Shown here piece after piece: positions 1 to 32,000 of a stretch of DNA of 32,000 nt. The first letter of the stretch is position 1; each line of letters opens with the position of its first letter. The stretch is taken from contig CAZNZM010000002.1 in assembly GCA_964577555.1 (NCBI GenBank), positions 63,012 to 95,011 on the forward strand. Reading direction: 5' to 3'. The notes under the pieces are model-generated. The model saw nothing but the letters and a program-made list of their open reading frames with translations. It ran no database searches and had not been told where the DNA came from. Position numbers and translations under genes: made by a program. This stretch comes from an uncultured archaeon. Lineage in GTDB: Archaea; Iainarchaeota; Iainarchaeia; Iainarchaeales; Iainarchaeaceae.

Positions 1-2
1 AA

Positions 3-245
3 GTTAATTATTTTGACGATAATACTCCTATAGAAGCTAAAATAATTTGGTATGCTGATAAAAGGGTTAATCATGATAAAGTGGTTTCTATGGATCAGCG
101 GTATGAGTATTTGAAGGAGCGTTATGGTTCTATTTCAAAGGGAAAGATGGATGAAATAATTGGAACTGAAAAGAATTCAAAAAGGTTGGAAAAAGAATTG
201 CTTGGTTTGGCAGGTGTTAACGAATCTTTGGAGGGTTTGTTGTGA
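3..245 (+). CDS. 3' end of an HD-domain metal-dependent phosphohydrolase-like gene (5' end lies outside the window)
   Basis: Frame 3 is open from the window edge to TGA at 243-245. The translation ...IIWYADKRVNHDKVVSMDQRYEYLKERYG... resembles the C-terminal part of HD/HDIG hydrolases. The stop overlaps the next gene's GTG start. Confidence 0.4.
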   Translation, partial: VNYFDDNTPIEAKIIWYADKRVNHDKVVSMDQRYEYLKERYGSISKGKMDEIIGTEKNSKRLEKELLGLAGVNESLEGLL

Positions 246-583
246 CAAAAGTTAAGAAGTTTGTTAATCCTATTCCAAGGGTTTTGCGTGGCAAGAAAAG
301 GTATTTAAAATTTGCTTTTTTGTCTTTAAAAAGTTTTTCCGAAAAATCTGTTTGGTCTTCTGTCATGAGTGTTTTTTTTCAGCTTTTTGGCGAGGTTGGT
401 TTGGCAAATCAGAAGCTTTGGTTTGTGTCTTGGAATCAGGATAAATGTGAAGGTATTATTCGCTGTAGCCATGATTCGGTTGAGCATGTAAAAGCCGGTT
501 TGTTGTTTGTGCAGGAAATTGATAGTGATAAGGTAATTCCTGTTTTGCTTAAGGTTTCTGGTTCTATTAAGAAGTTGAAGTGA
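242..583 (+). CDS. rnp2: RNase P protein component 2 (Pop5/Rpp14 homologue)
   Basis: 113 aa with LRGKKRYLKF...GIIRC...KVSGSIKKLK, matching the archaeal Pop5 pattern (KKRY, GIIRC, GVSGTIKRLK). GTG start preceded by GGAGGGT. First gene of the exosome superoperon. A T-run follows the stop. Confidence 0.85.
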   Translation: MTKVKKFVNPIPRVLRGKKRYLKFAFLSLKSFSEKSVWSSVMSVFFQLFGEVGLANQKLWFVSWNQDKCEGIIRCSHDSVEHVKAGLLFVQEIDSDKVIPVLLKVSGSIKKLK

Positions 584-628
584 TTTTTTTTGGTTATTAT
601 TATTTTTTTGGTTTTTTTGAAAGTATTA

Positions 629-636
629 TTTATATA
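629..636 (+). promoter_or_regulatory. Candidate TATA box (TTTATATA) for psmA
   Basis: TTTATATA lies about 48 nt upstream of the psmA TTG start. This leaves room for a short leader carrying the GAGAGTGA SD-like site. It sits just after the oligo-T tracts that follow pop5. Confidence 0.35.
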
Positions 637-683
637 CCTTACTATAATGAAATAGTATTGTTTTTCGAAGAGAGTGATTTGTT

Positions 684-1406
684 TTGTATCCAAGTTCTCA
701 GCCTGCAAACTATGATCGTGCAGCCACGATGTTTTCGCCTGATGGAAGGCTTTATCAGGTGGAGTATGCATCTAAAATAGTTTCGCAAGGCACTATGGGT
801 GTTGCTTGTAAGTTTTCTGATGGTGTTGTTTTTGCTGCTGATAAGAAGATAACCAGCAGGCTTTTGATTCCCGACTCTGTTGAGAAAATTTTTCCTATTG
901 ATGATCATATTATTGCGGTTTCTGCGGGGCTTGTTGGTGATGCCAGGCGTCTTATTGGCATTGCTAGGCAGAAGGCTCAAGAGAATAGGATTTATTATGA
1001 TAGTGAGATTCAAATAGAGACTCTTGTTAAGGAAGTTTCAAACATAAAACAGCTTTATACTCAATATGGCGGTATGAGGCCTTTTGGCATTTCATTTATT
1101 GTTGGAGGTGTTGATAGTACTGGCAAGCGTCTTTTTGAAACAGAGCCTTCTGGTGCTCTTGCCGAATATCATGCAATTGCCATAGGCAAAAACAGGAATA
1201 AAGCCATGGATTTTTTTGAAAAGGAATATAAGGAGAATCTTTCAAGGGATGCTGGGGTAAGGCTTTTGCTTAAAGCTCTTGAGTTTGGGCTTGACGAGAA
1301 GGAGAAGCTTGACATTAAAAGGGTTCAAGTAATGTATGTTGATTCTTCAAAAAAGTTTACTTCCATATCCCAAGAAGAGCTTAAGTTAATAATTTCAAAA
1401 CAATGA
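684..1406 (+). CDS. psmA: Proteasome subunit alpha
   Basis: 240 aa. The N-terminus YDRAATMFSPDGRLYQVEYA is the hallmark alpha-subunit motif. TTG start with an upstream SD-like GAGAGTGA. Confidence 0.95.
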   Translation: MYPSSQPANYDRAATMFSPDGRLYQVEYASKIVSQGTMGVACKFSDGVVFAADKKITSRLLIPDSVEKIFPIDDHIIAVSAGLVGDARRLIGIARQKAQENRIYYDSEIQIETLVKEVSNIKQLYTQYGGMRPFGISFIVGGVDSTGKRLFETEPSGALAEYHAIAIGKNRNKAMDFFEKEYKENLSRDAGVRLLLKALEFGLDEKEKLDIKRVQVMYVDSSKKFTSISQEELKLIISKQ

Positions 1407-1449
1407 GTTTTGATTGAATTTGTTTTTTTTAGGGAAAAGGTAATTTAAA

Positions 1450-2151
1450 ATGGTAAGGGTAGAGGATGCGGTAATTGCTCGGTTTGAACATTCTGGGGAG
1501 AGATTTGAAATACTTGTAGATCCCAACCTTGCAATGGATTTGAAGCATGGCAAAGATGTTGATTTTGATGATCTTTTAGCCATTGATTCTATTTTCAAGG
1601 ATGCGCATAAGGGCGAGGTTAAGAGTGAGGAGTCTTTGAGAAAGGTTTTTGGAACCACTAATGTTTATGATGTTGCGAGGCGTATTATACTTGAAGGCGA
1701 GGTGCAATTGACAACTCAACAAAGGAAGGAGATTGCCGATAGGAAAAGAAAGGAGATAATTAATTTTATTTCAAGAAACGCTATGAATCCACAGACAAAG
1801 GCTCCGCATCCTGCCCAAAGAATTGAGGCTGCTCTTAATGAGCTTAAATTTAATGTTGATATAAATAAGCCTACTCAGGAGTTGGTGCAAGAGGCTCTTA
1901 AAGGCATTAGAAAGTTGCTTCCTATTTCAATGGATAAGCTTAATATTGCGGTAAAAATTCCTGCTGAGTTTTCAGGCAAGGCTTCTGTTATTTTGCATAA
2001 GTATGGTTTGAAAAAGGAGGAGTGGCAGAATGATGGTAGTTTGGTTGCGCTTCTTGAATTGCCTGCTGGAGCAAAGCAGGATCTTTTCAATGAATTGAAT
2101 CATTTGACGCATGGACAGGTTGAGTCAAGGATTTTGGAGAACAAGGGGTGA
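1450..2151 (+). CDS. SBDS/Sdo1 family ribosome maturation protein
   Basis: 233 aa. The N-terminus VIARFEHSGERFEILVDPNLAMDLKHGKDVDFDDLLAIDSIFKDAHKGE is typical of the FYSH domain. Position between psmA and rrp4 matches the superoperon. Confidence 0.9.
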   Translation: MVRVEDAVIARFEHSGERFEILVDPNLAMDLKHGKDVDFDDLLAIDSIFKDAHKGEVKSEESLRKVFGTTNVYDVARRIILEGEVQLTTQQRKEIADRKRKEIINFISRNAMNPQTKAPHPAQRIEAALNELKFNVDINKPTQELVQEALKGIRKLLPISMDKLNIAVKIPAEFSGKASVILHKYGLKKEEWQNDGSLVALLELPAGAKQDLFNELNHLTHGQVESRILENKG

Positions 2152-2157
2152 GTTTTT

Positions 2158-2832
2158 GTGAAAAGATTGGTTATACCTGGTGAATTGGTGACTGAGGAGA
2201 GGAAGAAGTTGGGTTCTCATGTTTTTGTGCGTGAGGGCAAAATTTATTCTGATTCCATTGGTTTGGTGAATGATGAGAGTGATTTTGCTTCTGTCGTGCC
2301 TCTTGAAGGCAGGTATATGCCTCAAGTTGGTGATATTGTAATAGGGGTTATTACTGGGGAGAAATTTGCTGTTTATGTCATTGATATAAATAGTTTTTAT
2401 CAAAGTTTTGTTTTGAAGAAGGATATTCGTGAAATGCTTAAACCTGGTAGTATTGTTTCTGCAAAAGTTGTTAAGGTTAATGAGCTTAATGAAGTGGAAC
2501 TTGCAATGCCGAGGCTTTTTTTTGGTGGTGAAGTTATTGATATTTCTCCTGTGAAAATACCTCGTGTTATAGGCCGGGATGGTTCTATGTTGAATTTGCT
2601 TAAAGAGGGTACCGGCTCTATGATAATGGTTGGCAGGAATGGGCGTATTTGGGCAAAAGGCGGCAATATTGATTTGCTCAAAAAGGCTCTTGCCAAGATT
2701 GAGTCGGAAGCTCATTTGGATAATCTTACTAACAGAGTTGCTGAGTTTCTTAATTTGCATTCTGTTAATAAGCCGAAATTGGCTTCTGATGGTTTGCATG
2801 ATGGTTTTGATAATGAAGAGGTTGATCATTAA
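2158..2832 (+). CDS. rrp4: Exosome complex RNA-binding subunit Rrp4 (S1 + KH)
   Basis: 224 aa with VIPGELV at the N-terminus, an S1-like core (GDIVIGVITGE...) and a KH-like GRDGSMLNLLKEGTGSMIMVGRNGRIW. GTG start preceded by GGGGTGA. Its stop overlaps the rrp41 ATG (TAATG). Confidence 0.9.
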   Translation: MKRLVIPGELVTEERKKLGSHVFVREGKIYSDSIGLVNDESDFASVVPLEGRYMPQVGDIVIGVITGEKFAVYVIDINSFYQSFVLKKDIREMLKPGSIVSAKVVKVNELNEVELAMPRLFFGGEVIDISPVKIPRVIGRDGSMLNLLKEGTGSMIMVGRNGRIWAKGGNIDLLKKALAKIESEAHLDNLTNRVAEFLNLHSVNKPKLASDGLHDGFDNEEVDH

Positions 2833-3599
2833 TGGGTAAAAAGAAGGAAGTTGAAATGACATATGTGGATTCAAAAGGTAAAAGGCTTGATGGAAGAAAA
2901 GTTGATGAGCTTAGGCCTATAAAAATAACTTGTGGAGTCATACCAATGGCTGATGGTTCTGCTTACCTTGAATGGGGGCAGAATAAGGTTATTGCTGCGG
3001 TTCATGGGCCTTCTGAATGTTTGCCAAAGCATACTGCTTCGCCGTATAAGGCAATGGTGAAGTTTAGTTATAGGATGGCTACTTTCAGCGTGCCTGATAG
3101 AAAAAATCCCAAGCCTGGCAGAAGGGAGATTGAGATTTCGAAGGTTTGTGGTGAAGCTCTTGAAAGAGTGATTTTTACTGAGCGTTTTCCAAATACTGAA
3201 ATTAATATAACTGTTGAAATAATTGACAGCAACGCTGGTTCAAGGATTGCTGCTCTTACTGCAGCTTCCGTGGCGCTTGCAGATGCTGGCATTCCAATGA
3301 GGGACATGGTTTGTGGCACAAGTGTTGGCAAGGCTGGTGGCAAGTTGATTGTGGATTTGAATAAGGATGAAGAGGATGCTCCTGATGCTGTTGATATTCC
3401 TGTTGCAATAATGCCTAATACTGGTGAGATAGTTTTGTTGCAGCTTGACGGGATATTGACTCGCAAAGAGTGGGATGATGCTGTGAAAATGGCTTTTGAA
3501 GCAGCGCAAAAGGTTTATGAAATACAAAGACAGGCTCTTAAAGCCAAATATGCTGAGCCTGATGCAGTTAGTGAGAAAGGAGTTGAGCAGGATGAGTAA
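2832..3599 (+). CDS. rrp41: Exosome complex exonuclease Rrp41 (RNase PH family)
   Basis: 255 aa. DGRKVDELRPIKITCGVIPMADGSAYLEWGQNKVIAAVHGP and a second RNase PH-like half. Confidence 0.93.
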   Translation: MGKKKEVEMTYVDSKGKRLDGRKVDELRPIKITCGVIPMADGSAYLEWGQNKVIAAVHGPSECLPKHTASPYKAMVKFSYRMATFSVPDRKNPKPGRREIEISKVCGEALERVIFTERFPNTEINITVEIIDSNAGSRIAALTAASVALADAGIPMRDMVCGTSVGKAGGKLIVDLNKDEEDAPDAVDIPVAIMPNTGEIVLLQLDGILTRKEWDDAVKMAFEAAQKVYEIQRQALKAKYAEPDAVSEKGVEQDE

Positions 3600-4371
3600 T
3601 GGTTTTTGGGATTTGAGGGTTGATAAGATTATTGCTGATCTCAAGGAAGGCAAGAGGCAGGATGGCAGGAAAGTTGACGAGCTTAGAAACGTGGTTATTA
3701 CAAATAACATAAGCGAGAATGCTGCTGGTTCAGCAAGAGTTAAATGGGGCTATACTGATGTTATATTTGGAGTAAAATTTGAAATTGCTGAACCTTATCC
3801 TGATACTCCTGATGAAGGCGGCATAAGTGTAGGAGTTGAACTTTTGCCAATGGCGGATCCTGATTATGAAGTTGGTCCGCCTTCGGAAGAGGCTATTGAG
3901 CTTTCAAGAGTTGTTGACAGGGGAATAAGAGAGAGCAAGGGTATTGATTTTAAGGAGCTTTGCCTTGTTGAAGGTGAAAAAGTTTTGATGGCTTATGTGG
4001 ATGGTTATGTCATTAATAATGATGGCAACCTTTTTGATGCGTGTGCAATTGGTGCTTTGAGTTCTCTTCTAAATTGCAGACTTCCAAAAGTTGAAGACGG
4101 CAAAATCGTGGCAGGAGAATACTCTGGCAAATTGAAGTTGAAGTACAAACCAATTTTAAGCACTTTTGGCAAAATAGGGACTGTCATTGTTGCTGATCCT
4201 TTGTTGGCTGAAGAAAAAGCAATGTCTGCAAGGTTTTCGGTTTCTTTGATGGACGATGACAGAATATGTGCGTTTCAAAAAGGACTTTCAGGTTCTTTTA
4301 AATTGGACGAAATAAACAATTGTCTTGACATTGCCGCAAAGAACAGTAAGCTTTTAAGAAAGTTATTGTAG
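3592..4371 (+). CDS. rrp42: Exosome complex subunit Rrp42 (RNase PH family, non-catalytic)
   Basis: The ORF track opens at 3496. The ATG at 3592 overlaps the rrp41 stop by 8 nt and gives MSNGFWDLRVDKIIADLKEGKRQDGRKVDELRNV..., a typical Rrp42 N-terminus. Confidence 0.9.
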   Translation: MSNGFWDLRVDKIIADLKEGKRQDGRKVDELRNVVITNNISENAAGSARVKWGYTDVIFGVKFEIAEPYPDTPDEGGISVGVELLPMADPDYEVGPPSEEAIELSRVVDRGIRESKGIDFKELCLVEGEKVLMAYVDGYVINNDGNLFDACAIGALSSLLNCRLPKVEDGKIVAGEYSGKLKLKYKPILSTFGKIGTVIVADPLLAEEKAMSARFSVSLMDDDRICAFQKGLSGSFKLDEINNCLDIAAKNSKLLRKLL

Positions 4372-4382
4372 GAGTGTAAATT

Positions 4383-4739
4383 ATGGGTAGTACAAAAAAA
4401 GTTAAAAGTACAGGGCGTTTTGGCTCGCGTTATGGCGTAGGGATAAGAAAAAGGCTTCTTGATATAGAGCCAGAACAAAAAGCAAAAAACAAATGCCCTG
4501 ATTGTGGTTCTTATAATGTTAAAAGGGTAAGCAAAGGTATTTTTGAATGCAAAAAATGCAATGCCAAATTTATTGGCGGAGCCTATTTGCCTCAAACTCT
4601 TGCCGGCAAAATTATAAATCAAATGGTTTCACTTAAAAGTTTCTCACAAGAAATGCTTGCTTCGCTTTCAAAGGCAAAGGGCGAAGAATTGCAAAGTGAT
4701 GGCCAACAAGGTGATAATGAAAAAAAGGAGGTTGCTTGA
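4383..4739 (+). CDS. rpl37ae: Large-subunit ribosomal protein L37Ae (eL43) with an extended acidic C-terminal tail
   Basis: GRFGSRYGVGIRKR plus the zinc ribbon CPDCG...CKKCNAKFIGGAY. GGAGTG SD lies upstream. Confidence 0.93.
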   Translation: MGSTKKVKSTGRFGSRYGVGIRKRLLDIEPEQKAKNKCPDCGSYNVKRVSKGIFECKKCNAKFIGGAYLPQTLAGKIINQMVSLKSFSQEMLASLSKAKGEELQSDGQQGDNEKKEVA

Positions 4740-4871
4740 ATGTATAAATGTTTGCAATGCGGAAAGGAAGTTTCTAACCTAGTGGCTGGTGCGATCAGGT
4801 GTCCTGCTTGCGGTTCAAAAATTTTTTCCAAAATGAGAGACTCTATTTTAAAAAATGTGAAGGCAGTTTGA
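4740..4871 (+). CDS. rpoP: DNA-directed RNA polymerase subunit P (Rpo12/RpoP)
   Basis: 43-aa ORF missing from the track because it is under 60 aa: MYKCLQCGKEVSNLVAGAIRCPACGSKIFSKMRDSILKNVKAV. It has a CxxC...CxxC zinc ribbon. The ATG abuts the L37Ae stop, which is the canonical superoperon position. Confidence 0.85.
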   Translation: MYKCLQCGKEVSNLVAGAIRCPACGSKIFSKMRDSILKNVKAV

Positions 4872-5107
4872 TGGAACAAGTTTTTTTGGAATTCAGGTTT
4901 CAAAACGAAACCTGTGCCAATTTTGCGGTTTTGGCATTATCGCCTGAATTGAATAGAAGATTAGGTCAACGTTCTTCAATTTTAATACAAAGCAATAAAA
5001 ATATTGTCAAGCTTAAAATATTTGCAAATGACAAGCATGCTTTGAAAGCTTCAGAGCATTCTTATAAAAGTTTGTTGGGTCTTTGTCTTAAACTTTGCAA
5101 TTTATGA
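4871..5107 (+). CDS. KEOPS subunit Pcc1-like protein
   Basis: The ATG at 4871 overlaps the rpoP stop (TGATG). The 78-aa product has FxF, LSPE and IFANDKHALKASEHSYKSLLGL, following the Pcc1 pattern (A.D..ALRA..NSYLR). The track ORF start at 4799 would overlap rpoP. Confidence 0.6.
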   Translation: MEQVFLEFRFQNETCANFAVLALSPELNRRLGQRSSILIQSNKNIVKLKIFANDKHALKASEHSYKSLLGLCLKLCNL

Positions 5108-5120
5108 AGGTGGATTTTTT

Positions 5121-5474
5121 ATGGTTGATTTGAACAAAAACATTCAAGAATTTGAAAGAAGCAGGGTTCAACTTGCCGCAATAGAAAACCAAAGCAATAC
5201 TCTTTCAATGCAAAGCAAATTCATAGATGAAGCGTTGAAAGAATTAAAAGAAACTAAAGAGGAAAAGGTTTACAAGGCTGTTGGAAACATTTTAATACTT
5301 TCAGATTCAAAAAAAGTCATGAAAGAACTTGAAGAGCAGAAGGAAACAATTGCCTTGAGATTGAAGACAATTAAAAAGCAGGAAGAAGCAGTTATTGACA
5401 AAATGAACAAGCTCAAAAACGAAATTGAAAATGCTCAAAAAAGTTCCACTGGAGAAAATAAAGAGGAAAATTAA
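5121..5474 (+). CDS. pfdB: Prefoldin subunit beta
   Basis: 117 aa with coiled coil / beta-hairpin (VYKAVGNILI) / coiled coil architecture. GGTGGA SD upstream. Confidence 0.85.
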   Translation: MVDLNKNIQEFERSRVQLAAIENQSNTLSMQSKFIDEALKELKETKEEKVYKAVGNILILSDSKKVMKELEEQKETIALRLKTIKKQEEAVIDKMNKLKNEIENAQKSSTGENKEEN

Positions 5475-6488
5475 ATGGTGCTGAAAAGCCTTTCAAAGTT
5501 TTTCGGCAAAAAATTGCTTATTATTGCTCATTCCGGCGCTGATGTTGATGCCATGGCTTCGGCTGGCGCCATATATTTTTCATTACGTAAAAAAATCCAG
5601 ATTAAAATAGGTGTTCCGGACCATGTGAACCTCAACGCAAAAAAATTGTGTGAAAGCCTTGGCATAAAATACGAAATTAATCCTTTATTAAAAAATTTTG
5701 ATTGCGTTTTATGTGTTGACTTTTCAAGTAGCGAAATGCTTGGGTCGATGAAAAAAGATTTTGATTTTTTTACTGGTGAAAAATTTGTTATAGATCACCA
5801 CGACAAAAAAAAGCCACGTCTTGTTCCTGAAAACAATTTTGTAATTAGGGAAACCGCTGTTTCTTCGACTGAAATTGTTTATGAATTGCTGAAATCAACC
5901 AATGGAGCAACCATTTCAAAAAAAGCATATGCTTGTATTGCAGCCGGAATAATTTCAGATTCTGCAGGATTTATGGTTGCCGACCACAATACTTTTTCAA
6001 TAATGGCTGATTCTCTTAAAGGCGCAGGCATGTCGTATTATAAAGTCGCTTCGCTTTTTTATTTGCCAAAAGATATTTCCGAATCCATTGCAATGTTAAA
6101 AGCGGCAAAAAGAGCAAGGTTTTTCAGGAGTAGCAATGTTTTAATTGCAATATCTCAAATAGGTTCTTTTGAAGCTGATGCCGCTTCAGGATTGATTAAG
6201 TTAGGAGCGACTGTCGCCTTTTGTGGTTATGCTGAGAAAAGCAAAATAAGGGTTAGTGGTAGAGTGAATAATAATTGGTTAAAAGAAAACAACTTTGATT
6301 TGGCAAAAGACGTATTTCAAAAACTTGCGTTAAAGTTTGGCGGAGCGGGTGGTGGCCATTCCGGAGCGGCTGGTTTCAACGGAAACGGAGAAGAAGTTGA
6401 ATCAGTTTTATTAGAATGCGTAAGGCTTGTCCATTCATTTGTTTTAAATAAATTTAAAGGGGCAAAATTGAGTGAACTTGTTGATTAA
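5475..6488 (+). CDS. DHH/DHHA1 family phosphoesterase (NrnA/RecJ-like)
   Basis: 337 aa. Motifs HSGADVDAMAS (DHH motif I-II region), VIDHHD (DHH) and GGGHSGAAGF (DHHA1). The ATG directly abuts the pfdB stop. Confidence 0.85.
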   Translation: MVLKSLSKFFGKKLLIIAHSGADVDAMASAGAIYFSLRKKIQIKIGVPDHVNLNAKKLCESLGIKYEINPLLKNFDCVLCVDFSSSEMLGSMKKDFDFFTGEKFVIDHHDKKKPRLVPENNFVIRETAVSSTEIVYELLKSTNGATISKKAYACIAAGIISDSAGFMVADHNTFSIMADSLKGAGMSYYKVASLFYLPKDISESIAMLKAAKRARFFRSSNVLIAISQIGSFEADAASGLIKLGATVAFCGYAEKSKIRVSGRVNNNWLKENNFDLAKDVFQKLALKFGGAGGGHSGAAGFNGNGEEVESVLLECVRLVHSFVLNKFKGAKLSELVD

Positions 6489-6574
6489 TTTTTTAGCGCT
6501 TGCCGCTTTGAAAGTGAAAAATTGTGTCTTTTAAGAACCTTAAGAACCAAGTACTTTAATTGGTAGTAGGCCCT

Positions 6575-6760
6575 TTATTTTTTTCTTTTTTTTCTTTCAG
6601 CTTCAAGGTCTTTTATTTTTTCAATTTCTTCAGGATTATATGGTTTTGCATATTTCCTGTATTTTGTTTTAGCCCAATGTTCAGGTTGTTTTTTTCTTAA
6701 TTCAAGCTCTTCATTTATCAAATTTTTTCTGAGTTTTTCCGACGGTTTAGGAAACTGCAC
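6575..6760 (-). CDS. Hypothetical small basic K/E-rich protein
   Basis: 61-aa ORF with a GTG start and no recognisable motif. It may not be a real gene. Confidence 0.3.
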   Translation of the reverse strand: MQFPKPSEKLRKNLINEELELRKKQPEHWAKTKYRKYAKPYNPEEIEKIKDLEAERKKRKK

Positions 6761-6877
6761 ATATTAATATTGTTTTTTTTATATTTAAGCCAACCTGTTA
6801 AATGTGTTAGATGAAAGAGGTTTAAAAGTTTTTGATTTTTTTTTAGCTTCAATTGGTCAATTAAGAATTTTTCATAT

Positions 6878-7195
6878 TTACATGTTTTTTATTTTTAAAA
6901 AACAAGATTCGCATATGAATTTATCCATGAAGTCCATTCCATTTTTGCTGAATTGAGAGCACAATATGCACGGTCTGCCTTCTTTTATTTTAGTTTGGAG
7001 GCTCCAAATGTAAAGAGTTTCCCAGTCAAGCCAAGCAGGAAGAACAATTTCATTTAATACTGTTTTATCGTTTTGCTGTATTCTAATAATTTGAGATGGT
7101 ACTAGTTGTTTATTGAGTTTTTCCAAAAATTCAACTCTTTCTTTTTGTCCTCGTCTTATCATATCTAATTTTTTTGCTTCCCAAATTTCATCCAT
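6878..7195 (-). CDS. Hypothetical protein with a C-terminal CxxC...CxxC zinc-ribbon-like motif
   Basis: 105 aa with an ATG start. Contains CILCSQ...CESCF. No family recognised. Confidence 0.45.
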   Translation of the reverse strand: MDEIWEAKKLDMIRRGQKERVEFLEKLNKQLVPSQIIRIQQNDKTVLNEIVLPAWLDWETLYIWSLQTKIKEGRPCILCSQFSKNGMDFMDKFICESCFLKIKNM

Positions 7196-7376
7196 GAATT
7201 AAGAAAATGCATTAATATATTTAATTTCAACTGTTGTCAGATTTGCCGGTTAAAGTTGTAAATTTTTATTTAAAAAACAGGGGCCTTTTTGTGCGCAAGG
7301 CTTGGCAATTATGCATTGTTTTTATCTGAAAAAAATTGTGCTTTAATAGGGTAAGAAGTATTTTAAATTAATTTTT

Positions 7377-7742
7377 TTAAAGGTATATTATTTTTTTTCC
7401 TTTTTTTATTTTTTTCCTTTCAGCATACTTTATCAGATAATGGCAGGTGCTTTTAGGTATGCCTGTTATTTTCTCTATTTCTCGGTATGTTCTGTTGTCT
7501 CTGTGCATTTCCACTACTTCTAAAATTTTTTCCAAGTCGAGTTTTATAGGTCTTCCAGCAGAATTTTCAACAATTATGTTTCCGCCTGATTCTTTTATGA
7601 GTTTTAAAGTTTTTTTTGGCATTCGCTCTAATGTGCTTTTCGGCATTCTGAATTCTTTTATTCCTGATTCAATCATTTTTTTCACATAGGCAAATTTTTG
7701 AGGCCTTGCCAAATGGATTTTTGTTTCATTCATACTACTCAT
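7377..7742 (-). CDS. Small helix-turn-helix DNA-binding protein
   Basis: 121 aa. The C-terminal RTYREIEKITGIPKSTCHYLIKYA looks like a resolvase/Psq-type HTH. Confidence 0.5.
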   Translation of the reverse strand: MSSMNETKIHLARPQKFAYVKKMIESGIKEFRMPKSTLERMPKKTLKLIKESGGNIIVENSAGRPIKLDLEKILEVVEMHRDNRTYREIEKITGIPKSTCHYLIKYAERKKIKKGKKIIYL

Positions 7743-7797
7743 TTTTGATATACGTAACTTTTTTAAGTAAATTCAAATTCTTTTTTTGCTGATTTGT

Positions 7798-8991
7798 ATG
7801 AAAGGTTTTGACAGTATTAAGTCTGCATTGAAAGATCTTAAAAATGGAAAAATGGTGGTTGTGGTTGATGGTGATGATCGGGAAAATGAAGGGGATATTT
7901 TGCTTGCTGCCGAAAAGGCGACTCCAGAAAAATTGAATTTTATAATAAAAGAAGCAAGAGGCCTTTTATGTGTTCCAATAACACAGAAAAAAGCAGATCA
8001 ATTGGGCCTTCCGAAAATGACTTGGCAGAATGACAAATTTAATACTCCTTTTACTGTTTCTGTTGATGCGGCTTCTTGCGGTACAGGTATAAGCGTGCAA
8101 GACAGGCTTCTCACTATTAAAAAAATTCTTTCCGAAAAGTCCAAACCAGAGTCATTGCGCCGACCCGGGCATTTGTTTCCTTTGGTTGCTCAGGATGCAG
8201 GAGTTCTTGCGAGGCCGGGCCACACGGAAGCCGCGGTTGATTTGCTTTTGCTTGCAAATCTGAAACCAGTCGGAGTAATTTCAGAAATTATGAACGATGA
8301 CGGTTCAATGGCAAGGTTGCCAGAATTAAAGAAATTTGCTAAATTGCATAATTTGAAATTGATTTCAATAAGGGATTTAATCGATTACAAGATTTCTGCA
8401 GGAAAAAACATTTTAGAATGTGGTCATGCCAAGCTTCCAACAAAATTTGGAAATTTTGAAGCAATAGGTTTTCGCGATTCCCTTGCAAACGAAATTTATT
8501 TAGTAGTAAAAAAAGGAGATTTGAAAAAAGGCAAATCGCCTTTGGTAAGAATTCATTCTGCATGCATAACTGGAGATGTTTTTCACAGCCTTAGGTGTGA
8601 CTGCAATGATCAATTGCATGCAGCGTTAAAAAAAATTGAAAGAAATGGAAATGGTTTGGTTATTTATGTGCCTCATCATGAAGGCAGAGGGGCTGGGCTT
8701 TTGAACAAGCTTAAAGCTTATGAATTGCAAGAAAAAGGCAGGGACACTGTTGATGCAAATTTGGAGCTTGGCTTGGAAATTGATAGCAGGGATTTTGGTC
8801 CAAGCGCACAAATTTTGCTTCATTTAGGAATTAAGAAAATCAGATTAATGAGCAACAACCCTGTAAAAAAATTGAATCTTGAAGCTTATGGTATAAAGAT
8901 CACAGAAGTGGTGCCTTTAAAGGTAAAACCTAACAAATATAATAAATTTTATCTTGAAACCAAAAAATTAAAATTAGGACATTTTTTATAA
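7798..8991 (+). CDS. ribBA: Bifunctional 3,4-dihydroxy-2-butanone-4-phosphate synthase / GTP cyclohydrolase II (RibBA)
   Basis: DHBPS motifs DRENEGD and GHTEAAVDL. GCH-II zinc motif HSACITGDVFHSLRCDCNDQL, followed by HEGRGAGL. The ATG at 7798 lies inside the track ORF that starts at 7786. Confidence 0.93.
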   Translation: MKGFDSIKSALKDLKNGKMVVVVDGDDRENEGDILLAAEKATPEKLNFIIKEARGLLCVPITQKKADQLGLPKMTWQNDKFNTPFTVSVDAASCGTGISVQDRLLTIKKILSEKSKPESLRRPGHLFPLVAQDAGVLARPGHTEAAVDLLLLANLKPVGVISEIMNDDGSMARLPELKKFAKLHNLKLISIRDLIDYKISAGKNILECGHAKLPTKFGNFEAIGFRDSLANEIYLVVKKGDLKKGKSPLVRIHSACITGDVFHSLRCDCNDQLHAALKKIERNGNGLVIYVPHHEGRGAGLLNKLKAYELQEKGRDTVDANLELGLEIDSRDFGPSAQILLHLGIKKIRLMSNNPVKKLNLEAYGIKITEVVPLKVKPNKYNKFYLETKKLKLGHFL

Positions 8992-9054
8992 AATTTGTTT
9001 TTTGAAATTATTCATTAAACATTTGTTTAAATTAATTTATCAAGGTGTTTTAAA

Positions 9055-9963
9055 TTGTCTGAAAAATTCTCTGCTATATTTGGGCTTATAGTTTCGTCTT
9101 TTATTTTTGCAATTGTAGGGATTTCTTACAAATTGTTTATTTCAATAGGAATTGCATTTATTTCTTTTTTTTGGATAACTCGGTTGTTAAAATTGCTTAC
9201 TGTTTACGGGATTATGAAAGCAAGAGGAATAAATATTGAAATAATCAGTGATAGGCGAGAATTATTTTTTCTTTATTTAAACGGTTTTTTTAGCGTAATA
9301 AGTCCTATTTTTTTTGCTCTTGCATTGATTTATACAAAAGTATCAACAGCATATTTCCTTTCATACACAATGCCTGCCTGGACTTTGATTTTTTCAGTTG
9401 CATTTCTTGGTGAAAAAATTTCTTTAAAAAAATTATTCGGAATAATGCTTACTGTTATTGGAATTTTTTTGATTACACAACCTGGCGACTTATCTTTAGT
9501 AAATTTAGGTTTTATTTTTGGGGTTCTTACAGCTTTTTCTCATGCCGGGGATATTATAACCTCGCGAGAACTTAAAGATTATAAACCTGAATTAGTTTCG
9601 TTTTACTCTAACTTTTTTCAATTTGTCATATTTACTCTGGCTTTTTTTGCAATGTCAAAAGAAATTATTTTTTGGGAGCCTATAATTATTTTTTATTTAA
9701 TAATTATTGGCATACTTTTGGGAGTTGCCAGTTCTTTTTATTATTACTCTCTGCATTATATTGAAGCCTCGAAAGCAGCAATAATATCACTTACAGAACT
9801 CATATTTGCTTTATTTTTAGGCATGTTGCTTTTACAAGAGACTCATTCCATTTTTGAATGGTTTGGTTATTTGTTTATAATACTTGCAGCAGGGATATTT
9901 ATTTTGAGAAAATCATCTATTCAAAATTTTACACGATTGATAAATTTCAAAAGAAAATACTAG
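9055..9963 (+). CDS. EamA/DMT-family transporter
   Basis: 302 aa with about 10 hydrophobic segments in two repeated halves, typical of EamA. TTG start with AAGGTG SD 7 nt upstream. Confidence 0.75.
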   Translation: MSEKFSAIFGLIVSSFIFAIVGISYKLFISIGIAFISFFWITRLLKLLTVYGIMKARGINIEIISDRRELFFLYLNGFFSVISPIFFALALIYTKVSTAYFLSYTMPAWTLIFSVAFLGEKISLKKLFGIMLTVIGIFLITQPGDLSLVNLGFIFGVLTAFSHAGDIITSRELKDYKPELVSFYSNFFQFVIFTLAFFAMSKEIIFWEPIIIFYLIIIGILLGVASSFYYYSLHYIEASKAAIISLTELIFALFLGMLLLQETHSIFEWFGYLFIILAAGIFILRKSSIQNFTRLINFKRKY

Positions 9964-10128
9964 AGTCTTTTGCAAGTTGTTTTAGTTTAAAGTAATAATT
10001 TATGAAGAAATAAATAGAATGGTGCTCTCATATATAATCCGATGCTTTATGACTTCTATTAGCAAGCTTGGTTAAATTATTACACAAGAATTTTGATCAG
10101 CGTTCGCAAACACGACAATTATAGAAAT

Positions 10129-10142
10129 TTTGGCATGCCAAA
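10129..10142. promoter_or_regulatory. Perfect 14-bp palindrome TTTGGCATGCCAAA; candidate operator upstream of the wHTH-led operon
   Basis: Read directly from the sequence. It lies 47 nt upstream of the ATG at 10189, next to AT-rich TATA-like sequence (ATTAAATAA). Confidence 0.3.
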
Positions 10143-10188
10143 CATTAAATAATTGTTTTTTATTATTTTGTGTTTTAATTTTAATTAA

Positions 10189-10527
10189 ATGGCAAAAAAA
10201 TCTGGGTATCCAGAATTGTCTGAGTTAGAATTGCGCATACTTGAAATAGTTAGGGAGCGTTGGCCGTCGTCTGCTTTGGAAATAGCTGAGAATTTAGGTG
10301 AAGATGTTTCCTCACATGAAAAACGAAAGCAACAATCAACCAAATATATTTATTATTTGAAAAAACTCGTTGAGAAAAGGCTGATTCTGTCAAAAAGAGC
10401 CGGCAATTTGTTATTGGTTTGGCCAATTGAAGCCGAAGCCTATAGGGCAATTCACCGCATAATTTCAGAAGCTGAAAAAAACGCAGTTGCATGTATTGAA
10501 AAAAAGGCAGGTTATAAAAATGCTTAA
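10189..10527 (+). CDS. Winged-helix DNA-binding protein (MarR/ArsR-like fold)
   Basis: 112 aa. LSELELRILEIVRERWPSSALEIAENLG followed by a wing-like LILSKRAGNLLLVWP. Confidence 0.55.
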   Translation: MAKKSGYPELSELELRILEIVRERWPSSALEIAENLGEDVSSHEKRKQQSTKYIYYLKKLVEKRLILSKRAGNLLLVWPIEAEAYRAIHRIISEAEKNAVACIEKKAGYKNA

Positions 10528-11089
10528 CTCGTTTTTGGATAAATACATATTTACAAATTCTTTTAGCTACAAACACAACAACTTTTATTTAGTAAACATT
10601 CCGCTTGTTATAATTCCGGTTACTACTTTGGTTGCAATAGCTGAACAAAACAACAAAGACCTTAATATTGAAGTTTATTATTCAATAAAAGAGTCAATAA
10701 TTTCTTTAATAAAAGAAAACATAATATTTGAATTTGGCACTAGCAATGAAAAAATTGTCGAATTCATGAATAATTTTTTTTCAGCTTGTGGTTGGGGGAA
10801 AATAGATATTATTGACCTTGATAAATTAAATACGCGTGCAATACTTTCAGTTACAAATTCTCCTGTAGCAAAATTGTGTAAAATATCAAAAAATCCTTGT
10901 GACACTTTTCTGAGAGGCTTTTTTGCAGCAATATTTTCAACATATTTCAAAAAAGATATTGATTGTGTGGAAATAAAATGTGCCTGTCTTGGTTCGCAAT
11001 CATGCGAGTTTATTATAAAACCTATTCAAGAATTCAATTTTGAAAATAATCTGACAAGAAATCAATTATTGTCTAAAAAAGATTTTTGA
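10520..11089 (+). CDS. V4R-domain (predicted hydrophobic small-molecule-binding) protein
   Basis: The C-terminus CDTFLRGFFAAIFSTYFKKDIDCVEIKCACLGSQSCEFIIKP fits the V4R cysteine pattern (E..C...G...C.F). The ATG at 10520 overlaps the upstream stop by 8 nt. The track start is 10487. Confidence 0.7.
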   Translation: MLNSFLDKYIFTNSFSYKHNNFYLVNIPLVIIPVTTLVAIAEQNNKDLNIEVYYSIKESIISLIKENIIFEFGTSNEKIVEFMNNFFSACGWGKIDIIDLDKLNTRAILSVTNSPVAKLCKISKNPCDTFLRGFFAAIFSTYFKKDIDCVEIKCACLGSQSCEFIIKPIQEFNFENNLTRNQLLSKKDF

Positions 11090-11100
11090 AATGTTTTATC

Positions 11101-11937
11101 ATGTTAATTAAATTCAAAAGATTCAGTCAATTACACAAAAAACTAGCAATTTTAATAACACCAGAACCTTTTAAATATGCCAAATACATGATATTTTTAA
11201 TGATTGAAAGATGTCCTACAGGTATAGAAGGTTTGGATAAGGCATTAAACGGCGGAATACCAAGAAACAATATTGTCCTAATTTCAGGCGGAGCAGGAAC
11301 CGGAAAAAGCACCCTTTGCCTTCAATTCTTAATTAACGGAGTAAAAATATTCAACGAAAAAAGCCTTTATATCTCAACAGAACAAAGCAAAAAAGAAATA
11401 TTCAAAACAGCAGAGAGCTTTGGCTGGGATTTGGCTTCACTCGAAGCCACTAACAAACTAAAAGTAGTTTACTTCGACATTGTCGAAACCGACGGCTTCT
11501 TAGAAAAAATGTATGAACTTTACACTTCTTTTATGCCAAAAAGAGTTGTCATAGACTCGTTAACAACACTAGCAGATTCTTTACTAATTTCCAATAAAGA
11601 AACAGACAAATCCTATTCGCTAGTTAAAATAGCAGATAGTGTCTCACCAATACCAAAAACAGAAAGGCTAGTTCAAAAAAGCCTGCTTTATCACTTGATG
11701 AAAAAACTCCGCCTCTTTGACTCAACAATCCTTCTAACTTCAGAATTACTTGAAGGACAAAACGGCCTCAGCGCCGACCAAATAAGCGAATTCGTATGTG
11801 ATGGAGTGATGGTTTTAAAATATTTAGCAATAGGCGAAACATTGAGTAGGACTATTGAAATAAAAAAAATGAGATACACTACTATTGAAGGCGGAATAAA
11901 ATCTTATGAATTTAGTGATAATGGAATAATACTTTGA
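11101..11937 (+). CDS. KaiC-like / RadA-like single-domain RecA-superfamily ATPase
   Basis: CPTGIEGLDKALNGGIPRNNIVLISGGAGTGKSTLCLQFL (Walker A), then RVVIDSLT (Walker B-like). Homology begins near the ATGs at 11188 and 11200, so the true start may be one of those. Confidence 0.85.
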   Translation: MLIKFKRFSQLHKKLAILITPEPFKYAKYMIFLMIERCPTGIEGLDKALNGGIPRNNIVLISGGAGTGKSTLCLQFLINGVKIFNEKSLYISTEQSKKEIFKTAESFGWDLASLEATNKLKVVYFDIVETDGFLEKMYELYTSFMPKRVVIDSLTTLADSLLISNKETDKSYSLVKIADSVSPIPKTERLVQKSLLYHLMKKLRLFDSTILLTSELLEGQNGLSADQISEFVCDGVMVLKYLAIGETLSRTIEIKKMRYTTIEGGIKSYEFSDNGIIL

Positions 11938-11959
11938 TTTTTATGCGAGGTTAATTTTT

Positions 11960-13108
11960 ATGGATATTAAAGATAATTTTGTTAGACTTTATGTAAAGAG
12001 ATTTGTAATTCCAAGAGCTTTGATTTTAGATGTTCCTGGTTTTGTTAATTTTAAAATTTCTGGAAAAACTTCAATTTTTGCAAGACAACTTTTAGTTCCT
12101 GAATCATTTTTTATTAATTTAGAAAAAGTTATTGTCGAAAAATTCGGTGAAAAAGGAAAATCGATTTTTTATTCTGTTGGAAAAAAATTCGGTTATAGTT
12201 TTGCACAATTAGGAAGATTTGAAAATATCTCAGATCATCCTGGCGATGCTGTTAAGGATTGGATTGTTATAGCTAGTAAATTTGTTGAAGGAACTTATGC
12301 TTCTGAAATAAGCCAAGTTATTGATGTGAAAAATAAAACAGTAGATTATACTCTAAAAAATTTTGTAATTTGTAGAAAGTTAGGTTACGATTTTTTTTTA
12401 GCTACTGGCGGTGCAGCAGGTGTCATTGCATGGTTATTTCAAGATAAAAACATAGAAGGGTATTATTATGATAATAAATTTTTGGAAGATGGCAACATTT
12501 GTAAAGTAAAATGTGCGCCATATAAAATATTAAAAAATTCATTTTCTGACAACGTATTTTCTGAAACTAATTTAGATGATCTTACTCATGATCCAATGAA
12601 TTACTTGAAGTTTAACGAAGAAAAGCCACTAAGATATAATAAATCTTTTAGTAATTATCTAGATGCAAAAATATTTTCTTATGAAAATGGTATTGTGAGT
12701 TATAATTATAATAAAGAAAGATTTTTTTTAATGGAAGTAAGTGGAATGTACTTACTTGAAAAAGAATTGAAAGCTAATGGTTTGAGTAATATACTTTTTG
12801 ATATAGCTTATGATGCTGGCAAGAATTTGTTTAGTGAATTTGGGCAAAAAGATGAAAAATCGTGTTTGGAATTAATGGCAGCATTAGGTTGGGGGGAGAT
12901 ATTGGTTTTACCACCTGTTAATAATAAATTAAATATTGTTGTAAATTATTTCCCTTGGACCAAATGGTATAATGAAATTAATTTTTCTATGTTGAGTGGT
13001 TTTTTAAGTGGAATGTTATCAAATATTAAAGGGTACAAAGTAAGATTAGAAAACCCAATTGTAGATATTAATAATAGTTATTTGGCTATTTTATATCGTG
13101 AAATTTGA
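11960..13108 (+). CDS. Protein with two V4R-like halves (tandem hydrocarbon-binding-like domains)
   Basis: 382 aa. The first half ends ...ATGGAAGVIAWLF...EDGNICKVKCAPY, which is V4R-like. The second half, ...DAGKNLF...LMAALGWGEILVL...LSGFLSGMLSNIKGYKV, repeats the pattern without the cysteines. GAGGT SD upstream. Confidence 0.5.
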   Translation: MDIKDNFVRLYVKRFVIPRALILDVPGFVNFKISGKTSIFARQLLVPESFFINLEKVIVEKFGEKGKSIFYSVGKKFGYSFAQLGRFENISDHPGDAVKDWIVIASKFVEGTYASEISQVIDVKNKTVDYTLKNFVICRKLGYDFFLATGGAAGVIAWLFQDKNIEGYYYDNKFLEDGNICKVKCAPYKILKNSFSDNVFSETNLDDLTHDPMNYLKFNEEKPLRYNKSFSNYLDAKIFSYENGIVSYNYNKERFFLMEVSGMYLLEKELKANGLSNILFDIAYDAGKNLFSEFGQKDEKSCLELMAALGWGEILVLPPVNNKLNIVVNYFPWTKWYNEINFSMLSGFLSGMLSNIKGYKVRLENPIVDINNSYLAILYREI

Positions 13109-13896
13109 TCATTATGAAGAAAATAGGCTATATTGAAAATTTTTTATATAAATTAAGATCTGAAGGGCCTTTAATTATACCTCAAATAGACCCTGATAAA
13201 TATTCCCCAGATAGCTCAAAAGATTGGTTTAAAAATGTTAAGAGTTTAGGCATTCCAATAATTGCTATTGGTGGAAGTATAGTTGACAGTTTTAATTTGC
13301 AAAATTTAATCGATATTGCTGTTAGAGATTATGAATTTTTAGTAATAACATATTTAACAACTAATTCTATTAGTTCATTGAAAGGTTATAAAGGAAAAAC
13401 TGCTGTGTATTGGATGCATGTTCCAACTTCTAATAATACTTTTTATAATTGGGATGGGTTAATTTCCAATTCTTTAAGTATTGAAAAGAATGAATTTGAA
13501 ACTTTGCCTACAATTTATGTTTTTGATGATCGTGGGTCTATTGCAACTTCTAATTGGATGACTAGGGCATATCCAATCCCACAAGACAAACCAAAAATAA
13601 GTTTAGCAGTAGCAAAAGCTGCTGAATTTTTAGGCATTAGATTTTATATTATGGCAGGTGGCTCAGGTTGTTTTAAACCACCCCCGTATAAACATGTTGA
13701 ATTGTTGAGTAAAAAAACTAGTTTATTTGTAATACCTACAAGTGGAATTAACACTTCTGATCAAGCTTATAAGTTATATAAATTTGGAGCTGATGCATTG
13801 CATATTGGAAATAGGTTGGAATTACCGGGCGGATTTAATATTTTAAAAAAAATAGTAAGGGTTTCAAAGAAATTTCCTGGAAAAGAATTTTTATGA
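13105..13896 (+). CDS. Divergent member of the GGGPS/PcrB (polyprenylglyceryl phosphate synthase) TIM-barrel family
   Basis: By-eye alignment to archaeal GGGPS: IPQIDPDK (..LDPD.), IIAIGGS, HVPTSNNTFYNWDG (LLNS.N..W..G), FYIMAGGSG (YLEAGSG), ADALHIGN (AD.IVVGN). An alternative ATG lies at 13114. Confidence 0.65.
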   Translation: MIIMKKIGYIENFLYKLRSEGPLIIPQIDPDKYSPDSSKDWFKNVKSLGIPIIAIGGSIVDSFNLQNLIDIAVRDYEFLVITYLTTNSISSLKGYKGKTAVYWMHVPTSNNTFYNWDGLISNSLSIEKNEFETLPTIYVFDDRGSIATSNWMTRAYPIPQDKPKISLAVAKAAEFLGIRFYIMAGGSGCFKPPPYKHVELLSKKTSLFVIPTSGINTSDQAYKLYKFGADALHIGNRLELPGGFNILKKIVRVSKKFPGKEFL

Positions 13897-14633
13897 ATAC
13901 TATTAATTATTCAAAATACAATGATTTTATTTTATTAAAAAATAATTTTAATTTGTCTAGTAAATTAGAAGATTTGGATTTTGCTATTTTTGATTTTGAT
14001 GGAACTTTATATCCTGGAATGATATTGCTTGATCTAATCGAATATACTTTTTCAGAAGATATTTACAAAATGTCTAGGTTGGAAAATATTAAAAGAGATT
14101 ATAAGAATGGTTTATTTGTAAAATCCTATAAAAATTTTTTAAATTTGCTAAAAGGCGAAGAGAAATGTAAAGTTTCAGAAAATGCAAATTTTCTTTTGAA
14201 TAAGTCTTATCCTAGTAGTAGAGAATTTGTTAGTAAGCTTAATGAAAAATATAATTTAAAATGTAAGTTGGTTTCTTTGACTGCTGATTTTATAGCTGAT
14301 TTAGTAAGGAAAAGATATGGTTTTATTGAAGCTTCAGCCATTAATTATTCAACTAAAATATGTTGGGGAAAAGAGTATTTTACTGGTTTAAGTAATGATA
14401 AAATTATTGAACCACAAAATCTTAAAAAAAAATTATTTTTAAAATTAAGTGATATAAAGAAATCATCAAAGTTTATCTATTTTTGTGATAGTTTAGATGA
14501 TTTAAAAATTTTAGAAGATGCATATATTAAAGTTGCTATTAACCCAAATAAGAAAATTTTAGAGTTAATTGAATTCGACTTAATCATTAACGATTTTAAG
14601 GATCCTTGGATTCATTTGAACGAAATGGTGTAA
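13893..14633 (+). CDS. HAD-superfamily hydrolase, subfamily IB (phosphoserine-phosphatase-like)
   Basis: Motif I is FDFDGTLYPG, motif II is VSLTAD, motif IV is FCDSLDDLKILEDA. The start overlaps the upstream stop (ATGA). Confidence 0.8.
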   Translation: MNTINYSKYNDFILLKNNFNLSSKLEDLDFAIFDFDGTLYPGMILLDLIEYTFSEDIYKMSRLENIKRDYKNGLFVKSYKNFLNLLKGEEKCKVSENANFLLNKSYPSSREFVSKLNEKYNLKCKLVSLTADFIADLVRKRYGFIEASAINYSTKICWGKEYFTGLSNDKIIEPQNLKKKLFLKLSDIKKSSKFIYFCDSLDDLKILEDAYIKVAINPNKKILELIEFDLIINDFKDPWIHLNEMV

Positions 14634-14634
14634 A

Positions 14635-15588
14635 TCACTGATATTTTTTAACAATTTCATATATTTTTTTTCTAAAATAATCTGCCATTTGTTCATTTTT
14701 TGTTATTCTAACTATAGCATTTATTTTTGGTTCTTCTTTAATGCCAAAATCTTTGAATAAATCTTCACTATTTTTCCATTTTAAATAATAATTTTGAAAA
14801 AATTTTTTAGTTTCGTTATCAAACTTTACTTCTATTATATAATTACCTTGTATAAAAATGTCTTCTTCAATTTCAAATTTTGTACCTGTTGGCGGGGAAA
14901 TTCCACCAGATCTAATATATTGTTTTCTAATCCATTCACCAAAAGTGGTTTTTTTTCTAATTATTGCAATGGGCTTATAGTTAGTTAATGCCATTTTTCC
15001 TAATAATTCTAAATGTTCAAATCTAAACTTTATTATCCACCAACCATATTCCATTATACACACAAAACTTTTATCTTCAGAATTTCTTGCTAATTGTCTT
15101 GAAAATAAAAGTTTTGCCACAGAAACTGCTAAATCTGTCATTGAATTATATTCTAATTCTATTAAACCAAATTCTGAATTTTCAGATATTTTTATTTTTT
15201 CGTTTTCAAGGTATTTTTTTTCTAATTCTGTCATTAGGCGTTTAGAATTCTGTATCCATTCTATATTCAATTTATAAGTGTTAACATTCTTTACAATGAT
15301 ATTTTCTATTGTTAATTCTTTTATTATTTTATGAACTGCTTGATATGTAATATTTGTTTTGAATTCTTTTTGAAGACGGTTATATATTTTTTTAGCTGTA
15401 AGAGGCCATTCATCTGTTAATATTATTATTATTTTTTGTTTTGTTGAAGTATTTTCTGGGGCTACCTTTAATATTTGTAATTCATTTATCATATTCTTAT
15501 TTACTTTTTCATACAAAAATATTAAAATTGGTTTTTTTTGTGTTTTGCCTGGATTGCCTATTTGTTTTAATTCATTTTTTATTTTCAT
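14635..15588 (-). CDS. Winged-helix protein with a large uncharacterised C-terminal domain
   Basis: 317 aa. The N-terminal KIIIILTDEWPLTAKKIYNRLQKEFKTNITYQAVHKIIKELTIENII is wHTH-like. The remainder is unrecognised. Convergent with the HAD gene, leaving only a 1-nt gap. Confidence 0.5.
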   Translation of the reverse strand: MKIKNELKQIGNPGKTQKKPILIFLYEKVNKNMINELQILKVAPENTSTKQKIIIILTDEWPLTAKKIYNRLQKEFKTNITYQAVHKIIKELTIENIIVKNVNTYKLNIEWIQNSKRLMTELEKKYLENEKIKISENSEFGLIELEYNSMTDLAVSVAKLLFSRQLARNSEDKSFVCIMEYGWWIIKFRFEHLELLGKMALTNYKPIAIIRKKTTFGEWIRKQYIRSGGISPPTGTKFEIEEDIFIQGNYIIEVKFDNETKKFFQNYYLKWKNSEDLFKDFGIKEEPKINAIVRITKNEQMADYFRKKIYEIVKKYQ

Positions 15589-15628
15589 TTTTTTAAAGTT
15601 TTATTCTTATTTAGGTTTTTTTGTTTTT

Positions 15629-15910
15629 TTATGCTTTTATTAAAATTTCTTTTTCTTTGTCTATTAGTTCTAATATTTTTTCTGTTAGGTTATTGCAGTA
15701 GTAGATTTCTGATGTTTGGTTGATTATTTTTAGTTTTTCTAGTTTGGTTAATTCTGTTTCTATTTGGTTTTTTGGAATTCCAGTTTCTGTGGAGAGTGTG
15801 TGTTTTGTGCATGCTTTTTTTTGTTTTATTGTTTTTAGTATTTTGGCTTGTTTTATTGTTATTATTTTTTTTTGGCATAGTTTGAATAGGGTGATTTCGT
15901 AAAGGTTCAT
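15629..15910 (-). CDS. Small wHTH-like protein
   Basis: The probable start is the ATG giving MNLYEITLF... Contains KILKTIKQKKACTKHTLSTETGIPKNQIETELTKLEKLKII. The track's 5' extension to 15994 runs through a GC hairpin and is probably not coding. Confidence 0.4.
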   Translation of the reverse strand: MNLYEITLFKLCQKKIITIKQAKILKTIKQKKACTKHTLSTETGIPKNQIETELTKLEKLKIINQTSEIYYCNNLTEKILELIDKEKEILIKA

Positions 15911-15933
15911 GTTTTTTTCACTTTGTGGAGAGT

Positions 15934-15985
15934 TGCCCCGCCTTTCGGCGGGGTGCGAGCAGAGAATGCTAATTAGCATTTTTTC
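15934..15985. other. GC-rich hairpin plus an adjacent T-tailed palindromic hairpin; candidate small structured RNA or terminator-like element
   Basis: CCCCGCC-TTTC-GGCGGGG at 15936-15953 forms a 7-bp all-G:C stem. The loop reads GAAA on the minus strand. A perfect palindrome AATGCTAATTAGCATT at 15965-15980 runs into an oligo-T tract. This local GC content is exceptional for the AT-rich window. Confidence 0.3.
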
Positions 15986-16136
15986 GATCTGCAATTTATA
16001 ATTTGTTTTGTTGGGCTAATATAAATTATGTTTAATTTTTGTCAATTTTTTAGTTGATTTTTTTGGTATTTTCGTCAAAGGGCTAATGTTTGATGGCTTA
16101 TTGACGAAACATTTTTATTGGTGTAACTTCATTAGT

Positions 16137-16847
16137 ATGGCTATTATGGATCAGTTGGCTACGCTTATTGCTGGTGAAATTGCTCTTTCGAAAGACCCTG
16201 GTTCTAGTATGAAAAAGTGGCGTGAAATATTTGGGGTTAGCCAGACTGAGTTGGCTGAGGCACTTAAAATTTCTTCTTCTACTATTTCTGATTATGAGGG
16301 TGGTAGGAGGAAAAGTCCCGGTATAGGTGTTGTTTCAAGGCTTGTTGAAAGTTTGTTGGAAATAGATAAGAATCGTGGAGGAAAAGTTAAGAAGCAGCTT
16401 GAACAGAATTTTCTTCCTAAATTAGAAGTGTTTGATATAGTGGAGTTTTCAAAGTCTGTAGATGGCAGGGATTTTGCTGAAGCAATAAGTGCTGATTGTG
16501 TGGCTAATCCTGGCAGGCTTAAAGATACGAAGGTTTATGGTTATACTATTATAGATTCTTTGAAAGTTATTCTTGATGTTCCAGTGCATGATTATATAAA
16601 AATGTATGGTAAAACTCCTGAAAGGGCTCTTATATTTATGCAAGTTGGTTCTGGTAGGAGTCCTATGATTGCGGTTAAGGTTGGCAGGTTTTCTACAGAT
16701 ATGAGGCCTTCAATAGTGGTTTTGCATGGTATTGATAAGGTTGATCCTATTGCTCAAAAAATTGCGGAGAATGAAAAGATTCCTCTTCTTGTTACAACCA
16801 AGCCTATTGAGGAGATTAAGTCTGAGTTAAAAAAGTATGAAACATGA
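16137..16847 (+). CDS. XRE-family HTH transcriptional regulator with a conserved archaeal C-terminal domain
   Basis: MKKWREIFGVSQTELAEALKISSSTISDYEGGRRKSPG is a classic Cro/C1 HTH. A domain of about 150 aa follows. The track ORF starts at 16086; the ATG at 16137 is more plausible. Confidence 0.75.
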   Translation: MAIMDQLATLIAGEIALSKDPGSSMKKWREIFGVSQTELAEALKISSSTISDYEGGRRKSPGIGVVSRLVESLLEIDKNRGGKVKKQLEQNFLPKLEVFDIVEFSKSVDGRDFAEAISADCVANPGRLKDTKVYGYTIIDSLKVILDVPVHDYIKMYGKTPERALIFMQVGSGRSPMIAVKVGRFSTDMRPSIVVLHGIDKVDPIAQKIAENEKIPLLVTTKPIEEIKSELKKYET

Positions 16848-16898
16848 GAATAAAAAATTTGTTTAAGCAATATTTTTGATTGGTTGTTTTTGTTGAAA

Positions 16899-17525
16899 TT
16901 ATTTTGTTATTACTCTGGCATCGACTGCTATTATTTCGTTTTCGTTTCCTATGATTGGGTTTAGGTCTAGTTCTATTATTTCTGTTTCGTTTTCCATTAT
17001 TTTTCCGACTGATAGGATGGTTTCTTCGAGTTCTTTTATGTTAACCCCTTTTTTTCCTCTGGCTCCGCTTAGTATTGGGTATGTTTTGAGGGATTGTATC
17101 ATTTCTTTTGCTTGGTTTTTTGTTAGGGGGCATATTCCTATGCTTATGTCGTTGAGTATTTCAGCATATATTCCTCCGAGTCCTACTATTACTGTTGGTC
17201 CGAATTGTATATCTCTTTTTCCTCCGACTAGTATTTCTGTTCCTTTGAGCATTTGTTGTACTATGACACATTCGAAACCGTCTATTTTTTTCATTTTTTT
17301 GAATGTTTCTGTTGCTTCTTTTATGGAGTTTATGCCTATTTTTACTCCGCCTGCTTCGGTTTTATGGGTTATTTTTTTTGAAACTACTTTCATTGCAATT
17401 GGCATTCCTATGTTTTTGCATGCTTTTTTTATTTGGTTTTCGTTTTTTGCTTCTTGCATTTTGGCTGTTTTAATTCCGTATTTTTTGATTATTTCGAATG
17501 ATTTTGTAAGGTTGAGTGTTTCCAT
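16899..17525 (-). CDS. ATP-grasp protein resembling the beta subunit of ADP-forming acetyl-CoA synthetase
   Basis: 208 aa starting from METLNLTKSFEIIKKYGIKTAK... Contains MPIAMKVVSKKITHKTEAGGVKIG, GPTVIVGLGGIYAEIL and LDLNPII. Only the 3' third of the 502-aa track ORF is credible. Confidence 0.8.
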   Translation of the reverse strand: METLNLTKSFEIIKKYGIKTAKMQEAKNENQIKKACKNIGMPIAMKVVSKKITHKTEAGGVKIGINSIKEATETFKKMKKIDGFECVIVQQMLKGTEILVGGKRDIQFGPTVIVGLGGIYAEILNDISIGICPLTKNQAKEMIQSLKTYPILSGARGKKGVNIKELEETILSVGKIMENETEIIELDLNPIIGNENEIIAVDARVITK

Positions 17526-17585
17526 AAATAAATGGTAACCAAAATACCTATTTAAATATGTTGCAATTTTATTTTGTTGATTTTG

Positions 17586-18851
17586 ATGGTTAAAATAACT
17601 TTTAAAGGAGCTTCGCAAGAGGTTGGGCGGAGTGCTTTTTTGGTTGATGCTGGCGATAAAATTTTGTTGGATTATGGTGTGAAGCTTACTCCTGCCGGAA
17701 CTGAGTATCCTTTGCCGGTAGAAACAAATTTGAATGCTGCAATAATTTCTCATGCTCATCTTGATCATACTGGGAATTTGCCGCATTTGTTTCAGGAAAC
17801 TAATTGTCTTGTTTATATGACTCCTCCTACGCTTGATATTGCTAAGATTTTGTGGTTTGATACTTTGAAGATTGCGGGTTTGGAGGGGATGGATGCGAAG
17901 TTTGCTAAAGATGAGATTTCGAAAACTGAAAAATTTACTTTTCCTGTGATGTATGGTAAGTCCATGGATATTACGGAAAATACTTCTATGCGAATGTTTG
18001 ATGCGGGTCATATTGTAGGTTCTGCAATAACTGAGTTGAGGTTGAAGGAAAAAACGATTGTTTATACTGGGGATTTTAGGTATACTGAGACAAGGTTGCA
18101 TAATCCTGCACAATTTGAAAAAATAAAAGAGTGTGATTATTTGATAACTGAGTCGACTTATGGAGATAGGGATCATCCGGATAGAAAAGAGACTGAAAAG
18201 TTGTTTGTTGAGTCTGTTAGGGGTGTTATTGAACGTGGTGGGCATGTTCTTTTGCCGTCGTTTGCAGTTGGGCGAAGTCAGGAGATAATAGATGTGCTTT
18301 ATGAATATAAGATAGGTGCGCCGATATATTATGATGGTATGGGGCAAAGCGTGGCGAAAATATATTTGAATAATCCTGGTTATTTGAAAGATCCAAAGTT
18401 TTTGCAAAGGGCTCTTGAAAAAGTGAATTGGGTTAAAAATGTTAAAATGAGAAAGCGTGCTTTAAAGGAGCCTTCGATAATTGTTTGTACTAGTGGTATG
18501 ATGCAGGGTGGGAGTGTTTATGCTTATCTTCCGGAGGTTTATAATGATAAATCGTCAAAAATAATGCTTACTGGTTATCAGGTTGCAGATACTCCTGGGA
18601 AAATACTTTTGGAAACCGGTAAAATAAATTTGGAAGGTATAAATGTTACTGTTAAAGCTGGTGTGGAGCATTATGATTTTAGTGCGCATGCTGGGAAATC
18701 TGAATTGTTTAAGGCTATTAACAAGCTTAATCCTGAAAAAGTGGTTTGTGTGCATGGGGATGCGGAAGTTACTAAAAAGTTTGCCAAGAGCATAAAAGAG
18801 GGAGGTTTTACTCCTGTTGTTCCGGAGTTTGGAAAGGTAATTGAGTTATGA
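17586..18851 (+). CDS. Metallo-beta-lactamase / beta-CASP ribonuclease (aCPSF2-like, no KH domains)
   Basis: GRSAFLVDAG, ISHAHLDHTGNLPHL (HxHxDH), GHIVGSA, TESTYG and VCVHGD. About 420 aa. Confidence 0.85.
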   Translation: MVKITFKGASQEVGRSAFLVDAGDKILLDYGVKLTPAGTEYPLPVETNLNAAIISHAHLDHTGNLPHLFQETNCLVYMTPPTLDIAKILWFDTLKIAGLEGMDAKFAKDEISKTEKFTFPVMYGKSMDITENTSMRMFDAGHIVGSAITELRLKEKTIVYTGDFRYTETRLHNPAQFEKIKECDYLITESTYGDRDHPDRKETEKLFVESVRGVIERGGHVLLPSFAVGRSQEIIDVLYEYKIGAPIYYDGMGQSVAKIYLNNPGYLKDPKFLQRALEKVNWVKNVKMRKRALKEPSIIVCTSGMMQGGSVYAYLPEVYNDKSSKIMLTGYQVADTPGKILLETGKINLEGINVTVKAGVEHYDFSAHAGKSELFKAINKLNPEKVVCVHGDAEVTKKFAKSIKEGGFTPVVPEFGKVIEL

Positions 18852-19612
18852 GTGGTTTTGTATCTTCTTTGAAATATTCTTTGGAAATATTTTCTTCAGA
18901 ACCAAAGCTGATAATTCCGAAGTTGGTGATTGTTGGGATTTTTACTATTATAATGGTTGCGACTACACATTATTATGTATTGGCAATTGAAACTAATGAT
19001 ATTGCTATTGTGTTGGTTCTTTTAATTCTTTTTTTGTTTACTTTGTTGGCTAATGTTTTGGATATATTGGTAAGTGCCATGTATCCTTATCTTGTTGATG
19101 ATTTCAAAAAGAATAAGAAAGTGAGTTTGATAGAGGCGTTGGAGAAATCCATGAAAATTTTCTTTAAAATAGTGGTTCCTGTTATGGCGATTGAATTGGC
19201 TTTTATTGTGGTGACTTCTATCTTTGCGATTGTTTTGATGTTTATATTGCCTGGTGAATTTTTTGATTTAGTTTCTGCCGCGTTTTATTTTTTGGTTGTA
19301 ATTGTGTTTGTGTTTGTTTTTTATAATATTTATTCGGTTATTGCTTTTGAGAAGCATTCTGTTGTTGATTCGATAAAACGAACTGTAAGTATTTCAATAA
19401 AAAATAAGTCTGTAATTTCAAAGGCGACGCTATTAACGACTTTTCTTTCTTTGATTTCTTTTGTATTGGCTTATTATTTGGAAGTTTCAAATATTAGTGG
19501 GGAAATAATGTTTTGGATTGCTTTTGTGATTATTAGGGTTATTACGGCTTATGTTTATTCCTACATATATATTCTTAATCCTGTAATTTATTTTCAGTTG
19601 TTTCGCAAGTGA
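18848..19612 (+). CDS. Polytopic membrane protein, unknown function
   Basis: 254 aa with about 6 hydrophobic helices. Start and stop overlap both neighbours by 4 nt each, suggesting translational coupling. Confidence 0.55.
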   Translation: MSGFVSSLKYSLEIFSSEPKLIIPKLVIVGIFTIIMVATTHYYVLAIETNDIAIVLVLLILFLFTLLANVLDILVSAMYPYLVDDFKKNKKVSLIEALEKSMKIFFKIVVPVMAIELAFIVVTSIFAIVLMFILPGEFFDLVSAAFYFLVVIVFVFVFYNIYSVIAFEKHSVVDSIKRTVSISIKNKSVISKATLLTTFLSLISFVLAYYLEVSNISGEIMFWIAFVIIRVITAYVYSYIYILNPVIYFQLFRK

Positions 19613-20325
19613 AAAAAATGAGAAGGTTTTGTGTAAAGTGCGGTATGCAAAAAAACAAACTTATAGGTAGTTTGTGTCCTGGTTGTTATTTGGAAAAAAA
19701 TTTGGTTATTGATTTGCCAGAAAAGATAATTGTTGAAGTGGATAGTCGTAATGGGAAATATAGGTTTGGTAGGCTTTGGCTTGAGCCTACTGACGAGAAT
19801 TTGTTTAGATATATTGAAAGTAAAATAAAGTCTCTTGCAAAAAGGCAATTGTTGCCAATAAATTCTTTGGATATAAAGTTTGAAAGGCAACAAAATAATA
19901 TTATTGCTTTAATTAGTTTTGAAACTTTGATTGAAGGTGTTAAAGTAAATGTGGAGAAGAGTTTGTTGATACAATTAATAAGGTCTATTTCTGATGCTTC
20001 AATGAAGCTTGCTTCTAATTATCATGAAGCCATATTGCAGGTGAGGTTTAAGCAAGAATTTATGGAAAGCCAAGCCAAAGAGAAGATGGAGGAAATAATT
20101 GGTCTTCTTCACAAGTACAAAAAAATAGATGTTTTATCTGATGTTGTTAATGTAAGGAATGTAAGAGGCGGATTTGACTTGTATGTTGCGTCGAAGAAAT
20201 ATGCTAGAAAAGTCAGTGACGAGTTGTCTAAAAAGTATCGTATAAAAGCTATTTATTCTAACAAACTTGTTGGTATGAAGGATGGCAGGGAAGTTTATAG
20301 GGATTATTTGTGTTTGAAATTCTAA
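19609..20325 (+). CDS. NMD3-like protein (short form with a partly degenerate zinc-binding N-terminus)
   Basis: The N-terminus FCVKCG...LCPGCY resembles the first NMD3 zinc cluster. The downstream layout is NMD3-like, but the second Cys cluster is absent. The call is tentative. Confidence 0.45.
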   Translation: MKKMRRFCVKCGMQKNKLIGSLCPGCYLEKNLVIDLPEKIIVEVDSRNGKYRFGRLWLEPTDENLFRYIESKIKSLAKRQLLPINSLDIKFERQQNNIIALISFETLIEGVKVNVEKSLLIQLIRSISDASMKLASNYHEAILQVRFKQEFMESQAKEKMEEIIGLLHKYKKIDVLSDVVNVRNVRGGFDLYVASKKYARKVSDELSKKYRIKAIYSNKLVGMKDGREVYRDYLCLKF

Positions 20326-20478
20326 AATTTTAAGTATTTTTTTTATTTTTGTGTTTTTTTAGAGTTAAGTATTTGGTTGTCTTGGATTGATGGCTGTTGA
20401 AAATTATTTAGTTATTTATTTGTTTTATTTTTTTTGTCAAAGTAAGTTTTATTAAGTTGATTTAATATTTTTATATAA

Positions 20479-20634
20479 ATGCTTAATGTAGATAAATTTG
20501 CCATTGCAATGCTTTTCATAGGTGCTGGTCTTGGCACTCTTGCTCCTAAGTTGACTTCTCCGCTTGATTTTATCAATCCTTATATTTCCTTTCTTTTTTT
20601 GATAATTGGTGTTGTTTTTCTTATATTGAAATAG
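20479..20634 (+). CDS. Possible small membrane protein (51 aa)
   Basis: MLNVDKFAIAMLFIGAGLGTLAPKLTSPLDFINPYISFLFLIIGVVFLILK has two hydrophobic segments. It is the only ORF-like signal in a 557-bp spacer. AT-rich TATA-like sequence lies upstream. Confidence 0.3.
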   Translation: MLNVDKFAIAMLFIGAGLGTLAPKLTSPLDFINPYISFLFLIIGVVFLILK

Positions 20635-20882
20635 TTTTTTTATATAAAATTTATTTTTCTTTTTTTGTGTAAAGTTTTTTTGCCAGGTTGTTTTTTTTTG
20701 TTTTGTCTTTTGGATTAGTTATGAAACCTTTTTTTGTTTGTTTTGTTGAGCCAGTTTTTTTATTTTTCCGGACTTTTTTTAGATTTTTTTGTTTTTTTTA
20801 AATCATTTTTTGCCATTTCTGGCTGTCATTTTTTTGTTATTTTTTATTTGCTTGTTTTTTTGTGTTTGCTTGGCTTTTTTTC

Positions 20883-21965
20883 CTAAACATATTTCAATCC
20901 AAGCTCTGAGTCTGTTCTGGTTTTTGTTTCGCCGATTTTTTTTGATTTTCCTGTTATGAATGGCGAGTGAACTCCTGTGAATATTGCTATTACTTCTATT
21001 TTGTTGTTGTAGCTGTTGTCGACTCTTGCACCCCATATTACCGTTGCTCTTGGGTCTACTCTTTCTGTTAGGCGTTCTCCTATTTGGTTGGCTTCGCCTA
21101 GTGTAAGTTCTGGTCCGCCTGTGATGTGGATTAGTACTCCTGTTGCTCCTCCTATGTCAACATCTAAGAGTGTATTGTTTAGTGCGTCTTCTACTGCTTC
21201 TAGTACTTTGTTGTGTGATTGGCTTTCTCCTACGCCTATCATTGAGAGTCCGCCGCCTGTCATTACGGCTCTGATGTCTGCAAAGTCAAGGTTTATGAGT
21301 GATGGTTGTGTTATTGTTTCGGTGATTCCTCTTACTGTTCTTGCGATTACTTCGTCTGCTACTTTGAATGCGTCTTGTATTGGCAGGTTTGGTACTAATT
21401 GGACAAGTCTGTTGTTGTCAATTACAATGACTGTGTCGCAAACTTGAGCCAATTTTTGTATTCCTTCTTCTGCGTTTATCATTCTTGCTCTTTCAAGCGA
21501 GAAAGGATATGTTACCATTGCAACTACTATTGCTCCTTGTTCTTTTGCTATTTCTGCTACTATTGGTGCAGCTCCAGTGCCTGTTCCTCCTCCCATTCCT
21601 GCTGAGACAAATAGCATGTCTACTTTGTCAAGGAGTTTTACTAAGTCGCCTTTGCTTACTTCTGCTGCTTTTGCGCCTATTTCTGGATATCCTCCTGCGC
21701 CTAGTCCTCTTGTAACTGATTTTCCAATAAGTACTTTGGTTATGTCGTCGTTGATCATTGCTAGGTGTTGTTTGTCGGTGTTGATTGCAGCAAGTGTTGC
21801 TCCTTCTATATGCATTTTTGAAAGTCTGTTAACTGCATTACATCCGGCACCTCCGCATCCTATGACCATTATTTTTGGTATTCCGAATTCGTCAAAGTTT
21901 TCTTCAACTTTGGCTGTGTTGCTTTTTTGTCCCGTGTGCACTGCACTATCTACTAATGATTTCAA
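20883..21965 (-). CDS. ftsZ: Cell division protein FtsZ
   Basis: IMVIGCGGAGCNAVNRL and the tubulin signature GMGGGTGTGAAPIVAEIAKE. TTG start preceded by GGAGGGGTGA. Confidence 0.95.
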   Translation of the reverse strand: MKSLVDSAVHTGQKSNTAKVEENFDEFGIPKIMVIGCGGAGCNAVNRLSKMHIEGATLAAINTDKQHLAMINDDITKVLIGKSVTRGLGAGGYPEIGAKAAEVSKGDLVKLLDKVDMLFVSAGMGGGTGTGAAPIVAEIAKEQGAIVVAMVTYPFSLERARMINAEEGIQKLAQVCDTVIVIDNNRLVQLVPNLPIQDAFKVADEVIARTVRGITETITQPSLINLDFADIRAVMTGGGLSMIGVGESQSHNKVLEAVEDALNNTLLDVDIGGATGVLIHITGGPELTLGEANQIGERLTERVDPRATVIWGARVDNSYNNKIEVIAIFTGVHSPFITGKSKKIGETKTRTDSELGLKYV

Positions 21966-22183
21966 GTTTTCACCCCTCCAATTTTTATTGTTTGTTTTTG
22001 TTATGTGTGGTTATAATAATTATTAGATTTAATATTTATTAAATGTTATTAAATAAATCGAAAATAAGAAAAACAGGTTTTTTTCTATTATTCGTTGTTT
22101 TTTTTGCGGGGTGTTTTTTTGTCTTTTTTTTGTGATTTTGTTTTTTTTTGTCATTTTTTTCTTTTTTTTTGTTTTTAATAGTT

Positions 22184-22258
22184 CGGACCGGGTGAGATTT
22201 GAACTCACGACCCCTTCATTAGGAGTGAAGTGCTCTATCCAGCCTGAGCTACCGGCCC
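22184..22258 (-). tRNA. tRNA-Arg (anticodon CCU)
   Basis: The minus strand folds into a cloverleaf: GGGCCGG TA GCTC AGGCTGGATA GAGC A CTTCA CTCCTAA TGAAG GGGTC GTGAG TTCAAAT CTCAC CCGGTCC G. A20 is present in the D-loop. No CCA is encoded. The acceptor stem contains a G3:U70 pair. Confidence 0.9.
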
Positions 22259-22286
22259 TTCATTAGTAAACTTGGTTTAGTAATCA

Positions 22287-22294
22287 TTTAAAAA
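22287..22294 (-). promoter_or_regulatory. Candidate TATA box (TTTTTAAA on the minus strand) for tRNA-Arg
   Basis: It ends 28 nt upstream of tRNA position +1, which is appropriate spacing for an archaeal promoter. Confidence 0.3.
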
Positions 22295-22316
22295 CTTGCT
22301 AACTTGTTTGTTTTTT

Positions 22317-22880
22317 TTATGTGAGAATTGCTATTGTTATTCCTGTTGCAATAGGTATTGTAAAATTGTCGTCTAATAGTAAGTATTCTGCCAGCATTCC
22401 AATGGTTGAAGCAGCAAGAGCTGTTTGTATTGATGGCATTATTGTTGCAAGCATTATTGTTGAGATTGCTATTCCTGCTATTGTTCCTTCTATTGTTTTT
22501 CCAAATATTTTTGTTTTTCCGATTTTTTTTCCTGCAATTGTTGAAATGCTGTCGCCGAATGAAAGCACTATTATTGCTCCAATTAGTGTTGTTTTTGGTT
22601 CAAAGTAGAATATTGTTGAGCATATTATTATTGAAAGAGTAAAATTCAGTGCCGCTATTCCGAAATTTTTTTTTTCGTGTTCTCGTTCTGTTTCTTTTAC
22701 TAATTCTTTGAGAAAAGGTATTGGGGTTATTTTTGAGTGGAATATTGAAATTAAAAACCCTGTTATGTAGATTAAAATCATTGTCAGTATTGCGGTTTTT
22801 TTTTCCAATATTATTATGATTGCAAGGAATATTATGCCAAGTAATAAGTGTATTATTTGTCTTTTGTATTCTTTTTCCAT
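22317..22880 (-). CDS. Polytopic membrane protein of the dolichol/polyprenol kinase (CTP-dependent, COG0170-like) family
   Basis: 187 aa with 5-6 TM segments. SFGDSISTIAGKKIGKTKIFGKTIEGTIAG matches the GD..A..vG...G......K(S/T).EG motif of this family. Confidence 0.55.
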   Translation of the reverse strand: MEKEYKRQIIHLLLGIIFLAIIIILEKKTAILTMILIYITGFLISIFHSKITPIPFLKELVKETEREHEKKNFGIAALNFTLSIIICSTIFYFEPKTTLIGAIIVLSFGDSISTIAGKKIGKTKIFGKTIEGTIAGIAISTIMLATIMPSIQTALAASTIGMLAEYLLLDDNFTIPIATGITIAILT

Positions 22881-22957
22881 TTTTTTCCTCTTTTTTTTAT
22901 TATGAAGATTTGCAGCGAATATGATTTCAAATTATTTTTGTTTTCATATGTTTTTTT

Positions 22958-23785
22958 TTATTTTGCACCTTTTTTTGCCACTTTTGCAATCATAATTTTT
23001 TTACAGTATTTTTTTAATTTTTTTATTTCGTTTTTTGGGTTGTTTGTTATTATAAAAATTGTTTCTCCAAGCATTGCCATGCTTGCTTTATCTATTTTAC
23101 TTATTGTTTTTTTTATTTTTGGGGTTGCAAGTCCTGTTTCTAATGTGAATTTTCTTGCCAATCTCATGAAATTTGCCGGGGTTTTTTCTTTTTCAATTTC
23201 TTTCATGCATTTTAGTCCTATTTTGTTTATTTTTTTTTTCCATTTTTTGCTTCTTATTATTGTTTTTGTTTTTATTGGGTTGAAGAATCCTAATACTACA
23301 TATTTTTCTTTTGGTTTTATTATCCATGCTTTTTTTGATGGGTATGGTTTTTTGCCTATTAGCAGTCCATAGAATTGTTCAGCTGTTACGTCTCCCAATC
23401 CTGTTCCGCATTCTATTTCTGCTTGGCTTGCTATTTTTGCCACTTCGCTTTTTTTTAGTTTTGTTTTTAGTGCTTTGTTTAGTGCTAGTGCCAAGCTTAA
23501 TGCTCCTGCGCCTGAAATTCCTAGTCCATAGCCTATTGGGAATTTTGTTTTGTGTTCTATTTTTACTTTTTTTTTGCATTTTGTTTTCTTTCTGAATAGT
23601 TCCAGAACTTTTTTTGATACTGGTAGGTTTGTTTTTTTGTCGTTTATTGTGAATGAGTCTTTTTTTGCTGTTGTGACTTTTGTTTTCATTCCTTCTGCAA
23701 TGTTTATGCTTGCGCCTGTTGATCCGTTTTTGAATATTGCGAAAAACCCTGTAATGCTTCCAGGGCTTTGTGCGGTTGCTTTCAT
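22958..23785 (-). CDS. GHMP-family kinase, probably archaeal pantoate kinase (COG1829-like)
   Basis: The N-terminus SPGSITGFF resembles the archaeal pantoate kinase N-terminal motif as I recall it (unverified). The GHMP ATP motif is FPIGYGLGISGAGALSLALALN. Confidence 0.55.
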   Translation of the reverse strand: MKATAQSPGSITGFFAIFKNGSTGASINIAEGMKTKVTTAKKDSFTINDKKTNLPVSKKVLELFRKKTKCKKKVKIEHKTKFPIGYGLGISGAGALSLALALNKALKTKLKKSEVAKIASQAEIECGTGLGDVTAEQFYGLLIGKKPYPSKKAWIIKPKEKYVVLGFFNPIKTKTIIRSKKWKKKINKIGLKCMKEIEKEKTPANFMRLARKFTLETGLATPKIKKTISKIDKASMAMLGETIFIITNNPKNEIKKLKKYCKKIMIAKVAKKGAK

Positions 23786-23909
23786 GTGAATAAATTTTAT
23801 TGGTGAAGATGTAATAAATAATTGCCTGTCTGTTATTTTTTTTTGGCAACAAAAAATATTTAAAAATTTTGATGGATATGTATGTAGGAAAGTTTAGGGG
23901 GTGGTTTTT

Positions 23910-24398
23910 ATGAGAGGCAGCATTTGGGATGAAATTAGAAGGATTCAACAAAGAATGGATTCAATGTTTGAGGAGTTTTTCAGGGAAGATCCGTTTTATT
24001 GGACTCAAAAGCCTTTGATTGAGGGTAGTTCAAAAGTCGATAAGGGTAAGGAGTTGGAGAAGAGTAGATTGTATACTCCTTTAACCGATATTTGGGATGC
24101 TGGCAAAGAAATAAAGGCGGAAATTGACATGCCTGGTCTTCAAAAGGAGGATATTAAAATTAGTGCCCATAAGGGGGTTTTAGAAGTCAAGGCTGAGAAG
24201 AAGCACGAGTCAAAAGAGGAAAAAAAAGGTATGTATAGGTTTGAACGTTCGTATCAAGGATTTTATAGGGCGTATCATTTGCCGCCTGAGGCTGATATTG
24301 AAAACATTTCTGCCAAATATGAAAATGGTGTTCTGAAAATAAGCATGCCGAAAAAATCCTTGCCAGATAGCAAGCCTAAATTGATTGAAGTAAAATGA
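23910..24398 (+). CDS. hsp20: Small heat-shock protein (Hsp20/alpha-crystallin family)
   Basis: PLTDIWDAGKEIKAEIDMPGLQKEDIKI...FERSYQGFYRAYHLPPEADIENISAKYENGVLKISMPK. GGGGGTG SD lies 8 nt upstream of the ATG. Confidence 0.9.
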   Translation: MRGSIWDEIRRIQQRMDSMFEEFFREDPFYWTQKPLIEGSSKVDKGKELEKSRLYTPLTDIWDAGKEIKAEIDMPGLQKEDIKISAHKGVLEVKAEKKHESKEEKKGMYRFERSYQGFYRAYHLPPEADIENISAKYENGVLKISMPKKSLPDSKPKLIEVK

Positions 24399-24438
24399 GA
24401 ATAAATTTGTTGTAAATCATTTCTTGTAAATTTTTTAT

Positions 24439-24462
24439 AGCCGGGCTTTTAGTTGCCCGGCT
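24439..24462. terminator. GC-rich hairpin between convergent hsp20 and the ATPase remnant
   Basis: AGCCGGGC-ttttagtt-GCCCGGCT forms an 8-bp stem. A T6 run at 24431-24436 precedes it on the plus strand. It overlaps the last codons and stop of the minus-strand ORF. Confidence 0.3.
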
Positions 24463-24904
24463 TCCATTTATTCATTAAAAGCGAATTGGCTACTACGCTT
24501 ACTGAACTGAAAGCCATTGCTGCGCCTGCTATTATTGGTGAAAGAAGAAATCCGGTGAAAGGATAAAGTATTCCCATTGCAATTGGTATTCCTATGCTAT
24601 TGTAAATAAAAGCCCAGAATAAGTTTTGCTTTACTTTTCTCAAAGAATACTTGCTCAACTTTATGGCTGAGATAATGCCTTTCAAATCGTTTTTTATAAG
24701 CACAACGGATGCACTTTCAATGGCTACGTCTGTGCCAGTGCCTATTGCAATGCCTACGTCTGCTTGTGACAGTGCCGGACCGTCGTTTATGCCATCTCCA
24801 ACAAAAACAACTTTTTTGCCAGATTGTTGCAAAGATTTTACAATTGCTGCTTTTTCACCAGGTAATACTTTTGCAAAGTATTTTTTTCTGCCGGTTGCTT
24901 GATT
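24449..24904 (-). pseudogene. 3' remnant of a P1B-type (CopA-like) heavy-metal-translocating P-type ATPase
   Basis: The open frame reads ...[58 protein letters not shown]..., followed by the last two TM helices. An in-frame TGA lies at 24905-24907. There is no ATG, and no DKTGT, actuator or metal-binding domains lie upstream. Confidence 0.75.
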
Positions 24905-25096
24905 TCATTGTTTTTGTTTTGTTCCAAGTCGTAAGAAATATTTTTTCGGTTTTCAAAATAGAACAGCGACATCATTCCTATCCACAGAACGCCTATAAAG
25001 GCTACGCCGAGCAACAAAGTAATGTTTTTGTTATTTTTGTTTTTCATAATAACGCCTTGTAACCACTTGAATTATGGTTAAATAAAGTATCATTAT

Positions 25097-25627
25097 TTGA
25101 AACAATATATATGGGTTGGTGAAACAATGTTTTCGGGTTTTTTTAAGGACGATTCTGGCAGAAAAATAGTTTTGGGTTTGTTGATAATTTCTATTTTTAT
25201 TTTTCTTATAACAACTCTTATTTTTACTTTTAGTATATCTGGCAAAGGAGAAATGGTGCCTGAAATTTTCACTCCCGTAATACAATATCATGTAGAATTC
25301 ATGGTGTTAATGGGTTTATTTGGCGTGTTGTCCGGTTTTGTTGTTTATAAAATACTTGATTCAACAATTGAAAAGCAAAAAAAAGCTGCAAAAGCAAACC
25401 TAAATATTTTGTTGAAATTTCTTGCAGGGGATGACAAGGCAGTGGTGAAATTGCTTTTGGAGAAAGGGGGAATGACGACTCAAACAGAAATAGCTAAGTT
25501 GAATAATATGGGCAGGCTGAGGGCCCACAGAGTTGTAAGAAGGTTTGAGGAAAGAGGGATAGTTTATATTGAAAGGCACGGGAAAATCAATCTTGTAAGA
25601 TTGTCCGAGGACTTAAGGCAGGATTAA
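25097..25627 (+). CDS. Membrane-anchored winged-helix DNA-binding protein
   Basis: Two N-terminal TM helices, then KAVVKLLLEKGGMTTQTEIAKLNNMGRLRAHRVVRRFEERGIVYIERHGKINLVRL (wHTH). The likely ATG is at 25127. Confidence 0.6.
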   Translation: MKQYIWVGETMFSGFFKDDSGRKIVLGLLIISIFIFLITTLIFTFSISGKGEMVPEIFTPVIQYHVEFMVLMGLFGVLSGFVVYKILDSTIEKQKKAAKANLNILLKFLAGDDKAVVKLLLEKGGMTTQTEIAKLNNMGRLRAHRVVRRFEERGIVYIERHGKINLVRLSEDLRQD

Positions 25628-25719
25628 TTTTTTTTGAGCTATGGTTTTATCTTTGTCTAAAGTTTAATTAAACCAAATTCATTTATAGCATTTTATTAAT
25701 AATATATTGTGATTTTTCA

Positions 25720-26073
25720 ATGAAAATCGCTTTGATAACTTCAAAAAAGTCCGTTATTGACCCGACTGAGTTGATAGAATCAGAATTAAAGAGCAGGGTA
25801 ATTGGGGTGGATGTTGTAAGAAAAGTAGCAATTAACAATCTTGAAATTTTTAGAGAGGTAAAATCTTATTATGGTTTTGATGTGATATGTGTTTTGCTTT
25901 ATTATGAAGAGTCTTCTCCTGATATTGAAGTTTTGATTCAGAAGCTTATTGATTTACAGATAAAGAATGCCAATGTAATAAGTTTTGTAGAAAAATTTTC
26001 AGGTGATGACGCAAAAGAAATTGGAATGTTGGTTGTTGATGAGTTGATAAAAAAATTTATTAAAGTCAATTGA
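25720..26073 (+). CDS. Hypothetical protein (alpha/beta, flavodoxin-like pattern)
   Basis: 117 aa with an ATG start. No diagnostic motif. Confidence 0.4.
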   Translation: MKIALITSKKSVIDPTELIESELKSRVIGVDVVRKVAINNLEIFREVKSYYGFDVICVLLYYEESSPDIEVLIQKLIDLQIKNANVISFVEKFSGDDAKEIGMLVVDELIKKFIKVN

Positions 26074-26090
26074 CTATATTATGGGATTTT

Positions 26091-27239
26091 TCATTCTTCA
26101 AAATTTTCTTTATTTTTTTCTGCTTCTTTTGTTTTTTTGTTGAATATTTCTTTTATTTTTTGGTGCCTTTGTATTGTCTTTGCAATGAGTTTGGCTTGGT
26201 GCATGTTTTCTTCCATTTCAGTTATCTTTTTTTCCCTTTGCAAAATCGCTTCTTGCAAATTTTTGATGTGTTCAGATTTTTCTTTTAGCTCTTTTTTTAG
26301 TCTGTCTATTTCCGTTTTGTATTTGTTTTCAAGTTCGTTTTTGTAGGATAGTTTTTCTTCTTGCAGGTTTAGCAGTTCTTTTGAGTATGTTCCTCTTAGT
26401 TGGAGTGTTTCTTGTTCTATTTCTAAAAGAACTTTTTTTGCGTAGTCTCTTTCTTTTTTTAGCATTGTTATGAGTTCGAATGTTTTGGCAGTTAATTGGC
26501 TTTGAATTTCGTCTATTTCAGCCATTTCTGAGTTGAGCTCTATTGTTTTTTGTTCTAATTGTTCGAATGCTGTTTTTGCATTTTCAATGGTTTTTTTTGC
26601 GGCTGATGTTTTTCCTTCAATTTTTCTTGAAAGTTCGTTTAATTGTTGTTCTAATTCTATTGAATTTTCTTTTTGTATTATCCCCATGAATGTGTTTTTT
26701 CTTATTTCGTCGTATTTTTTTCTCAATTCTTGTATTTCTTCTTCTCTTTTTTCAAGTATTTCAAGCATGTTTCTTTGTACTGCTTTTGTTTGCATTATTG
26801 GTTCTTTTTTTCTTTCAATTATTCTAAGTTTGTCTAATAGGTATGCGCTTTTTAGCAGTATTGCGAGTGTTTTTTGTTCTAAATCAGAGTATAGTTCAGG
26901 CGTTGCTATAGAGTCAGCTATTCCTTCTATTCCTTGTTTTTTGATTTTGTTCATTCTTGCTTCTTCCATTTCCTTGTTTCTTTGAAGTATTGTAATTAAT
27001 TTTGATATTTCTTCAATGTGTTTTGTTATGTCTGGTAAACCTTCTGTTTTTTTTTCTTTGGCAATATTTTCAATTTGTTTGAAGAGGTTTTTTATTTCTT
27101 CAAGTCCTGGGATTATTGTGCTTGCATTGTATATGAATCCTCCTCTGGAAAATTCCGCCCAATGTCTTGCTGTTGTTTTTCGCCTTAAATCTGTTGCTTT
27201 TTCTTCTATTTTTTCGCATATTTCAAATATTTCAACCAT
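26091..27239 (-). CDS. Long coiled-coil protein, unknown function
   Basis: 382 aa. E/K/Q/L-rich heptad-like sequence covers about 300 aa, after a short non-coiled N-terminus (ARHWAEFSRGGFIYNASTIIPG). Confidence 0.6.
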   Translation of the reverse strand: MVEIFEICEKIEEKATDLRRKTTARHWAEFSRGGFIYNASTIIPGLEEIKNLFKQIENIAKEKKTEGLPDITKHIEEISKLITILQRNKEMEEARMNKIKKQGIEGIADSIATPELYSDLEQKTLAILLKSAYLLDKLRIIERKKEPIMQTKAVQRNMLEILEKREEEIQELRKKYDEIRKNTFMGIIQKENSIELEQQLNELSRKIEGKTSAAKKTIENAKTAFEQLEQKTIELNSEMAEIDEIQSQLTAKTFELITMLKKERDYAKKVLLEIEQETLQLRGTYSKELLNLQEEKLSYKNELENKYKTEIDRLKKELKEKSEHIKNLQEAILQREKKITEMEENMHQAKLIAKTIQRHQKIKEIFNKKTKEAEKNKENFEE

Positions 27240-27387
27240 GCTAATATGATGCTTTAGAAGTTTAAATAATTGTTTTTGTTTGTTCTTTTGTGAAATTATT
27301 GTCTCAAATAAATAATTGTTTTTGTTGAGTTTTATTTTATTTCAAAACCGTAATTGTTTAATATATCATGGTATATATAATCAAAAC

Positions 27388-28899
27388 ATGTATGATAAAT
27401 ATGATGAACCTTATTCAAATCAGCCGCAACCTCCTCTTAATGATGGTTCTGGTGAAAGCCAAGAATTGATATCAGGCATATTGGATAAGGCAAAGCAATA
27501 TTGGTGGATTGTGTTATTGGTTTTTGTTGTTGTTTTTTTTGGTTATTTTTTATATGATTTTTTTGTAGGGAGTTTCAAGGAAGTGACTATCATAGCAATT
27601 GATACAGAGGGCAAGACGGTCTCTGCATCATTCAGGATATTGGATGAATCAGGCAATGAAATCAAAACAATAGATTCTGGGCAGAAAACGAGCCTAAAAA
27701 AAGGGGTTTATTATATAGATGGTGTTGCTTCTGGTTTCAAGGGAGTAGAGCAGGAACAAATAGAAGTGGAAAATGAAAGTTCTTTAAAAGTGGTTTTTGA
27801 AAAAGATTTTGATGTTAGAATTGACGGGGTTTTTCCGCAATCTTTTATAACTGGGGAAGAGAAAAAGATTCCTGTGACTTTTACTAATAATGGAAGTGAA
27901 TCAGTTGAAGTTGTGTTGTTGCTTGAAGGTGATGCAAAGAAGTCAATGGATTTGCAAACAAAATCATTTTTGGTATACTCTGGCACCCAGCAGGAAACAA
28001 TAGTTGTTAAAGTTAAAACCAATCCTGAAAATTCCGCGGTTGGTGAGAACAAAAATGGTGTGATTAGGATACAAGGACTTGGAAATTCAAGTGCAAAAAT
28101 AGAGGGAAAGTATTCTCTTTCAAAGTTTGATCCTGTTAAAGATATTGAAATTAGAATAGATGGTTACGATAAAGAGGTAAAGTATCAGAACATAAGGGCT
28201 GGCGAGGATGCGCCTGTAAAAAGTTTGAGGATACAAAACAAGTCCAATTTTGAAATTCAGCATATTCAAATAATTCTTGATATAACTGAAACGGAATTTT
28301 CTGAAAAGGAAAGCGTGAAAAATTGGTTTTCATTTAATCCTTCGAATGTTTTAAGTATTCCGCCAAAATCTGTGGAAAGTGTTAATATATTGCTTAAAGT
28401 GCCTGAACAAATTAAGTTTCCTGATGGGAAGTCTGATGAATTGGTTTCTGGCGTAATAATTGTAAAAATGTCTTTTTATGAAAAAAAATTCAATTTGAAT
28501 TTTAAGGTGGTTAAATCTGAGGCAAAAATATCTGTCAGCGGAATTCAGGAAACTTACATAATGAATAAAACTAATGGTGTTTATGTGCCAAAAACAGGTT
28601 TTATTGATATAAAAAATACTGGTGATTTGTTGTTGGATGATTTTGATTTGAGGATTGATTGTCCAGGTTCTGTTGGCATTAGTTGGCTTACCGTGAGTAA
28701 TCAAAAAACCGAGTATAGTTTTGAAAGGCTTGGAAAGGGTGAAACTCATAAAGTTCCGTATTCAATATCAGTGCCTAATTCTACTCCAGGCCTTACAACG
28801 GTTGATTGTACTTTAGGAGTGTTTTATAAAGATCCTAGTGGAACAACGAGGAAAAGCGAAGTTAAAACTATTATAACTACTGCAATGGAGAGGAATTAG
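27388..28899 (+). CDS. Type II membrane-anchored protein with repeated beta-rich (CARDB/Ig-like) extracellular domains
   Basis: Short P/Q-rich N-terminus, one TM helix (YWWIVLLVFVVVFFGYFLYDFFV), then about 430 aa of alternating beta-strand-like sequence with recurring V.F.N.G motifs. The track start is 27316. Confidence 0.55.
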   Translation: MYDKYDEPYSNQPQPPLNDGSGESQELISGILDKAKQYWWIVLLVFVVVFFGYFLYDFFVGSFKEVTIIAIDTEGKTVSASFRILDESGNEIKTIDSGQKTSLKKGVYYIDGVASGFKGVEQEQIEVENESSLKVVFEKDFDVRIDGVFPQSFITGEEKKIPVTFTNNGSESVEVVLLLEGDAKKSMDLQTKSFLVYSGTQQETIVVKVKTNPENSAVGENKNGVIRIQGLGNSSAKIEGKYSLSKFDPVKDIEIRIDGYDKEVKYQNIRAGEDAPVKSLRIQNKSNFEIQHIQIILDITETEFSEKESVKNWFSFNPSNVLSIPPKSVESVNILLKVPEQIKFPDGKSDELVSGVIIVKMSFYEKKFNLNFKVVKSEAKISVSGIQETYIMNKTNGVYVPKTGFIDIKNTGDLLLDDFDLRIDCPGSVGISWLTVSNQKTEYSFERLGKGETHKVPYSISVPNSTPGLTTVDCTLGVFYKDPSGTTRKSEVKTIITTAMERN

Positions 28900-28911
28900 T
28901 TATAATTTTTT

Positions 28912-29409
28912 TTAATTCGCTTTTTTGGAAAGTAGTTTAATTCTTGGTTTTATGTGGTTTTCCAAAAAATCTGTTATTTCTTCGGTGTTTAGTTTTTCGT
29001 AATTATTTAAAATTCTTTTCAAATTCACCAATTCTTTTTCCGGAAGCAATTCCTTGTAAATGGTATAAAAATGAGTTGCAATGGTGCGGCAATTTTTTCT
29101 GGCTAGATACATTTTTAATTGTTCTAAATCTGCAAGTTCTAATAAATAATCTGTTAATTCTAGTGGCTTGTTGTAAGATGTTTCAAATCTCAACTTTGTT
29201 AAAAGTATATTACGTGTTTTTTCTGCTTCTTTTAAAAGCATTAGTGTTTCTTCTGTTTTTGATTCAATTAATTCAATTAATTTTTTTCTTTCTTTTTTTA
29301 ATCTTTTAGCTAATGGAACTCCTAAAAAGCTTCTTATTTTTGATCGTGGGGTTTTTTTCAGGATTTTTAGAACATTTCTTCCTAATTTATAAGTTGTCAG
29401 GTTAGGCAT
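28912..29409 (-). CDS. Hypothetical alpha-helical protein
   Basis: 165 aa with an ATG start. No family recognised. Confidence 0.4.
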   Translation of the reverse strand: MPNLTTYKLGRNVLKILKKTPRSKIRSFLGVPLAKRLKKERKKLIELIESKTEETLMLLKEAEKTRNILLTKLRFETSYNKPLELTDYLLELADLEQLKMYLARKNCRTIATHFYTIYKELLPEKELVNLKRILNNYEKLNTEEITDFLENHIKPRIKLLSKKAN

Positions 29410-29438
29410 ATAACTTTTATTTAATTATGTTTATAAAA

Positions 29439-29528
29439 AGCCACCGATGGGATTCGAACCCATGGCCTGCCGCTAATTCTGATTTTTTTTCATACGAAGC
29501 GGCTGCACTACCACTGTGCTACGGTGGC
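29439..29528 (-). tRNA. tRNA-Thr (anticodon CGU) with an 18-nt intron at the canonical 37/38 position
   Basis: Minus strand: GCCACCG TA GCAC AGTGGTA GTGC A GCCGC TTCGTA [TGAAAAAAAATCAGAATT] A GCGGC AGGCC ATGGG TTCGAAT CCCAT CGGTGGC T. All four stems are Watson-Crick. G1-C72/C2-G71 and U73 fit tRNA-Thr. Confidence 0.85.
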
Positions 29529-29653
29529 TCTAAAGAAACAAATTAGCAAAGAAGCATTAAAACTTTGCATTTTTTAGGGTAAAATTTATTAAAAAATAGG
29601 TGAAAATCTTTTTTTAGTTGTGATTTTAATTATTTGCTTTAAATAATTGTTCC

Positions 29654-31141
29654 ATGGCACAAGATAGGGACTTTTCTGAAAAATTGACTAGTTATTTGAA
29701 GGAGAAGGGCTTTGTTTATGGTCCTGAGCCGGAAATATATGGTGGATTGGCTGGTTTTTATGCTTATGGGCCTTTGGGAAAGAGGCTCAAGAATAATGTT
29801 GAAGAAGTAATAAGAAAGCATTTTAACAGGGAAGGTTTTTTTGAAGTTGAATATCCTATTATTGCACCAGCTATTGTGTGGAAAGCTTCTGGGCACTTAG
29901 AAGGTTTTAATGATCCTGTAATACTCACGGAAGATGGTAAGGAGTCTTATAGGGCTGATAAACTGATTGAGGATGCTATTGGGGTTCAGGCTGATCATTT
30001 GAGCAATGAACAAATGCTTGAATTGATAAAGAAGCATAATATTAGGGCTCCAACAGGAAAAAAATTGGCTTTGAGAATAGAAAGGCAGAGCCTTATGATG
30101 CGAACTACGGTTGGTTCTAATATTGAAGCTTATAATCGTCCTGAAACGGCCACTACGACTTATTTAGGTTTCAAAAACTATGTTGAATTTTTTAGGGACA
30201 GGTTGCCTTTCAGTGTTTTTCAAATAGGCAAGGCGTTCAGGAATGAAATAAGTCCTAGGCAACATTTGTTGCGTTCAAGGGAATTTACTCAGGCTGAGAG
30301 CCAAACTGTGCTTTTTCCTGAAATGAAAGACAAGTGGGAAAAATTTGAATCGGTGAAAGGCGAGTCTCTTCCTCTTTGGTCTGAAGAAAGGCAGAAAAAA
30401 CAAAAGGAGCCTGAATTATTAATGCTTTCAACAGCAATTGAAAGAGGCATTATAAAAAACAAAGCTTATGCTTGGCACTTGAACTTGGCTTATAAAATGT
30501 TCCTTGATTTTGGAATTCCAAAAGAGAAGATGAGGATAAGGCAGCATCACTCTGATGAAAAAGCGTTTTACTCTGATGACACTTGGGACATTGAAGTAAA
30601 TTTAAGAAGCTTTGGTTGGGTGGAATTGTGCGGCATAAGTGACAGGACGAATTATGATTTGCAGCAGCATGCCAAGTTCAGCAAACAAAAAATGGTGGCG
30701 AGAAACCTTGATGGCAAAGAGGAAATTCCTCACATAATTGAAATTGCGTTTGGTGTTGACAGGCCTTTCTTTGCAATACTTGATTTGAATTATGATGAAA
30801 GGCCACAAGATGAACAACGCACGTTGCTAAAGATTCCTCCTTATTTGGCTCCAATACAAGTAGGAATATTGCCTCTCGTTAAAAAGGATGGTTTGGCTGA
30901 AAAAGGTTGGGAGATATTTGGGCATTTAAGCAAAAAATTCTTGTGTTATTATGATGAATCAGGCAGCATAGGCCGCAGATATAGTAGGTTGGATTCTGTT
31001 GGAACGCCTTTTTGCATTACAATAGATTATGATACTATGTCTGATGGTACTGTTACGATTAGGGAAAGGGACAATATGAAACAGCAAAGAATCAAAATTA
31101 ACGAGCTTGAAAAATTTTTAGAGGCGGTTTTGAATGGGTAA
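29654..31141 (+). CDS. glyS: Glycine--tRNA ligase (archaeal/eukaryotic-type class II GlyRS)
   Basis: 495 aa. FVYGPEPEIYGGLAGFYAYGPLGKRLKNNV, FRNEISPR (motif 2) and GVDR (motif 3), plus a C-terminal anticodon-binding domain. Confidence 0.93.
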   Translation: MAQDRDFSEKLTSYLKEKGFVYGPEPEIYGGLAGFYAYGPLGKRLKNNVEEVIRKHFNREGFFEVEYPIIAPAIVWKASGHLEGFNDPVILTEDGKESYRADKLIEDAIGVQADHLSNEQMLELIKKHNIRAPTGKKLALRIERQSLMMRTTVGSNIEAYNRPETATTTYLGFKNYVEFFRDRLPFSVFQIGKAFRNEISPRQHLLRSREFTQAESQTVLFPEMKDKWEKFESVKGESLPLWSEERQKKQKEPELLMLSTAIERGIIKNKAYAWHLNLAYKMFLDFGIPKEKMRIRQHHSDEKAFYSDDTWDIEVNLRSFGWVELCGISDRTNYDLQQHAKFSKQKMVARNLDGKEEIPHIIEIAFGVDRPFFAILDLNYDERPQDEQRTLLKIPPYLAPIQVGILPLVKKDGLAEKGWEIFGHLSKKFLCYYDESGSIGRRYSRLDSVGTPFCITIDYDTMSDGTVTIRERDNMKQQRIKINELEKFLEAVLNG

Positions 31142-32000
31142 AATTGATCAACTTAGAAGGAAGCTTATTGAATCAGCCAAGAAGAAAATACAAGAAAAAT
31201 ATAAGGAAAAAGAAGTTCATATAATAAAAGCGGTTAAGATACTTGAAGACCTTGACACAACTTCAAATTTGCTTATTGAACAGTTGCGTGAGTGGCATTC
31301 CTTGCATTTTCCAGAACTTAATGAAATTGTCAAGGATAATGAACAATACTTGAAATTGGTTTGTGAGTTGGGGGATAAAAGGAATTTTGTTGTAGAAAAA
31401 ATTTTTGAGGTTGTTACGAACAAAGTTTTGGCGGAAAAAATTTCGAAAGCTGCAAAAGAATCCATTGGCTCCGAAGCTTCGCAAAAGGATATTAATGAAA
31501 TGCAAGCATTGGCTTTGAATTGTTATAATTTGAAGATTGAAAGGGAAGCTCTGGCAAAGTATATTGAAACTGAAATGAAGAAAGAGTTGCCTGCATTTAC
31601 TGAACTTTGTGGGGCTATTTTGGGTGCGAAAATTCTTGCAAAGGCATTGGCAAAGAAAAGGCTGGCATTCATGCCTGCTTCAAGGTTGCAAGTAATTGGC
31701 GCGGAAAAATCTTTGTTTATGCATTTTAAGATGAAAGCCAAAAGTCCGAAGCATGGTTATATTTTTCAACACCCCCTCATACAAGGTTCAAAGCCTTATA
31801 ATCGTGGGAAAGTTGCAAGGCTTCTTGCTGCAAAATTGTCAGTAGCAGCGAAAATGGATTATTTTGGAGGCAAAGCTGACGTTTTGGGAATGAGAAGGGA
31901 GCTTGAGGAAAAAGTTCGTAAGATAAATGAAACAGGCAAAGGCATCAAAATTCAGGCAAAAAAAACTAGTTTAAAGTGGCGTAGCCAAAAAAGAAAAAGA
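31134..32000 (+). CDS. nop5: Nop5 (Nop56/58) C/D-box sRNP core protein, lacking the N-terminal domain; 3' end runs off the window
   Basis: Absent from the ORF track because no stop occurs in the window. The frame is open from 31134 to 32000. Motifs: LREWHSLHFPEL, GAEKSLFMHF, PKHGYIFQHP, RGKVARLLAAKLSVAAKMDYF. An in-frame TGA lies immediately upstream at 31131-31133. It overlaps glyS by 8 nt. Confidence 0.88.
   Translation, partial: MGKIDQLRRKLIESAKKKIQEKYKEKEVHIIKAVKILEDLDTTSNLLIEQLREWHSLHFPELNEIVKDNEQYLKLVCELGDKRNFVVEKIFEVVTNKVLAEKISKAAKESIGSEASQKDINEMQALALNCYNLKIEREALAKYIETEMKKELPAFTELCGAILGAKILAKALAKKRLAFMPASRLQVIGAEKSLFMHFKMKAKSPKHGYIFQHPLIQGSKPYNRGKVARLLAAKLSVAAKMDYFGGKADVLGMRRELEEKVRKINETGKGIKIQAKKTSLKWRSQKRKR

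Follow-up and report, generated by a model that had tools for sequence, protein, structure and literature searches.

A KaiC-like ATPase and a predicted tandem-V4R protein are encoded together beside prenyltransferase genes in diverse archaea

A conserved gene pair beside isoprenoid prenyltransferases

A pair of genes coding for a KaiC-like ATPase and for a protein predicted to contain two V4R sensor modules (2xV4R) is conserved in seven or more archaeal lineages, going by the labels of the depositors, and is almost always found beside a gene for an isoprenoid prenyltransferase. In the window analysed here, a stretch of 32,000 nucleotides from an uncultured archaeon of the Iainarchaeaceae, the pair is followed by genes for a divergent prenyltransferase of PcrB fold and for a HAD-IB-type phosphatase. 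The recurrence of the pair beside prenyl-lipid enzymes suggests that lipid synthesis in archaea includes a step of control or handling not described so far. The searchable literature, which does not extend to the text of the KaiC survey of Makarova and coworkers (2017), yielded neither a connection of KaiC to V4R proteins or lipid genes nor a prior description of a KaiC/2xV4R/prenyltransferase module.

The neighbourhood was surveyed at 43 species-level loci whose flanking DNA was long enough, labelled Micrarchaeota, Iainarchaeota, Altiarchaeota, Aenigmarchaeota, Marsarchaeota, Thermoplasmatota or Methanobacteriota, and neighbours were counted within 3.5 kb. At 41 of these 43 loci a KaiC gene lies within this distance of the 2xV4R gene, and at 32 it immediately precedes that gene in the same orientation. 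A prenyltransferase gene is equally present at 41 of the 43, being of the PcrB type in 11 cases and of the UbiA type in 30. Geranylgeranyl reductase (GGR) occurs at 13 of the 43 loci and lies inside the operon in many relatives, and a GGPP synthase accompanies the pair in a few. When the survey starts from the PcrB gene, 2xV4R is its immediate upstream neighbour at 19 of 20 metagenome loci. The combination of KaiC, tandem V4R, PcrB and HAD is thus kept in many related genomes. The link to prenyl lipids put forward in a preliminary description of this DNA is borne out and even turns out to be wider than proposed, since in other archaeal phyla the pair adjoins UbiA-type prenyltransferases and GGR.

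The sampled neighbours belong to the UbiA, GG-reductase (NCBIfam TIGR02032, 183.9 bits against a cutoff of 158.8) and IdsA/GGPPS families. The UbiA neighbours of the pair have diverged, with scores far under the DGGGPS equivalog cutoffs. At the Thermoplasmatota-labelled loci tested, both GGR and UbiA fall far under the NCBI cutoffs for the canonical enzymes of lipid synthesis (56 bits where the DGGGP-lipid reductase model requires 780), and several Thermoplasmatota MAGs contain two such clusters. The nearest relatives are labelled Iainarchaeota or Micrarchaeota; the framing in terms of a small genome that depends on host lipids is weak. According to published work, Iainarchaeota MAGs carry genes of the mevalonate pathway, and the anabolic capacity of the phylum is sufficient for a free-living lifestyle (PMC10936187).

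Organization of the locus

Six co-directional open reading frames follow each other on the forward strand in the order given before: a putative winged helix-turn-helix (wHTH) gene (gene 1), a single V4R gene (gene 2) and the genes for the KaiC-like ATPase, the 2xV4R protein, the PcrB-fold enzyme and the HAD phosphatase. They had been regarded as one six-gene operon. The last four genes do form a cluster, but the region probably consists of two adjacent units, wHTH plus V4R (10189-11089) and a KaiC-2xV4R-PcrB-HAD operon (about 11190-14633), because in relatives the wHTH and V4R pair is found at 5-7 kb from the KaiC/2xV4R cluster. Furthermore, the overlap formerly seen between the V4R stop (11089) and a KaiC start at 11086-11101 is probably wrong and due to an over-extended KaiC frame, homologues having shorter N-termini. 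The starts on offer are 11086 (longest frame), 11101 (JGI gene call), 11188 and 11200, with the stop at 11937. Since 16 homologous KaiC proteins begin only about five residues ahead of an ERxKTGIxGLD motif, the KaiC gene likely starts at ATG 11188 or 11200 (11188-11937, forward strand). With this later start, V4R and KaiC are separated by some 100 nt of AT-rich DNA that contains a TTTAAATA box and is likely to be an internal promoter.

The remaining junctions can be read from the sequence and agree with the preliminary description, with one reservation. The ATG of gene 2 at 10520 lies inside an 8-nt overlap with gene 1, the stop of which is at 10525-10527; KaiC and 2xV4R are 22 nt apart, with an SD-like GAGGT in between; and PcrB and HAD share an ATGA at 13893-13896. 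The reservation concerns the 2xV4R/PcrB junction, where the stop at 13106-13108 stands while the start can be either TTG 13105 (4-nt overlap) or ATG 13114 (5-nt gap). The latter is more likely because the N-terminal consensus of the clade is MxxIGxVEK and the JGI gene call is also 13114.

The tandem-V4R protein and its ATPase partner

The 382-residue 2xV4R protein (11960-13108, forward strand) has no match in Pfam or NCBIfam. In a profile comparison with the single-V4R family, its N-terminal half is matched with 95.1% probability (E 3.4e-8) and its C-terminal half with 97.2% (E 3.3e-11). The AF2 model (pLDDT 90.3, low confidence for the N-terminal helix 3-20) finds its best PDB matches in the phenol-sensor domains of MopR, PoxR and DmpR, the V4R protein MJ1460, H-NOX and Bet3. 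By profile and model the protein is therefore predicted to be a duplicated sensor module, each copy combining an XylR_N-like part with V4R, and the tandem V4R recognized earlier holds, though Pfam is blind to it. Among 184 representatives of the family (E<=1e-30), the complete proteins in the best 150 measure about 345-390 residues, with none above 391, and none of them is a fusion; this fixed length and the lack of fusions within the best 150 of 184 fit a dedicated partner role. The family has no invariant Cys and no obvious phosphate-binding signature.

In DmpR, XylR and MopR, an XylR_N plus V4R sensor gates an AAA+ domain. Together with PoxR, these NtrC-family sensors head the structural matches, with a Foldseek E of about 2e-4 and TMt values of 0.5-0.6 for each half, the top ones being ligand-bound phenol sensors of ATPase-containing activators, and MopR also has weak profile similarity to the 2xV4R protein. 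Both systems pair a hydrophobic-ligand sensor module, predicted in our case, with a P-loop ATPase. Here, however, the module is duplicated and resides on a separate polypeptide without a DNA-binding domain, the ATPase is of the RecA/KaiC instead of the AAA+/sigma54 type, conservation does not extend to the Zn/Cys site of MopR and PoxR, and the genomic neighbour is a prenyltransferase gene in place of genes of aromatic catabolism. The fold family also includes Bet3 and other TRAPP subunits (6aq3, 2bjn, 2cfh); this is a fold-level similarity only (TMt about 0.4-0.55, 8-17% identity), and there is no TRAPP context here. One of these, 6aq3, is a Bet3-family TRAPP subunit deposited with a covalently bound palmitoyl group. 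V4R domains are known to bind hydrophobic ligands and have a eukaryotic homologue in Bet3 (PMC2253512).

The KaiC-like product matches PF06745 over a single domain (174 bits), in agreement with its first assignment to the RecA superfamily, and stays under the cutoffs of the NCBIfam KaiC, ArlH and FlaH models. Walker A (GGAGTGKST), Walker B D157, E235, K261 and R263 are kept in 17 orthologues; because of these conserved motifs the protein is probably an active ATPase. A role as hubs of signal transduction has been proposed for archaeal KaiC-like ATPases, including ArlH (Makarova, Galperin & Koonin 2017, cited in PMC5847659). The present protein resembles them in being a single-domain KaiC family member with intact Walker motifs, the gene of which adjoins that of a predicted small-molecule-binding partner.

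A divergent PcrB clade and its phosphatase

The 260-residue product of the next gene (13114-13896, forward strand) matches PF01884 with 38.6 bits (GA 23.9) and remains below the cutoffs of all NCBIfam GGGPS models. A profile comparison with MtGGGPS (4mm1) gives E 1.7e-33, and the AF2 model (pLDDT 92.8) superimposes on group II GGGPS structures with TM 0.84-0.91 at 20-25% identity. The GGGPS/PcrB-family assignment thus holds by profile and structure, and the protein is, by prediction, a divergent GGGPS/PcrB-fold prenyltransferase, closest to group II and forming a distinct clade; members score at least 208 bits and other GGGPS at most 130 bits, leaving a wide gap. With the group IIa enzymes MtGGGPS and TaGGGPS (6jo3), the clade shares the TIM barrel, the Mg/diphosphate Asp (D26), the GGS motif and one Tyr (Tyr135). 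It differs from them in having PTSGI for GGGI, in the loss of the FPGN motif, in new invariant elements (YVFD[DE]R, YW and H194) and in the location of its gene directly 3' of the 2xV4R gene in 19 of 20 loci. Moreover, RFYIMAGGSG takes the place of RLFYLEAGSG across 85 clade members, and Ala or Met stands everywhere in the clade for the Glu of the Y-x-E motif. In GGGPS groups I and II, the Glu of this Y/Y/E triad is described as strictly conserved (PMC9385802). Its absence argues against a plain housekeeping GGGPS.

The HAD product (13893-14633, forward strand, 246 residues), of the HAD-IB type as first assigned, scores 27.7 bits against PF12710, just over the GA of 27. Of eight orthologues tested, seven reach 31-54 bits and one has no match; motif I (DxDGT) is present in 16 of 16 and the motif IV Asp in most. 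The gene is present at 10 of 11 PcrB-type loci and at no UbiA-type locus, and by its ATGA overlap the phosphatase is predicted to be translationally coupled to PcrB.

Possible roles of the module

In the reading we consider most likely, an isoprenoid-binding protein coupled to an ATPase would sense the supply of prenyl lipids, or hand these lipids over, and so control or assist prenyl transfer. The tandem-V4R protein would accommodate a prenyl lipid in the hydrophobic pockets of its two V4R domains, with GGPP, the prenylglyceryl-phosphate product or a diether as candidates, and would form a complex with the KaiC-like ATPase, the activity of which could be gated by ligand occupancy in analogy with the sensor and AAA+ domains of DmpR, XylR and MopR. 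Such a complex might report isoprenoid-lipid supply to the prenyl-transfer step, carried out in this lineage by the PcrB-clade enzyme with a presumed non-canonical acceptor site, after which the coupled HAD enzyme would probably dephosphorylate the PcrB product or a later intermediate. We give this reading an even chance. A ligand-sensing, ATPase-controlled module, as the preliminary description had it, is what the domain families suggest. Against it speak the lack of an invariant Cys and of an obvious phosphate-binding signature in the 2xV4R family, and the lack, at most loci, of an adjacent transcription factor as the output of a sensor. The conserved adjacency would also be compatible with a mere carrier or chaperone, or with simple co-regulation. 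Since the adjoining UbiA genes are divergent and several Thermoplasmatota MAGs have two clusters, the product may be a specialised prenylated compound and not bulk membrane lipid.

In such a carrier role, which we consider rather unlikely, the 2xV4R protein would move prenyl lipid from the soluble PcrB step to membrane enzymes or the membrane, with one chain per V4R pocket and the ATPase driving loading or release. The neighbourhood data apply equally, and with few transcription factors nearby a mechanical function fits better than signalling; a long acyl chain can be accommodated inside the V4R/Bet3 fold, and the two modules always occur together at a fixed protein length (best 150 of 184). 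On the other hand, no membrane-targeting element was identified in the 2xV4R protein, helix 3-20 being of low confidence. To our knowledge the known V4R proteins are sensors or regulators, and a lipid extractor among the KaiC/RecA-type ATPases would be unprecedented. It could also be imagined that PcrB and HAD make a dephosphorylated prenylglycerol or minor lipid, with a separate canonical GGGPS elsewhere in the genome. We consider this unlikely too, if slightly less so than the carrier. A phosphatase coupled to PcrB would, by pathway logic, destroy the GGGP that DGGGPS needs, and the lost Glu, the score gap of the clade and the non-canonical GGR and UbiA of the Thermoplasmatota-labelled clusters point the same way. 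An analogous route exists in Bacillus, where the phosphorylated PcrB product is dephosphorylated and then converted by YvoF to the carrier lipid acetyl-heptaprenylglycerol (Ac-HepG; PMC12345273). The Bacillus enzyme, however, is a group Ib member that has kept the conserved G1P pocket (PMC9385802), its phosphatase is non-specific and not encoded beside pcrB, there is no KaiC or V4R partner, and no YvoF-like acetyltransferase, other tailoring enzyme or further Bacillus downstream gene is present in the operon described here. Against such a pathway also stand the GGR genes within the operon of many relatives, as expected for membrane-lipid saturation, the option that HAD acts on a later head-group phosphate and, weakly, the lack of a second PcrB on the contigs examined, covering at most 20 kb per genome.

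DPANN archaea have compact genomes with tightly packed genes and divergent proteins. PcrB could then be a normal, fast-evolving GGGPS that has kept fold, D26, GGS and Tyr135, KaiC/2xV4R a co-transcribed generic regulator and HAD unrelated, which would suit the anabolic capacity and mevalonate genes reported for Iainarchaeota. We regard this as improbable: a generic regulator would hardly accompany, from phylum to phylum, prenyltransferases as unrelated in fold as PcrB and UbiA, HAD accompanies PcrB nearly throughout with an overlapping start, the catalytic Glu is lost, and canonical GGGPS genes of other archaea reside in ordinary contexts without KaiC or V4R. Tight packing, with stop/start overlaps frequent across the whole window, might even suggest fortuitous adjacency of unrelated genes, a view effectively refuted by the counts for KaiC, prenyltransferase and the PcrB-anchored loci across seven depositor-labelled lineages, and to which we attach next to no probability.

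The adjoining wHTH and V4R genes

Upstream, the perfect 14-nt palindrome noticed earlier, TTTGGCATGCCAAA (10129-10142, no strand), is indeed present about 47 nt 5' of gene 1. It has one exact copy in the window, with imperfect 21-nt arms of 81% complementarity. It is a candidate operator for the gene 1 protein, and was not found 5' of the homologous genes at the other loci. The two wHTH genes formerly noted downstream have fared less well in Pfam and NCBIfam, the 317-residue product being without a credible match and the 121-residue product having weak matches only.

Gene 1 (10189-10527, forward strand, 112 residues) probably encodes a winged-helix DNA-binding protein, as had been assumed; the matches are sub-threshold, to three wHTH families in Pfam over residues 10-73 (Penicillinase_R with E 0.007, HTH_27 and HVO_A0114). 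Gene 2 (10520-11089, forward strand, 189 residues) is confirmed as V4R by PF02830 (46.7 bits, GA 31) and consists of an XylR_N-like N-terminal part, the V4R domain and a Cys-rich C-terminus. Together they resemble a split version of MsvR, an archaeal redox-responsive regulator with wHTH and V4R: gene 2 matches the V4R region of the NCBIfam MsvR model with 35 bits, far under its cutoff of 220, and shares the Cys-rich end, and the stop of the wHTH-like gene just before it overlaps its start. Here wHTH and V4R reside on two polypeptides instead of one, the organism is no methanogen and a ligand- or redox-responsive role is a candidate. A wHTH-like gene directly 5' of the single-V4R gene is also found at loci L003/L014, L008 and L016.

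Gene organization and upstream elements

The window, an archaeal contig stretch with a low GC content of about 0.3 and with identical counterparts among JGI and Logan metagenome contigs, carries six co-directional open reading frames (ORFs) at 10189-14633 (+). Their order is the one given in the preliminary description: a wHTH-like gene (gene 1, 10189-10527), a single-V4R gene (gene 2, 10520-11089), a KaiC-like ATPase gene (gene 3, 11188/11200-11937), a gene for a 382-aa tandem-V4R protein, here called 2xV4R (gene 4, 11960-13108), a PcrB gene (gene 5, 13105/13114-13896) and a HAD gene (gene 6, 13893-14633). Four of the five tight junctions that had been described are borne out by reading the sequence. 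The ATG at 10520 of gene 2 lies over the stop codon of gene 1 (10525-10527), the KaiC and 2xV4R genes are separated by a 22-nt spacer with a GAGGT before 11960, the 2xV4R stop codon (13106-13108) is followed by an ATG at 13114 or overlapped by a TTG start at 13105, and the PcrB and HAD genes share an ATGA overlap (13893-13896). The fifth junction, a supposed overlap of the V4R and KaiC genes, is probably an artefact of ORF extension. The N-termini of 16 KaiC orthologues begin about five residues ahead of the motif ERxKTGIxGLD, and the likely KaiC start codon is therefore the ATG at 11188 or at 11200. Consequently, some 100 nt of AT-rich sequence follow the V4R stop codon at 11089 as a gap, in which a TTTAAATA box lies about 27 nt before 11200. 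It is plausible that this gap contains an archaeal promoter for a leaderless transcript. A sigma-70 promoter scan was set aside, since its model does not apply to archaea. The palindrome reported upstream, TTTGGCATGCCAAA at 10129-10142, is real and occurs as a single copy in the window; homologous units elsewhere show no conserved copy of it upstream, and it may be considered as a candidate operator only.

Protein families of the cluster

As the preliminary assignments had it, Pfam profiles support V4R, KaiC, PcrB and, marginally, HAD. NCBIfam agrees at the level of the family, and its equivalog models all score far below their cutoffs for these genes. Gene 3 matches the KaiC profile PF06745 with 174 bits, and the Walker A and B and catalytic residues of this ATPase (GGAGTGKST, D157, E235, K261 and R263) are kept in 17 orthologues. 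It is not a circadian KaiC: the protein has one domain (about 245-250 aa) and not two in tandem (about 500 aa), and it reaches 123.9 bits with PRK09302, the cutoff of which is 408.

Gene 6 matches PF12710 marginally (27.7 bits, gathering threshold 27). Its identity as a HAD protein is nevertheless secure, because seven of the eight orthologues tested match this profile with 31-54 bits (the eighth gave no match) and because DxDGT, the motif I with the nucleophile, which reads DFDGT at residues 33-37 of gene 6, is kept in 16 of 16 orthologues; a [GF][DN][ST]xxD motif with the motif IV Asp is present in most of them. The assignment to subfamily IB is tentative, since the score with TIGR01488 (HAD-SF-IB) is 32.7 bits and the cutoff 45. 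A sequence search with the HAD protein against the PDB returned nothing useful.

The 382-aa product of gene 4 has no match in either Pfam or NCBIfam, and in JGI it is labelled as a "predicted hydrocarbon binding protein". An AF2 model with 57 homologues as input (pLDDT 90.3, pTM 0.90) has an order of secondary-structure elements that is repeated, once per half. The model finds its best PDB matches in ligand-bound sensor domains, those of MopR, PoxR and DmpR, followed by the V4R protein MJ1460 (2osd), YslB, H-NOX domains and Bet3/TRAPP subunits, which places the protein in the V4R/Bet3/H-NOX-type alpha/beta fold. That it is a tandem V4R protein, as had been proposed, is correct, because the profile of each half matches the single-V4R family of gene 2 in hhalign (N-terminal half: 95.1% probability, E 3.4e-8; C-terminal half: 97.2%, E 3.3e-11); a direct comparison of the two halves is without significance (E 0.07). 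V4R domains (PF02830/COG1719) have three conserved Cys residues (PMC5847659), and in MopR and PoxR the Cys cluster forms a Zn site. In contrast, the 57-sequence alignment of the 2xV4R family has no Cys in any column that is invariant or nearly so. This family is small and uniform, with 184 matches at E<=1e-30 among 1.84 billion representative proteins. Among the best 150 of these 184, complete proteins have about 345-390 aa; fusions were not seen, since none of these 150 exceeds 391 aa. In the absence of a current Pfam or NCBIfam model, the family can now be named and serve as a marker.

A GGGPS-fold clade with a predicted non-canonical acceptor site

Both by profile (PF01884, 38.6 bits, gathering threshold 23.9) and by its modified TIM-barrel fold, gene 5 belongs to the GGGPS/PcrB family. 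Its closest solved relatives are the group II enzymes MtGGGPS, TaGGGPS, TvGGGPS and FjGGGPS. The profile of the PcrB clade, that is, gene 5 and its relatives, aligns with MtGGGPS (4mm1) over 243 residues with an E-value of 1.7e-33, and the AF2 model (pLDDT 92.8) superimposes on 4mm1, 5ndy, 6jo3 and 6nke with TM scores of 0.84-0.91 at 20-25% identity. The NCBIfam models for GGGPS (EC 2.5.1.41) score below their cutoffs (NF003198, 115.2 vs 247; TIGR01769, 75.2 vs 161.6; TIGR01768, 64.4 vs 113.3). The clade, about 85 sequence clusters, is clearly set apart from other GGGPS proteins, with at least 208 bits inside and at most 130 bits outside. A profile search aimed at a second, canonical GGGPS alongside this clade, in which 8000 candidates were scored, returned this clade and four distant proteins, two of which (P0191 and P0193) are from unrelated assemblies and have ordinary gene contexts.

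In GGGPS, an essential Asp coordinates Mg2+ and the diphosphate (D13 in the Af enzyme, D25 in the Mt enzyme). The corresponding D26 is invariant in the PcrB clade, and the GGS motif is retained as well. A Tyr/Tyr/Glu triad, responsible for G1P stereospecificity and catalysis, is described as strictly conserved in both GGGPS groups, and its Glu could polarise the C3-OH of G1P (PMC9385802). The first Tyr has its counterpart in Tyr135, which the clade retains, whereas the canonical R-L-F-Y-L-E-A-G-S-G has become R-F-Y-I-M-A-G-G-S-G. According to three independent alignments, the position of the Glu is taken by Ala181 or, at a shift of one residue, by Met180, and among the 85 members of the clade that were examined, not one carries an acidic residue within RFYIMAGGSG. 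Furthermore, GGGI is replaced by PTSGI, FPGN is gone, and new invariant residues have appeared (YVFD[DE]R, YW and H194). Given the lost Glu, the motif changes and the retained D26, GGS and Tyr135, gene 5 is predicted to encode a prenyltransferase that combines the GGGPS fold with a non-canonical acceptor site. As judged from these alignments, a coherent clade with the GGGPS fold, about 85 sequence clusters in size, breaks the family rule of a "strictly conserved" catalytic Glu. The loss is relevant to the determinants of G1P specificity and hence to the "lipid divide", and it affects the scoring of the lipid autonomy of DPANN archaea from annotation alone.

Conservation of the gene neighbourhood

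Two patterns of neighbourhood are observed. In MAGs labelled Iainarchaeum, Diapherotrites or "archaeon", the order is KaiC–2xV4R–PcrB–(GGR)–HAD, where GGR is a geranylgeranyl reductase. In more distant lineages, the KaiC–2xV4R pair lies beside UbiA-family prenyltransferases, a methyltransferase or a polyprenyl synthase. A census in which one genome per GTDB species was scanned gave 76 loci, in MAGs that their depositors labelled as Micrarchaeota, Iainarchaeum, Altiarchaeota, Aenigmatarchaeota, Nanohalarchaeota, Thermoplasmatota, Marsarchaeota and Methanobacteriota. The loci were annotated with home-built HMMs, the seeds of which had Pfam-assigned families, and a sample only was re-checked with NCBIfam; the 43 loci flanked by 1.5 kb or more on each side were counted. 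KaiC is found within 3.5 kb of 2xV4R in 41 of the 43 (abutting in 34, directly upstream on the same strand in 32), and so is a prenyltransferase, again in 41 (PcrB in 11, a UbiA-type enzyme in 30). Less frequent neighbours are a geranylgeranyl-reductase homologue (13/43), HAD (10/43, exclusively alongside PcrB) and a methyltransferase (8/43). In the NCBIfam spot checks, the UbiA-superfamily prenyltransferases were all divergent and below cutoffs, the reductase was placed in the GG-reductase family (TIGR02032, 183.9 vs 158.8), and an IdsA/GGPPS-like synthase was recognized. Starting from PcrB, 2xV4R is directly upstream in 19 of the 20 metagenome loci that include upstream sequence. The linkage of KaiC, 2xV4R and prenyltransferase is thus near-obligate, and these counts exclude a chance adjacency of the cluster genes.

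Some individual loci deserve mention. On one MAG contig (L037:1-8619), five single-V4R genes, three KaiC genes, one 2xV4R gene, a UbiA gene and a GGR gene lie within about 8 kb, a local expansion of KaiC/V4R pairs. Several Thermoplasmatota-labelled MAGs have a pair of paralogous 2xV4R loci, each on its own contig (L046/L072, L058/L075, L053/L084 and L063/L069); where the flank is sufficient, KaiC and/or UbiA plus GGR are the neighbours. These pairs hint at specialised functions more than at a single housekeeping one. In a PcrB-type metagenome locus, a UbiA-like gene (L089:2990-3934, -) is convergent with, and immediately follows, HAD, and this locus thereby connects the two versions of the cluster, that with PcrB and that with UbiA. 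A UbiA-2xV4R-KaiC locus is adjoined by a gene for a 1045-aa T2SSE/PilB-like ATPase that contains an intein and a LAGLIDADG domain (L007:2814-5951, -).

The wHTH and single-V4R genes

Gene 2 matches the V4R profile PF02830 above threshold (46.7 bits, gathering threshold 31) and has a Cys-rich C-terminus; for gene 1, sub-threshold Pfam matches to three wHTH families are the strongest obtained. The pair does not constitute an MsvR regulator, in which wHTH and V4R are combined: here, they reside on two separate genes and not in one polypeptide, and gene 2 reaches 35.1 bits with the MsvR model (cutoff 220), with the V4R part alone covered. In other loci (L003/L014, L008 and L016) the pair is located 5-7 kb away. 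It is a separate conserved two-gene unit, and in the window it probably just came to abut the KaiC operon instead of being the head of a single six-gene operon. In a locus on a 788-kb contig, an HVO_A0114-type wHTH gene (L005:6810-7172, +) is directly upstream of KaiC; this arrangement indicates that the operon recurrently has a small wHTH gene before it, even without the single-V4R gene. As to the two opposite-strand ORFs downstream that had been taken for wHTH genes, the 121-aa product has weak HTH-like matches and nothing beyond, and for the 317-aa product (14635-15588, -) the assignment is not supported by profiles, with sub-threshold, spurious-looking matches only (Pox_E2-like, NAL1_N).

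Possible function

To our knowledge, the archaeal control of ether-lipid synthesis and the channelling of its hydrophobic intermediates between soluble GGGPS and membrane UbiA-type enzymes are largely obscure. A two-gene module of an ATPase and a double hydrophobic-ligand binder that tracks two unrelated prenyltransferase folds in seven depositor-labelled lineages is a concrete candidate for the missing layer. In the most likely reading, the 2xV4R protein would bind an isoprenoid lipid, form a complex with the KaiC-like ATPase and gate its activity. In DmpR and MopR, an XylR_N+V4R sensor gates an ATPase domain, and the gating envisaged here would be an in-trans analogue. Such a complex could sense the supply of prenyl lipids and control or assist prenyl transfer, and in the lineage of the window the HAD enzyme might remove a phosphate from the product or from a later intermediate.

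Other roles may be imagined besides this sensing and gating. The cluster could specify a specialised prenylglycerol pathway, like the Bacillus route in which PcrB is followed by a phosphatase and then by YvoF (PMC12345273), which we consider rather unlikely. That the KaiC/2xV4R pair acts as a carrier or chaperone is unlikely. A plain housekeeping operon is a still more doubtful explanation. The most far-reaching reading is that KaiC and 2xV4R form an unrecognised, widespread archaeal machine dedicated to isoprenoid ether-lipid synthesis or trafficking. The two V4R pockets would hold the prenyl chains, ATP hydrolysis would drive the hand-over between soluble and membrane prenyltransferases, and in Iainarchaeota-like DPANN the joint product of the Glu-less PcrB clade and HAD would be a non-canonical lipid of the prenyl-glycerol type, with another acceptor or stereochemistry. 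We regard this, too, as improbable.

With regard to novelty, a KaiC-like ATPase with a sensor partner is of a known kind. Two features are unusual: prenyltransferases, of two different folds, are consistently coupled to it, and, on the alignment evidence, a GGGPS clade is devoid of the catalytic Glu. A full-text search returned no description of KaiC or V4R linked with GGGPS, prenyltransferases or isoprenoids; the 2017 survey of KaiC hubs was outside its reach, and the KaiC-V4R neighbourhood may therefore have been listed before. The V4R literature found deals with general hydrophobic-ligand sensing and the link to Bet3, and nothing further.

Other features of the window

A GHMP kinase (22958-23785, -) was dropped as evidence for a mevalonate pathway: in NCBIfam its best match is the archaeal pantoate kinase, with 133.9 bits where the cutoff is 380, and the window thus has no other isoprenoid gene. 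Together with the 317-aa ORF, three further ORFs are without a credible Pfam or NCBIfam match, namely 26091-27239 (-, 382 aa), 27316-28899 (+, 527 aa) and 18848-19612 (+, 254 aa). The 502-aa ORF at 16899-18407 (-) is over-extended; the real gene (16899-17525) encodes a 208-aa ATP-grasp_5 protein, which resembles the beta part of an ADP-forming acetate-CoA ligase. Finally, a tRNA of 90 nt at 29439-29528 (-), detected by Rfam with 61.7 bits and not reported by ARAGORN, is probably an intron-containing archaeal tRNA.
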